Source: a virus
Lineage: Duplodnaviria; Caudoviricetes
Strand: one strand, 5' to 3'
Length of the DNA: 55,286 bases
Virus record (IMG/VR): IMGVR_UViG_3300027896_000052
Location: 1-55,286 of that record
Shown in pieces: positions 1 through 55,286 of this stretch. The translations under genes and the position numbers were made by a program. A model generated the notes under the pieces. The model did not search any database, was not told where the DNA came from, and saw only the letters and a program-made list of their open reading frames with translations. Each line of letters opens with the position of its first letter. The first letter of the stretch is position 1.

Positions 1-100
1 CTTGTCGGCCGAAACCCTCCGTAAGCGGAGCGAGGGCTCAAAGGCTATGTGGAAACGAAAGAAGGGGAGGGACTCCGATGGTCGCCCTTAAAAAGCCCGT
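1..100 (+). repeat. Left anchor, identical to 53735-53834
   Basis: 100/100 nt identity by direct comparison; first mismatch at 101 (c) vs 53835 (t). Confidence 0.95.
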
Positions 101-302
101 CCGGCGGATCATCCAAGTTCTCCACAGGCCGGCCGTGATCGTCCTCGACCCGGAGATCTCAAGCGTCCGGCTCCGGGCCAAAGGTTCCCGGACCGAGTAT
201 CTTCTCCATTTCGACGCCCTGTTCCGGCTGGCCATGGTGGCCACGGAGCGGTCCGAAAAGCCGATCCGCCGTAGGCGGCGGTCAACGGTTGTCTTCTCTT
301 GA
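78..302 (+). CDS. Small basic hypothetical protein, allele A
   Basis: Homolog of 53812-54030 (~80% aa identity with many synonymous changes); GGAGGG RBS. Confidence 0.75.
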   Translation: MVALKKPVRRIIQVLHRPAVIVLDPEISSVRLRAKGSRTEYLLHFDALFRLAMVATERSEKPIRRRRRSTVVFS

Positions 303-329
303 TCCCCTCCCGCGCCTGCTAAAAACAGG

Positions 330-379
330 AAAAAGCCCGTTTTCGGGGTCTGAAAAAGGCCCCGGAGCGGGCTTTTTTT
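330..379. terminator. Bidirectional intrinsic terminator between convergent operons (allele A)
   Basis: AAAAAGCCCGTTTTCGGGGTC-loop-GGCCCCGGAGCGGGCTTTTTTT, with A/T tracts on both sides. Confidence 0.75.
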
Positions 380-656
380 ATGCCTCAAAATCGCGTCCAC
401 GTCTGTTTACGGCCAATTTCCGGGTTTTGGCTAGGCGTGTTCGACCCCCTATTGAAAATCGCCCACAATTGATCCCTAGCGTTTTTTTAAATTTCGCTCT
501 AGGAAGCCCTAGGATCGACCGGCTTCCCCCTACCCTGTGGGGGTGGTCGACGCCGCCCGCGCCAGCCCCATGGCGGTGCCATCCCGCTTAACGGCTGGGG
601 GTAAAATCACCAGATCACGGACTAGCTGCCTGGGCCAGCTCAAAACCGGCCTGGCC

Positions 657-830
657 TTAGCCGGGGCCGAGTTGGTTGACCGGGTTGATCGTGAAATATT
701 CCCATTGGGCCTGGACCAGCGGCGGGATCGGCGGCGGGTGCGGGCCCGGACATGAAGCCGCCGCAAAAATGAGGATGAGCGCCAGCGCGTACAGGGCGCC
801 GGTCAGGCGGATCCGGTGAGTGCTATTCAT
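657..830 (-). CDS. 57-aa putative lipoprotein (not in ORF track): MNSTHRIRLTGALYALALILIFAAASCPGPHPPPIPPLVQAQWEYFTINPVNQLGPG
   Basis: Translated by hand; ATG overlaps the upstream stop (TGATG); n-region, hydrophobic core, AAS-C lipobox-like site, Pro linker. Confidence 0.65.
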   Translation of the reverse strand: MNSTHRIRLTGALYALALILIFAAASCPGPHPPPIPPLVQAQWEYFTINPVNQLGPG

Positions 831-1507
831 CAGCCGGGCCCGAAAGATCGGATGATCTTGAAAAATTCGTAGGCGACATTACAAGCGGGACAGGCGGCGT
901 AGGTCTGAAGATAAAGGCCAGTAATCATGTTATATGGAGATCCACCGCTAAGGCCGCTATTCGTGAGAGTGGCCGCAACCGTCCAAGTCGTGCCATTGGT
1001 TGAATAAGAAAAGACGGCTTTGATCGTGTTGCTCGAATCCCACCCCAAAGAAATCTTTAACCAGATGGGAAGAGTCGCGACCGCCACCGAGCCGTTTATA
1101 CTCCCGCCTAAATTCTGCCAATAAAGGCTGTGAGCCGCGCCCGAGTATTGATGCCCAAACCTTATAGCGGAATCGCTCTGAGCATTGGTTATATATCGGC
1201 CTATAAAAAGCCCGCCGAAGCTCGGGTCCGCATTAGCGAACGTCGCAATTTTCGTGATGATTTCACACGGGAATCCAGGGACGCCGATGATCGCCCTGAG
1301 CGCGTTGTTCGTCCCGTTGCTCCACCAGTCCATATTCGTGCCGTTGTTCGAATCCATGGTCAGAAGGCCATTCGCTTCTGTGATCCGTCTTGCCGCATCC
1401 GTGTTCCAATCCCACCAGGCCCAATGTCGTGAAGCGTCGTTAAATTCATCAATAAATTGGACCTTGTCTTCGGTCACCGCCCCGCCGCCGCCCGGAATAT
1501 AAGTCAT
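830..1507 (-). CDS. Tail-tip / receptor-binding protein, allele A (beta-sandwich, lectin-like)
   Basis: Last gene of the tail module; W/G/N/S/T-rich beta composition; start MTYIPG at 1507 after an AGGGGG RBS matches allele B MTFIPG; ends GPG. Confidence 0.6.
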   Translation of the reverse strand: MTYIPGGGGAVTEDKVQFIDEFNDASRHWAWWDWNTDAARRITEANGLLTMDSNNGTNMDWWSNGTNNALRAIIGVPGFPCEIITKIATFANADPSFGGLFIGRYITNAQSDSAIRFGHQYSGAAHSLYWQNLGGSINGSVAVATLPIWLKISLGWDSSNTIKAVFSYSTNGTTWTVAATLTNSGLSGGSPYNMITGLYLQTYAACPACNVAYEFFKIIRSFGPG

Positions 1508-1520
1508 GACGTTCCCCCCT

Positions 1521-2042
1521 TTAGAGGATGTACCAGGCACCGGCCGCGCCGTCCTGGATCGTTATATTGACCCATTGAGCTGCGATGATGTAGCTCGCAG
1601 CCCCGTCGATCGTTTCGGCCCCGTTCGGGGTCAGGGTGACCGTGAAGGCGGAGGCATCGATTTTCTTGACGTTCAAGATCCGCCCGGTCCCCGTCGCCGC
1701 CGGCAGGCTGACCACCATCGCCCCGCCGACCGCGTTGCAGAGAATTGTGTAATCCGTCGCCGCGGCTGCATAGGGCGAGTCGGCCACGGCCTTTGTCACG
1801 GCCTTCAGGGAAATCCCGGAAAACTTCGGGCTGACATCGCTCGAGCGCGTCGCCTGGAGGACTTCCTCCTCGACCGCGGCGCCTTGATGCATGAGTTTAT
1901 CCGTCCCGGTCCGGCTCATGAGTTCCCCGGCCACGACGTCGGCGGGCGCCGCTGCTCCCCGCCAATTATCTTTGATTTTATTTAAGGTGACATAATCGAC
2001 CCTTTCACCACTTATCGCATCGGCTCCGGTGCTGAGAGGCAT
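1521..2042 (-). CDS. Tail fibre / RBP adaptor protein
   Basis: Position after the large tail protein; typical 'SLPAA...LNVKKID...ETIDG...WYIL' fibre module. Confidence 0.6.
   Translation of the reverse strand: MPLSTGADAISGERVDYVTLNKIKDNWRGAAAPADVVAGELMSRTGTDKLMHQGAAVEEEVLQATRSSDVSPKFSGISLKAVTKAVADSPYAAAATDYTILCNAVGGAMVVSLPAATGTGRILNVKKIDASAFTVTLTPNGAETIDGAASYIIAAQWVNITIQDGAAGAWYIL
1547..1673 (+). repeat. Right anchor, identical to 55160-55286
   Basis: 127/127 nt identity up to the window end. Confidence 0.95.
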
Positions 2043-2051
2043 GGGAATCTC

Positions 2052-4772
2052 CTATAATTTTTTTCCGAGGGCTCCGTCCGCGAAAACGCCCGTTGTGTCG
2101 CAAAGATAAGCATATACCCGCTCCTCGGGCCCGGCTGTGCTCCAATTCGACGCCATCGTCGGATCACCCAAGATGAAAAGTCCGGTCAGAATCCAGGTCA
2201 GATCCGAGCAGACGACTGCGATTTCCATCTGTTCGAGGTCGACCGTCAGGCTTTCGATATACATCGGCCGGCCCGCTTCGCCGGCTCCGATCGGGCTGAC
2301 TCCAAAGGGGTCCTGCAGTTCGATGTTATCCAAAAGGTCCAGGGAGTCCAGCCAATCGATTGATAACGTGAATCTGAATTTGTTATCGCCGAAAGCATAG
2401 CGGTCTAGCTCCTCGGCTGCTCGGATGGCGATCCAAGCCGCGGAATCCGTCCAGGGGAATGTCGCCGGCGACGTCGGCTCGAGGACCGCGTCCAGGATCG
2501 ATTGCGAGGACAAGTTTTCGAAGGTATCCCCGCCCTGGCAGAGATTCGCCGTCGGTACGAAATCCCAGGCGGCCTTGATCCGGTTGAAAGCGACGTTGCT
2601 CACATATTCGCGCCCGGGGTGATCCTTGCAGTCGAGCTGGGCCCATACCGTCTTGAAATTTGAAAGGCTGGCGTAATCCTTCCGGGCGATTTTTATTTTC
2701 CCGATCGCGGTGAACGCGGCCAGGATCCCGAAGGTGTAGAGGAGCTGCCTGTAATACTCCTCGCATGCGGATTCTGTCGTTAGAGCCAGCTTCCCGATCG
2801 TCCCAAAGCCGGCCGCGGCGAAGGTTGCCGCCAGCGTGTCGAAACTCGCGGTTTCCAAATGGGAGACCGGGACCCCGACCAAAAATTCCAGGAAATATTC
2901 GAGGACCCGGGCAGGATTCTGGACGTAGCCGTTGACCGAATCCCAGGCCGGGAAAGAATAGCCCCGGCAGTTGAAGGTGACCTCATTGTCCCCCTGGCTT
3001 CCGGTGAAGGTGATCAGGGTCTGGCCCAGGCCGTCGTATGAAATGGAATAATCCGCTCCGGCAGCCTTTAAGATCCCGGCGGAATAAACCTCATCGACCG
3101 CATAGAGGCTTCCCCGGGCTGCCAGGTAGATGAAGTTCGCGGTATCGACGCAGGGAGCCTTTATCGCTCCGGGTTTGTCTCCGGCAGTCCAGGAAAAGGT
3201 CCCCAGAAGATTGGGCTTCGGGGCGTTGATATCTTTCTCATAGATGTTCGGAAATTCGGCCGCGGTGCAGCGGTATTCCGGAAGTTCCTTTTGAAAATAT
3301 TTCCAGCCGATATCTCGGAGTTTTGCAGAAAAGACCGGGCCGTCGAGGTTGTAATCATCCACGATGAATTTCGCTAGGGCGTGTTTCGATGCCTCCGTTT
3401 CATCGGACCATAAATAATAAGCCCCGACCCCCAAATTTTTCGCGTAATTGGAAAAGAGAAGACTCGAAAATTCCCGATCGACATTCGTCAACTTGATGTC
3501 GGCGTCGGAGCCCAGAAAGGTCCCGAGCCCGGATGAAACGCTCCGGGTGAAATTGCTGAGGCTCAAGATCCGGCCATCATAGAAAACCAGCGGGGCCCGC
3601 ATGTCGATCGGGGCATAATATTTTTTGATCGGCCATTCCCAATCCGTCCCCGGAATCAGAATCCTTTTCCCTCCTCCGCCGACCTTGAGTTGGAGCCGGT
3701 TTCCGATCGTCATGGCCCCGGTCCCGGCGTCGACTCGCCAATCGCCGGCGTAGGCCGAGGGCGTATTGGTAGAATTCAATTTTGTCGAAAGCCAGGCTTT
3801 TTTGAGATTGAGGACGTAGGTCCCGACCGGAAGAGCCGGCATCGAGGCGATCGTGATTTGGCTATTCGAATCGATTACGAAAGTCCCGACGGCTCCCGGG
3901 ACGACCCAGCTTCCGCCGGCTTCCTCGAGGGCAAAGGTCCCCTCGCCGGCGGTCCCTATAAAATTGATTTCCGTTACGTAATCCTTCCAGCCGCCGCCGC
4001 CTGGCGTCGAGCTAAAGGCATTGTTGGCTGCATTCGTGATTTCCGTGTCATCGTTATCGAATCCCAAGCCGGTCAGGACCAGGGCATCCCCGCCGGCTGG
4101 GGCGACTTTCAGCTTTGAAAGCGAATTGACGCAGGGGTTAAAAAATCGGACCTTAATTTCGGAGAAAATCGCCCGGACGATCAGTTTCGTTCCCGCTCCG
4201 ATGTCGCCGCCGTTCGGCTGGCTCATTCGGACGGTCAGGCCCATGTCGAAAAAATAGCCCTGAAGCATATTGTCCTGGGTCCCGAGCCCGGCTTTATTCG
4301 GGCAGCCGTAGAGGGTATAAACCTTCGGCATGTCGGCGAAAACAAAGAGCTTCCCGTCCTCCCATCCGCCGGTCCCGGCGAGGGGTGGGTAGGAGGTCCA
4401 ATCCTTCCCGGTGTCATAGACCTGGCCCGTAAGGACCGCCATGTTCGATTTGTCCCCCGGCGTGTACTTGGCCGTTGTCCGGACGGTCGAAATCGTGTTG
4501 AGTTTCCCCGAGGTGTTCGAGTCGACGGAATAAGCCGCCGTCCACCAGAAGTCGATTGCTTCATCGGCTCCGGCCAGGAGGGCGTAATCCGCCGCGGAAG
4601 GCTTGGCGATCCCGTATTCCCAAAAATCCCAGGCCGCGCTGATGTTCTTTTGAAAGCCGATATAAAATCCCGGGACCACATAGGCCGCCCAATCCGCCTT
4701 TGCGTTCCCGGGCGGATTCGTGACCAGGGCGGAGGCGTGATCGATGGCCGTGAAAGATCGGTACGGAATCAT
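2052..4772 (-). CDS. Large tail-tip / baseplate hub protein (906 aa)
   Basis: Second gene after the tape measure; size and beta-rich composition. Confidence 0.65.
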   Translation of the reverse strand: MIPYRSFTAIDHASALVTNPPGNAKADWAAYVVPGFYIGFQKNISAAWDFWEYGIAKPSAADYALLAGADEAIDFWWTAAYSVDSNTSGKLNTISTVRTTAKYTPGDKSNMAVLTGQVYDTGKDWTSYPPLAGTGGWEDGKLFVFADMPKVYTLYGCPNKAGLGTQDNMLQGYFFDMGLTVRMSQPNGGDIGAGTKLIVRAIFSEIKVRFFNPCVNSLSKLKVAPAGGDALVLTGLGFDNDDTEITNAANNAFSSTPGGGGWKDYVTEINFIGTAGEGTFALEEAGGSWVVPGAVGTFVIDSNSQITIASMPALPVGTYVLNLKKAWLSTKLNSTNTPSAYAGDWRVDAGTGAMTIGNRLQLKVGGGGKRILIPGTDWEWPIKKYYAPIDMRAPLVFYDGRILSLSNFTRSVSSGLGTFLGSDADIKLTNVDREFSSLLFSNYAKNLGVGAYYLWSDETEASKHALAKFIVDDYNLDGPVFSAKLRDIGWKYFQKELPEYRCTAAEFPNIYEKDINAPKPNLLGTFSWTAGDKPGAIKAPCVDTANFIYLAARGSLYAVDEVYSAGILKAAGADYSISYDGLGQTLITFTGSQGDNEVTFNCRGYSFPAWDSVNGYVQNPARVLEYFLEFLVGVPVSHLETASFDTLAATFAAAGFGTIGKLALTTESACEEYYRQLLYTFGILAAFTAIGKIKIARKDYASLSNFKTVWAQLDCKDHPGREYVSNVAFNRIKAAWDFVPTANLCQGGDTFENLSSQSILDAVLEPTSPATFPWTDSAAWIAIRAAEELDRYAFGDNKFRFTLSIDWLDSLDLLDNIELQDPFGVSPIGAGEAGRPMYIESLTVDLEQMEIAVVCSDLTWILTGLFILGDPTMASNWSTAGPEERVYAYLCDTTGVFADGALGKKL

Positions 4773-5539
4773 AAAAGCGTAATCCCGCGGGTCATGACCT
4801 TGAGTTTTATCGACCAGCTCCTAAGTTCGCCGCCGGGCCCGTAGACGACTCGTTTTGACGTTGGGCTTCCGACTACTTTTACCAGGTAGACATGGGGAAG
4901 TTTTTCGTCCGGGATGAAAACGAAGCGGCCGGCCGCTCCCTGAATTCCCTCCATGAAGGTCTGCAGCTCATCGATCGTCGCCGGGTCGATTTGGTTTGTC
5001 AAGGAAAGTTCGAAACTTTGGCCGATGCCCAGATAAGTGCTCCAATCCTGGCCATAGGTCGTTACCTGTTCGACCTGGAAAAATTCGGGTGAATCCGCCC
5101 GGCCCGGAGTGATCCGGACCTTGCTGAATTTCGCCCAGGTTCCGAGCCAGGCGACCCCGATCTCTGGCATGGCCAGATTGGTCGGGTCATTTATGAAAAA
5201 CCTCCACCAGCGTTCGTTCTGGCTGAAACGGAGAGCCTGGTCATGCTCTCGCCAAGGCATCTGCCAATTGTATACGAGACCGCCTCCCCAGGCATTCGAG
5301 CTGTTCGCCTGGACCCGGGCCGTCGCTGCGGCCGTGAGGTTGTGATTGAAGAGGGCGGCCAGGGTGACGCGCGTTGCCGCGGTGAGATCGACGACGATGC
5401 TCTGGTTTGTCTTCGCTTGGAATCGGAAGGGCCGGCTGGGCCGGTTATCGTACAAAAATTCCTTTACGTAGAGCGGATCCTCCGTCGAAACCGAAGAAAG
5501 CGTATAGATGTCGATCAGGTTCGTTGTGCTATAAATCAT
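4769..5539 (-). CDS. Distal tail protein-like
   Basis: Directly follows the TMP stop; start MIYSTT at 5539; ATGA-type coupling to the next gene. Confidence 0.6.
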   Translation of the reverse strand: MIYSTTNLIDIYTLSSVSTEDPLYVKEFLYDNRPSRPFRFQAKTNQSIVVDLTAATRVTLAALFNHNLTAAATARVQANSSNAWGGGLVYNWQMPWREHDQALRFSQNERWWRFFINDPTNLAMPEIGVAWLGTWAKFSKVRITPGRADSPEFFQVEQVTTYGQDWSTYLGIGQSFELSLTNQIDPATIDELQTFMEGIQGAAGRFVFIPDEKLPHVYLVKVVGSPTSKRVVYGPGGELRSWSIKLKVMTRGITLL

Positions 5540-5540
5540 T

Positions 5541-8500
5541 TTAGATCCCCAGCGCCTCTCGGAGTTGATCCTTTCCGAAGTTCGTCTTAAGCCAGCCGAT
5601 GAGCTCTGGCCCGATCTTCTCCCGGACGACATTGCGAACGCTCGCGCCGTCGACGGCCGAGATTTCAAAAGTGGCCGCCATATTGAAATTGACGGTCCGC
5701 CCACCTTCCCCGCCTATTGATCCGCCGCCGCCTTTTTCGCTCGAACCACGGGTAGCGATCTCGGCCAACTGATCGAGAGATAGGACAGCTTCCGTCTTCT
5801 TCTCAGCGACCCAGGCCAGCGTAGGGGTTTCGAAGACGGCGCCCGTCGCAGCCTTCGGGACCGTCGAAAGGGCCGCGACGACCTTCGTCGTCTCTCCCCA
5901 GATATCATTGAGGAGCGAATTCGTTTCCTTGGCGAGGTCGATTTGATTGACCGCGAACCACCATTTTTCATCGCCCTGGGCCTGTTCGTAGACCATGATC
6001 CCGATCAAATCCCTGAACATGTCGTGCATTTCCTGGTCGAGATCTTTGATCATTTTCAACCAGTACGTGACATCGGTTTGTTTCTGCGGCCCCTTGAAGA
6101 GATCGAGAACCGAAGCCACAGCGGTCACGACATTGGCGATCGTGGAGATCACCCCGGTCGCTACTCCCCCGACCGCTTTTCCGGCTACGCCGGCAACATC
6201 GCCGATCGCTCCTGCCCCTTTTGAAGCCGTGTCAGCGATCCCTTTTCCGACCGTATCAATCATATTCGAAGCGGCGGTCGCAAGGGCTTCGGACGTTTTT
6301 TTGAGGATGATATTTTCCAAGAAATCGGTCAGCCATTTCTTCGCCAGGTCCCCGACCAGGGTGAAAAAAGTATCTTTGATATCCTTCCAGAGACCGCCGA
6401 CCAAAGATTTCAAGGCCTTCCCGTTGAAGATGTTATCCCATGAAAGGGTCTGGGCCCAAGAAGAGATCGTCGATGAGAAACTCGAGGAAATGCTCGAAAT
6501 AACCCCATTCCATATGCTCGCTTCCTGAGCTGCGAGCTCCTGCTCGAGAGCCAGCCCTTCTTGAAGAATCGCAATCTTATTGTCCTTCTGTTCTTTGGTT
6601 AGGCTGAGATTATTTCTGACTGCCTCTATGTTAAGTCTTGTTTCTTCCGCTATTGACCAGGCCGCATAATCGGAAGAGCTCATCGATAATTTCATCTTCA
6701 TCGATTCGAGCTTTGAGAATTCCTGGGCCTGGTTATTCCAACCCGCGATCGCAGCTTCCTCGCCGGCCCTTTCCGCGGCCATGATCTCAGCATCCAGGGC
6801 GAGAGAATCGTCTCGCTCGGACATATCGATCCCGTGGATCTTCACGGCCAGGGCTTGTCGGGCGAGGGCTTTCCAATCGTAGAAATCCTTTGTAGCCCCC
6901 AACTCTTTGAAAATAGTTTTCTCTTGTTCGGCCTCCTCTAGGGCTGCATCCGTCCTCGCTTTGGCATAGGCATCGGATCCGACCGTTACGAGCTGATTCG
7001 TCAGATCTTTCTTCAGGGAAATCAGGCGATCATTATAGGTCTGATCGATCCCGATGGCTGCGTCGTTTGCGACCTGAAGATCAGCCGTGGCCTTGACTCG
7101 GGCTGAAGTATAGGCCGATTGGGAAATTTTCCCGTTCGCAAAGGCCGTATCCAACCCGGCCAGGACGTCCTTCAGGCGTTCGATTTCATCCCGGTTCTGC
7201 TGGACCGTGTTGATCCCCGACGTTTTCATGAAATCGGACCAGGCCTTGGATCCTTGGGTCAGGCTTTCGATTTCCTCCCGGGCCGCCTTCATGGCCAGTT
7301 TATAATTTTCCCAGGATATCTGATGTTCCGCCAACTTTGTCCCGAGCGTCGTCATGATGTGCTGGAGTTCGGTTATACGATCGTTGGCATCAGAGATCGT
7401 GGGGATCGATTTCGATTTCAAGAAATCCTGCCAGCCGGTCGATTCGATCGTCAGCTTTTTCTGGGCCTCGGCCTCTTTCTCAAGCTGGGTAGCATGTACT
7501 TTTCCGACCTCAGCGAGGGCCTTTTGGAGCGGGATCCCTTCCTCTCCGTGTTTGATGGCCATGGCCATGGCTGCGATATTGCCGTGGTATTTCTTCGTCA
7601 GATCGTCCAGGTCTTCCTTCAGCAGGGTCCCGTTCTCGACCAACATATAGATCTTGTCGGAAAGACTGGCCTCGGCATCTTTGAGACGGGTCGCTGCCTC
7701 GGCTGCGTAATCCTCCGCGACCGCGACCTCATGGAGTTTGATGAGGTAAAAGGCGATCGCCGCGACGGCGATGCCCCAGAGCCCTACTGAGGCCGTCAAG
7801 GCGCCGGCCGTCGTCCCCAAGGCAGTAGCGACCATCTGAAGGCCGAGGACGATATTCGGCAGCATGAAAAGGACCGGTCCGAGGACGACCATGAAGGCCC
7901 CGATTCCCCCAACAGAAAGGGCGATGATCTTGACGAGCTCGCCGTGGCCTGAAATCCAAGTCGTGACCTTCCCGACGACCCCGGTGATCCCTTGAACGAC
8001 CGAGGTCAGAGTCGGGAGCAGTTGGGTCGAAATTTCTTTCCCGATCCCTCCCATCCCGGCTTTCAGGCCGATCAGGCTGTCCTTAAAATCGTTCGCCGCG
8101 GCGGCATCCTCTTCGGAATAAATAAGACCGAGCTTTCTTGCCTCCTCCCAATTGTCCTTGAGCCCTTGACGGCCCAAATTCAGGAACGGGATCAGGTCGG
8201 CGCCGGCCTTCCCGAATACTTTCATGGCCATGGCGCTCTTGTGCGGGCCATCTTCCATCTTCGAAAATCTATCGGCCATGTCCAGGAGGACGTCGTTCAT
8301 CGGTCGGAGGGCCCCATCCTGAGTCTCCCTTACATCGACCCCAAGTTCCTTGAAGGCGCCGCCTGTCCTCTTCCCGCCGTCGCCGGCGATCTCCATGTTT
8401 TTCCCTAGGAATTTAAATCCTGTCGCCAGGCCCGCTAGGGAAGTCCCATTTTGATCGGCTGCGAGCTTATAGCCGCTCAGGATTTCAGTTCCGACGCCGG

Positions 8501-8759
8501 TTTTAATACTGAGCTCGTGGATTTCATGGCCGGCTTCCGTCGTTTTCATGATCATCGACGAGAGGACTCCGGTTATCGCCCCGCCGGCGGCAGTCATGGC
8601 CGTACCGATCCCAGCGATTGTCTTGGAATGCCCTAGGATCCCCGCAGCGAGCCCGCTGGCGTCCTTGCCCGCCTCTTTGATCTTGGCTTCCCAGCCGCTC
8701 TTGTCGAGGAGGAGTTTACCAATGATCGACCCGGCTAAAAATCCGCCCATCGTACTCAT
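5541..8759 (-). CDS. Tape measure protein (1072 aa)
   Basis: Ala/Gly-rich helical protein with hydrophobic segments and a 'VFGKAGADLIPFLN' TMP core; follows the chaperone pair. Confidence 0.9.
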   Translation of the reverse strand: MSTMGGFLAGSIIGKLLLDKSGWEAKIKEAGKDASGLAAGILGHSKTIAGIGTAMTAAGGAITGVLSSMIMKTTEAGHEIHELSIKTGVGTEILSGYKLAADQNGTSLAGLATGFKFLGKNMEIAGDGGKRTGGAFKELGVDVRETQDGALRPMNDVLLDMADRFSKMEDGPHKSAMAMKVFGKAGADLIPFLNLGRQGLKDNWEEARKLGLIYSEEDAAAANDFKDSLIGLKAGMGGIGKEISTQLLPTLTSVVQGITGVVGKVTTWISGHGELVKIIALSVGGIGAFMVVLGPVLFMLPNIVLGLQMVATALGTTAGALTASVGLWGIAVAAIAFYLIKLHEVAVAEDYAAEAATRLKDAEASLSDKIYMLVENGTLLKEDLDDLTKKYHGNIAAMAMAIKHGEEGIPLQKALAEVGKVHATQLEKEAEAQKKLTIESTGWQDFLKSKSIPTISDANDRITELQHIMTTLGTKLAEHQISWENYKLAMKAAREEIESLTQGSKAWSDFMKTSGINTVQQNRDEIERLKDVLAGLDTAFANGKISQSAYTSARVKATADLQVANDAAIGIDQTYNDRLISLKKDLTNQLVTVGSDAYAKARTDAALEEAEQEKTIFKELGATKDFYDWKALARQALAVKIHGIDMSERDDSLALDAEIMAAERAGEEAAIAGWNNQAQEFSKLESMKMKLSMSSSDYAAWSIAEETRLNIEAVRNNLSLTKEQKDNKIAILQEGLALEQELAAQEASIWNGVISSISSSFSSTISSWAQTLSWDNIFNGKALKSLVGGLWKDIKDTFFTLVGDLAKKWLTDFLENIILKKTSEALATAASNMIDTVGKGIADTASKGAGAIGDVAGVAGKAVGGVATGVISTIANVVTAVASVLDLFKGPQKQTDVTYWLKMIKDLDQEMHDMFRDLIGIMVYEQAQGDEKWWFAVNQIDLAKETNSLLNDIWGETTKVVAALSTVPKAATGAVFETPTLAWVAEKKTEAVLSLDQLAEIATRGSSEKGGGGSIGGEGGRTVNFNMAATFEISAVDGASVRNVVREKIGPELIGWLKTNFGKDQLREALGI

Positions 8760-9324
8760 TGGCTATCCTCCTCCTCGGCTTCGGCTATCTTGATCTGCCA
8801 GCTTAAAATCTCCAGGGCATCGCTCATGTCTTCCGCGCTGCCGTTCATGGCGATCCGGGTTGACGTCAGATTATCGATTTTTCTTTCCAGCACCTTGACT
8901 TTCGCCTTCCGGTGCCAAAAATTAAAATCCCTTATGTCCATCTCCTCCAGGCGATCGTAGGAAATAGAGCCATGGAAGGCGTCAGCAATTATGCCGCAGG
9001 CGTCCCCCCAGGCTTCGAGGCGTTTTTTTCCTCTCCCGTCGGCCCCTTAGCAAGCTGCTTCCGTATCTCGGCGAGGAGATTCCGGATGTCCTTGACGTCG
9101 AGTTCGTTGGCGACCTCGGCCGGGCAGTTGCTGATCAGCGGAAGCTGGCCATAGAGGCCCTCGACCTTGCCCTTGGCGATCTGGAGCTCGAGTTTTTGGG
9201 CCGCCTCGAAACGTGCCCGGTTGATCCTCCCGACCTGGTAGGTCTTGCCGTCGATCTCAAAGGTGAAAGGACTGTGCAAGGCCCCCTTGGTGACGAAACT
9301 CAGAGGTGTTTTTTCAGGGCTCAA
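8756..9324 (-). CDS. Tail assembly chaperone G-T fusion via -1 frameshift
   Basis: A-AAA-AAC slippery heptamer at 9028-9022; the -1 frame is open (KRLEAWGDACGII...) into ORF 8756-8941. Confidence 0.8.
8989..9324 (-). CDS. Tail assembly chaperone G
   Basis: Between tail tube and TMP; probable TTG start overlapping the tube stop. Confidence 0.75.
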   Translation of the reverse strand: MSPEKTPLSFVTKGALHSPFTFEIDGKTYQVGRINRARFEAAQKLELQIAKGKVEGLYGQLPLISNCPAEVANELDVKDIRNLLAEIRKQLAKGPTGEEKNASKPGGTPAA

Positions 9325-9842
9325 GGGGCAACCCCGATAGTCCCGAATTCGCCGTTCATGCCGCTGGTCATATCCGGGAAGACCAGGCACTTGCAGGCGA
9401 GGACCCGCTGGCCGGACCGGTCAAAGCCGATCTCGAATTCCCGGTACGGGTGCACCTTGTAGAGGTGCGTCCATTCGGAATGGACCGTGCTCACGACCCC
9501 GTCCCTCATCGGCTTGATGACGACGGCCTTGGCGTTGACGTACATGTCCGATCCGCATTTATTGCGGAGAGTCAGTACGCTCCCGCTCAGGGCCGAGCCG
9601 GGCCAGACCGTGTTGAGCTGTGCCAGGGTGCTCCGGGTCATCGGGATCGTCAGCTCCATCACGGAGCCGGCGAAGACGCCGTCGACCGGGGCGTCCCCGT
9701 AACCTTCCTCGAAGACCTTGCTCACGCTGTCCTTCATGGAGAGCGCGACCTTGCCCAGGAACGGACTCAGTTTGATCGCCGTTCCGCCGTAGTCCCACAC
9801 GACTTCGCAGGGACCGATGTCGCCCATAGGAAGTTTCGGCAT
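9321..9842 (-). CDS. Major tail tube protein
   Basis: Strong GAGGAGG RBS, high-GC3 codons, position, tube-like beta pattern. Confidence 0.8.
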   Translation of the reverse strand: MPKLPMGDIGPCEVVWDYGGTAIKLSPFLGKVALSMKDSVSKVFEEGYGDAPVDGVFAGSVMELTIPMTRSTLAQLNTVWPGSALSGSVLTLRNKCGSDMYVNAKAVVIKPMRDGVVSTVHSEWTHLYKVHPYREFEIGFDRSGQRVLACKCLVFPDMTSGMNGEFGTIGVAP

Positions 9843-9870
9843 ATTTGCCTCCTCTTAAAATTTCGGCTCC

Positions 9871-10299
9871 TCAGAGCCGGGTAATCCTAAAAATATAGTT
9901 CGCCGAAAAGGTGAACGTCTTTTGCTCATTCGGATTTTCGATCGGCGCCGGCGGGGCGACTCCGGAGATCGTGTTCGCCAAATAGGCCTCCCCGCTCGTG
10001 AGAACGGGAAGCCGCCAACCGGCCTGGCCATGCATTTTATCGTAGAAGATCCGGGCATCCGCGCGCGCCGTAAAATATGTTTTCGCCCGGGTCAGAATCT
10101 GAATCGGCTTTTGCTCATAATCGGGCCAGTCATCATCCGTCGCCGACGTCGCATTCTCGAGGATCAGCGAGTACCTGTCGGGAATCGGGATCACGGGCGC
10201 GCCGGGCTTTTGGATCGGGAGATGGCCGACAAAGAGGTCGACCCCGATCGTCTTCCCCGTCCGGTTCTCGATAAATTGGGCTATTTCCTGAAGCATCAC
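9871..10299 (-). CDS. Tail terminator / minor capsid-like protein
   Basis: 'PIQILTRA..Y..AR..A..IY..MH' and terminal 'FSANY' pattern; position before the tube gene. Confidence 0.7.
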   Translation of the reverse strand: MMLQEIAQFIENRTGKTIGVDLFVGHLPIQKPGAPVIPIPDRYSLILENATSATDDDWPDYEQKPIQILTRAKTYFTARADARIFYDKMHGQAGWRLPVLTSGEAYLANTISGVAPPAPIENPNEQKTFTFSANYIFRITRL

Positions 10300-10727
10300 C
10301 TGCCCCCATTATCCAAAACGTAATCCGCGATATCTTTCATCAGCTCGTCTTTATGCGTCGCTAACTTCGTTTCGAGGTATTTCGGGCCGCTTCCGGGAAG
10401 GGTCCAATGCGTGACCTCTCCCCATTGCTCATTGTTTACGGACTCATGGAGTTTGGCCGCGTATTCGGTATTGAATCCCCCGTCCTGTTCAATCCGATCT
10501 TCCGTGATGACGCAGGTCCCGATCGTCTCGCTGGCCCATAGCCGGCCCTGTTTATGCGGGACCCGCGGCTCTTCCTTGATGGCATAAGCCAAGAGTTTCG
10601 CCCAAGCCTTGAAAAGCGCCTTGGGAATGAGCGTCAAGGTGATGAGCCGGGAAACCGCACCCAAGCCTTTCAAGAGATCGTCGATGCTCTCGATCTTGAA
10701 GGTTTCGTTTTCAGGTCCGTAGGCCAT
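10296..10727 (-). CDS. HK97 gp10-like neck/tail completion protein
   Basis: 'VP.K.GRL..S ... FNTEYAAKLHE ... GPKYLE' motifs. Confidence 0.75.
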   Translation of the reverse strand: MAYGPENETFKIESIDDLLKGLGAVSRLITLTLIPKALFKAWAKLLAYAIKEEPRVPHKQGRLWASETIGTCVITEDRIEQDGGFNTEYAAKLHESVNNEQWGEVTHWTLPGSGPKYLETKLATHKDELMKDIADYVLDNGGR

Positions 10728-10736
10728 TGGCTTTCT

Positions 10737-11048
10737 CTACCCGACGAGGGCCTCGTAATGGTGAATTATTTTCCCATTTTGGCACGGTTCGATGCTCAGG
10801 ACAGGGTGATCGATCCCTCCGAAACGAAGGACGGACCGGATGTCGGCCACGGTCATCGGCTTTCGGGACAACATGACGAGGGCCGTCGCTATGAGTTCCT
10901 CGCCTTTCCCGACTCGGAGGACCCGATGTGTCGTTTCGATCCTGCATTTTTCCGGCGTCAACGTCGGGGCCCCGGAAGGTTCGCCCCATTTATCGAGCGC
11001 CTGCTTCACCACGACCAGGTTATTGATCAGCAGGCTTTCGTAGCTCAT
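10737..11048 (-). CDS. Head closure / head-tail adaptor
   Basis: 'DKWGEP' and terminal 'HHYE' pattern; size and position. Confidence 0.7.
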   Translation of the reverse strand: MSYESLLINNLVVVKQALDKWGEPSGAPTLTPEKCRIETTHRVLRVGKGEELIATALVMLSRKPMTVADIRSVLRFGGIDHPVLSIEPCQNGKIIHHYEALVG

Positions 11049-11866
11049 GGCCGCGGCCCCTTTCCGCCGACCGAGCCGGAAATCGCTCTAGGAAGCCCCA
11101 GGACGGGCTTTTGGCCTCCATCGGGGGTCCTTGCCTGGCCGGCCTGCCGTTCGCCCTGGCCAGCCCCGATTCCGCCACGGCATGGCCGCAAAGGCTTCGG
11201 ACCGCTGGCCCTGATGATGAAAGCCCAATACCAAATGAAATTTCCGAGCCCTGGAGCCGTCCGCGGCGTCCCATCCTGGTTGACTTCCTCCTCCGTCACG
11301 ATTTCCGCCTCGAGGCCGTTCGGCTTCATGGCGCCGTAAATATCGGAAAGCGTCCAATTCACCTGGGGCTCGTAGATCCGGCCCGGATCGACGTCGCGCT
11401 CGCCGCCTGTCCGGACTCGGCAAAATTGGATCAGCATCCCTCCGGCCGGCCTGAGTTTCCAGCCGAAAGTCTCTAGATAATCTTGGGCGACCGCCCGGCT
11501 CAGGTGCTGAAAGACGTTGAAGGAATAAACGAAATCGACATCCGGCATCTGGAGCCCCCAGCCCGGCTTGTATGCGATCGGGTGATAATTGAAGATCCGG
11601 AGACCTTCGAGATAGGTCTCGAGCTCGGGCATGGCCGCCTCGACATCTAGGCAATAAACTGCCTCGACCAGCGGGGCCAGCTTCGCCGCCTCTCGGCCAT
11701 AGCCGCTCCCGATGATGGCGATCCTATGCTCTGGCTTCAGACTAAAATACTCAGCGATCTTCTTGGCGTCCGGGAAGACCCGCGTCCCATGGCCCTGGTA
11801 GTACGGATGTTTGGCGAAATACCCGGCTCGATGCATGGCGTTCCAGGCTTCGGGATCTTTGCTCAT
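11045..11866 (-). CDS. Class I SAM-dependent methyltransferase
   Basis: IAIIGSGYGRE motif I; 'DFVYSFNVFQHL', 'LRPAGG'; start MSKDP coupled to the upstream stop. Confidence 0.85.
   Translation of the reverse strand: MSKDPEAWNAMHRAGYFAKHPYYQGHGTRVFPDAKKIAEYFSLKPEHRIAIIGSGYGREAAKLAPLVEAVYCLDVEAAMPELETYLEGLRIFNYHPIAYKPGWGLQMPDVDFVYSFNVFQHLSRAVAQDYLETFGWKLRPAGGMLIQFCRVRTGGERDVDPGRIYEPQVNWTLSDIYGAMKPNGLEAEIVTEEEVNQDGTPRTAPGLGNFIWYWAFIIRASGPKPLRPCRGGIGAGQGERQAGQARTPDGGQKPVLGLPRAISGSVGGKGPRP
11076..11173. repeat. Dispersed ~98-bp element, copy in the 3' end of the methyltransferase
   Basis: Ungapped similarity to 28811-28908; 20/21 match of 11083-11103 to 494-514. Confidence 0.65.
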
Positions 11867-12417
11867 TCGATCACCACCAGATGGCTGAATTTTGATCCCA
11901 GGTCGGTTACCCGGGGGAAAATCTTGAAGTCCGAGGCCTCCCATTGTGAAACGTGGCCAGCCGATCCGTAAAAAACCTGGGAATAGAAAACGACCGCCCG
12001 CGGCGTCGATATCAGAATCTTTGTCCGGTCCTTGGCTTGGGGCTCGGCCTTGATCTCCTGCAGGAATTTCAGCATCCGTTCCTTCGAGGTGTGTTCGACG
12101 ACATCGATCATCAGGATCAGATCATGCATAGCGAAAAAGGGAGGTGGTACTTGAAATAAATTGACATGCGTATGATGGTCATAAAGACTCTGATGCCAAG
12201 GGAGATCGGTAAAATATTCCGCCTCCTCAATGCAGTTGATTTTGAATTTCGGGCGGGGGCTCAGATCTCCGGCCTCCGCAGCTTCGGACAGGAGGAGTTC
12301 GCGGATCAGTAGCCCAAATTTCCCGAAGCCGGCGCCGACGTCGAGGATATTCGTCGGCTTGATCCTCTTGATCGCCAGCAGGATCGCCAAAAGGTTTTCG
12401 GGATATGAGGTCATCAT
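11863..12417 (-). CDS. Class I SAM-dependent methyltransferase
   Basis: ILDVGAGFGKFG; 'DLILMIDVVEH'; 'ILISTP'. Confidence 0.85.
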   Translation of the reverse strand: MMTSYPENLLAILLAIKRIKPTNILDVGAGFGKFGLLIRELLLSEAAEAGDLSPRPKFKINCIEEAEYFTDLPWHQSLYDHHTHVNLFQVPPPFFAMHDLILMIDVVEHTSKERMLKFLQEIKAEPQAKDRTKILISTPRAVVFYSQVFYGSAGHVSQWEASDFKIFPRVTDLGSKFSHLVVIE

Positions 12418-13319
12418 CGGACGGCCTCCCTGGCCTCGCCGTAAAGGGCCGCGATCCTGGCCGTCACGTTCTCGATCGAGTAGATGGTCATGTCTTCGGG
12501 CGGCTCCGTCCATTCGACTGCCGTGACCTTCCCGGCCCCGTCGACGGTATAAATCCAGCCCGGTTTACCGCAGGCCCAGCCTTCGATCGTCGTCCGGCCC
12601 AGCATGACGCCCGAGGTTTCGTCGCAGGCATGGATATGGTTTTCGATCTCCCAGATCGGGGGATAAATCTTGGCGTTCGCCGGGACATTTTCCGGTTTGA
12701 GGTGATGATTTTGGCCGACTAGCCGGAATTCTCGCTCTGTCTTCCAGCAATATTCGCCCGTCTTTCTGATGGCCTCGAGACGGAGCCTGTCGAAGGTCCC
12801 GACGAAGAGGACCATGGGCCGGGCATCCGGGTCCTGTGGCTGTTCCCGGAGGTATTCATAGTTCCGGTTGAAGCGCGTGAAATCGATTCCGTTCGGAATG
12901 ACGTCGACCCGCTCTGCCGGGATCCCGTCCTTCGCCTCGAGCTTGTCCTTGATGTCCTGGCGGATGGCGATGTATTTGAAGATCCGGGGGCTCAGGATCG
13001 GGGCCTCGCATTCAAATTGAGAGTGGACCGTGCTCACGGCGGCTGCTTTCGGGAAAAGACCGAGGAGGGATTCGCTCGGCTTCCGTTCATTGAGGTGGAG
13101 GACGTCGAAGTCCATCCCGAGAAGCGGGAAGCCCTCGCAGGGCACGGCCGTCAGGCCTGCGGCTTGGGCCCTGGCCAGCATCTCTCCGCCCAGGTTGATG
13201 AGCGGCGCCGTGATGACCGGCTCATGGCCGATTCGCTTCAGCTCCCGGGCGAGTTCGTAGACATACATTTCCGCCCCGGTGAGATCCCGAAACTGTCGGA
13301 TCGAAATCAGGACGCGCAT
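12414..13319 (-). CDS. GT-B glycosyltransferase (GT4-like)
   Basis: 'TGAEMYVYELARELKRIGHE', 'VIPNGIDFTRF', 'GRTTIEGWACGKP'. Confidence 0.85.
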   Translation of the reverse strand: MRVLISIRQFRDLTGAEMYVYELARELKRIGHEPVITAPLINLGGEMLARAQAAGLTAVPCEGFPLLGMDFDVLHLNERKPSESLLGLFPKAAAVSTVHSQFECEAPILSPRIFKYIAIRQDIKDKLEAKDGIPAERVDVIPNGIDFTRFNRNYEYLREQPQDPDARPMVLFVGTFDRLRLEAIRKTGEYCWKTEREFRLVGQNHHLKPENVPANAKIYPPIWEIENHIHACDETSGVMLGRTTIEGWACGKPGWIYTVDGAGKVTAVEWTEPPEDMTIYSIENVTARIAALYGEAREAVR

Positions 13320-14050
13320 GCTCGCCGCTCTTCTTTCTTCCGGGCATAAAGGGCTGAGTTTCGCTTGGCGAGGCTCTGCCAGCCATCGATTTTCTGGACC
13401 GTCTGGCGATGCCTGTGGTAGATGAAAACATGGAGGGCGAGGGCGGTTTGCCAGCCGGCCTTCCGGGCCCGGTCGCAGTAGTCATCGTCCTCGCCAAGGC
13501 AAAGCCCGAATTCCTCATCTAGCTTCCCGACCGCCTCGAGGGTTGCTCTCCGGATGGCGACGCAGCAGAAGGGGACGCAGGAGACCATGATCTGCCGGAG
13601 CCGAGGCGGCTGGGCGTTGAAATAGGCCTCCGGATCTCCGGTCCGGTAGCCCGTGATCAGGGAAAATCGCTCCCATCTCTGGATGCCGCCCGTATCCGTC
13701 ACGACTCCAAGGATCCCGAGCCGCGGATGTTCCTCGAGGGCTGCCAGCATCTTGTCCGTCCAGCCGGCCGTGACGACCGTGTCATTGTTGAGCAGGAAAA
13801 TCGGGTCCGATTCCGCCATGGCGAATCCCCGGTTGACCGCCTTTGAAAACCCCTCATTTTCCGGGAGCATCTGGCCGATCCATGGAAGTCCGAGTTGAGT
13901 AAGGACGAGCCTCACGACGGCCCGCTCCGCCTCGATCGATCCATTGTCGATCCAAATGATCCGGGCATCCGGTGTGTGCTTCCGGATAGAACGGAGGCAG
14001 TCGATCGTGAGATCACAGTTATTCCAGGTCGGGATGATGATATCGATCAT
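13307..14050 (-). CDS. GT-A glycosyltransferase (GT2)
   Basis: 'IDIIIPTWN', 'IDNGS', 'NEGFSKAVNRG', 'LLNND', 'EDDDYC'. Confidence 0.9.
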   Translation of the reverse strand: MIDIIIPTWNNCDLTIDCLRSIRKHTPDARIIWIDNGSIEAERAVVRLVLTQLGLPWIGQMLPENEGFSKAVNRGFAMAESDPIFLLNNDTVVTAGWTDKMLAALEEHPRLGILGVVTDTGGIQRWERFSLITGYRTGDPEAYFNAQPPRLRQIMVSCVPFCCVAIRRATLEAVGKLDEEFGLCLGEDDDYCDRARKAGWQTALALHVFIYHRHRQTVQKIDGWQSLAKRNSALYARKKEERRACAS

Positions 14051-14727
14051 CGGCTGGGATCCTTTTGATCCGTGAGGCCCCATACGAGGCCCGCGGCTTT
14101 CCTGGCCATGCTCAGGGCCCGGTCTTGCTCCCTGAGTTTCCGGGCGTCGACATGCGTTTGATCCATTTCATGGCCATTATTCATCGGGTGGAAATGGATG
14201 AGCTCGGCGCGCGGTTCGAGCCAAAGCCGTCCGACGGTCAAGGCGTGGTTTTCGACTTCCTGGCAGGAAAAATGGAAATAGCCGGGATAGAACAGTTTTC
14301 TTCCCGGGTACCGGCGAAGGAAAGGTTGGCCGACCAGGGCGCACCCAGCCGGGCTGAAGACGCCGCATCCGATTTGGCTGAAACCGATGATCCCATCCTC
14401 ATCCGGGAAGTGTTCGGCCATGGCCTTGACCGCCGCTTCGATCGCTCCGGGCTGGAAAGCGATATCATCGGTCCCGTAAATCAGGGCGTCCTCCGCCCCC
14501 TGGGTGATAAGGTTCCGGCAAAAGACCGACCCGGAATGTTCCCGGATGAAAAGGACCCGGGAGATCCGGGGGTCCTCGAGGATGGCCTTCGACGTCTGGA
14601 CGTCACCATCGCAGACGACCGTGGTGAATATCGGGATCCCGCCGGCAGATGCCGGGATCGTCCCCAAGGTCCGCTTGAGCTTCTCCGGCCGGTTCCGCGT
14701 CGGGATGATCAGGTCGAGGCGCTTCAT
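14047..14727 (-). CDS. GT-A glycosyltransferase (GT2-like)
   Basis: 'LIIPTRNRPEKL', 'VVCDGD', 'GTDD', 'HFHP'. Confidence 0.8.
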   Translation of the reverse strand: MKRLDLIIPTRNRPEKLKRTLGTIPASAGGIPIFTTVVCDGDVQTSKAILEDPRISRVLFIREHSGSVFCRNLITQGAEDALIYGTDDIAFQPGAIEAAVKAMAEHFPDEDGIIGFSQIGCGVFSPAGCALVGQPFLRRYPGRKLFYPGYFHFSCQEVENHALTVGRLWLEPRAELIHFHPMNNGHEMDQTHVDARKLREQDRALSMARKAAGLVWGLTDQKDPSR

Positions 14728-15599
14728 GCGAGGGCCTCTTTATAGGCCGCGACGTATTCCTTGACGCCGTCTATCGCATGCCATTCACTTTCGACCCAGC
14801 TTCGGGCCAACTCCTGATGGAGTTTCAAAACCCCGGGATTATCGATGAGCTCCAGGAGCCGCTCCTCGAGGCTTTTCAAATCTGCCCGGACCCAGGGCAC
14901 GGCGTTGTTTTTATTGATGACCGCGCAGCCGAAGCAAGCCCCCTCGAGAGAGGTCCGGTGGAAGTTCCCCGTCACAACGTCGTCGATCAGGATATCGCTG
15001 ATACTTTTCATCTCGAGGTTCCTCTCGTAAGGTACCCCTTCGATCCAGATGATCTCGACATCCCGCTTGCCGGCGACTTCCTTCAGGATCCTCTTGACCT
15101 CGGCATAACCTTTCGTTCCCGGGAAGCCGAGAGGCATCCGGGTGCTTGGGGCGAAGGCGATCCGGACCTTGGTCCCTTTCCGACTCGGGCGGTATTCGTC
15201 CGGGTCGATCAGGTTCGGCAGGGCCGGCAGGCCATATTCCCGCTCCTGCAGAGGCTGGCGGATCGTGTACCGGATGGGCGTAAAATCCCACAGTTCTTTC
15301 CAATTCCCGAGCCGTGGGAGGCTATGAAATTGGGCAACGACGGGTTGGCCGGACCGTAAATCCGGAAGTTCCCGATGCATGTAATTGTGAACGTGCCATA
15401 GATCAGCGGCTGCCAAAATCGCCCTGCTTCCGTCATCCTTGCAGTTCAATTTGAGATCGATCGGGAAGATCCTGCCGTCTGGATAACCGATGTACTCGTT
15501 AATGAGGCGGACTTGGATATCCGTATATTTCCGCAGGGCCTTGAGTAGCTCCCAGGGCGCCGCGGCGAGCGGCGTTTTGCTGAAGATGGCGAGTTTCAT
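14724..15599 (-). CDS. GT-B glycosyltransferase
   Basis: 'PNLID', 'KG', 'DILIDD', 'TSLEGACFGCAVI'. Confidence 0.75.
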   Translation of the reverse strand: MKLAIFSKTPLAAAPWELLKALRKYTDIQVRLINEYIGYPDGRIFPIDLKLNCKDDGSRAILAAADLWHVHNYMHRELPDLRSGQPVVAQFHSLPRLGNWKELWDFTPIRYTIRQPLQEREYGLPALPNLIDPDEYRPSRKGTKVRIAFAPSTRMPLGFPGTKGYAEVKRILKEVAGKRDVEIIWIEGVPYERNLEMKSISDILIDDVVTGNFHRTSLEGACFGCAVINKNNAVPWVRADLKSLEERLLELIDNPGVLKLHQELARSWVESEWHAIDGVKEYVAAYKEALA

Positions 15600-16003
15600 T
15601 CGCTTTCCCTCGCCATCGCCTTGAGCTCGGCGATCGTCTTCATGCCGCCGCGGGTCCGGCGCTCGATATCCGGCTCCAGGAGTTCGGACGTATAGATCTC
15701 GATGACCTCGCTGTCTTCAATGGCCTGGAATTGATGCCATATCCCGGGCGCACAGACGAATTCCACGCCCGCTCGAAGCCTGGTCTGGTCGATCATGCTT
15801 TTCCGATGGTCGCGGGGGTTTTCGGAATCTCGCCAGGTCAGGATGATGAGCTCGCCTCTCAGGACCGTGATGTGGTTCGTTTTGATCCAATGGCGATGCT
15901 CGCTCGAGAAGCCCCCCTTCTTGATCTCCAGGCAATGAACGGCGACCATTTTGTTCTGGAAAACGAGGGAAGTCTCACCCCACACCTTTCCTTCCGTCAT
16001 CAT
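15596..16003 (-). CDS. Cupin, sugar isomerase/epimerase-like
   Basis: 'KVWGE', 'SEHRHWIK', 'PGIWHQFQA..DS..IE' cupin motifs. Confidence 0.8.
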   Translation of the reverse strand: MMTEGKVWGETSLVFQNKMVAVHCLEIKKGGFSSEHRHWIKTNHITVLRGELIILTWRDSENPRDHRKSMIDQTRLRAGVEFVCAPGIWHQFQAIEDSEVIEIYTSELLEPDIERRTRGGMKTIAELKAMARESE

Positions 16004-16734
16004 GCTAGTGCCTCCTCCATCCTTTGAAATTCAAAGCATCGAAGCCCGCTGTCGGGGTTGAGATTGATGACTCGTACCCCGCGACGCGCGAGCTCCGGAG
16101 CGATCTTCTCGAAAGCGGCCCGGAAGCCAATGACCTTGGCCTCATCCTGGGGGATCGGATGCCCGGCGTGGTAATGGCTTTTCCCGTCCTTGTGCTTCAT
16201 GTCGAAGCCCAGTAGGTAGATCGGGTTGGCCCCGAGGAGTACGGCCAGGTTGAAAGCCGCGAAGCCGCTATTATTTCCATGGCCGATGCCTTCCGAATAG
16301 TTCCAGCTAAATTCCCGGAGGCCATAGTCATAATTCTTGAGGACCCGGACGACGAAAATATCATCCGGGAGTTGAGCCGTATAGGTCAGGAGCCAGGCTT
16401 TATAGGCGGTCGTTTTATTGAACCGCGCCTGCAGACCAGGGAATTTATGTTCGTAGGTCCCGCCGAGGATCCAATTCAGGCAGCGGGTATCCATGGAGAA
16501 GATGACTGTCGGTTCGAAATCCTTGAAGGCGATATTGACGGCGATCGTCCGCCGGCCGCGGAGCCGGCGCCAATCGAAGCCTTCGAGGCTGGGCCCGCCG
16601 CCGATCAGGTATGCCGGCTTCTCGAGCCAGCTTCCCGCCGGCAGGACCTCGATCAGTTCCCGGTTCAGACAAATCGGAGAGCGGAAAAGCACGGGCGGCC
16701 GGCTTGCGAGGCTGGGGGCGGGCTGGATGTTCAT
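16000..16734 (-). CDS. DUF115/MptE-like (Maf / sialyltransferase-fold) transferase
   Basis: 'LIGGGPSL', 'TIAVN', 'NSGFAAFNLAVLLGANPIYLLGFDM'. Confidence 0.75.
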   Translation of the reverse strand: MNIQPAPSLASRPPVLFRSPICLNRELIEVLPAGSWLEKPAYLIGGGPSLEGFDWRRLRGRRTIAVNIAFKDFEPTVIFSMDTRCLNWILGGTYEHKFPGLQARFNKTTAYKAWLLTYTAQLPDDIFVVRVLKNYDYGLREFSWNYSEGIGHGNNSGFAAFNLAVLLGANPIYLLGFDMKHKDGKSHYHAGHPIPQDEAKVIGFRAAFEKIAPELARRGVRVINLNPDSGLRCFEFQRMEEALA

Positions 16735-17363
16735 GGGGCCAGAATGATGGCCTTCCGCCCGCAGAAGGGCCGGATCAGTTCATCGACCTCCCGGATCCCG
16801 GTCTTGTAAAGAGCCGCCGGGCCGCTGAAGGTGTAACTGTATTTCGAGATCGATTCCGAGCCCAGAAGATAATTCGTGTAGAGGGTCGGATCGTTCATGT
16901 ACTCGACCAGCATCCGGGCGGCTTTCTTTGCCCAGGCCGGTACGGGACTTCCGCAGGTCCCATCGATCCAGATGTTGTTATAACCCCGCGGGAAGATGAC
17001 CTCGCCATCCTGTATTTCGGAGAGTAGGTATTCAAGTTCGGGGCTGAAAGGCCCGGCGCCGCTCGTGCTCAGGTCAATGAAGATGCTCGAGGAATCGAAC
17101 GTGTACCAACTCGTATCGAGTACGATGCCGGAAACCCGGACGCGCGAGATCCCGGTGATCTTCTCCCGGATCGGGAGGAAGAGCCGGTTTTTTCCGTTTC
17201 CATTGATCTTGAGGAGAAAGGGTTTCGGATAATAGGACCGCTTCAGGGCCGCTTCGAGCCGGGCCTCGGCGACTTCGATGGCTTCCTGCTTTTCGGCATC
17301 CGTTGTCCCTGACGGCCAGTTCCCGATGTCGCTATCGCTTATGTAATTCCCGGAATAAGGCAT
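16731..17363 (-). CDS. Head-tail connector (gp6/gp15-like)
   Basis: 'SESISKYSYTF...VDELIRPF' C-terminus; position after the capsid genes. Confidence 0.75.
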   Translation of the reverse strand: MPYSGNYISDSDIGNWPSGTTDAEKQEAIEVAEARLEAALKRSYYPKPFLLKINGNGKNRLFLPIREKITGISRVRVSGIVLDTSWYTFDSSSIFIDLSTSGAGPFSPELEYLLSEIQDGEVIFPRGYNNIWIDGTCGSPVPAWAKKAARMLVEYMNDPTLYTNYLLGSESISKYSYTFSGPAALYKTGIREVDELIRPFCGRKAIILAP

Positions 17364-17381
17364 CGTCGCGTCCTCCGTTCA

Positions 17382-17427
17382 TAAAAACAGCGGCGGGGGG
17401 TTTGTTCCCCGCCCCGCCCCCCGCCGC
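17382..17427 (-). terminator. Intrinsic terminator ending the capsid transcript
   Basis: GCGGCGGGGG/CCCCCGCCGC stem followed by UGUUUUUAU on the - strand. Confidence 0.7.
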
Positions 17428-17465
17428 CTCAGTCAAAAAAGGATAAGGAGGTTCTGACCCCCAGG

Positions 17466-18212
17466 TCAGACGATCCGGGCCATGACGGCCTTGACGTAGT
17501 CGACCGAGAGGTTCTTGGCGACCGCCTCTCCGTTCATGAGGCCGAATCCGGCCGAGAGCGGGACCCCGACAGGGAAACCCGTAGCGACTTCGCCCTGGGC
17601 CAAGACGATCCCGGCGTCCGTGAAGATGAACCAGCGGACCGTCCCGGCGCCGTCGTAATGGATGCCGAAGATCGCGTAGGTCGCGTTGACCGCGTCGATC
17701 AGGGTGTCCACATCGATGACGACCGTCGAGTCCTCGACGCCGAAGAAGATGCTGGCCGCGCCGTCATCCTTGTGGAAATAGACGCCGTGAGCCGTGCTGC
17801 CGCCCAGGTATTCCAGGTCGACCAGGCCGAAGAAGAAGTCCGACTGGACGACGTCGTTGATCTTGAACCGGCCCTCCAGGTAGACCGGAAATCCGGCCTG
17901 AAGGATGAAGCTCAGGGGCGACAGATACTGCGTCTTGTCGTTGTCGGCCGCGGCGTTCGTGATCAGGAGGATCCCATTCGCTCCGCTCGTGACGACGTTC
18001 GTCCCGGCGCCGGTCTTCGAGACCGTCCAGACCCCGGAGGCCGCTTCCAGGAAGTGGTCCTCGAGGCGGACCGCGCTTCGCAGGTCGACATAGTTCTTGA
18101 TGACGTCCCACTTGTCGTGGTTGATGTGCGTGTTCAGGGGGTAGAGGTCCATGAGATAAAGCTCCGGGACCGTCCCTCCCAACCCGTAATGCGGGAAGTG
18201 TTCGTTATCCAT
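17466..18212 (-). CDS. Virion structural protein, probable capsid decoration (beta-sandwich)
   Basis: In the capsid transcript, codon bias like the MCP, lectin-like beta pattern. Confidence 0.55.
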   Translation of the reverse strand: MDNEHFPHYGLGGTVPELYLMDLYPLNTHINHDKWDVIKNYVDLRSAVRLEDHFLEAASGVWTVSKTGAGTNVVTSGANGILLITNAAADNDKTQYLSPLSFILQAGFPVYLEGRFKINDVVQSDFFFGLVDLEYLGGSTAHGVYFHKDDGAASIFFGVEDSTVVIDVDTLIDAVNATYAIFGIHYDGAGTVRWFIFTDAGIVLAQGEVATGFPVGVPLSAGFGLMNGEAVAKNLSVDYVKAVMARIV

Positions 18213-18519
18213 TGGCTCCCTCCAGAAGCGAAACAAGATCGGCTTTCTTCATATGCATGAAGTTGGCCTTGGCTTTCCGCCGTGCCGCGAGGGTCCGAAG
18301 TTCATTGATTTTGAGCTTCCGATAATCCGACAATTTGAGTCGAGGCCGTTCACCTCCGAGCGGTTCCTGGACTTCGACTGTCAATAGCGGGAATTTCGAA
18401 AGCTCGATCAAAGCGAGATCTCCGGTCACCTCCCGGGTTTCGCGGGCGGCGATGTGGACGTTTCCGATGCAGGTGGGAAACTCCCGGGTCGGTCCCCAAT
18501 TCGTGACAAGGGCGCGCAT
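18205..18519 (-). CDS. Small protein with C-terminal Rho-N/HeH-like motif
   Basis: 'KLKINELRTLA...MKKADLVSLL'; typical position after the MCP. Confidence 0.6.
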   Translation of the reverse strand: MRALVTNWGPTREFPTCIGNVHIAARETREVTGDLALIELSKFPLLTVEVQEPLGGERPRLKLSDYRKLKINELRTLAARRKAKANFMHMKKADLVSLLEGANG

Positions 18520-18536
18520 CGGCTATTCAGTCCGGA

Positions 18537-19652
18537 TTAGCAGTTGTGCTCGAGGCAGCGGATCAGAACGACGGCGTTCGGATTCTCGAGGGCCAGATCG
18601 ACCCGCATCGAGTAGAAGATGTAGGTCGCCTCGTCCTCGGGCGCGCGCTTGCTCTCGAGTTTGATGTCCCGCTGGATCCCGACGATCAGGTTCCCCTTCG
18701 GGGTGAGCAGGACGTCCGTATAGTTCCCGGCGCCGAGGATTCCGTCGGTCGAAGGCGTGGCCGTCGGATCGCCGAGAGTCGTCGGCATGAGCGGGCAGTC
18801 CAGGATCGGGACCCGTCCGTACTGGGGAGTCATCTCCCCCTTGAACACGGCGTCCCCGATGGCCGTCGACCGCGCGCTTAGGGCTCCAAGATAATCCTGG
18901 GTCACGAGGTCGCTGTTGAGGAAGCTCATGTTCTTGAGCCCGTTTTGGGTTTTGTACTTGGAGGGCATGTTCTTGAGGGCCTGGTGGTACTTGAATTCCC
19001 AATTGTAGGGCTGGGTCGTGGCCTGTTCCGCGATCAGGCCGTCCATCGAAAAGTCGGAGCCCGACGTCCCGCCTTCGCAGGCGTTCAGGATGTGGGGCTC
19101 GCCGGCGACCGCGTTGTAATAGGCCCCGCCGATCGAGGAGTGGGTGATGCGGTACCGCCAGCCGTCCCACATGCCGCGGATGTCGTCGACCGGGAAGCCG
19201 TTGAGGCCGTGGGTCTCGGAGATCCAAAAGGCTTCCTCCAGCTCGTTGGCGATCTTCGCCGTGATGATCTTCATGAGCTGGTTCTTGTAGGCGTCGGCCG
19301 TGATCCCGACCGGCAGGTCCTCGAGGTCGTCGTCGAAGACGGTGATCGCCCCTCGGACCTTCTGGGTCGTCAGGGTGATCTTCGAGGAGACCCATTGCTT
19401 CTTGTACTTGGTCTCGTTGAATTGGGCTCCGGGATAGAGGAAGTGCCCGCTGCCGAAGCCGATCGCCCGGATCAGCTTCTGGGGCTTGCCCATGCGTTCG
19501 ATGCGGGCGTAGTCCTTCATGACCGACTCGTCGACCATGTAGTCGATGAAGCGGTCCGCCTCCTCCTCCGTGAGCGTGATCGTCGGGAGGGAGATGAGGT
19601 TGTACCCCTTCTCCATCTTGAACCGCTCGAGCAGTTTCTTGGTCGTATTCAT
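18537..19652 (-). CDS. Major capsid protein (HK97 fold, XkdG-like)
   Basis: 'LTEEEADRFID', 'KIANELEE', 'LLTPKGNLIVGIQRDIKLE', 'RVDLALENPNAVV'; strong codon bias. Confidence 0.9.
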   Translation of the reverse strand: MNTTKKLLERFKMEKGYNLISLPTITLTEEEADRFIDYMVDESVMKDYARIERMGKPQKLIRAIGFGSGHFLYPGAQFNETKYKKQWVSSKITLTTQKVRGAITVFDDDLEDLPVGITADAYKNQLMKIITAKIANELEEAFWISETHGLNGFPVDDIRGMWDGWRYRITHSSIGGAYYNAVAGEPHILNACEGGTSGSDFSMDGLIAEQATTQPYNWEFKYHQALKNMPSKYKTQNGLKNMSFLNSDLVTQDYLGALSARSTAIGDAVFKGEMTPQYGRVPILDCPLMPTTLGDPTATPSTDGILGAGNYTDVLLTPKGNLIVGIQRDIKLESKRAPEDEATYIFYSMRVDLALENPNAVVLIRCLEHNC

Positions 19653-19710
19653 GGTTTCGATACTCCTGTTGAGTTTGCTGGGTTAGCCGCCGTAAAGACT
19701 TTTTCCGCCC

Positions 19711-20508
19711 TTAGTCGGCGTCGTCCTCGGGCCCGCCGAGGGAAGGCCACAAAGGCCCTTCGACCTTCTTGATCGGCTTGCCGTCCTTGTCGAGTTCGGG
19801 CTCGTCGCTCTTGTCGCCATCCTGGCCCTTGATGCTCTTGGAGATCCCCCGGCTCTTTTTCAGGGCCGCGTTTTCGTCCTCGAGCTTCTTGAGCCGCGCC
19901 TCGATGGCGTCGTCCTTGTCCTTGGCGGCCTTCTCGAGCGCCGCCTTGGCGTCGACCTGGGCCTTCTCGCCGGCCTTGATGACGGCGATCAGCGCCTCGG
20001 GCTTGCCCTCGTACTTCTGCAGGGCCGGGTCCGCCCCATCGCCCGCGATCATCGCGTCCAGGATGTCCTGGGCCTTGGTCATCCCGTCCTCGATCATGGT
20101 CTTGAGCTTCACCAGCTCGGCCTTCGTGGCCTTGCTCAGGCGAGCTCCGACTTTTTCGAGGGTGACGTCTTCGCCCCCGCCATCGGACTTGTGAGCCGCG
20201 ACCGGAGCCGCGGCGGTTGTGGCGCCCCGGGCCAGGGTCTGGATGGCCGCGAGGACATCCTTGGGCATTTCGTCCGCATACTTCCCGAGCAGGCCGACCG
20301 CCATTTTGAGGGCCTTTTGGGCTTCCTCGGACATAGCGCCCGCCTTCTCGAGCTCCTCGGCCGTCAGCTCGAGGCCGATCGACTTCAGGATTTCGATGAG
20401 TTTGTCCATGGTGTGCTTCCTTTTGATGATAGAGAATTTTTTACGGTTCGCGGCGGCATCGACCAGGCTGATCTCTTCCACCTCGATGTCCGTTAGCTTT
20501 CGAGCCAT
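19711..20508 (-). CDS. Capsid scaffold with N-terminal protease strand (EISLVDAAAN); possible internal start at 20409
   Basis: Helical, charged protein just upstream of the MCP; GAGGAG RBS at 20508, AAGGAAG RBS at 20409. Confidence 0.8.
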   Translation of the reverse strand: MARKLTDIEVEEISLVDAAANRKKFSIIKRKHTMDKLIEILKSIGLELTAEELEKAGAMSEEAQKALKMAVGLLGKYADEMPKDVLAAIQTLARGATTAAAPVAAHKSDGGGEDVTLEKVGARLSKATKAELVKLKTMIEDGMTKAQDILDAMIAGDGADPALQKYEGKPEALIAVIKAGEKAQVDAKAALEKAAKDKDDAIEARLKKLEDENAALKKSRGISKSIKGQDGDKSDEPELDKDGKPIKKVEGPLWPSLGGPEDDAD

Positions 20509-20660
20509 GCAGGGGCTCCTCTCTCGTCGTTTCGGGATTCCCCCTGCAGGTTGCCGGCGGGTGATCCGGCTGCGTCCTCGAAGGCTCAACGTCGCGGCGC
20601 CGCGTCATTGCGACCGGCCCGCATCTTGACCGTCAGGTCCAGCGGTCCTTGTTCGGCTCC

Positions 20661-20689
20661 AAAATAGGGCCGATCTATACCGATGTCAA
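20661..20689 (-). promoter_or_regulatory. Sigma70-type promoter for scaffold-capsid genes
   Basis: TTGACA-17-TATTTT with an upstream A-tract. Confidence 0.65.
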
Positions 20690-20714
20690 GGAATATTTTT
20701 TTGGGAGGCCGACG

Positions 20715-23111
20715 TCAGTCTGCTTTTTTGGTCCAAACCGCCGCGGCCTTCCGCGCGGTCCCGCCCATGGAGAAGCCCGTGAGCTTTCCGCTCTGGACTT
20801 CCCCCCAAATCTCGGGATCCGTGACCTTGATCATCATCCACCACGAGCCGGCTTTAATGATCTCTGTCCCTTTTTTCATGTCGGCTTCGGGTTGGAAGCT
20901 CTCCAGGATCGGGAAATAATGGGCCGTCCCTTTGTGCATGACCTTGATCCGATTCGGATTTTTGGCGTAGCGTTCCATGAAGGAATACATCGCCGCGGTG
21001 ATCTCGGCGGCCGTGGTCATGTCGCCCTGGGTATCGACGGCGTTCGGTTCGTAGATGATCCCCCCGCAGATCTGCTGGGCGGCATCGACTTTCCGGATCT
21101 GGAAGACGAGGCGCTTCGAGAACCAGGCCCGCTTCTCCGTGCCCTCTGCCTTTTTGAATTCGGGCGGCTCCTTCTCAAATTCCGCATAATGGGATTTCAG
21201 GTGGTCATAGATCCCGGATCTGTCGGCGACCGGGACGGAGATCTGGGTGCGTCCGCCCTGAAGGGCCGCCATCGCAGCCGCGACGCCCCGCCAGACCGCC
21301 TTCAGACCGTCGGCGTGGTGATGGGGCAGCTTGTAACTCCCTTTGTTGTCCGGAGCTGCAGGATCGACCCATGCACAGATCTTCGCCAGCGTCTCGACGT
21401 CGGCAGCCGCGACCTCGGCGCCAGCGTCCCAGGCCTCAGCCTCCGGAGCCGTCCCATAATCGTGATAGGGGATGACGCCGGCCGCGGCTTTCCCAAAAGG
21501 CTTGGGGGCATGAGCCTCGGCCCAGGTCTTCGCCTTCTCCTCCGTCCATTTGTTCTTGTCGAAGAGGTAGGCCTGGATGTGGGTCGTCCCGCTATTGTCG
21601 GCGGTAAGGTTCCCGATGACGGCTTTGATCCCAAGATCTGCCGAGAGATCGATTATCCGAAACGAATCTTGGGCGAAATCGGCGGGATCCGTGATGCGGA
21701 CCCGGACGTATGCATCGGTCGTCCGGGCCTCGAATTTGTGCATTTTCACCATCTTACGGGCTTCGATTGCTCCATCTGCCCAGGCCGCCTCCTCCTCGAT
21801 CAGATCGAGAACATGTTGAGATGATGGCAGGGTCCGCTTTTTGATATGGCTATCGACCCAGGCTTGGGCGGCTTCCATCGTCCATTTCGTTTTGTCGAAA
21901 AGGTAGGTTGCGATCTGGTGATCGGTCACATCCTCGAGGGCTTTGATCCCCTGGGCCTCGCTCAGGATGATCGTCCGGATTTCATGACCCGCCGGGATGG
22001 CCCGGACCGGGATCCGGCGCAGGGTCATGGTCGTTTCGGGTTTGGCGATGACTTCCTGAGCCGCCTTGTCCGCGCGGAGCCGGTCTCGGAATGTCGTCTC
22101 TTTCATCAGTTCGATATTTTCTTTCGTGTCCATGGATGCCTCCCGTTTTTCGGTTTGAATATCATCTTGCGGGATGTTCTCACCAGACCCGCCAGGATTT
22201 CCTTCATCGATCGCCAAGGCCGAGGGATCGATCTTTTCGATCGGATCCTCATCCTTGCCCTTGCCCAACTCGACCGCCGGATCCGGACCGCCGCCGGGTG
22301 AGTTCGGCTTATTGCAGATGCCGCCGACCGGCTCCTCGTCGCCGCAGATAATACATCGGGGATGGCCATTCGGATGCGTCCACTTCGCGGGCTCGAATTT
22401 GTGTACGCCTTTGGCTTTCGCGCTCTTTGCGCTCTCTCGGATGACGGCGCTCTCGGCTTCGAAGCTCGCTTTTTCCGCCGGCGTCAGGGCTTTCCCGATC
22501 TCGAATTCAGCGTTCCCGTCGCCTCCGTTGCCGGGTACGATTTTATTCGTCGGTTTGGGCCGGAGGACTAGGTCGAAGACCGGCATATGGCTTCTGCCAC
22601 AGCCGGCGTGTTCGTAGGCAACCTGGATATCCTTCCCCGTTTCCTGCAGGGCCTTGGCCAGGCAGGCTTCGAGGGTCGCCGAGCTGTAGAAGATCCCGCG
22701 GTCTGTCCTTCCCGCCTTGATGACCACCTGGACGGCCGAGGCCTCCCGGGGATTTTTAATGAAGTCCCCGGTGATCGCCACGTAATCGTTCGCCAGCACG
22801 ATGTCGCCGAGCCCGGGAACATCCAGGCTCCAGAGCCCCTTCCGGACGACCCGGTCTTTCACCAGGCGATCGATCTCGCGTTCGCCCGAAATCGGAAGTC
22901 CGCGGCGAGTCATCTCAACCCGGAGCTCGACGTACCGGCTCAAGAAATCGCATTTCGCCATTCCGCGGATTTGATCTGTCGCCGGGTCATGGAAGAATCG
23001 ATCGAAAAGCTGGACGAAGCGGAAACGAAAATCTCGCAGCTCTCCATCATCCATGGCCTTGAAGGTCTCGGCCTTCGCTTCTTCGATGAGGTGTTTAAAT
23101 TTGGCCGGCAT
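20715..23111 (-). CDS. Multidomain prohead protease, C-terminal XkdF-like (peptidase S78_2) domain
   Basis: 'GIIYEPNAVDTQGD...GSWWM..KVTDPEIWGEVQSGKLTGFSMGG'. Confidence 0.8.
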   Translation of the reverse strand: MPAKFKHLIEEAKAETFKAMDDGELRDFRFRFVQLFDRFFHDPATDQIRGMAKCDFLSRYVELRVEMTRRGLPISGEREIDRLVKDRVVRKGLWSLDVPGLGDIVLANDYVAITGDFIKNPREASAVQVVIKAGRTDRGIFYSSATLEACLAKALQETGKDIQVAYEHAGCGRSHMPVFDLVLRPKPTNKIVPGNGGDGNAEFEIGKALTPAEKASFEAESAVIRESAKSAKAKGVHKFEPAKWTHPNGHPRCIICGDEEPVGGICNKPNSPGGGPDPAVELGKGKDEDPIEKIDPSALAIDEGNPGGSGENIPQDDIQTEKREASMDTKENIELMKETTFRDRLRADKAAQEVIAKPETTMTLRRIPVRAIPAGHEIRTIILSEAQGIKALEDVTDHQIATYLFDKTKWTMEAAQAWVDSHIKKRTLPSSQHVLDLIEEEAAWADGAIEARKMVKMHKFEARTTDAYVRVRITDPADFAQDSFRIIDLSADLGIKAVIGNLTADNSGTTHIQAYLFDKNKWTEEKAKTWAEAHAPKPFGKAAAGVIPYHDYGTAPEAEAWDAGAEVAAADVETLAKICAWVDPAAPDNKGSYKLPHHHADGLKAVWRGVAAAMAALQGGRTQISVPVADRSGIYDHLKSHYAEFEKEPPEFKKAEGTEKRAWFSKRLVFQIRKVDAAQQICGGIIYEPNAVDTQGDMTTAAEITAAMYSFMERYAKNPNRIKVMHKGTAHYFPILESFQPEADMKKGTEIIKAGSWWMMIKVTDPEIWGEVQSGKLTGFSMGGTARKAAAVWTKKAD

Positions 23112-24210
23112 CCCCTCCCCCTTCCCCTCGAGGGATCTCTTCTCCCATTTTCAGACCTTCCATGAAATCGCAGGTCGAGACCGCCGAGCATCGGAGGATT
23201 GTCAACCAGCCGTGCTTCTTCCACCAGCAGCAAGCCTGCTTTTCAAAAAGCGGGGATCCACATTCCGGACATTTTCGATTTGGATCGGCCGGCCCGATCC
23301 GTCCCTGGAGTTCGATATGCTCCCGGGCGAGTTTCAGGATATAGGCGGCGATGGCTTCCGGCTTCAGGTGGTGCTCATAATAATCTCGGCCAGCCTCCTC
23401 GACTGTCTTGCGATCGGCCGGCCGCTCGAGCCATTCCTGCATGATCGCCGTCGCGTTCGAGAAGTCCGGGGCGACCTCGATGAAGGCGCCGGTCAGGGGA
23501 AAAGCCACGGCGACCGTGAGAGGCGGGGCGATGAGGGCCGTGCCGATGCCGAAGGTTTCGGTATGCCGCCAGGTCCAGGGCCCGATCCCAGGCGCCGTGA
23601 CGTTCAGGTCGGCCCTGGCGATCGCCTGGCAATACTGGACAGCCGTGAGTTTCGGGCCCCAAAGGGCTTGGGGGACCTCCGGGCGGTTCGACCTGCCCGA
23701 TACCCCGGCTAAGATCGTCTTCCCCTTGGGCGCCTTGACAGCCTTCGTCGCCGCGACCGCCTTGCATCGGACCTCGTAGGCCGTAGACCGCAGCAGGGCG
23801 ATGGCGGCGTAGAGGCGAATGCCGCTGGCCCGGATGGCCCGATATTCCGCGAGGCCGTCCATGAGATGCGGCCCGCAGGCGATCCCTATCGGGTAGAAAT
23901 CGGGTCGCCCGGCATCCTCGTGGGTCAGGTTCATCTTGAGATAGATATCATCCTTCGCCATGACCTCCGGGTGGATTACGTGAGGAAAATCGGCGAAGTC
24001 GTACCAGGCCCTCATCATCCTGTCTTCGTCCTCGACCTGGATCGGGATGACGCCCTTACCCTCGAATCCCAGGGCTCCATGGACCATCGCCAGGAGGGCC
24101 TTGTCTTCCTTGAAGTCGATCCCTTTGGTCTGGTAGAAACCGCTGCGTAGAAAATGGGCGTAAAATTCTGCTCCATGGCCACAGGTCGGAGGCATCCGGA
24201 CTTTAAGCAT
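23095..24210 (-). CDS. Glycosyltransferase (GT-B, YkvP-like) with C-terminal Cys cluster
   Basis: 'APGIGPWTWRHTETFGIG...GRDYYEHHLKPE' and CPEC...CC...C..C. Confidence 0.65.
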   Translation of the reverse strand: MLKVRMPPTCGHGAEFYAHFLRSGFYQTKGIDFKEDKALLAMVHGALGFEGKGVIPIQVEDEDRMMRAWYDFADFPHVIHPEVMAKDDIYLKMNLTHEDAGRPDFYPIGIACGPHLMDGLAEYRAIRASGIRLYAAIALLRSTAYEVRCKAVAATKAVKAPKGKTILAGVSGRSNRPEVPQALWGPKLTAVQYCQAIARADLNVTAPGIGPWTWRHTETFGIGTALIAPPLTVAVAFPLTGAFIEVAPDFSNATAIMQEWLERPADRKTVEEAGRDYYEHHLKPEAIAAYILKLAREHIELQGRIGPADPNRKCPECGSPLFEKQACCWWKKHGWLTILRCSAVSTCDFMEGLKMGEEIPRGEGGGDAGQI

Positions 24211-25279
24211 GGCGAGTCCTCCTCGAGCGGGTGAGTCTCTGCGGTCGAGATCGTTTTACCAATCGCTTCCTGACCCGGCCTGAAAACTGCGAAACGGTCT
24301 TTTTGTCAAACTGAGCTTTTTGCTTGGCCATCATCTGGACTTCCTCGGCTGGGATCTGGGTATCTCCCTCGTCTGGGCCCTCGGCATAAACCCAGGTCCC
24401 CTCACAATTTGGATGAGCGGGCAGGACGCCCTCGGCATCATCGACTGAATAGATCGACCCATTATCTTCCCGGCATTCATCAGGATCCCCAACTGGATCT
24501 TCGACGCGCTCGAGGTACTTGATGTCGTTTTCTTTATAGGCCGAGCGGATCCCCTCATTTAGGGCATAGGAGGTTTCCGTCCGGGCGATCGTGTCCGTCC
24601 GGTAGGCCAGGAGCCGATCCGCGTACCGGCCGGCCCGCTCATCAGCCGTCTCTTCGTCCATCCCGCCATCGACGAGCTTCGACCAATAATTCCCGACGGC
24701 TGCCGTTTGCTTTTCTGTGAGTCCGACTACATTGTTCGTTCGCAGATCCCGAGCGATCGCCTGGTTCGATTTGCCGTTGACGATCCGCGGGGCGATGAAG
24801 CCGATGATGCCCTGGCGGGTCCGCTCCGTGATCTCCGTGATGAGTTCGCCCGTGTGTTCGAGGCTCCACTTGTAGGCCGCCTCCGGCTGCGGGCCCTTGA
24901 GCGGAATGTATGGCCCGGGGCTACTTCCGCCGACGTCCTTGGCCATTCGGGAGGCCTTGAATTTGGCTACCTTGGGCATGGCCAGCTCCCAGCCGGTACC
25001 GTGCCCCAGGTCAATCGATGAAAGAAAGATCCGACGGCCTTGATCCTCGACCCATTTCCAGTCGATCAGGTTGTCCGCGATTTCCGTAGCCGTCTTTCCC
25101 TTGAGGCCCGCCTTGATCTTGGTATTCAGTACCTTCCGAATCATCATCATCCAGGCAGCCGACGCCAGCGTCATCCGCCGGCGTATGGACCTGGCCGCCT
25201 GCTTTTTCTGACGGATGATCTCATGCCGGCGAGCATTCGTCAGTTTCTTCCGGATCGAAATGAGCTCGGTCAGGTCCAT
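24203..25279 (-). CDS. Head morphogenesis protein (Mu gpF / SPP1 gp7-like)
   Basis: 'IARTETSYA', 'LPAHPNC'. Confidence 0.85.
   Translation of the reverse strand: MDLTELISIRKKLTNARRHEIIRQKKQAARSIRRRMTLASAAWMMMIRKVLNTKIKAGLKGKTATEIADNLIDWKWVEDQGRRIFLSSIDLGHGTGWELAMPKVAKFKASRMAKDVGGSSPGPYIPLKGPQPEAAYKWSLEHTGELITEITERTRQGIIGFIAPRIVNGKSNQAIARDLRTNNVVGLTEKQTAAVGNYWSKLVDGGMDEETADERAGRYADRLLAYRTDTIARTETSYALNEGIRSAYKENDIKYLERVEDPVGDPDECREDNGSIYSVDDAEGVLPAHPNCEGTWVYAEGPDEGDTQIPAEEVQMMAKQKAQFDKKTVSQFSGRVRKRLVKRSRPQRLTRSRRTRHA
24291..24314 (-). repeat. 24-bp exact repeat containing TTGACA, copy 1
   Basis: Identical to 29192-29215. Confidence 0.9.
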
Positions 25280-25521
25280 TATCTTTTCTTCCGTTTCGGG
25301 TAGATTCTGATCGTCCGCCCGTCTTCCAATTCGATCTCTCCCCAAATCTTCCCATGGCCGCAGCAGGAACCGCGCATATTGATCCCGGCTTCTTGGAAGG
25401 CTCGAACGATCGGGGCGATGCACTTATCGATCTTCATTCTTTTCCACTTGGCCCGACCCGAGCAGGACAGGTCAGCCGGGATCCTGATGCGTACCAATTC
25501 GTGAGTCCCCCATTTACACAT
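25279..25521 (-). CDS. Hypothetical protein (CCGHGK motif)
   Basis: Coupled to its neighbours; recurrent phage-type motif. Confidence 0.6.
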   Translation of the reverse strand: MCKWGTHELVRIRIPADLSCSGRAKWKRMKIDKCIAPIVRAFQEAGINMRGSCCGHGKIWGEIELEDGRTIRIYPKRKKR

Positions 25522-25693
25522 TCTTCCGGCTCCGTTTCTTGATCAGGCCCTCTCTCATGAAGTCGGCCTGGAATTTGCGATACAGGGCATGGTGGGCCTG
25601 CTCATCGAGATAGACGTCGCCCATCCGAGATTCCGTCTTTGCCGCGCAGAGAGCCACGGTTTTGCTCCGTATCGTTCTTATCCGGATCGACAT
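25514..25693 (-). CDS. 59-aa hypothetical protein (MSIRIRTIRSK...; not in ORF track)
   Basis: Translated by hand; fills the gap between the phosphatase and the next gene; GAGG RBS. Confidence 0.55.
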   Translation of the reverse strand: MSIRIRTIRSKTVALCAAKTESRMGDVYLDEQAHHALYRKFQADFMREGLIKKRSRKNV

Positions 25694-25699
25694 TCTGCC

Positions 25700-26284
25700 T
25701 CAGAGCCCGACCGCTTTTTTCAGCTTCGGGATGTCGGCGCCTCGGATCCAACCCGCGAGGTTTCCCCACAGCCAATGAAATCCGAATCCGCCATGAAGCA
25801 TCTCGTCGACGGCCTGCTCCTTCGTCCAGTTTTCGAAGACGATCCTGAACAGGGCGACCGACCAGCCCGTCCGGTCCGAGCCGTGCTGGCAATGGATGAG
25901 AACCGGGCCCGGGGCTATCTTGATTGCTTTCAGTACTGCGACGGCGTCCTCGAATTCGGGGTGCCAGGTGTGGGCGGGGATGTATGTCTCTTCGATCCCC
26001 TTGGGCAATAGGGCTTTATCGGGGTGCCCGGCATAGAGGTTGATATCCGTCGTTATGCCCAACTCCACGAGGCCCTTGGAGAAGCCCTCCGCCAGCGGTA
26101 GTGCCGATCGATAGACGGTCCATCGCGCGGGCGGCGCCGAAACCCGAAAAAGGTTCGGCAGGCCGGCGACCGTCATCGACTGTGCCCAGGTGCCCGGGCG
26201 ATCGACGATCGGTACGGGGACCGCGATCGCACAGGAAGAAAATAATAGGCCGACCAAGACGATCCAAAGAATCTTTTTGATCAT
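25700..26284 (-). CDS. Exported (lipoprotein-like) Cx5R tyrosine/dual-specificity phosphatase
   Basis: HCQHGSDRTG P-loop; N-terminal MIKK-hydrophobic-FSSC; GAGGAGG RBS. Confidence 0.85.
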   Translation of the reverse strand: MIKKILWIVLVGLLFSSCAIAVPVPIVDRPGTWAQSMTVAGLPNLFRVSAPPARWTVYRSALPLAEGFSKGLVELGITTDINLYAGHPDKALLPKGIEETYIPAHTWHPEFEDAVAVLKAIKIAPGPVLIHCQHGSDRTGWSVALFRIVFENWTKEQAVDEMLHGGFGFHWLWGNLAGWIRGADIPKLKKAVGL

Positions 26285-26402
26285 ATCAGCCCTCCTCTTG
26301 GGTGATTTATTTAATCCCGGCCGAAGGTCACGATTCTGATGATACTCCGACCGCGGAGAAGAAATGCGCTCTCCGGTGCCATCCCGGTCGTCTTCAGCAA
26401 GG

Positions 26403-26762
26403 TCAACATGCCGATCCGCGATGGCCGCTGCGGTCCCTGGGCGATCGCCATCGCCTCGTCGAAAATGAGGTGATTGTCGGACCGCCTATGGGGGCCTCAT
26501 TGAGTACCCGGTCGATCATCTCCAGGACCTCGTGAGCCATGGCCATCCGACCTTCCGGCGTCTTCAGGTCCTGTTCCTGGAGGCCATCTGTGATCTTGAC
26601 GATCTTCCCATCGATGGCGGCGAGCGAAGATGATCCGGATTTCCGCGCCAGTTCTTCTTTCCAGCCAGTCCTGTCGAGGGTCGGAGCTGGCGGCTGGCCG
26701 ATCCCTAGGGGATCGCGGCGATGGCCTTCTTCGTCGACCGTGACGTTCAGGTCTTTGGGCAT
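26403..26762 (-). CDS. Hypothetical protein
   Basis: Coupled start; 3' end uncertain. Confidence 0.45.
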   Translation of the reverse strand: MPKDLNVTVDEEGHRRDPLGIGQPPAPTLDRTGWKEELARKSGSSSLAAIDGKIVKITDGLQEQDLKTPEGRMAMAHEVLEMIDRVLNEAPIGGPTITSFSTRRWRSPRDRSGHRGSAC

Positions 26763-27088
26763 CAGCCTCTCCCCCGGCCGCCAGGCACGATCAAGGCTGG
26801 GGCCGGCTTGAATTCCGGCTGCCGTCCTGGATTCGGATTCCGCTTCCGGGCCTCCTCCTCCGCCTTTTTGCTTTCGACGAGGATCTCCTCGAGCTTCTCA
26901 GCGGTGATTTCCTTCACCAGGATGATATTGCTCGCGCGCGTTTTGTAACGCGCTCCCGTCGCCGTCACGATCCCGATCATCGCCGAGGGCTTCTTTCGCA
27001 GGGCCTTGTCGAAGCTCGGGTTGTCGTAGGGCTGGTTAATCACCAGCGTCAACGGCGGCTGCTGTGTGTAGATCAAGATTGGCACCAT
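26762..27088 (-). CDS. Hypothetical protein
   Basis: AGGAGG RBS. Confidence 0.6.
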   Translation of the reverse strand: MVPILIYTQQPPLTLVINQPYDNPSFDKALRKKPSAMIGIVTATGARYKTRASNIILVKEITAEKLEEILVESKKAEEEARKRNPNPGRQPEFKPAPALIVPGGRGRG

Positions 27089-28775
27089 GGCCTCCTATTT
27101 TGGATTTCTCGTCGGCCAGGATCCCATCGACCCGGGCCGCGAGTTCGTCGATCCGCGTTTCCTTCCCGACCGCTGCGGCGTTCGTCCCGGCATCCGCGAT
27201 CGGCACATAGGTGCTCAGGATATAATATTTGTCCCCTTCCTCCTCCGGCGGGAGCTTCTCGAGTCCGATCTCGACGGCGATGTTGTTCCTGTTCATGACC
27301 CCGATCCCGAAAAGCTTGACGCAGCGGTCGACGATGGCCGTCATGTCCCGGGTATCGACCTCGCCCCACCAGAATTCGTAGGTATCATTCTCGAGGCCGG
27401 CCTGGATGATCTTCTTCGTGATGATCTTGGCCGTCAGGAGCTTGATCGGGTTGACCGTGCTATCGATATAGATCCGGGTCGACTCGGAAGCCGTGCTCCC
27501 GCCAAGACTTCCCTGCTCGGCAATCCCGATCCGGTAGGGCGGCATGCAATAGCAGACCAGGATTTCGTCCCGCAGGTTCTTCGTGTAGAGCTTGAAATGC
27601 CCCTCCTTGATCTCGACGACGAGCGGCTCCCAGACCACGGTCCCGCCCTCCGGAGGGTTGAGCACGACCGTCTTGTGGGAGTTGTTCGAGCCCTTGATCT
27701 CGGCATCGATGAAGTTCGAGATGGCCGTGACCGAGTCGTCTTCCCATTCTCCGGTGATCGTGACCAGGGCGGCCGGGATCCCGTAGTTCTCGAAGAAGGC
27801 CAGGTTGTAATCCCGGATCCCGATCAGGCCCTTCACGGCGCCGACGGCGGAAAGGATCGGGGGCGCGCCGTACCAGCTTGACCGCGGGTAATAGATGCGC
27901 TTGAAGATCAGCTCATTTGCCTTATGGACTTCGTCGCCGGGCTTCAGCGCCTGGCCTGTCCGTTCATCGATATCGCCTTCGACCCCGAATTTCTTGAACC
28001 AGATCCGGTCCGTCCCCCGAATCTGGCAATACTTCTGGCCCTGGCGATGGACGCGGATCGTGTGGGCCGGGATATGGCTGACCATATCGATCCTGCCATC
28101 GGTATCGCGTCCGATCTCGAGAGTCAGCCAGCCGATCGCGTTGTAATCGATGACCGCGGCTTCGAAGATCTCCTCCAGGGTTTCGTCCTCCTCGTTCGGG
28201 TCCTCGAGGAATTCCAAAATGCGCTTCCGCTCGGGATCTACAGCCGGCTCGGCAGGCGGGGTAGGGGCATCCGCCGGCAGGCCATCCTTCCCAGGCGAGG
28301 GCTGGGTATCCTGTTCGGTCTGGTCCGCTTCGTCTTTGAGGTCGAGATCGAATCCCTGGCCGACGACGTCGCGCGCGATCTGCCTGACCGCCTTGTCGAA
28401 GAACGCGCAGTTCTCCATGATCGTCAAGAGCCCGGCGACTTCGAAGGGCAGCGGGACCAGGTCGTATTCCATCATGTACCGGGTGTCTTCCTTGAGCTGC
28501 TTCGATTCCGCCCGCCCGGCCTTCGTCGCCGCCTTCTGGATCGCACTTCGCTGCAGGGTCCCGATCGGGAAAAGACCACGGTCGGTTTTGATGAACGTGT
28601 AGGCCTTCCCCTTCCTGGGGCCTGGGGCCGGCTCGGCTCCCGCGGCTAGATCTCGAGGGGCGGCTATGTCCGCCTCGGCGGCTTCCTCTGCCAGGTCCTT
28701 CAGCGTTTTCGTTGGACCGCCAGCGATCCGCCCGGTTTCATTTCGGGATGAAAACCCGACCTTTCCTTTTCCCAT
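27036..28775 (-). CDS. Portal protein (PBSX/XkdE-like)
   Basis: 'HIPAHTIR', 'WYGAPP', 'YNLAFFENYGIP', 'RDEILVCYCMPPYRIG'. Confidence 0.9.
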   Translation of the reverse strand: MGKGKVGFSSRNETGRIAGGPTKTLKDLAEEAAEADIAAPRDLAAGAEPAPGPRKGKAYTFIKTDRGLFPIGTLQRSAIQKAATKAGRAESKQLKEDTRYMMEYDLVPLPFEVAGLLTIMENCAFFDKAVRQIARDVVGQGFDLDLKDEADQTEQDTQPSPGKDGLPADAPTPPAEPAVDPERKRILEFLEDPNEEDETLEEIFEAAVIDYNAIGWLTLEIGRDTDGRIDMVSHIPAHTIRVHRQGQKYCQIRGTDRIWFKKFGVEGDIDERTGQALKPGDEVHKANELIFKRIYYPRSSWYGAPPILSAVGAVKGLIGIRDYNLAFFENYGIPAALVTITGEWEDDSVTAISNFIDAEIKGSNNSHKTVVLNPPEGGTVVWEPLVVEIKEGHFKLYTKNLRDEILVCYCMPPYRIGIAEQGSLGGSTASESTRIYIDSTVNPIKLLTAKIITKKIIQAGLENDTYEFWWGEVDTRDMTAIVDRCVKLFGIGVMNRNNIAVEIGLEKLPPEEEGDKYYILSTYVPIADAGTNAAAVGKETRIDELAARVDGILADEKSKIGGHGANLDLHTAAAVDAGD

Positions 28776-30816
28776 ATTGTCCTCCGTTCGGGCCGGCTAC
28801 CGATCCGGTCCCGGAATTCGCGTCTACAGGCCCTACAACGGGCTTTTGACCGTCGGGGGGGCCTGGTACCCGGGGGGCCTGGGCTTCCCCTTGGCTTGCC
28901 CCGGTTCCCGGCGGCGGCGGCCGTAAAGGTTCGCCGTCTGTGACCCCCTCGGGGGGGGGCTGGGGTCCCTGACCCGGCTTAGGGGGCCAGATCTCGTTTA
29001 CCTGGGGGTCCGGCGGCTTCCCGGGCCCCTCATCGTTGCCATCAGCTCCCGGAGCTCGCCTGGCTTCGGCTGCCGCCCTTTGGATTGTGTGTTTCTCCGC
29101 GCTGGGGGCCTCGATCGCCGGGGGGCTGATAGGGGGGGCCGCCAGCTGGGATGTCGGGCTCAAATCCGATGCCGGATTGCTTGAAATCGGAGAAACGGTC
29201 TTTTTGTCAAACTGAACAGATGCTTGACCTCCCCCAATGATGGGCAGACCGCCCGTCGCCGCTATGATCCTTGCCGCCGTGGCCACGGGCTGCCCGGCGA
29301 GTCCTGCGATCGCCGCCATGACCGCCGGGTCGATACGGGCGTCGCCTCTCGAGGTGGCCGCCATGGCCTTCGTCGTTACGAAGACCTTGCCTTTCCGCGG
29401 CGCCGGCTTCATTTGCCACATCGCAAAATACCGGGTTTCGTCCATCGCATGGTCCCGCTCCTTGACCGGCTTGCCGTGGCGTTGGATGTAGCCCGCTTCC
29501 TCGGAGATCCAATGCCGGTTGACCTGGTTGATCCACATCGTCGGCGGCCCGATGACCGGACGCAGGGCTTTCCGGACCGCCTCGAGCCCGATGTCGACGT
29601 CGTTATCAGCTTCGGTCATGGGGATGAAGGCCCGCCATTCCGACATCAAGTCCGGCCGGCTGGGATCTCCGACCCCGCCTCGAATGTTCGGCCACCAGGC
29701 CTTCCCCTGAGCCGTTTTGATCAGATGGGGATTGTCGCCGGCTTGCTGGATCTCATCGACCCGGACCCAGCCGATATTGAAGAGCTGCCAGCAGCCAAGG
29801 CTGAAAGGATGGGTCCCGCCCCAGTCGATCGAGACCAGGGCATAGCGTCCGGGATCGAAGCCCGGGAGATCCCCGCGGCTATGAATCTTCGGGTCATATT
29901 GATCGCCGTAAACGAGGTTGCCTGGCCCGATCTTGCGACAGAGCCATTCGACCTGCAGGGCGCTTTCGCTCAGGTACTCGAGCTTGTCGATGAAGTCCTG
30001 GACGCGGTAGAAGCCATCCGCTTGCTTCATGTGCTTTCCCGGGCACCAGCTCGAGAGCTTGCAAGTCGAGCACGAATAATCGAGGCAGGGCTCGAGGCAT
30101 TCCCAAATACACCAGCGGTAGATCGAAGTCTGATGGATCCTGGCCTGCTCCAAGGCCTCATCCATCATGCCGCCCGAGCGGTGGTTCGTCGAATACTGAC
30201 CCAGGCGGGCGAAGATCCCATGCTTCGATTGCGGCTGCGAAAGGGCCGCCCTATATACTTCAGCCGGCATCTCGTCAATTTCGTCCATGATGAGGTGCTG
30301 AGGATGCGGGCCGCGCGTCGATCGCGTGGAGGCCGTCAGGACGGCGACCGTGCTGCCGTTCCGCCAACTCGAGAGGCGCCGCGTCGGCTCCATCTTCAGG
30401 TATTCGTCCTGCAGGGTCGTCAGGGTCCAGATGTCTTCCATGGCCTTGTAGACTTTCTCCGATTGGTCGAGGGATCCGCCGAGGATCGTCGTTTCGAGTC
30501 GATGATTGAAACTCGAAAGGACCCAGGCGATCAGCCCGGCGAGGTAGCTCTTGCTGCCGCTACGATTTGCCCACACGAGGTAATTCAGAATCCTGCCGAT
30601 CAGGACGTCGACCAGGAAATCGAAGGGGGCGCTGTGGTCCGCCTCGAGGCAGTTGTGTCTGGTTCCGACCCGCGGCTCCCGGAGCCAGCCGAGCAGGTTC
30701 TGGACGTCAGCCTTGGTTCTCAGACCCGTCTGTCTTAGGTTCTCGAGGGCTGCCCGCTGGATCGACGGGGCAAACTGGGACGACCAGAATTTCTGGATTT
30801 CTTCCGCCGTCGCCAT
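28738..30816 (-). CDS. terL: Terminase large subunit with a long Pro/Ala/Gly-rich C-terminal extension
   Basis: Walker A 'ANRSGSKS', Walker B 'LIMDEID', nuclease 'SIDWG' and 'DHAMDETRY'. Confidence 0.9.
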   Translation of the reverse strand: MATAEEIQKFWSSQFAPSIQRAALENLRQTGLRTKADVQNLLGWLREPRVGTRHNCLEADHSAPFDFLVDVLIGRILNYLVWANRSGSKSYLAGLIAWVLSSFNHRLETTILGGSLDQSEKVYKAMEDIWTLTTLQDEYLKMEPTRRLSSWRNGSTVAVLTASTRSTRGPHPQHLIMDEIDEMPAEVYRAALSQPQSKHGIFARLGQYSTNHRSGGMMDEALEQARIHQTSIYRWCIWECLEPCLDYSCSTCKLSSWCPGKHMKQADGFYRVQDFIDKLEYLSESALQVEWLCRKIGPGNLVYGDQYDPKIHSRGDLPGFDPGRYALVSIDWGGTHPFSLGCWQLFNIGWVRVDEIQQAGDNPHLIKTAQGKAWWPNIRGGVGDPSRPDLMSEWRAFIPMTEADNDVDIGLEAVRKALRPVIGPPTMWINQVNRHWISEEAGYIQRHGKPVKERDHAMDETRYFAMWQMKPAPRKGKVFVTTKAMAATSRGDARIDPAVMAAIAGLAGQPVATAARIIAATGGLPIIGGGQASVQFDKKTVSPISSNPASDLSPTSQLAAPPISPPAIEAPSAEKHTIQRAAAEARRAPGADGNDEGPGKPPDPQVNEIWPPKPGQGPQPPPEGVTDGEPLRPPPPGTGASQGEAQAPRVPGPPDGQKPVVGPVDANSGTGSVAGPNGGQYGKRKGRVFIPK
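28811..28908. repeat. Dispersed ~98-bp element, copy in the 3' end of terL
   Basis: 29/41 and 25/33 identity in its two arms to 11076-11173, with equal spacing. Confidence 0.65.
29192..29215 (-). repeat. 24-bp exact repeat containing TTGACA, copy 2
   Basis: Identical to 24291-24314. Confidence 0.9.
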
Positions 30817-31840
30817 TGCCGTTGCCGTTCCCTGGGGCTGCGGTCGAAGGGGCTCCGCCGGCGGCCGGCAAGAATCCCCGAAGACGGGCGATGAGTTCCC
30901 TTGGGTTTGGGGTACCGAATTCATGCATAAACTCCGCCATCTGTTCATTCAGGGTCATCCGAAGATCCCGGATTTCGACCCGCTTTGGGATCTGTTCTAT
31001 GAATCCCAAATTGACCAGCTCCTCCCTGTATTCGCGCTCGATGTCCCAATAGGCTTCGTAGTCCTTCTCGGCCAGGGCCATCTCCTGGGCGGTCTGTTTT
31101 ACGAAAACGAGATCCGCGAAAACATTCTGGGTATTCAAGTCCGGGATCAGGACCGCGGCATCCTCCCGGATCAGTCGCTGCCTCTTTGATCGAATTTCCT
31201 TCGGGGTCCGTTCAAGAAGATCCGCAATCGCTCCTACCGTGATATCCGGCTGCCTGGCCGTGAAGTAGACGATGATGGCGTCGACCTGGTGACGGGTCAG
31301 GACTCGGGGATCGATCCCGGCCGGCCGCTGGGGCTGCTTCGTCTCCCGGGCTTCCCGTTCGGCCGCCTTGAATGCCTGGACCTTGGAGATCAAGGTCCGG
31401 ATGCGATCGAGGCTTGACTTCGGGGGGGTTTGACCGACGGCGAGCCGTGCCTCCCCCCGCTCCCGGCGAGCCCGACGCATCCTTCGGAGCTGGAGGGCCC
31501 GCTTAAAGGCCTCGGGTCCTCCTTTGAAATTCTCTATGCCAACCGTACTGGGGCCGCCTTCCAGGGTTAATCTTCCCAGGGTTTGGATTCGGGAGAGCGT
31601 CGATGCCGAAAACTCCGGGAGAAGAAGGGGTAGGGGGTCGCTACTCACGACGCCGAGGGTGCTTTTGGCACCTGCTTCTGTCGAAGCGATTTCAGCCGTG
31701 GCTTTCGCGGCCCCCTCCACAAGGGGTTTCGAATTTATGGGGTGGAGAAGGGAACCGGCTGGAACATCGTTGCCGCCTAGGACGGCAGCCCCCATGGAAG
31801 CCCGAGAGGTACCGGCCCCTTCCCCTTCTTTAATGGTCAT
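30707..31840 (-). CDS. Probable terminase small subunit (HTH)
   Basis: Immediately upstream of terL; 'ITVGAIADLLERT' HTH-like segment. Confidence 0.55.
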   Translation of the reverse strand: MTIKEGEGAGTSRASMGAAVLGGNDVPAGSLLHPINSKPLVEGAAKATAEIASTEAGAKSTLGVVSSDPLPLLLPEFSASTLSRIQTLGRLTLEGGPSTVGIENFKGGPEAFKRALQLRRMRRARRERGEARLAVGQTPPKSSLDRIRTLISKVQAFKAAEREARETKQPQRPAGIDPRVLTRHQVDAIIVYFTARQPDITVGAIADLLERTPKEIRSKRQRLIREDAAVLIPDLNTQNVFADLVFVKQTAQEMALAEKDYEAYWDIEREYREELVNLGFIEQIPKRVEIRDLRMTLNEQMAEFMHEFGTPNPRELIARLRGFLPAAGGAPSTAAPGNGNGNGDGGRNPEILVVPVCPVDPAGSPREPKTDGSENQG

Positions 31841-32160
31841 GACTTATATGCTATCTCGAAAAGCCCGAGCTGGCCTTTGACCGCGAAGGGTTTGACCAGC
31901 CGGATGTTCCGAAGGACCCAGGCTTTCGCTCTGGGGTAAACAGGACATCCTGCCGCCATTTGGTCGCTGGCCAGCATGGGTCGACAATCTACGAGATCCG
32001 CTATGCATAATGCCTGGCCGGCCTCTGGGCTGGCTGGTCTCTTCGCGCAAACGAAAAGGATCGGTCCTCGATATCTCGTAGACCATTTTCGCGTCTCGAT
32101 CGTTTTCTCGCCGTCCCGGATCATCTGTCCCCAGGGCGGTGTCATCGAAAGAGCCTTCAT
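31837..32160 (-). CDS. ASCH domain protein
   Basis: 'KALSM..PW...I..GEKTIETRKWST.YRG...VKGQLGLF'. Confidence 0.9.
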   Translation of the reverse strand: MKALSMTPPWGQMIRDGEKTIETRKWSTRYRGPILFVCAKRPASPEAGQALCIADLVDCRPMLASDQMAAGCPVYPRAKAWVLRNIRLVKPFAVKGQLGLFEIAYKS

Positions 32161-32774
32161 CTCTGCCCAGCCTTCCAGGCGTACTGGCCTGGGAATCCGC
32201 CGGCTACGGGTACGGCTGTCGCAGGGAAATCTCCTGCTTCAGGCGACGGGTTGGCGTCCCGCTTCGCGGCCACGATCTCCTTGGACGGGCATGTCTGTGT
32301 CTCGCGCGCGGCTATGACGACGGCCCTATTTTTCGAATCATAGACATAGTGTTTCACGCTGACGCCCGGACCATGGCCATCGAGCCGACGAAGAGCGGAG
32401 ACGAGGAGACCCATTTCTGCCCTATGATCCTTGGGGACGTACTTGGCTTCGGAGATTTTATAAATCCTTTCACCATGGAGCTCCAGCAATCCCCATCCGG
32501 CTGGGAGTTCTTCCCGGCGGATAAGTCCCGGGGGCGTGAAATAATACCTGGCGTCTCCCATCCCGGATTCGGGAGAGCGGCGGAAGTACTTTTTTAGATC
32601 TGCCAGGAAATCGGATCGCGTGGTCTTGCATTCGATGAGCGTCGAGTACCTCGAGAAACCGATGGCGTCCGCCTGTTCTCCGATCGAGGCCATCTCGGAA
32701 ATCACGACGCCGTGTTCCCGGAGGAGCCAGGCTCGGGCCTTCTTGACCAGCTTTTCGTGAGTAATCTGGATCAT
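32157..32774 (-). CDS. MmcB-like PD-(D/E)xK nuclease
   Basis: 'ADAIG...LIECKTTRSDFLAD...YYFTP..ELP.GWGL'. Confidence 0.7.
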   Translation of the reverse strand: MIQITHEKLVKKARAWLLREHGVVISEMASIGEQADAIGFSRYSTLIECKTTRSDFLADLKKYFRRSPESGMGDARYYFTPPGLIRREELPAGWGLLELHGERIYKISEAKYVPKDHRAEMGLLVSALRRLDGHGPGVSVKHYVYDSKNRAVVIAARETQTCPSKEIVAAKRDANPSPEAGDFPATAVPVAGGFPGQYAWKAGQR

Positions 32775-33082
32775 GCGGGCGCCTCGAATGCGAAGCCGCA
32801 GTCTTTGAAGACAAGATCCTGGGGGAAAATGGGGAACCGCTGGCAGATCTCGCCTTTTGTCTCCTGAATGGTACAGACGGCGAGCCCGGTCTCGGGATCC
32901 CAAGCGAGGCGGGGGCAGGGCCCCTCCCCTTCTTTCTTTTCCCGCGCCTTCGGATCCTCCGGAATCTGGAGGCTTTCCATGTCCGGGACGTCCGGGAGGA
33001 TCATCTTCGCCTCGTATGCGAATCGCCAGGGCTCGACACAGCACATCCCGCAGCGGTTGCAGGCTCCCGTCCTCTGACTCAT
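32771..33082 (-). CDS. YkgJ-family CxxCxxCC cluster protein
   Basis: CNRCGMCC...CPRL...CTI...ICQRFP. Confidence 0.75.
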   Translation of the reverse strand: MSQRTGACNRCGMCCVEPWRFAYEAKMILPDVPDMESLQIPEDPKAREKKEGEGPCPRLAWDPETGLAVCTIQETKGEICQRFPIFPQDLVFKDCGFAFEAPA

Positions 33083-33278
33083 CGTCCCCTTCCTCTCCCG
33101 GGCCCGGTCAAGTTTCGAGCTCGCATGAGGCCCGGCGGCGTCTTCGCCAGGGGCTTGCCCCCTGCCTTCCGTCTGTCCCATGGCTTGTCGAAGGGTTTAT
33201 CCGGAAGGGATTCCAAGGCGTCCGCCATTTCGTCGACGGCTGCCGCAGCGAGGGCCGCGATGGCGACGGCCTGGGTGT

Positions 33279-33536
33279 TCATCTGGTCCCCGGCTTCTTC
33301 CAGGGAGATTCGGCCTCGATGCAGACGGGGGGCTGGGTAAAATTCCGGCTCAATACCCTGAGCCAGATCCGGCGGGTGAAAATGACCGCCAGAACATCCC
33401 TCCACGTCAGCCGCCAGCAGGATATGCATTGCCCCCTTTGGGTCCGATAAACCGGGAGCGGGACGCATTCGTCATCCGTCATGCCCTGAGGCTTCTGCAG
33501 CGTCGCATTCGATTCCGAGAAGGCCACGGGCTTCAT
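33279..33536 (-). CDS. Hypothetical phage protein
   Basis: ATGA coupling; 'CISCWRLTWRD...QPPV'. Confidence 0.6.
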   Translation of the reverse strand: MKPVAFSESNATLQKPQGMTDDECVPLPVYRTQRGQCISCWRLTWRDVLAVIFTRRIWLRVLSRNFTQPPVCIEAESPWKKPGTR

Positions 33537-33866
33537 GTCTTCACCTCGAATCCCTGAGCCTTGAGAAAATCGATTATGGCCAATTCAAGGCTCCATCCTG
33601 CCTGGTTGGCTGCCAGCCGGACGGTTCGAGGTAGGGTACTTATGAATTCCGCGATCTTCGCCCGCTCGATTGTCGGTTTCATCTCCGTCCTCGTTTCTTG
33701 GGGATCGTGAGCTTCGGCTTGGGAAAGTGGAGCGTCAGCTTTTTGGTATTCGGGTCGCTCGCCAATGCGACGGCCGCCAACATCATGGTGGTCGCGCTGT
33801 CGAATTCCCGCCGCTCCTTTGTGCCATCAAATCGTTCGATATCCATGGGGGCCTCCTTATTTCCTG

Positions 33867-34212
33867 GAATAGGCCATAAGCCAGGAAAATTCAGATATCG
33901 ATCCTTTCGGTCAGGTTCCGGATGGCGATCCTCTGACCTTTGATGATCCCCGCGATCTTGAAAAGCTCTGAGGCGACGGCCGAGCATCCGGGAGGGACCT
34001 CATCCAGGGCCCTTGCCTTGGTAGATTCCTCGGGACCGGACAGCGGGCCGAGTTTCACTTTTAAGGCCTCGATCGCTTCCTCGTTGTGCTTCAGGCTCTC
34101 TTGGATGGCCGAGAGGCCGTTCCCGATTTCCTTGGGTCCGTCCGCTTTTTTTGATCCCATTTATTCCATCGGTTTTCTCCTTTATCCTTTTTCTCTGGCT
34201 TATGGCCTATTC
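33867..34212. repeat. Perfect 18-bp inverted repeat (33867-33884 / 34195-34212) bracketing one gene
   Basis: GAATAGGCCATAAGCCAG ... CTGGCTTATGGCCTATTC. Confidence 0.9.
33891..34160 (-). CDS. 89-aa coiled-coil hypothetical protein
   Basis: ORF with upstream AAGGAG; two amphipathic helices. Confidence 0.65.
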   Translation of the reverse strand: MGSKKADGPKEIGNGLSAIQESLKHNEEAIEALKVKLGPLSGPEESTKARALDEVPPGCSAVASELFKIAGIIKGQRIAIRNLTERIDI

Positions 34213-34768
34213 AGAATTCCCATCCGCATTTGGGACATTTGTGCGGCTTTTTCCGGGCTTTGAATTCCACGTTTTCCTCTTCCTGACCATCCGCGGGCGG
34301 CCCGAAATGTCCAAGGACGTCTTTAAGCGTAATGGGTTTGGCGAGCTCGATCGTGAAATTCTCCAAAACGATTTGATCCCTTATGGGATAAACGAGCTCG
34401 GCTAACTTTTCCTCGATATAGATGCCTGATCGCTGGTTATCGAGCAGGGCGAGCTCGAGGCGCTCGGCTTCGCTATGAGGAAAATTCAGCGAGATCCAAA
34501 CGGGGACTTCCGGTCCGTATTGGAGGATCGATTTCATGGCATGCCAGCGCATATTTCCGCCGCCAGTCACGTACCGCCCGGTGTCCTCTTGCGGGTAGTC
34601 CTCGTAGCTGGCGCCGGCCGGCCAGCAGGTCAGGACCTGAAACTGCCCTTTCTTGGATATGCTGTCGGCTAAGAGCTCGAGCTCCTCGTTTTCAATATTT
34701 CGGGGATTTTTCTGCCACGGCTCGATGACGCCAAAAACTACTTTTTTGAATTCAGGCTGCTTGAGCAT
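34211..34768 (-). CDS. ParB/Srx N-terminal domain protein
   Basis: 'KNPRNI...LADSI..KG', 'GGNMRWHA', 'ALLDN', terminal CPKCG.EF. Confidence 0.8.
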   Translation of the reverse strand: MLKQPEFKKVVFGVIEPWQKNPRNIENEELELLADSISKKGQFQVLTCWPAGASYEDYPQEDTGRYVTGGGNMRWHAMKSILQYGPEVPVWISLNFPHSEAERLELALLDNQRSGIYIEEKLAELVYPIRDQIVLENFTIELAKPITLKDVLGHFGPPADGQEEENVEFKARKKPHKCPKCGWEF

Positions 34769-34783
34769 GGGGCATTGTTTCGA

Positions 34784-35164
34784 TCATCGCGGAAACTTCC
34801 GCCTTTCCATCGTTTCGGCGATTTCTTTCACGGAGGCTTGGGCCGACGTCGCTTTTTCCCGGGTTACTGCAGCATCGACTTTGACCGCTTCAAGGCCTTG
34901 GAAGATCCTGTTGAAACAGTCCCGATCCTCCTGATGGGCGGTCGACATGTCCGTCCAGAGCCGCTCCGATGCTCCCTCGATCTTGCCGACCCGCTCGACC
35001 AGATCTGTATGAAGCGGGCAAGGCAGCCGACCGTTCCCGTTTCCCGGCTTCGTTTGGGACAGGTCATTGGCTACCTTTTTTTGATCATGGAATAGTTTTG
35101 CCCAGGCTACCATATTTCCCGCGACCGCGACGACCGCCGTGACTTCCCCCGCTGAAAGGGCCAT
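34784..35164 (-). CDS. Membrane-anchored lysis-module protein
   Basis: N-terminal hydrophobic segment plus coiled coil; follows the lysis genes. Confidence 0.45.
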   Translation of the reverse strand: MALSAGEVTAVVAVAGNMVAWAKLFHDQKKVANDLSQTKPGNGNGRLPCPLHTDLVERVGKIEGASERLWTDMSTAHQEDRDCFNRIFQGLEAVKVDAAVTREKATSAQASVKEIAETMERRKFPR

Positions 35165-35179
35165 TGCTTGTCCGTCCCT

Positions 35180-35932
35180 TCAGATGCTGAGGGAGAAGGA
35201 AAGGCTCAGGCCCGTCCTCTGCTTCTCAGCTCCGGTTTTGGCCGCGGATGCCGCTGGGGTTTTCTTGAAAAATAGCTCATAACCGGCCAGGGCCGCGAGC
35301 CCGACGACCACGACCGTTTTAATCCCGCCGCCGATCTTCAGGCTCGTTATCTGTTTTCCCTCTTTGGCGGCCAGGGCCTCGGCGATCGTCCGCCGCTGGA
35401 CCTCCTTGTCGTAATCGGCTTTGAGGCCGGCGTTGATCACATCCTTGTTTTTATCGATGATCACCTGGGCATCGAATTTTTCGTGCCAGGCGTCGCGTTG
35501 CTTCTGGTCTTCTGCCCGGCCGGCCTGTTCCAGGCTCAGGCTGATATGGAGGGCGGCGATCGTCGCGTCCTGGTTTTTGATAATCGCATCCTTGTCCGTC
35601 AAGTTCTTCCGCTCCGCCTCGAGGTCCGCCGTCGCCTTGTTTTTTGCGGCGATCGCGGCATCGATTTTCCCTTCAGCTCCGGTGGAGGCGGCGATGATCT
35701 TATCCTGGGCCGCGAGCTTCTTCGCCTGTTCGGCGATCGTCTTGGCCGCAGCTTCATCGGCCGCTTTGTGGGCATCCTTCTCGGCCTTCTGATCGATCTT
35801 GATCTGGGCGAGTTGGCCCTTCAGGTTATCGATCTGTGAGCTCCGGCAGCTCCGCTGAAGCAAAAAAAAGGCCGCGAGCAGGATAGCCGCGGCGATGCCG
35901 ATCCATTTCCATTCTTTGCTACTTATGGTCAT
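35180..35932 (-). CDS. Spanin-like protein (TM, long coiled coil, TM)
   Basis: Two hydrophobic segments flanking ~170 aa of coiled coil; downstream of endolysin and holin. Confidence 0.55.
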   Translation of the reverse strand: MTISSKEWKWIGIAAAILLAAFFLLQRSCRSSQIDNLKGQLAQIKIDQKAEKDAHKAADEAAAKTIAEQAKKLAAQDKIIAASTGAEGKIDAAIAAKNKATADLEAERKNLTDKDAIIKNQDATIAALHISLSLEQAGRAEDQKQRDAWHEKFDAQVIIDKNKDVINAGLKADYDKEVQRRTIAEALAAKEGKQITSLKIGGGIKTVVVVGLAALAGYELFFKKTPAASAAKTGAEKQRTGLSLSFSLSI

Positions 35933-36209
35933 CTTGCGTCTCCTCCCCGCTTTTCTTCGGTTGGAATATCCCGGTGATCCCCTGGACGCCGCGGACGGCC
36001 AGCAGGGCGATAGCCATGTCCCGGACCGCCTTGATGGCGTTGATCACGACGTCGGGAGTCAGGGCCTGGGCCGCCCGGGCCGCCGCGATCAGGATGAAGA
36101 TTGCCCCCGCTGCGAAGACGAAGGCGACGAGCTTCTGGCTCGTCATCTTGTAGAGCAGACGGATCGAGCAGTCCTTCGGCCCCCATTTGATTTCTTTTTT
36201 TTCTGGCAT
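35919..36209 (-). CDS. Putative holin
   Basis: 96 aa, 1-2 TM segments, charged C-tail, adjacent to the endolysin. Confidence 0.6.
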   Translation of the reverse strand: MPEKKEIKWGPKDCSIRLLYKMTSQKLVAFVFAAGAIFILIAAARAAQALTPDVVINAIKAVRDMAIALLAVRGVQGITGIFQPKKSGEETQDDHK

Positions 36210-36227
36210 GGTTGCCTCCTCGCCTTT

Positions 36228-36794
36228 TTAGTCGGCGAGGCTGGGGACCGCATTGAGAACGGCGCGCGCGAGGGCCTCTTGGTTCACGGGATCCGCGAGG
36301 AAGGCGGCCCGCTCGTCGTTCGTTATGAATTCGAATTCGATGAGGACTGCGGGCATCGAGGTGTTCCGCAGGACGTAAAAATTCGATTCCTTGTCCGGAT
36401 CTCCATCATCGTAATCGACCCGCGCCGGCGTATCGGGCATGACATGCCGGAGCTCGCCCCAGATCGTTGTGGCGATGTCATCGGCCGCGGTTTGCCCAAT
36501 CGATGTCCAGACCTCGAAACCCAGGGCCTTTGGATTTTCGGCGGCGTTGATGTGAAAGCTCAGGAAGAGATCGGCGCCCCATTTCTCGGCCAGCGCGACG
36601 CGGGCCTCGAGGCTGACGTAGTCGTCGCCTCGGCGGGCGAGGGCGACCGCATATCCGACGGCGATCGCGCGGGCCTCAAAGGCCTTGGAGATGGCGAGGG
36701 TGAGCTCCGATTCTTTCCGCCCGGTGTGGGCGTTGACCGCTCCGGGGTCGCTGCCGCCATGGCCCGGGTCCACAAAGATTTTTTTAATTTTCAT
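36228..36794 (-). CDS. Endolysin, N-acetylmuramoyl-L-alanine amidase (Amidase_3)
   Basis: 'VDPGHGGSDPGA', 'LSFHINA', 'FYVLRNTSMPAVLIE'. Confidence 0.95.
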   Translation of the reverse strand: MKIKKIFVDPGHGGSDPGAVNAHTGRKESELTLAISKAFEARAIAVGYAVALARRGDDYVSLEARVALAEKWGADLFLSFHINAAENPKALGFEVWTSIGQTAADDIATTIWGELRHVMPDTPARVDYDDGDPDKESNFYVLRNTSMPAVLIEFEFITNDERAAFLADPVNQEALARAVLNAVPSLAD

Positions 36795-36822
36795 TCCCTG
36801 CGGCCTCCCTTCCGTCGGCCTA

Positions 36823-36851
36823 AAGATACACGCGTCTTTGAGTACAGTCAA
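36823..36851 (-). promoter_or_regulatory. Promoter of the lysis/late operon
   Basis: TTGACT-17-TATCTT with an AT-rich UP element. Confidence 0.65.
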
Positions 36852-36863
36852 TAAAAATAAATT

Positions 36864-36942
36864 CGGCCCCCTCGCCGTCCTCCCGTTCTGTCGGACAAAA
36901 ATAGGGAAGAAGAAAAAAATCGGGAGGTGAGTCCGGGGGCCG
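36864..36942 (-). terminator. Large hairpin ending the early operon
   Basis: CGGCCCCC/GGGGGCCG and CCTCCCG/CGGGAGG stems followed by a U-rich tract. Confidence 0.5.
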
Positions 36943-36947
36943 TTAAG

Positions 36948-37439
36948 CTAAGGCTTTTCGGGAAAGGGGACTATCTTTTCATCGAGCTCTTTTTCGGCCT
37001 TCGTCCTTAGCCATGCCGGCCAGAGCGTCGGGGAAATCTTGTCCCGGAGTCCGCTGCCGACGATGAGCTCGGCCAGGGCTTCGATGTCTGCTTCCGTGAA
37101 TCCCTTGAAGGCCAAGTCTTCGGCCGTGAGGAACGCGACGTCGATCAACTGCTCGATCTTGGCCGCCGAAATCTTATCGTAGAGCTCCTGGGGGATATCG
37201 ATTTGGACCGGCGCCCCGTCTCCTTGGAGGATGATCGGTGGGGGCGGATCCGCCGGCTCCTGGCCTTCGGTCATCGAAATGCCCGGAGCGATGGCGAGTT
37301 CAAATCCGATCGTTCGCAGCCAGATCTGGAGCGTCGTCTTCTCGAGATCGAAAGTCGGAGAGATCCGGAGTGCTTTGAAAAAGTCCTGCAGTTGGCCGTC
37401 CGTCTGTACGATGATTAGCGGCTTGGGCATGTTCTTCAT
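36948..37439 (-). CDS. Hypothetical protein
   Basis: ATGA coupling, AAGGAAGG RBS. Confidence 0.6.
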   Translation of the reverse strand: MKNMPKPLIIVQTDGQLQDFFKALRISPTFDLEKTTLQIWLRTIGFELAIAPGISMTEGQEPADPPPPIILQGDGAPVQIDIPQELYDKISAAKIEQLIDVAFLTAEDLAFKGFTEADIEALAELIVGSGLRDKISPTLWPAWLRTKAEKELDEKIVPFPEKP

Positions 37440-37699
37440 TTCAGTTTCCTTCCTTTTTCGAGTTTACGCCTCTCGCAGTCTATGGCCGCCACGGCCACGG
37501 CCGCGACTTCGGTGAGCTCCTTGATATATCCGCTTCTGTCGTCTTCAAGAGCGGCCTTTGCGGCCTCTCCGGCTTCCTCCAGGAGGATCGATAACCATTT
37601 GAAAGGCCCGTGGTTTTGCTCCCCCCATTTCGCATCCTGCCTTTTCCGCTCGCGGATGATGGCTTCGATTTCGGATGTGCAGGCTTCGCAGACGATCAC
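37436..37699 (-). CDS. MazG-like nucleotide pyrophosphohydrolase
   Basis: 'ER.RQD.KWGEQNH...ILLEEAGEAAKA...ELTEVAAVAVA'. Confidence 0.8.
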   Translation of the reverse strand: MIVCEACTSEIEAIIRERKRQDAKWGEQNHGPFKWLSILLEEAGEAAKAALEDDRSGYIKELTEVAAVAVAAIDCERRKLEKGRKLK

Positions 37700-37878
37700 G
37701 GTTTCTCCAGCTCTGGAGTCTTGGTATTTTTGATTCGCTCGAGCAGGGCGGTCCCTTCATAATGGGCAAGGCCGACCGCAGCCTCGATCTTGATCCGGAC
37801 GATATCGGATGGCTCCGCTGCCTTCGCAGTCGCCGGGATCCCTGCCAGCGGGAAAATCAAGAATGCTCGTCTTTTCAT
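37696..37878 (-). CDS. 60-aa protein with a twin-arginine-like signal
   Basis: MKRRAFL...AKA; GGAG RBS. Confidence 0.45.
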   Translation of the reverse strand: MKRRAFLIFPLAGIPATAKAAEPSDIVRIKIEAAVGLAHYEGTALLERIKNTKTPELEKP

Positions 37879-38514
37879 GGCTACTCCAGTTGGCAGTTGC
37901 AGTTTGGATGCTTGGGCGGAGCCGTCCAGACGGAAAATATTTTCCCGCATCGCCTGCACTTCTCCGTCACGATCGAAAGCGGCCAATAGCCGTTATACTT
38001 GACCCCCGGGAAATCCGGGTCATCCCGGATTTCCGTGATCCTTTTGTGGAGCCCGATCCTGCAGAGGAATTTTCCTATCTTTTTTAGCATGAGGTCTCCT
38101 GTCCCGCCCTTTTATATCGCCCTTCTCGCTTCTTCGCCGGTCGCATTGCGGAGGCGATAAACATATTTGGCCTTGGTCCTCCAGAATTGACCACAGCGGA
38201 GACATCGGACCCCGCTATAATCGCTGGCCTGATATTTGTAGCCATTAAAGGCTGAAAAATTGCAAAACCGCTGGACGACGACCCATTTAGCCATACGAAG
38301 GCAATGAGGGCCGTGGCACTTACATCCGTTCCCTCCGGCGCTCATGGCTTTTCTCGGTCTCGGTTCCTCCGAAATTCGATATTCAGGATCAAGCCGGCTA
38401 CGGCAAAACTCCCAGCTATAGCCGTGTCTTTTAAAAGCCAATTGATGATCGTGAAGTCCCCGATAAAATAAATCCCGTCTAAGATGAATCGCCAGGTGCT
38501 TCTCCTCATGGTAC

Positions 38515-38865
38515 TCATCCTCCTTTGATTTCGACTTCGATCCCGGCTTGTCGAAGCCCCTTGTAGAGCCTGGAAGCGACGACCTTGGGGAGCATGATCT
38601 GTTCGCGTCCGAAGGTGAAAAGTGCGGCCTCAAAATCCCGGGCCTCCATCGTCACTTTGGGACAGCCCGGCGGATCTGCCTCCCATCGAACGATCGTCCG
38701 GAGCGTCCCTTCATGCCGTCTGGCCTCTTTGATCACGCCGTCCGCATCGATATAAAACTCACCTTCTGTCGGGCAGCAGATTGTGTTCACGATGATCCAC
38801 TTGCCCGCTCCCTTCTCTCTTGCCGGGCCTCCCTTTTCGAGATTGATAATCCCGTTTGTCTTCAT
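38515..38865 (-). CDS. Hypothetical protein
   Basis: ATGA coupling at both ends. Confidence 0.55.
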   Translation of the reverse strand: MKTNGIINLEKGGPAREKGAGKWIIVNTICCPTEGEFYIDADGVIKEARRHEGTLRTIVRWEADPPGCPKVTMEARDFEAALFTFGREQIMLPKVVASRLYKGLRQAGIEVEIKGG

Positions 38866-39392
38866 GTGATCCTCTTGAATTCCAGGACCCATACTCAGGG
38901 GTTTTCCGTCCAGCCATAACCCCGCCCAGCATTGATGGAGTCCCATATTTTCCTAAATTCATAAATAACCGTATCCTGGTGGTGATCTTCCGATCCGCTC
39001 GGATATCCAATAGCTCCTTCAGCCTCAGCGTCTTGATCGCTGATGTCTTGGATGTTCTGGATGCGGACCGCCGTGATTTCGAGCAGGATCCGGCTGGCGG
39101 TCCTGGGCATATGAATCGACGGGCGCCATCTCATGGGTTGGCCGTTCCCGTTCAAAACCAGCGGCAGGGCCTCTCGGTAGACGATCTGCTTTTGACCTCC
39201 CCATTCCCCTTCGGCGAATCCCTCCCTAACCCACAGGCGGTCGCCGGGCTGGCCGTAAGGGCAAGGGGCCGCAATCTTAGGCGTATATTCATCCGGTTCT
39301 GGTCCCCTCCCGACTCGGCGAGTCTGCGTCTTTCGTCCCTCGAGGATCGCCCGGACCATCGGTCCGGAGAAAATAATCGGCCGTTCTTTCAT
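38862..39392 (-). pseudogene. ASCH-like phage protein with an in-frame TGA at a conserved Trp (38895-38897)
   Basis: 'MKERPIIFSGPMVRAILEGRKTQTRR...WRPSIHMPR...ENP*VWVLEF'. Confidence 0.7.
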
Positions 39393-39484
39393 GACGTATT
39401 TTCTTTCCAAATACCGGGCGTCTTTCTTCAGTTTTCCCCGCTGAGTCCGCCGGCGGCCCTGGTTATTGTGGTGCCGGCGGGTCT

Positions 39485-39868
39485 TCATCGGATAGGCTTA
39501 ATTTCCAGAATCTTCTTCGGAATGAACCAGTTTGTTATGGGATTCTGGCGCCAATATTGGGTCTGAGCCAACCAGTCGTTATTCTCGATCGCTTTGGATT
39601 GGATCGCAGCTAATTCAAGCGGAGAAATCGATTTGTTTTCCCTTGCTGAAATGAGCGTAAGCCGGGAAGCCTCGAATCCCGCTATTTTTGCTTTTATATC
39701 TGCCTGTGAGATCGGCAATATAATTAAAACAATTAACAAAATCAGGCCGCTTATAAAAGCCGTAAATCCGAGGCCGCCCATATCATAATTTGCTTTTTCG
39801 CCGATGAAATAGCCCAATATGGAGGCAACACAAATAAAAGCCAGTCCTAAGATGATAATCATCCTCAT
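39485..39868 (-). CDS. AT-rich membrane protein (2 TM)
   Basis: Hydrophobic N-terminal half; visibly lower GC than its flanks. Confidence 0.7.
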   Translation of the reverse strand: MRMIIILGLAFICVASILGYFIGEKANYDMGGLGFTAFISGLILLIVLIILPISQADIKAKIAGFEASRLTLISARENKSISPLELAAIQSKAIENNDWLAQTQYWRQNPITNWFIPKKILEIKPIR

Positions 39869-40446
39869 CCTCCTTCCGGATCTTCATCCCGGCAGTCGCC
39901 GTCCTCGAGCTCGGCCTTGATCTTGTCCAGGGCCCGGTCCAGTCGCCGAGTATCTAGATTCGACTCGATCGGGATCCTGCAGGCGGCTTCGGCCTTCGTC
40001 CGGATCGGGTCATGCGGCCATGGCCCCTCCTCCGGGAAGGTCCGCCTCATGTCTTCCAGGTTCTGCGGGTCGTAGGTGATCTTGCCGCCCGGGGCGGGTG
40101 CGACCGGCTGGGGCCGCGGCTGGAGCCGCTTGATGTGGGCCTGGCAGATCTGCCTCATGATCCCGCTTGGGAGGGCCTGGACGCAGCCGCAGGGCAGGGT
40201 CCGGCTGGTTTGAGGTCTCATGCGTCGACTCTGACTTCGGCCGTGAAGGTTTCCAGCCCCTTGCCGTCGATCGGCTCGACCGTCTCCCACAGGAAGCCGT
40301 ACTTCGCCCCAAGGATCGCCCAGGCCCGGTTCGCGCGTTCCTGGGGGCTTGAGGGGAGGCCGCAGTTCAGGGCTATCATCGGGACCGGCCGGGCCGCCTC
40401 GTAGAGCCGCTCGAGGTCCTCGTTCGAAAGCCGGAATTCCCGCCGC

Positions 40447-40884
40447 TCAGGCATGAGGGAGTTCCGGCTGAGAGGCCGTGATCCCCATCCTGGCCATCTC
40501 CCGCTTGGCGATTTCGATTTGGATCGCCGCAAGTTCGAGGGCATCGACGACGATCTGGCACCAGCTCGCCTTCGTTTCCGGCATCGAAATGGGGGCCAGG
40601 TCAAAGCGATAGCCGCCCTTCGTCTTGCCCTTCCCGTCCGGCTTCGGTTTCCCGTCGACCGCGATGAGGGTCCCGCCGTGAACGGTCGGCTGCGGGTCGT
40701 TCCTCATCATCCTCAGTTGGGGATTGATCTCCGCCAAGACCGATGGGGCGATGCCCTTCGCATCGGCCTCGGCGAGGACGAGCTTCCGGATCGTCTTGTT
40801 CGTCATGAAGACGCCGGCCTTCCGCTTCAAGACCGTGAGGATCAGGCCCTGTGTCATCTTTCCCGTTTCCGTTTTTGCTCCCAT
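40447..40884 (-). CDS. Hypothetical, possibly winged-helix DNA-binding protein
   Basis: AAGGAG RBS; basic, helical. Confidence 0.55.
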   Translation of the reverse strand: MGAKTETGKMTQGLILTVLKRKAGVFMTNKTIRKLVLAEADAKGIAPSVLAEINPQLRMMRNDPQPTVHGGTLIAVDGKPKPDGKGKTKGGYRFDLAPISMPETKASWCQIVVDALELAAIQIEIAKREMARMGITASQPELPHA

Positions 40885-40906
40885 GGTGTGCTCTCCTTAT
40901 CCTTCG

Positions 40907-41380
40907 TTATTTCGGGGCTCGCTCGGCTCCGTAGATCTCGACCGCATAAAGCATCAGGAGATAGGCATCCGCTTCGTCCTCCGAATCGAAGCGACGGCCG
41001 GCCCGCCGCTCGGCTTCCGCCTGCATAGCCGGCTTCTTTGACTTCCCGGTTCCGGTCGCCCATTTCTTGATCGTCATCGTATGGCCCATGGCGTATTCGA
41101 TCCCGCGCTCCGCACAATATTCCTGGACCCGCGTCCCCATCCCAACCAGGACGTCCGTCGCGGGCCCGCCGCGGGCATGCGGCTGCTCATAGACAACGAG
41201 TTCAGGTTTCGTCATGTCGAGCATCTCCCGGAGCCAGGACCCCCAGCGGATGAACCGCATCCCTCGGCTTTCTCCCCGGGGGCTCGGGACTTCGAAGGTT
41301 CCCGACTCCGGCGATCGCCCTTGACCGTGGTGGATTGAGAATCCGGTTTTGAGGCCGAGATCCAGGGCCAGAATCTTCAT
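40907..41380 (-). CDS. RuvC-like Holliday junction resolvase
   Basis: 'ILALDLG', 'VVYE', 'IKKWATG.G...K', 'DEADA'. Confidence 0.85.
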   Translation of the reverse strand: MKILALDLGLKTGFSIHHGQGRSPESGTFEVPSPRGESRGMRFIRWGSWLREMLDMTKPELVVYEQPHARGGPATDVLVGMGTRVQEYCAERGIEYAMGHTMTIKKWATGTGKSKKPAMQAEAERRAGRRFDSEDEADAYLLMLYAVEIYGAERAPK

Positions 41381-41643
41381 CGGGTTGCCTCCGTTCCTTT
41401 ATGGAGCCGCGTCATTGTTTCCACGATGAAGTCCCAGCGATATCCGGCTTTCCACATTTTCGCGGAATCGCAAAAAATCGCCATGGTCTTCGCGTCGAAA
41501 AGTCGGCGGCCCGGGACCCCTCCGATCGGGCTGAACGGTCCGCCTTTTTTCGATAAATAATAAAATCGGTTCCTATCCAGGCCGGAGGCTTCCATAATTT
41601 CCTGGGTCGCATAAAGCCGAGCGTCGGCCTTGACTTCGATCAT
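41377..41643 (-). CDS. MerR-like HTH protein
   Basis: 'LYATQEIMEASGL...YY....G...P..G...RRLF'. Confidence 0.6.
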   Translation of the reverse strand: MIEVKADARLYATQEIMEASGLDRNRFYYLSKKGGPFSPIGGVPGRRLFDAKTMAIFCDSAKMWKAGYRWDFIVETMTRLHKGTEATR

Positions 41644-42010
41644 GGCCTCCTCCAGGTCCTCCGGCCCCACCATCTGCCGGCCAGAAATCCCACGATAAAA
41701 GCTGGCGCTGCGATGATCAAGATCTCGTAGAGGTGAATCCCGCCGATCAGCAAGGGCAGTTTTGTCATTGTCTCCTCATTTTTTTATCCGTACCACTTTC
41801 GTAGGGCCAATTTCCCCTTGACCCGGGTAAACGATTTCTTCATTAAATATCCCCGGATCAGATAGGTCACTTCGCCCGTAAACTGGCCGACGGTCGATGT
41901 ATAGATCTTCACATCCCTGATATCGAGATCCTCAATCGCAGCCAAGATCAGGCGCCGGGCGGACGCCGAGCATTTCTTGAAGTAAATAGTATCGATCATG
42001 CTTCGCGGAC

Positions 42011-42700
42011 CTATCCCTCGAGCAGGCGCCCGAGATTCGTTTTGCGGCGGATCTCTATCTTCATGTTCTGGAGCCGGCTCACGAAATCCCGGACCTTATC
42101 CGCCGTCGGTTCCTTCAGACCACATGCCTTCGAGTCCGCCCCGATCGCCACGAATTCCGGCCCGATCGCGCGGATCCATTCCGCGAGGATAGCGGGATCG
42201 AAATCCATGATGGGCTCGATCGTCACGAAGCGAGGAATCCTTCTGGTCTTCATCGCCATTATCCCCTCATATCTACTGGACGGCTGGGGGGCCTTCCCTT
42301 CTTCGATATCGCGGTTCGTTTCGATCGTCGTCCCGAATAAAACATCTTCAGGGAAAAATCCTAGATACTCCGCGGCCCGCTCCGGATTTTTGCTCTGCAG
42401 GACGTACTTGTTTCCCGGGAATTCGAGAAGATGTTTCAAAATCTTGAGGATGAAATTTTCCGGGACGTCGGCCGCGAAGAGGTCGTTCATGTGCTCGACG
42501 AAAATTGTATTCCCGGTCCCATAATTGACCCGGAATTCATTTTCGAGAAGCCGGACCGGCCCGGTATACTTTTTCGGCCGGCCCCAGCGAGCCTTCCCGA
42601 CATAACAATAGGGGCAGGCATGAGAGCAGGCGCCGCCGAGGTGGGCGTGGGTGTGCGAAACCCAATCATACATGTTCCCGCGCGATGGATTTAAGGGCAT
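42011..42700 (-). CDS. DUF5131 (gp37/gp68) radical-SAM-like protein
   Basis: CSHACPYCY; 'FV..MNDLF', 'SKNPER', 'RFVTIEPI'. Confidence 0.75.
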   Translation of the reverse strand: MPLNPSRGNMYDWVSHTHAHLGGACSHACPYCYVGKARWGRPKKYTGPVRLLENEFRVNYGTGNTIFVEHMNDLFAADVPENFILKILKHLLEFPGNKYVLQSKNPERAAEYLGFFPEDVLFGTTIETNRDIEEGKAPQPSSRYEGIMAMKTRRIPRFVTIEPIMDFDPAILAEWIRAIGPEFVAIGADSKACGLKEPTADKVRDFVSRLQNMKIEIRRKTNLGRLLEG

Positions 42701-43149
42701 TTCGCATCGCCTTCTTTCGTATCTTCTTCGGCTTGCTCATCTAGCGGGGCGACGGATCTGATAAGCGCGCGGAGCTTGCTTATTTTTCCATCCAGATAAT
42801 CCCCGAAAAGAAATTTCTGATCGGGGTTGGGGTTATCCAGCACGATTCCCCGATATTTGGATGCAAGATGGACAATATAATTAAACTGCGCCAGCAGTTC
42901 TTTCTGTTCATCTAGCTGGATCCACCAGGCCGGAATTTTGAATTTATGCCGAGCGAATTCCGCTAGAAATTTCAGGGCCGAGATCTCCTTCAGTTGCTTC
43001 TCAATGATCTCGAGATGGGCCTCCCTTTCTTTCAAGAATCGGCCCTTCAGGCGGTCCATCTTGCCGACGGCGAAGACCGCCGTGATCACGACTCCGACGA
43101 TCGCTCCGATTAGGAGCAGGATCCACCAGGCCGGGTTTTGGGCGATCAT
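42691..43149 (-). CDS. Membrane-anchored hypothetical protein
   Basis: N-terminal TM segment. Confidence 0.55.
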   Translation of the reverse strand: MIAQNPAWWILLLIGAIVGVVITAVFAVGKMDRLKGRFLKEREAHLEIIEKQLKEISALKFLAEFARHKFKIPAWWIQLDEQKELLAQFNYIVHLASKYRGIVLDNPNPDQKFLFGDYLDGKISKLRALIRSVAPLDEQAEEDTKEGDAKCP

Positions 43150-44180
43150 TTCGGGGGATCCTCGGCCGGCGGCAGGGGGAGGGCCTGCGGCGCTTCGGCT
43201 ACCTTGAGGACATCGGCCATGGTAGAGTCCCCGAGCTTCATGAACGTGTCGATGATCTCCGCCTTCTTGAGCCTCCGGAGGCCCTGGGAGAATCCCCCGA
43301 CTTCCTTGGCGAGATCAATCAGGTTCTTCTTCGTTTTGCTCTGGAAGAATTCCCGCCAGATCTCATGGGCCGATTCCGGGGTCCCGGGAGCCGGCTGCTC
43401 GCACAGCCTCTTGACCGAGGCATCGAGGTCCGTATCGGCTTCCAGGTCCTTCGCGGCCTGATCTTCCTTTCCGAGTTTCTTCGCCAGGGCATTGGCCAGG
43501 TGGACGGTCTCGAGCCGTTCCGTAAGGTCATCGATTTCCTCCTGGATCTTCCTGGCACGATCGTAGAGGTGATCGATTTCCTTCTGCGTATTTTTCTCGG
43601 TCAGCTCGAGCTCATTGACGATGATGTCATAGTCCCCGAAGAGGGTCTTCTGGATCGGCTCGTCGACGTCAAGACCGGCCGCGGTCCCGGTCTTAAAAGT
43701 TCCAGGCTCCGGACCGGCCTCTTTTTTCTCCTCCGCCCCCTCGGCCAGCCGCTTTTCCTCCGCCGTCGGCTCCGGCCCGGTCGCGGATCCGCCGCCCCCC
43801 ATCTCTTTCTCCGGCTTCAGGCCCGGATCCGGACCTTCGTCGCCTTCCTCCCGGGCCTTCCGCTCGGCCTCCTCCGCTCCCGCGATTTCGTCCATGAAGT
43901 GCGGCAGCTTCTTTTTCTTCCCGGGAACGACCTTTTTCGCCGAAGGAGTCCGATTTTCTTCCTCCTCCATCTCGAAGGCCTTGGAGACGAGACCAAGTCC
44001 CCTTTGAATCGAGGCGCGCGCTCTCGGCTTCGTCGGATCGAGAGGATCGCCGGCAGGACAGATGCAGCCACGGCGAAATCCCGAGGAGGGCTTCTCCGCC
44101 TTCGGTTTTTTCTCCAGGTCCTCCTCGGCCTTCCTGATTCGACCGATGATCCCGCGGACTTTCTTCGCTTTCTTTGCCAT
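43146..44180 (-). CDS. Charged hypothetical protein with C-terminal HeH-like motif
   Basis: AGGAGG RBS; 'TKKNLIDLAKEVG...LKKAEIID'. Confidence 0.6.
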   Translation of the reverse strand: MAKKAKKVRGIIGRIRKAEEDLEKKPKAEKPSSGFRRGCICPAGDPLDPTKPRARASIQRGLGLVSKAFEMEEEENRTPSAKKVVPGKKKKLPHFMDEIAGAEEAERKAREEGDEGPDPGLKPEKEMGGGGSATGPEPTAEEKRLAEGAEEKKEAGPEPGTFKTGTAAGLDVDEPIQKTLFGDYDIIVNELELTEKNTQKEIDHLYDRARKIQEEIDDLTERLETVHLANALAKKLGKEDQAAKDLEADTDLDASVKRLCEQPAPGTPESAHEIWREFFQSKTKKNLIDLAKEVGGFSQGLRRLKKAEIIDTFMKLGDSTMADVLKVAEAPQALPLPPAEDPPK

Positions 44181-44568
44181 GATATCCTCCTATCCTTTTT
44201 TCAGGGCGGTTACAGATCAGGCTTTAGGGCCTGGCCATTCTGTGCCTTTGGGGAATGCCTTTTTTAACATCTCGGCGAATTCCGGGGGGAGTTTCCTCCG
44301 CCTTTCCGCTCTCCCGATCAAGACCCCCATGATCAAGGCGGCCAGGATGTTCAGGCAGACGCTGATGAAAAGCAGGGCGTTGATCATCATGTCCCCGCTT
44401 GAGCCGAAAGAACGATGATCTCCGATATCGTCGCCGGCTCGCCTTTGCCCTTGGCGATTTCCAGGATCCTGATGTCCTCAATCCCGGTCGTCAGGGAAAG
44501 AATCCGATAGAGATCGGGCCTGGATTTCGCCTTCGCCAAAAGAGCCTTCCGGAGGGCTTCGATTTCCA

Positions 44569-45942
44569 TCACTTGGGCCCCCCGGCGTCCGGATACTTCC
44601 TCCGGATCTCGGCTCCCCAGAGAGTCGTAGCGATCAGGGCGTAGACGTCGAGGCTTTCGGGGAGAATCTGGTCCGGGGCCTCGCCATCGGAGATCTCGCC
44701 GGGCAGGAATTCGATGTGATCCAGCCGGCGCTGGGAATACTGCGGCGTCCCGTACTTCGCCCACCAGGCCGTGATCAGCTTGAGGCGTTCCGCGGGCGTT
44801 GCCTGGCACCTGGGGTATTTCGTGCAGTAGCCCTTCTTGCCTTCGACCCGGACCGTGGCGCCGTCATCGGAATAGCCATAGGCCCGGATGTCGCTCCCGA
44901 AGGCCGGATCGAATTCCTCGACGAGGGCCTGCCAATGGACCTGCATGACGGCGTCCCGGATCCCGAAGATCTTGGAGACATCGGGCGAAAGCCCACCATG
45001 GATCCAATGCCCGGTATTCGGGGCCGCGGAGAACGGCGTCGGGAGGTAGCTGGCCAGATGGAGCTTTTCTCCCAGAGGAATGACGACTCCTCGGACCCAG
45101 GCTTCCATGTTCGGACCCATGGCGTCGTTCGGATACATGAGTTCGTTTCCGATCCCGATCCGATGCCCGCCGGAAGCGGGGAGGAGCTTCATGATCCGGT
45201 CCGCCCATTGGAAGAAATATCCCCTCGCCCGGTCGCTCGAGTCGTAAATGCCGTTCACGCTGTTCACGTTCTTGGCCCAGGGCGAGTTCGCGGCGTCGCA
45301 GTTGTCGAAGAGGTCGAAATGGATCCGGACATGGTAGGGCATCAAGACGTCTCTGAGCCGCTCGATGGCCAGGTCGAAGGCCGGATTCGGAACGTCCAAG
45401 TTGAAGGACGAGGGGTCCCTGGTGTACGGCGCCGTCGTCGTGAGGATGGCCTGATAGGCGGGGTCGTCCCAGCACATCATGATCCGGACGTAATCGATGC
45501 CGGCCAGGGAGATCTTCTGGGCGAAGTTCTCGAGTTGCTTATCCGAATAATGGTGGAGGAGAACGTGGCCCGAAAGCCAGGCGACCGTCATTCGGGGCAT
45601 CCAGTCGGGCTTCGGCGTGTCGGCCGGATAGGTCTTCGCGCAGGTAGTGCATTGAGTCGTCGGCTCCTCCCCGACCTTGAAAGTTCCCATGATCTTCTGC
45701 AGACAGAAGGGGCCTGGGAGTAGACCGCTGACCCGGCAGACCTCGACTTCGACGACCTGGCCGGGATCCGTCTTGTGAAGCTCGCAGAGCGGCGGGTCGA
45801 CCCAGACGTAATACTGGCGGGTGATCTTGGTCGGGCACCAGGGCCGGGCGGCCTGACCGCTATCGGCGCAGACCGTGACCTTGTGCGTCTGGCAGCAGAT
45901 CCCGAGTTTTTCGCAGAGCCATTTCTTCGTGCTGTTTTTCAT
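44569..45942 (-). CDS. Cys-repeat plus TIM-barrel glycoside hydrolase-like protein
   Basis: Two 'VCxxSG...C' repeats; 'GIDYVRI', 'DLFDN', 'GNEL'. Confidence 0.55.
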   Translation of the reverse strand: MKNSTKKWLCEKLGICCQTHKVTVCADSGQAARPWCPTKITRQYYVWVDPPLCELHKTDPGQVVEVEVCRVSGLLPGPFCLQKIMGTFKVGEEPTTQCTTCAKTYPADTPKPDWMPRMTVAWLSGHVLLHHYSDKQLENFAQKISLAGIDYVRIMMCWDDPAYQAILTTTAPYTRDPSSFNLDVPNPAFDLAIERLRDVLMPYHVRIHFDLFDNCDAANSPWAKNVNSVNGIYDSSDRARGYFFQWADRIMKLLPASGGHRIGIGNELMYPNDAMGPNMEAWVRGVVIPLGEKLHLASYLPTPFSAAPNTGHWIHGGLSPDVSKIFGIRDAVMQVHWQALVEEFDPAFGSDIRAYGYSDDGATVRVEGKKGYCTKYPRCQATPAERLKLITAWWAKYGTPQYSQRRLDHIEFLPGEISDGEAPDQILPESLDVYALIATTLWGAEIRRKYPDAGGPK

Positions 45943-46134
45943 GATATTCTCCTTATTTTCCTCGGTCCTCTTTCCCGTCATAAAAAAGGCTGATTCCTAA
46001 TTCTCCTTCGACCCGATGTTTGTACTTTTTGGCGTGAATCTTTGCTATTGCCTGGGCGTTTTTATAACTATATGTTTCCCATCCGCAATCTTGGCACCTC
46101 ATGATCGCGTGAACGACCCCATAGCCGTATTTCA

Positions 46135-46479
46135 TCAAATCTTGGGCTCTTCTTCCGGCTCCGATTGAGGTTCCTGAGCCGCCTCCATCTCTTGGCGATA
46201 CCGCTCCTGGGCTTCCTCCTCCTGGGCTTCTTCTTGCCGGCGGGCTTCGAGCCGCCGCTCCTCGAGTCGCCGTTCCTCCCGGGCTTCGGCTTCCCGCTCC
46301 TCCTCCCTCCTCTCCTCGGCCCGACGGGCTTCGATCTCGGCCTCCCGGAAGCCGTCGAAGTAGTCCCGGTCTCTCTCGCCGAGGCCGGCCATGCTATTCC
46401 GCTCCATGTCGGGCCGGCCCCGCCGCTCGAAGTCCCGGCGGCCTTCCTGGAAATCGGAATCGTATCCGTAGCGGCTCAT
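46135..46479 (-). CDS. E/R-rich hypothetical protein
   Basis: ATGA coupling. Confidence 0.6.
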   Translation of the reverse strand: MSRYGYDSDFQEGRRDFERRGRPDMERNSMAGLGERDRDYFDGFREAEIEARRAEERREEEREAEAREERRLEERRLEARRQEEAQEEEAQERYRQEMEAAQEPQSEPEEEPKI

Positions 46480-46711
46480 ATCCCTGTCTCCCCGTCCGGG
46501 AAAGAGGGTCGGCCGCCGATTTTCTCGATGGTGTCCAAAATATCGACCGTCCGCTGATAATCGGCGATCAACTCATCGATCCTGGCGGCTTCTTTTTTTT
46601 CTATCGCTAGACAGTCCTCTGTTCTCTTGATAGCGGCCATCTTGGATATTTTATCTGCCTTGGCGGACTGCAGGCATGCGTAGAGGGTTTCCCTCGTATA
46701 CTTTGAGGCGC

Positions 46712-47590
46712 TCATCGTCCAGTCCTTTGCGTCCCCGGGTCGATGAAGCTCCAGACCGCCCCGTTCAGGACCAGCCCCTCGGTCTTCGTCTTCCGGACGT
46801 ACTCCCCGATCTTCGTTTCGTCGGGCATCCAGAATTCATGGGGTAGGAGCTCGGCGTTGATCATGTTCCATTTGAAGTTCCGCCGGGCCGCCAGACCGGT
46901 CCCGAGCCCCGGATCATAGGCCGCCGGCTTCTCCTCGACGATCTTCGTCTCGGCCGTGGCTGCGGCTGCCAGGATCCGGTCCGCCTCTGCTTTCGCCTCT
47001 GCCTCGGCCTTCGCCTTCGCTTCCTTGATCCGGGCTTCCTCTTCGGCGATCCGCATCTGCTTGAATTTTTCTGCCTGGCCTTGAGCAGCAGCGGCTGCTT
47101 CCCTTGCCCTGGCTTCCCGTTCGGCGGCCTGGCGCTTGGCTTCCGCCTCCTCCCGGGCCCGCTGTTCGGCCTCCTGGGCGAGGCGTAAAGCCTTTTCTTC
47201 GGCCGCCCGCTTTTCCGCCTCGATCCGGTCGCGCTCGGCAGCCGCCCGGCGTTCCTTTTCCTTTTCGGCGAGGATATATTGCCCTTGGATCCGGCCCAGC
47301 CGGGCTTCGCCGGCCTCGAGGGGCTTGTCGTACTTGTCCCTTTTGGCGATCGCCGCCTTGTGCCCGCCGTGAAACCAGGCGATGAGGCCGTTGAAGGTTT
47401 GGGCGATCAGCGTCCGCTCCGCCCGGATGGCATCCCCCAGGTCCCGGCTTTTCTTGAAATCCTCCAGGCTCTGGATCGGCTGCAACTCCATGGCCAGCGT
47501 CGCCAGATTCTGGCTCCGGAGTTCGATCTTGTCCGTTTCGACCGAGGGCGGCTGGAATCCCGCCAGGGCTTCCGCGTTCAGGCCGCTCAT
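46712..47590 (-). CDS. Coiled-coil phage protein of the recombination module
   Basis: Long AEKR-rich helix; C-terminal 'LLPHEFWMPDETKI'. Confidence 0.65.
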   Translation of the reverse strand: MSGLNAEALAGFQPPSVETDKIELRSQNLATLAMELQPIQSLEDFKKSRDLGDAIRAERTLIAQTFNGLIAWFHGGHKAAIAKRDKYDKPLEAGEARLGRIQGQYILAEKEKERRAAAERDRIEAEKRAAEEKALRLAQEAEQRAREEAEAKRQAAEREARAREAAAAAQGQAEKFKQMRIAEEEARIKEAKAKAEAEAKAEADRILAAAATAETKIVEEKPAAYDPGLGTGLAARRNFKWNMINAELLPHEFWMPDETKIGEYVRKTKTEGLVLNGAVWSFIDPGTQRTGR

Positions 47591-47905
47591 TTGGCCGGCT
47601 TCCCGTTCCGAGCCTTGCCCGCGAGGCTGCCAATGACATCCGCGGCGTCGACCGGGGCCGCCGTGTCTTCGCCGGCCGGCTGGGGGCCCGCGGCGGGCGG
47701 GGTCCCCGGCGTCGCGTCGCTCAATTTGAACGTCGGCTCCCCGCCCGTCAGCTTTTCTTTCTCGAGCCGGAGCTCGAGGTCGTCGAGGCGCTCGATTTCC
47801 TTCTTGAAGCCGCGCTCGATTTGGTCGATCACGGCGGCCTTCAGCTCCCGGAGCGCGATCCGCTCCCGCGTGATGTGTTCTTGTAGATCCATAATATCCT
47901 CCTTT

Positions 47906-48910
47906 TTAACCGAAAATTTCGGTCAGCTTTTTGACTCGATACTCGTTCCTATCCTGCATTGTAGCTGGCGTGTCGCCTTTATATTCGGCTTCAAAGGCTG
48001 CATCGATTTCTGGCAGCATGATCAGGGCCGGACCCGCCAGGTCATCCTCAAATTTCCGCGTCCGGCCGACCATTCGGTCCCGGACCATGGCTTCCTCTTT
48101 GTTCGCCGATCGGCTGGGGTCCCGGCTGTCCGCCTCGAGCCTCCCGAATTTTGATCTGAAAGTCGCCGCGCTGAGAATGTTTTTCGCCCAGAAAGGGTCG
48201 CGCTGGCTCCATTCCAAAATCTTCATGATAGTCTTGAAGGGAATCCCCTTTCCCTCGATCCCCTTCCCTTCCATGATCCTGAATTCGTGAGCCCAGGCTT
48301 CGAGTCGGTTAGCTCCGGTGAGAACATGGTACGGAACATTTTCTTTTACCGCTGCCTCGAGGTATTTCGATAGGGCAAGGTGCCGTTTCTCATATTTGAA
48401 TTTTCCAATTGGCTGAGGATCAGGATCCGAAGGTGGGAGCTTATTTCCTATCCTCTCCTCTTCTCTATTCTTCTCTAATCTTATGTCCTCTTTCCCGGGT
48501 GTCGTGTCCGATTTTCCGGACATGGGGTCCGGGATTTCAGCCATCCTTCTCCGATGCCTATCGGAAAGGGAATAAGTTTCTGTACTGATAACGTAATAAA
48601 CTCCAGGTGCCGTCTCCCTTATTTTATTTACCTTTTCGCTCAGGCAGATGTCGATTACCATCCGGAGTTTATCCTCCGGGACGCAAAACATTCCGGCGAG
48701 TTGAGAGATCGGGTAGGGGGTCGTCTCATTTGCCCGGATGTACCCCCCGTCTTTTTTGGAGAGGGTCAGGAGGTCTGCGAAAATTCCCCGGAGATCTTCG
48801 ATGAAATTACCTTTTTCGTCCCGGATGATCAATTCGTGGCGGGTCGATCCAAAGAGCCATTTATCAATATAAAATGGGTACCAGGTATCGATTTGCTTAC
48901 CGCGCTTCAT
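47906..48910 (-). CDS. Replication initiator / replisome organiser
   Basis: N-terminal wHTH-like segment, 'IRLEKNREEERI' linker, C-terminal 'DPFWAKNILSA..FR.KF..L'. Confidence 0.75.
   Translation of the reverse strand: MKRGKQIDTWYPFYIDKWLFGSTRHELIIRDEKGNFIEDLRGIFADLLTLSKKDGGYIRANETTPYPISQLAGMFCVPEDKLRMVIDICLSEKVNKIRETAPGVYYVISTETYSLSDRHRRRMAEIPDPMSGKSDTTPGKEDIRLEKNREEERIGNKLPPSDPDPQPIGKFKYEKRHLALSKYLEAAVKENVPYHVLTGANRLEAWAHEFRIMEGKGIEGKGIPFKTIMKILEWSQRDPFWAKNILSAATFRSKFGRLEADSRDPSRSANKEEAMVRDRMVGRTRKFEDDLAGPALIMLPEIDAAFEAEYKGDTPATMQDRNEYRVKKLTEIFG
48441..48546. other. Putative replication origin inside the initiator gene
   Basis: Three degenerate 21-bp repeats (48484, 48505, 48526) next to a strand-asymmetric TTCTCTA(T/A)TC tract. 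Confidence 0.5.
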
Positions 48911-49020
48911 GCTTCCCTTTCTTCAAATAAAAATTCCCGGGCCGCCCCCCTTTCGCTTCCTGTGAGAGAACGCGGCTTTGTAGGCAGAGGGCGACGCCGG
49001 GAATTATTTTCTTTGGGCAT
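48907..49020 (-). CDS. 37-aa leader peptide coupled to the initiator (MPKENNSRRR...EREA)
   Basis: Translated by hand; its TGA overlaps the initiator ATG (ATGA). Confidence 0.45.
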   Translation of the reverse strand: MPKENNSRRRPLPTKPRSLTGSERGAAREFLFEEREA

Positions 49021-49040
49021 TTTTGCGTTCTCTCACAGTC
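48925..49040 (-). ncRNA. Structured leader RNA, C4/CI-like antisense or attenuator candidate
   Basis: Two interleaved inverted repeats: 14 bp (49025-49038 / 48960-48973) and 9 bp plus extension (48997-49005 / 48932-48940). Confidence 0.55.
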
Positions 49041-49042
49041 CC

Positions 49043-49071
49043 ATCATCTTCTTGCGAAGAGCGGATGTCAA
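49043..49071 (-). promoter_or_regulatory. Promoter for the replication leader
   Basis: TTGACA-17-GATGAT. Confidence 0.55.
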
Positions 49072-49261
49072 GCCCTATTTTTATGACGATCTCCGGGTTT
49101 TTCGATCCAGATCTGAAGGAGCAAGGCCAGGAGTTTTCCCTCGAGCTGGACCGCTTCCTTGACTGTCAGATGGACGCCGATCGTCTTCCCAAAGCCCAGG
49201 AAGATCCGTCGACGTTTCTTGTCTCGGGTCCGGATTTCGTGCTTGGTGAGCTCGACTTTGA

Positions 49262-50317
49262 TCACTTCCCGGCCCGCTCGATCGAGGTCATGGTGATCTC
49301 GTACTTCCGCATGTACTTCTGCTTTTCCTCTTTCGGGACGTCGTAGGCCGTCATGTTCCTGGGGTTGCTGTTGATCTCGATCCCGGCCGCCAGGGCGTTC
49401 AGGCCGAAGTACCGGCCCGGCTTTTTGTTGTCCCCGACCAGCTCCTTGTGCAGGGCATCGAAGGCCCGGCTGGCATCCTTCAGATCGAGGTACCGCTCGA
49501 GCGTCGGGATATCTTCCTTCGGGACCTCCCGCCAACTGGGATTGAGAGCCTTCAGCGGGGCGCAGAGGTGGAGGAAATCGCACATCCCGCAGATCTGGTT
49601 GTGGTAGGGGATCGGCTCCGGCAAGGTCCCGGCTTTGAAATGTTTGTTCACAGTCCGGGCCTTGGCCGTGTCCAAGTCCGCCAGATCATAATCCGGGACC
49701 ATGGGCAGGATCCGGGGCCGCTTCCCGAAGGTCGTTATTCCCAGGAAACCGCCGGGCTCGCCCATCATGAAGAGGTAGAGGTTAAGCTGGGAGACCATCT
49801 TCTGGATCCACCACGACCGGCTGGCCTTGATCTCCTCGATCGTTTCGTGGCTGTCCCAGTACTGCGGATTCATCGATTTGATCTCGAGCGGGTATCGCTT
49901 CGATCCGACCCGGACCATTCCGTCGATCTTGCCGCTGATCTGGAATTCGTCCCAGGTGAACCGCTGCTGGGCGAGCTCGATATCGTAGCCCGCTTTCGAA
50001 AGCATCATCTTGAAGCGGCGCTCTTCCTCCGTTCCAGCCTCGACCCGGTACTTGCCGTCGAGGCTGATGGGCTTCCGGTCCTTCCAGTTTCGACGGATGT
50101 ACGTCAGGTTCCGGACGCAGGGGTGGTGGATTTCCGAGGCCCAATTGTTCGACTCATGGTTCGAAGGCGGCCAGGGCTTGTGATCGTCATCGATCTTGGC
50201 GCCGATCTCCCCGGCGATCAGGGTGAGCTCGGCCAGGAGCTTTTCGTCCGACGTCGCCATCCCGGCCGGCGGCATCAGTTTCGCCTCGGGAACGAGGGGG
50301 GCTTGTTCTTCCATCAC
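49262..50317 (-). CDS. Cas4-like PD-(D/E)xK exonuclease
   Basis: 'ASEI..PC.R', 'GKIDG', 'EIKS', 'QLNLY', 'CGMCDFLHLC'. Confidence 0.85.
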   Translation of the reverse strand: MMEEQAPLVPEAKLMPPAGMATSDEKLLAELTLIAGEIGAKIDDDHKPWPPSNHESNNWASEIHHPCVRNLTYIRRNWKDRKPISLDGKYRVEAGTEEERRFKMMLSKAGYDIELAQQRFTWDEFQISGKIDGMVRVGSKRYPLEIKSMNPQYWDSHETIEEIKASRSWWIQKMVSQLNLYLFMMGEPGGFLGITTFGKRPRILPMVPDYDLADLDTAKARTVNKHFKAGTLPEPIPYHNQICGMCDFLHLCAPLKALNPSWREVPKEDIPTLERYLDLKDASRAFDALHKELVGDNKKPGRYFGLNALAAGIEINSNPRNMTAYDVPKEEKQKYMRKYEITMTSIERAGK

Positions 50318-51492
50318 TTCCCCCTGGTACCGCGGAATTTTTGTTGGGCTTCGCCAGCAGGATCCGGGCCGCCCTTGAAAAGGCCGGCGGCGGGATCGCC
50401 CTTCGGGGCGTCGGCCTTATCCGGCTTCTCGTCTTCGGGGCCGATTTCCTCATCCGCATCGGACCACTCGGCTTCCGCCGTTTCTCCGATCTCCGCCCGC
50501 TCCTCCTCCGGCTCGGCCTCGCGGATGACCTCCGCCTTGACGATGAGCTGATCGCTGCCTCGCGCAGCCTGGCGCATGACCTGATTCAGGTCCGGGTAGC
50601 CCATGTCTGTCCGATAGCCGTAGACCTCGACGTAGGCGACCTGGCCCTGGGCTTCCGTGGCGCCGGCCTTGGCGAAGACAAGCCCGACGCCGATCGCCGG
50701 GTGATCCTTCAGGATGTTCCGCTCGACGATCTTCTGGGCGATCCGGTCCCCGAATCTCTGCCGCTGCGTGTGTTCCTCGAGGCAATCGAGGATGACCGGA
50801 TCCTCGTAATTCGCCCAGATTCCCAGGGGATCCTCGATCGGGAAGAAGACCCAGCTTCCTTTTTTTGCCGGCTTGTCCTCGGCAATTCCGACGACCGCCG
50901 CGTTCGGGTTGGCTGACTGTCCGGTATCGACCCGCTTCCCGCTTTCGTCTTCCTCCCACTTCGTCTTCTTGAGCTTGGCCTGGATGCTCTGGATGAAGTA
51001 GGTATAGGGATTGTAGAAGAGCGTCTTGTCGATGGCGACGACGTTCCCGGCGGGCGAATATCCGAGCCCGATCTTCCGGACGATGACGCTCTCGATCGAC
51101 CGGGTCCGCTTGTTGCGCTCGACGTAGGGATTCGGCTGCTCATGGCCGTCGACGATGACCGCCGGCGGCGTCATGATCGAGATCGAAGCGACCTTGTTGA
51201 GCTGGGTATAGCCGACCGAGGTGATCGGATACTTCTTTTCGGTCTTGTGCGTCTTCGGATCGTACTTCCCGGGCATCGAATAGAAATGCCCGAGCTTCTC
51301 GAAGAGCGTGATCGTCGCCTTGATCGGGCGCATGATCTGCCCGCGATTGACCTTGACGTAGACCGTCCCGAAGTCCGCGCTGAGGGCGAGTTTCTGTCCC
51401 GACGTCTGGCCGATCTCCTGGGCCGCCGGCGGCGGGGTGCCGGGCTGGGAACCAGGCTTCGGATCCGTTCCGTTTTTCTTTTCTTCTGTCAT
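50314..51492 (-). CDS. Hypothetical protein, possible ssDNA-annealing partner of the exonuclease
   Basis: Position beside the exonuclease; acidic C-tail; AAGGAGG RBS. Confidence 0.5.
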   Translation of the reverse strand: MTEEKKNGTDPKPGSQPGTPPPAAQEIGQTSGQKLALSADFGTVYVKVNRGQIMRPIKATITLFEKLGHFYSMPGKYDPKTHKTEKKYPITSVGYTQLNKVASISIMTPPAVIVDGHEQPNPYVERNKRTRSIESVIVRKIGLGYSPAGNVVAIDKTLFYNPYTYFIQSIQAKLKKTKWEEDESGKRVDTGQSANPNAAVVGIAEDKPAKKGSWVFFPIEDPLGIWANYEDPVILDCLEEHTQRQRFGDRIAQKIVERNILKDHPAIGVGLVFAKAGATEAQGQVAYVEVYGYRTDMGYPDLNQVMRQAARGSDQLIVKAEVIREAEPEEERAEIGETAEAEWSDADEEIGPEDEKPDKADAPKGDPAAGLFKGGPDPAGEAQQKFRGTRGK

Positions 51493-51530
51493 CAGGACCT
51501 CCTTATTGATCTAAAAATTGGGATTGAGAA

Positions 51531-51740
51531 TTAGCGGGAGAGTCTGCGCTCCCTCTCTATGGCCTTGGCCGCCGATTTGAATGCGGCCTGGACATGGAGT
51601 TGGAGGACCCGGCGGGCATAGGACGAGACCTCCCGCCCGTCTTTCTCCGCCAAGATTTTGATGCGGGAATGGAGCGCCTCGTCGACGCGGACGGCGATCG
51701 AGATCATCGGCGGCTTTTTCTTTTTGCCTTCGTTTTCCAT
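51531..51740 (-). CDS. Ribbon-helix-helix (Arc-like) regulator
   Basis: 'ISIAVRVDEALHSRIKILAEKDGREVSSYARRVL'. Confidence 0.8.
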   Translation of the reverse strand: MENEGKKKKPPMISIAVRVDEALHSRIKILAEKDGREVSSYARRVLQLHVQAAFKSAAKAIERERRLSR

Positions 51741-51858
51741 CTTTTCTCCTCTCGTTTGAAATGTTGGCCCGGGGTCCCGGTTCTTTTAAAGGGGGGGTTA
51801 ATGGGAACCATATTCCGGAAACCCCGGGCCTGGGCGTCATTATCGCCCTTGCTCTCCT

Positions 51859-52035
51859 ATAATAATGAGGCCGTATCCATTTGTCAAGCATTTGTTTTAT
51901 TTGTCCCTTTTCGTCATCTTTTTGGGTAGTAGAAATAAAAGATTTATTTGTACCACCTAAGCCCCTATTTCTACGTAGTTTATAGGTATACCCCGTATCC
52001 GTCAAGTTGACAAACGATTACGGATGCTGTATCAT
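51859..52035. promoter_or_regulatory. Divergent early promoter region
   Basis: - strand TTGACA-17-TATTAT (51887-51859) and TTGACG-17-TAAACT (52005-51977); + strand TTGACA-17-TATCAT (52007-52035). Confidence 0.8.
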
Positions 52036-52061
52036 ATAGCCGAGATAGAGGAGAAAACGAA

Positions 52062-52334
52062 ATGTCAACCCCAGCGAACATCATTATGAAGGAAGCCGAA
52101 GTCGAGCAGACTGCCGCCGAGGCGATGGGCCTGACCAAGTCCCTCACGGTCAAGGAATTCTTGGCCGGTTCAGCTTCGAAGACCCCGGTCTTCATCTTCG
52201 CGCGCGGCCGGATGAGCCGGGTCGGTCACATCCGCTGGCCGGAAACCGATCCGTGGGTCGTCTGTCCCGACGAGAATGGAGGCTTCGGGATTTCCTATTG
52301 CGTCCACTACGGTACTCGCCTTTGGACGAGATGA
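52062..52334 (+). CDS. Small early hypothetical protein
   Basis: GAGGAG RBS after the rightward promoter. Confidence 0.75.
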   Translation: MSTPANIIMKEAEVEQTAAEAMGLTKSLTVKEFLAGSASKTPVFIFARGRMSRVGHIRWPETDPWVVCPDENGGFGISYCVHYGTRLWTR

Positions 52335-52397
52335 GCCGAAAAGGGCTGGGAGGCCCTTCGTCCGGGTTGACCGCCCGGACCTGATGAGGCAGGTCAA
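52335..52397 (+). ncRNA. Type II hammerhead ribozyme with pseudoknot
   Basis: GCC-GAAA-stem III-UUC-stem I-CUGAUGA-GGC; loop UUGACC pairs with downstream GGUCAA. Confidence 0.9.
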
Positions 52398-52416
52398 ATC
52401 TTGAAAAGGAGAAAAC

Positions 52417-52650
52417 ATGGACAAGATGAAGGCTGAACGAATCGCGCGGTTCCTCTTGGCGGAGGGGATCAAGGCGAAGGTCCAGGGAGTGGGCGCAGGA
52501 GTCTGGGAGGTAATGATTCTTGGGGATTGCCGCGGGGCGAATGGTGCCGAGCCGGGAAGATACGAATTGATGATCGGGGCCGGTTCCTTCTCTTTCGGGA
52601 ACGTCCTGCATGGCGATCCCGCCGTCTTCGATTATGTCGAGGTCCTCTGA
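52417..52650 (+). CDS. Small early hypothetical protein
   Basis: AAGGAG RBS. Confidence 0.7.
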   Translation: MDKMKAERIARFLLAEGIKAKVQGVGAGVWEVMILGDCRGANGAEPGRYELMIGAGSFSFGNVLHGDPAVFDYVEVL

Positions 52651-52925
52651 TGCGTATTCCGAAAATCAAAACCCCGACCGTAGAAGATCCCGGCCATCTC
52701 CCTGACATTGATGGGATTGTCAAGATCGAGGGCCAGGAATATGCATACCAAATCAAAGCCGATCCGTCCTTCGGCATCCGCTGGCGCCAACTTGGGAGGA
52801 ACAGGAAGGTTGAGAGCCGCGTGAAATTCTTTAATTCGGTGAAGGCCCGAGACCGTTTCGTCGATCGCCTCTTCGGAAATCCCACCTTTCTCTTGATCGA
52901 TTCCCAGTTTGAAGGAGACCGTTAA
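52650..52925 (+). CDS. Small early hypothetical protein (MRIPKIK...)
   Basis: TGATG coupling. Confidence 0.65.
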   Translation: MRIPKIKTPTVEDPGHLPDIDGIVKIEGQEYAYQIKADPSFGIRWRQLGRNRKVESRVKFFNSVKARDRFVDRLFGNPTFLLIDSQFEGDR

Positions 52926-53125
52926 TGAGCCCCGATGTTTCCCTGTCCATCCTGTCCCGGCCGAATCGGATTTCCGTCCGGGACCGTTCCTTCGAGCGGG
53001 GCGATGCGAAGCGGGCCCGGCTCCTCCGGGAGCTCCAGGCCGCCGGCGACAGCGTCTGGCCGCGGATCCTGGCCGAGCTCGAGCGGGGCTTCCGGGCCTC
53101 CTACCGGCTCCGGATGAAATCGTGA
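52925..53125 (+). CDS. Small early hypothetical protein
   Basis: TAATG coupling, AAGGAG RBS. Confidence 0.6.
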   Translation: MSPDVSLSILSRPNRISVRDRSFERGDAKRARLLRELQAAGDSVWPRILAELERGFRASYRLRMKS

Positions 53126-53132
53126 TCCGTTT

Positions 53133-53825
53133 ATGGTATACTCATCCCAGATGAAAAGCATCAGCGTCTATGGTCTTTATTCCACAGAACAGGGGACGTC
53201 TGTCGTCCGCTATGTCGGGCAGACGAAATATCCCTTAAACCAGCGGCGGAATGCTCATGTCAAACGGTCCCTGGGAAAAGCGGCCATTACTCATCTGCAT
53301 CGCTGGGTCCGGGATGTCTATTCGCGAGGCTTCGAGGTCAAGGCGATCCTCTTGAAATCCGGGGCTCATTGGAATTCGGATGAAATTGAATTTATTAGAA
53401 AATTCCGAGCGATGGGGATGGCCCTCACGAATTCCACGGACGGAGGGGAGGGGTGCTTGAATCCATGCCCGGAAATGAGGTCCAAAATCAGCGGATCATT
53501 AAAGGGAAAGCCCCTCCCCTTGAAGACCCGGCAGAAGATGAGTGAGGCTCACAAGGGGAAGGCCCGGTCCCGTGCGATATGCCGAAAAATTAGCAAGGGT
53601 TTGAAGGGCAATAAAAATGCCCTTGGCCGGGTATGCTCCCAGGAAACGATCCGAAAATTGAGCGAGGCCCACAAGCGGGAAAACCTGTCGGCCGAAACCC
53701 GCCGCAAGAATAGCGAATCACATAGAAGGGAAAACTTGTCGGCCGAAACCCTCCGTAAGCGGAGCGAGGGCTCAAAGGCTATGTGGAAACGAAAGAAGGG
53801 GAGGGACTCCGATGGTCGCCCTTAA
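53133..53825 (+). mobile_element. Free-standing GIY-YIG homing endonuclease with NUMOD3 repeats
   Basis: 'VYGL...RYVGQT', 'E..FI', 'LTN.TDGGEG'; repeated 'SxETRRKxSExH' units. Confidence 0.85.
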
Positions 53826-54030
53826 AAAGCCCGTTCGGCGGATCATCCGAGTTCTCCATCGGCCGGCTGTCATCGTCCTCGACCCCGAAATTTCGAGCAT
53901 CCGTATCCGGTCGAAAGGTTCCCGGCGCGAGTACCGCCTCCATTTCGACCTCGTTTTCCGGCTGGCCATGGAGGCTACGGAGCGGTCCGAAAAGCCGGCC
54001 CGGAAGCTGAGGCGGTCCGTCCTCAAATGA
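53812..54030 (+). CDS. Small basic hypothetical protein, allele B
   Basis: Homolog of 78-302. Confidence 0.75.
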   Translation: MVALKKPVRRIIRVLHRPAVIVLDPEISSIRIRSKGSRREYRLHFDLVFRLAMEATERSEKPARKLRRSVLK

Positions 54031-54155
54031 TCCCTTCCCCGGGGCTGGGGCCGATGGCGGTTCCCGGCCCCGGCCGGCCGTAAACGGCCGCGGCCGATGT
54101 CTTCCCTGCCCTGCAGGGGGCCTCCCCCCATTCACAACGAAAATCAAAAGTCAAG

Positions 54156-54204
54156 AAAAAGCCCGTTTTTTGGGTAAAATAAACCTCAAAACCGGGCTTT
54201 TTTT
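54156..54204. terminator. Bidirectional terminator (allele B)
   Basis: AAAAAGCCCG...CGGGCTTTTTTT, same outer stem as 330-379. Confidence 0.7.
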
Positions 54205-54482
54205 ATGCCTCTAAATCCGCACACAATCGCCTACGTTCGATTTTTCGGGCTGCGGCTAGGGTCGGTTGTGGGCGGTCCGGATCGTCCGCCACGATCGTTC
54301 CCCTGCGTTTTCCTAAAAATCGCGCTAGGAGCCCCTACAATCGATCGGAGGCTGGATCAGCGTATCCCTGGTCTAGCCCCCGCCGACCGGCTCAAACGCG
54401 GGGGCAGCCCTTGCTAGGGCTGGGTTGAAAATAGGGGGGTCCGTGAATAGCCGCCCGGGTCAGATCAAAACCGGGCTTTTCG

Positions 54483-55121
54483 TCATCCGGGGCCGAGTTG
54501 GTTGACCGGGTTGATCGTGAAATATTCCCATTCCGCTTGAACCACGGGCTGATTATACCAATTTGCGATGAAGAGTCCGACGCAGAGAGGCCCGATCGCA
54601 GTTGCCAGCGTCCTGGTATAAAACGAGGTCCAGCTCGTTCCATTCGTCGAATAATAGAAAATCCAGAGAGCCCCGAGATGGCTTCCCATGCAGCGAATTT
54701 TGAACCATTTCGGAACCGTTGCCTGGATCGTCGGCCCGGCGTAGAGCCCGCCATTCCCTTCGGTCCGGATTACGTCATCGGAGGCGTCATTGACCTGGTC
54801 GAAGAAGACGTCGTGGACCGAGGCTCCGCCGGCCTGGCCATCCGGGCCAATATAAAGCCCGCTCATGGTCCGGGGCCCTTTATTGAACGAATAGAGCTTG
54901 GCTTCGATGTCGCAGGGCATGAAGGGCAAGGGCATCGTTACCCGCGGCCGGTAATCTGAGCAGTCCTGACCGGCCTTCCCTTCGAAGACGAGTCGGCCGC
55001 CGGCCGGCGCCGCTGTCTTGTCCGAGCCGGATGTCCCCAAGGTCAGCCAGGGGTCCACCAGGGCCGCATTGAAATTATCGGTGAAAACCGGGAAGCCGCT
55101 TGCTCCGGGAATAAATGTCAT
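54483..55121 (-). CDS. Tail-tip / receptor-binding protein, allele B
   Basis: Same position as 830-1507; shares MT(F/Y)IPG, 'YSTNGT.WT' and terminal GPG, otherwise highly diverged. Confidence 0.65.
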   Translation of the reverse strand: MTFIPGASGFPVFTDNFNAALVDPWLTLGTSGSDKTAAPAGGRLVFEGKAGQDCSDYRPRVTMPLPFMPCDIEAKLYSFNKGPRTMSGLYIGPDGQAGGASVHDVFFDQVNDASDDVIRTEGNGGLYAGPTIQATVPKWFKIRCMGSHLGALWIFYYSTNGTSWTSFYTRTLATAIGPLCVGLFIANWYNQPVVQAEWEYFTINPVNQLGPG

Positions 55122-55133
55122 GGTGCCCTCCGC

Positions 55134-55286
55134 TCAGATGATATACCAGGTCCCGGCGCCGCCGTCCTGGATCGTTATATTGACCCATTGAGCTGCGATG
55201 ATGTAGCTCGCAGCCCCGTCGATCGTTTCGGCCCCGTTCGGGGTCAGGGTGACCGTGAAGGCGGAGGCATCGATTTTCTTGACGTT
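55134..55286 (-). CDS. 3' end of the tail fibre/adaptor gene, allele B (partial)
   Basis: Ends QDGGAGTWYII vs QDGAAGAWYIL in 1521-2042. Confidence 0.85.
   Translation of the reverse strand, partial: NVKKIDASAFTVTLTPNGAETIDGAASYIIAAQWVNITIQDGGAGTWYII

What the first reader, a model, noticed from the sequence alone, without database searches (positions are those of the whole stretch)
657..830. Hidden lipoprotein that carries the C-terminal strand of the other allele's tail-tip protein
Seen: a 57-aa ORF missed by the ORF track is coupled (TGATG) to the allele-A tail-tip gene. It has a signal peptide with an AAS-C lipobox-like site, a PGPHPPPIPP stalk, then LVQAQWEYFTINPVNQLGPG, nearly identical to the C-terminus of allele-B protein 54483-55121 (VVQAEWEYFTINPVNQLGPG). 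Allele B has no such ORF. Established: small lipoproteins encoded next to RBP genes (T5 Llp, Cor of phi80/T1-like phages) block receptors. Inference: either a membrane-displayed mimic/decoy that interferes with a sibling phage's RBP or its assembly, or a chimera left when the A cassette replaced most of a B-type gene.
Basis: partly seen in the sequence, partly recalled or inferred. Interest (0 to 1): 0.8.

Follow-up and report, generated by a model that had tools for sequence, protein, structure and literature searches.

The report
Recombination scar posing as small lipoprotein
The 57-codon reading frame is real, but it is a leftover made when the start of a much longer lipoprotein enzyme gene was joined to the tail end of an older tail-tip gene during a swap of the phage's host-recognition cassette, so it is most likely a scar and not a purpose-built gene.

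Summary
ORF 657-830 (-) exists and overlaps the stop of the A-type tail-tip gene by TGATG. It has a lipoprotein-type N-terminus and ends like the B-type protein.

Both halves are fragments of longer genes. Codons 1 to about 37 are the 5' end of a 416-425-aa lipoprotein gene. That gene directly follows the tail-tip gene in both related prophages of one Candidatus Aminicenantes MAG. The DNA is 103/124 identical to one of them, shared TGATG included. The full protein models as a GH5-like TIM barrel, and the ORF keeps none of it. The last 20 codons equal the end of a B'-type tail-tip protein.

Contigs of relatives of the two parent types overlap on the window only at 710-723, a 14-nt microhomology. 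The ORF and the A allele occur in one record and one sample. There the A haplotype is about one third of the population.

Verdict: an in-frame scar of illegitimate or short-homology recombination. It may still be translated and lipidated, but no evidence points to a decoy role. Interest is low to moderate.

The parts
657..830 (-). Chimeric 57-codon ORF (ORF57): lipoprotein 5' stub fused in frame to the 3' relic of a tail-tip gene
   Evidence: ORF and TGATG overlap. (its two halves match different longer proteins).
724..830 (-). 5' stub of a 416-425-aa lipoprotein gene: signal peptide, lipobox Cys27, Pro-rich linker
   Evidence: 81% aa identity over residues 1-27 to P0003. 103/124 nt identical to L007 9986-10115, including the last codons of the tail-tip gene and TGATG. 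RNA-library contigs of run X5 match 710-780 and then run on as a full-length lipoprotein.
710..723 (-). Junction: a 14-nt stretch shared by relatives of both parent types (reads P-L-V-Q in both)
   Evidence: B'-type contigs of X2 and X3 fit 593-723 and then run on into a B-type gene. Lipoprotein-type contigs of X5 fit 710-780 and then run on into the lipoprotein gene (reverse complement and translation).
657..709 (-). 3' relic of a B'-type tail-tip gene (last strand of the beta-sandwich, GPG, stop)
   Evidence: The last 20 aa (21 with the preceding Pro) are identical to the C-termini of P0004, P0008, P0002 and P0006. 56/62 nt identical to the window's B allele.
661..706 (.). 46-nt block identical in the A locus and the B allele (54487-54532); a shared node of the assembly graph
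   Evidence: alignment; record 4, 46 nt, depth 41.7.
830..1507 (-). A-type tail-tip (receptor-binding) protein gene, 225 aa from ATG 1507 (236 aa from GTG 1540)
   Evidence: The public gene call is 225 aa (P0009). 28% aa identity to B in alignment A3, same family, ends ..EFFKI..GPG.
54483..55121 (-). B-type tail-tip protein gene, 212 aa, ConA-like beta-sandwich
   Evidence: Model pLDDT 77.7, last strand at residues 194-205. Foldseek TMq 0.66-0.70 to most GH43 beta-xylosidase chains; my reading is that the match falls on their C-terminal ConA-like domain.
1521..2042 (-). 173-aa protein upstream of the tail-tip gene ('adaptor'); left homology arm of the cassette
   Evidence: 77-79% aa identity to the prophage homologues. 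1553-1673 is identical to 55166-55286.
1..1673 (.). A-haplotype copy of the region that the record holds twice (B-haplotype copy at 53735-55286)

Best explanation
ORF57 is an in-frame junction scar. It is not a dedicated gene.

In this phage group the tail module ends with a 173-aa protein gene, then a ConA-like tail-tip (receptor-binding) gene. In the prophage relatives, a gene for a 416-425-aa lipoprotein with a GH5-like TIM barrel comes next. It overlaps or nearly abuts the tail-tip gene's stop.

An A-type tail-tip gene, arriving with the start of its downstream lipoprotein gene, replaced most of a resident B'-type tail-tip gene. On the left the exchange ran through homology in the 173-aa gene and the start of the tail-tip gene. 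On the right it resolved at a 14-nt stretch (reading P-L-V-Q) that the lipoprotein linker and the B'-type 3' end happen to share in the same codon phase.

What remains is the lipoprotein's start context (TGATG), signal peptide, lipobox Cys and Pro-rich linker, fused to the last 20 codons of the B'-type gene.

Shown: the descent of both halves, the position of the junction, the loss of the whole enzymatic part, and the rarity of the ORF.

Inferred: the order of events and the recombination mechanism. Also inferred: the stub is probably still translated by coupling and could be exported and lipidated as a 31-residue lipopeptide without a selected function.
For: (1) N-terminal half. P0003 (425 aa) begins almost as ORF57 does and then continues for about 390 more residues. 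tblastn gives 81% identity over residues 1-27. The DNA is 103/124 identical to L007, including GPG-TGATG.

(2) P0003 lies directly behind a B-like tail-tip gene in a prophage of a Candidatus Aminicenantes MAG (L007). The second prophage of the same MAG has the same order with a 416-aa homologue, 78-79% identical (L009). That is 2 of 2 prophage relatives examined. Their tail proteins are 67-79% identical to the window's.

(3) C-terminal half. It is identical to the end of B'-type proteins P0004 and P0008, which sit on 8 and 19 contigs of up to 55 kb.

(4) Junction. Contigs of relatives of the two parent types overlap on the window only at 710-723.

(5) Nothing else of the lipoprotein gene is left at either end of the window. 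In the P0003 model (pLDDT 92.6), the TIM barrel spans roughly residues 95-425 and has GH5 matches. In the family alignment, N250 and E251 are nearly invariant.

(6) Rarity. ORF57 forms a cluster of 1 member on 1 contig among about 15 billion proteins. The A protein likewise. 1 of 5 listed runs holds the locus, and that run is the probable source. Scans of viral and metagenome contigs found no second copy.

(7) The same kind of relic exists elsewhere at this locus. L007 carries a decayed 3' end of another lipoprotein allele (43-45% aa identity, 2 in-frame stops) right behind the intact gene. P0002 (45 aa) is another short ORF that keeps 37 residues of a B-type end behind an unrelated start.
Against: The frame is open, with an intact start context, signal peptide and lipobox. 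The product could therefore be made, and a gain of function cannot be excluded. In-frame fusion has a prior of only about one in three, unless the shared stretch sets the phase, as it does here.

The donor itself, an A-type gene followed by a full-length lipoprotein gene, was not found. 12 distant A-like metagenome loci were examined. None of the 12 has a lipoprotein-family or 173-aa-protein match in the flanks held.

The contigs used to place the junction are relatives (90-99% alike), not the true parents. The 14 nt is therefore an estimate.

There are no expression data for this locus. The only RNA-library contigs belong to a relative with the full-length gene.
Confidence: 0.85

Rival explanations
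1. ORF57 is a functional mini-lipoprotein. It is exported and lipidated, and it displays the conserved terminal strand of B-type tail-tip proteins at the membrane. There it disturbs folding, assembly or adsorption of sibling B-type phages, or blocks their receptor. This would be a superinfection-exclusion role like T5 Llp or Cor.
For: The reading frame, the TGATG coupling and the lipobox are intact. The host clade of the related prophages has Lgt and LspA. A-type and B-type phages coexist in one sample. The position next to the receptor-binding gene is the one known for Llp (PMC9586334, seen as search listing and start of abstract only).
Against: It is seen in one record only. Both halves are inherited fragments. 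The 20-residue tail is mostly one strand (194-205) of a beta-sandwich and is unlikely to fold alone. The A protein has its own equivalent strand, so nothing needs complementing. No Pfam or PHROG family matches.
Confidence: 0.07
2. The junction is an assembly artefact: a chimeric contig joining a full-length lipoprotein gene of one phage to the B-type gene end of another.
For: The record is visibly assembled through a strain bubble and holds the region twice. A 46-nt node shared by both haplotypes lies inside the ORF.
Against: An independent Logan unitig of 900 nt at even depth 16.1 runs from 677 to 1576 across the junction at 710-723 without a difference. The stretch shared by the parent types is 14 nt. 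I recall Logan's unitig word size as 31 (the tool text speaks of 31-letter words), so 14 nt would be too short to cause a false join. No piece of the rest of the lipoprotein gene is in the record. The unitig comes from the same run as the record, so it tests the assembler and not the sample.
Confidence: 0.03
3. ORF57 is an outer-membrane spanin-like lysis lipoprotein (small and proline-rich, like lambda Rz1; the comparison is recalled).
For: It is small, with a lipobox and a Pro-rich mature N-terminus.
Against: It lies at the end of the tail module, coupled to a ConA-like tail-tip gene, and not in or beside an inner-membrane spanin gene. Its Pro-rich part is the linker of a 425-aa enzyme family, in which several N-termini show C-P-x-P linkers.
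Confidence: 0.02

Closest known systems
Mosaic junctions of phage genomes made by illegitimate or relaxed (short, diverged homology) recombination
   Same: A cassette with one arm in good homology and the other resolved at a very short shared stretch, leaving a fused reading frame and a displaced gene end. The literature was seen only as search listing and start of abstract: PMC2327257 (lambda Red and diverged sequences) and PMC3945230 (Rad52-like recombinases).
   Different: Here relatives of both parent types can be named, and the junction is placed to 14 nt in an uncultured phage population in which both haplotypes coexist. No recombinase was looked for in this window.
T5 Llp and Cor-type superinfection-exclusion lipoproteins encoded beside the receptor-binding gene
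   Same: A small lipoprotein-type ORF next to the receptor-binding gene (PMC9586334, listing and start of abstract only).
   Different: No sequence family match. It is not conserved. It was built from two gene fragments. No receptor-binding fold is expected from a 31-residue mature peptide.
Displaced 'orphan' 3' ends behind polymorphic toxin genes (Rhs, CdiA-CT); recalled, not looked up here
   Same: A newly arrived variable end displaces the old one, which stays downstream as a relic.
   Different: There the orphans often keep a working immunity gene. Here the relic is 20 codons fused to another stub.
The P0003 family: lipoproteins of about 340-490 aa with Cys-rich modules and a GH5-like TIM barrel
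   Same: ORF57 shares its first 37 or so residues and the start context with them.
   Different: ORF57 lacks the Cys-rich module (residues 38-80 of P0003) and the whole barrel.

Membership tests
Llp/Cor-type exclusion lipoproteins | Type II (lipoprotein) signal peptide | tested here: met
   Passes a recalled PROSITE-style lipobox rule, which 5 of 463 window ORFs pass. The N-terminus is homologous to that of a lipoprotein family. SignalP was not available.
Llp/Cor-type exclusion lipoproteins | Encoded beside the receptor-binding protein gene | tested here: met
   TGATG overlap with the A-type tail-tip gene.
Llp/Cor-type exclusion lipoproteins | Sequence relationship to a known exclusion-lipoprotein family | tested here: not met
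   0 Pfam and 0 PHROG families at E up to 0.1.
Llp/Cor-type exclusion lipoproteins | Kept as an intact gene in related phages | tested here: not met
   1 member on 1 contig. No copy in viral or metagenome contigs. The B haplotype lacks it.
Llp/Cor-type exclusion lipoproteins | Binds or blocks the phage receptor | not testable with these tools
   The receptor is unknown and the host is uncultured.
P0003 family (lipoprotein with GH5-like TIM barrel) | Signal peptide, Cys and Pro-rich linker at the N-terminus | tested here: met
P0003 family (lipoprotein with GH5-like TIM barrel) | Cys-rich C-x-x-S-G-x-L-P...C-P module and a TIM barrel with a nearly invariant N-E pair | tested here: not met
   Only residues 1 to about 37 are present. 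tblastn finds no further piece at the window ends. Barrel and N250/E251.
ConA-like tail-tip proteins of this phage group (A and B types) | Complete beta-sandwich of about 210-225 residues ending ..E-[YF]-F..G-P-G | tested here: not met
   ORF57 holds only the last strand and GPG.
Outer-membrane spanins (Rz1-like) | Lies within or next to an inner-membrane spanin gene in a lysis cassette | tested here: not met
   The neighbours are the tail-tip gene and a non-coding stretch. The surrounding module is tail.

The most novel reading that the evidence does not exclude
The stub is still translated by coupling, exported and lipidated. The resulting 31-residue lipopeptide carries the conserved terminal strand of B-type tail-tip proteins. 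It gives A-type phages an edge over the coexisting B-type majority by disturbing their tail-tip folding or assembly in co-infected cells, or their adsorption. A recombination scar would then have been turned at once into a weapon between sibling phages.
Probability: 0.05. Interest if true: 0.7.

Novelty: new member of a known kind. Interest (0 to 1): 0.3.

Why it matters
It shows how a convincing small lipoprotein gene can arise by accident. The ORF has coupled translation, a signal peptide, a lipobox and a suggestive C-terminus, yet it came from a cassette swap. This is a useful warning for annotating small ORFs next to receptor-binding genes.

It also gives a finely mapped example of host-range cassette exchange in an uncultured phage, probably of Aminicenantes, with both haplotypes present in one sample.

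It points as well to an unnamed family of lipoprotein enzymes with a GH5-like fold that sit behind the tail-tip gene in related prophages. That family may merit its own study.

Tried and rejected
Searches that led nowhere:
- Viral-contig scans with the 173-aa protein gave 3 distant loci with a different gene order.
- The A protein gave 1 weak locus.
- The B protein gave none.
- ORF57 gave none: 40 stretches matched a pattern and none was confirmed.
- The metagenome scan with ORF57 matched 593 stretches and confirmed none.
- The second metagenome scan, with an alignment of A-type proteins, gave 12 loci at 29-42% identity. None of the 12 has a lipoprotein-family or 173-aa-protein match, so the donor stays unknown.
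- Pfam and PHROGs gave nothing for ORF57, A, P0003 or the window's 470-aa paralogue.
- blastn of the two non-coding stretches downstream of the alleles against L007 and L009 found nothing.
- No tRNA genes were found.

Class-wide search with P0003: 32 of 339 genomes matched at E up to 0.001. Only G001 holds full-length copies. Most other matches cover the Cys-rich module, often within frames of about 750-1100 aa; three cover part of the barrel (query about 177-381) and one is a short C-terminal piece.

Sequencing runs: X2, X3, X4 and X5 hold only a 0.05 share of the words. When laid, X2, X3 and X5 proved to be relatives that cover 593-723 or 710-780 only. They say nothing about habitat or about expression of ORF57. 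The parts of the locus they do not cover are not evidence of anything.

Considered and rejected:
- A conserved DNA element in the 46-nt block. L009 shows ordinary synonymous divergence there.
- A spanin (see the rival explanations).

Not run:
- Complex prediction of the ORF57 peptide with the B protein or the 173-aa protein. I do not claim binding, and the tool asks for jobs only in that case.
- SignalP, which was not on hand.
- Supplements of papers, which are closed and were not needed.
- The look-up of encoding contigs, which is stated closed and was not called. For that reason the 55150-nt and 53363-nt contigs that hold B'-type proteins could not be read.

Full report
WHAT IS THERE. The window is a whole IMG/VR virus record of 55,286 bases. 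It is a tailed phage with portal, terminase and tape-measure genes. Its two ends overlap: 1-263 matches 53735-53997 at 90%, 326-718 matches 54152-54544 at 68%, and 1491-1673 matches 55105-55286 at 91% (alignment). Between the conserved arms lie two different tail-tip genes. Type A is 830-1540 on the minus strand, 225 aa from the ATG at 1507 as in the public gene call P0009. Type B is 54483-55121 on the minus strand, 212 aa.

The record is therefore a genome of about 53.7 kb assembled a little more than once round, with the variable region taken once from each of two co-occurring strains. Logan's independent unitigs of the probable source run show exactly that bubble. The A-specific pieces are 71-690 at depth 12.7 and 677-1576 at depth 16.1. 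The B-specific piece has depth 26.8. A 46-nt shared node at 661-706 has depth 41.7, and the shared flanks have 40.9 and 43.6. The A haplotype is thus roughly one third of the population.

THE OBSERVATION. ORF 657-830 (minus strand, 57 aa) is real. Its ATG overlaps the A gene's TGA as TGATG. Its N-terminus passes a lipobox rule that I recalled from PROSITE; 5 of 463 six-frame ORFs of 40 aa or more in the window also pass it. Its last 20 residues match the end of the B protein at 18/20, and the DNA is 56/62 identical. The B end of the record has no counterpart of the N-terminal part.

WHERE THE TWO HALVES COME FROM. A search of 5.8 billion protein clusters found ORF57 only as itself, with 1 member on 1 contig. 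Among longer proteins it found two informative hits out of 38 candidates.

The first hit, P0003 (425 aa), begins almost exactly as ORF57 does. It has the same basic n-region, the same hydrophobic core, a Cys at position 27 and the same Pro-rich stretch. It then continues after P-P-L-V for about 390 more residues. P0003 lies on a contig of a Candidatus Aminicenantes MAG (L007), inside a prophage. The gene order there is tape measure, 255 aa, 901 aa, 174 aa, a B-like tail-tip gene of 217 aa, and then P0003, which starts on the same TGATG overlap. The second prophage in the same MAG (L009) has a 173-aa gene, a B-type tail-tip gene of 213 aa and, 4 nt later, a 416-aa homologue of P0003 that is 78-79% identical. 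The window's 311-aa, 906-aa and 173-aa proteins are 67-79% identical to these prophage proteins. The phages are therefore related, and the host is probably an Aminicenantes bacterium. At the DNA level, the end of the A gene plus ORF57 codons 1-37 is 103/124 identical to L007.

The second hit, P0004, and its cluster mate P0008 are 212-aa B'-type tail-tip proteins, found on 8 and 19 contigs of up to 55 kb. They end in the very 21 residues that end ORF57. ORF57 is therefore the start of one gene fused to the end of another.

THE JUNCTION. When contigs of other runs were laid on the window, two pond-metagenome contigs fitted 593-723 and then ran on into a B-type gene (reading G-L-F-I-G-N-W-Y-N). 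Contigs from a wetland RNA library fitted 710-780 and then ran on as E-V-C-R-V-S-G-I-L, which is the continuation of the full-length lipoprotein. The two parent types thus overlap on the window only at 710-723. These 14 nt read P-L-V-Q in the same phase in both, which explains why the fusion is in frame. These contigs are relatives, not the real parents, so the 14 nt is an estimate. The RNA library shows at most that a relative's full-length gene is present in it. It does not show that ORF57 is expressed.

WHAT WAS LOST. With an alignment of 29 family members, P0003 gives a model of pLDDT 92.6. The model has an N-terminal helix (the signal peptide), a small Cys-rich beta module at residues 38-80, and a (beta/alpha) barrel from about residue 95 to the end. 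Foldseek places the barrel nearest GH5 mannanases and endoglucanases, with E from 6e-7 and TMq 0.40-0.50, a moderate match. N250 and E251 are nearly invariant in the family, which fits the N-E acid/base pair of clan GH-A enzymes (that pair is recalled). The family has 117 representatives at E up to 0.001. 8 of the 31 N-termini that I printed pass the lipobox rule. Several more show a hydrophobic stretch followed by C-P-x-P. ORF57 keeps nothing beyond the linker, and tblastn finds no further piece of the gene at either end of the window. The window does hold a distant paralogue without a signal peptide, 470 aa at 44569-45981 (28% identity, E 1e-6).

THE C-TERMINAL TAIL. The B protein models as an all-beta sandwich (pLDDT 77.7) whose last strand is residues 194-205. 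Foldseek matches GH43 beta-xylosidase chains, most at TMq 0.66-0.70. My reading is that the match falls on their C-terminal ConA-like domain, and one A-type relative carries Pfam PF17851. The A protein belongs to the same family, with 28% aa identity to B in the alignment, and has its own terminal strand and G-P-G end. The 20 residues in ORF57 are thus mostly a single sandwich strand, and nothing in the A haplotype lacks that strand.

A RECURRENT PATTERN. Right behind the intact P0003 gene, L007 carries 165 nt that still read as the last 53-55 residues of another lipoprotein allele, at 43-45% aa identity with two in-frame stops. P0002 (45 aa) is a further short ORF that keeps 37 residues of a B-type end behind an unrelated start. 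Cassette replacement that leaves the old 3' end behind therefore seems usual at this locus.

RARITY. The A protein and ORF57 occur once each in the protein collection. Only 1 of 5 listed runs holds the locus, and that run may be the source. Scans of viral and metagenome contigs found no second copy. The predicted donor, an A-type gene followed by a full-length lipoprotein gene, was not found: none of 12 distant A-like loci has such a neighbour.

HOW IT MOST LIKELY WORKS. It probably does nothing selected. The start context is the parent's, so the stub is probably translated by termination-reinitiation. The prophages' host MAG has Lgt and LspA, so a 31-residue lipopeptide could be made. I put 0.85 on a neutral scar, expressed or not. 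I put 0.07 on an acquired role, 0.03 on an assembly artefact and 0.02 on a spanin-like role.

The artefact reading is weak for two reasons. A 900-nt unitig of even depth crosses the junction. The shared stretch of 14 nt is also far shorter than the 31-letter word size that I recall for Logan's unitigs.

COMPARISON AND NOVELTY. This is a new, well-resolved example of a known kind, a mosaic junction in a phage genome. It works like the junctions ascribed to illegitimate or relaxed homologous recombination (PMC2327257 and PMC3945230, seen as listing and start of abstract only). It resembles Llp or Cor only in position and in being lipoprotein-like (PMC9586334, listing and start of abstract only). 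It fails the tests of family relationship and of conservation.

Noticed in passing
window 1-1673 and 53735-55286: The record holds one region twice, once per strain haplotype, so the true genome is about 53.7 kb and probably circular or terminally redundant, although it is classed as linear. The haplotypes differ across 71-1546, not only in the tail-tip gene: the non-coding stretch 326-656 is only about 68% identical to its counterpart.
   Followed up: partly
window 53133-53825 (+): A GIY-YIG/NUMOD3 homing-endonuclease-like gene (PHROG homing endonuclease, E 1.4e-9) ends about 100 nt before the point where the two haplotypes start to diverge. Cleavage and co-conversion of flanking DNA could help drive exchange of this region. 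This was not tested.
   Followed up: no
L007 10001-11278 and L009 2153-3403: A family of 416-425-aa lipoproteins with a Cys-rich module and a confidently modelled GH5-like TIM barrel, with no Pfam or PHROG match, sits directly behind the tail-tip gene in both prophages of one Aminicenantes MAG. 117 representatives exist in the 1.84-billion-protein library. It may be a lysogen surface-polysaccharide enzyme.
   Followed up: partly
L007 11285-11449: A decayed 3' end of another lipoprotein allele (two in-frame stops) lies immediately behind the intact gene. It is a second relic of cassette replacement at this locus.
   Followed up: yes
window 44569-45981 (-): A 470-aa protein without a signal peptide carries two C-x-x-S-G...C-P modules and a domain distantly like the P0003 barrel (28% identity, E 1e-6). 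It could be the phage's own cell-envelope glycosidase.
   Followed up: partly
window 326-400: A GC-rich inverted repeat flanked by A and T runs, between the converging gene 78-302 (+) and the tail operon (-), looks like a two-way terminator and is conserved in both haplotypes. Seen by eye and not scanned.
   Followed up: no
window 25700-26284 (-): A 194-aa ORF with a textbook lipoprotein signal (Cys18) inside the head-gene region; no PHROG match.
   Followed up: no
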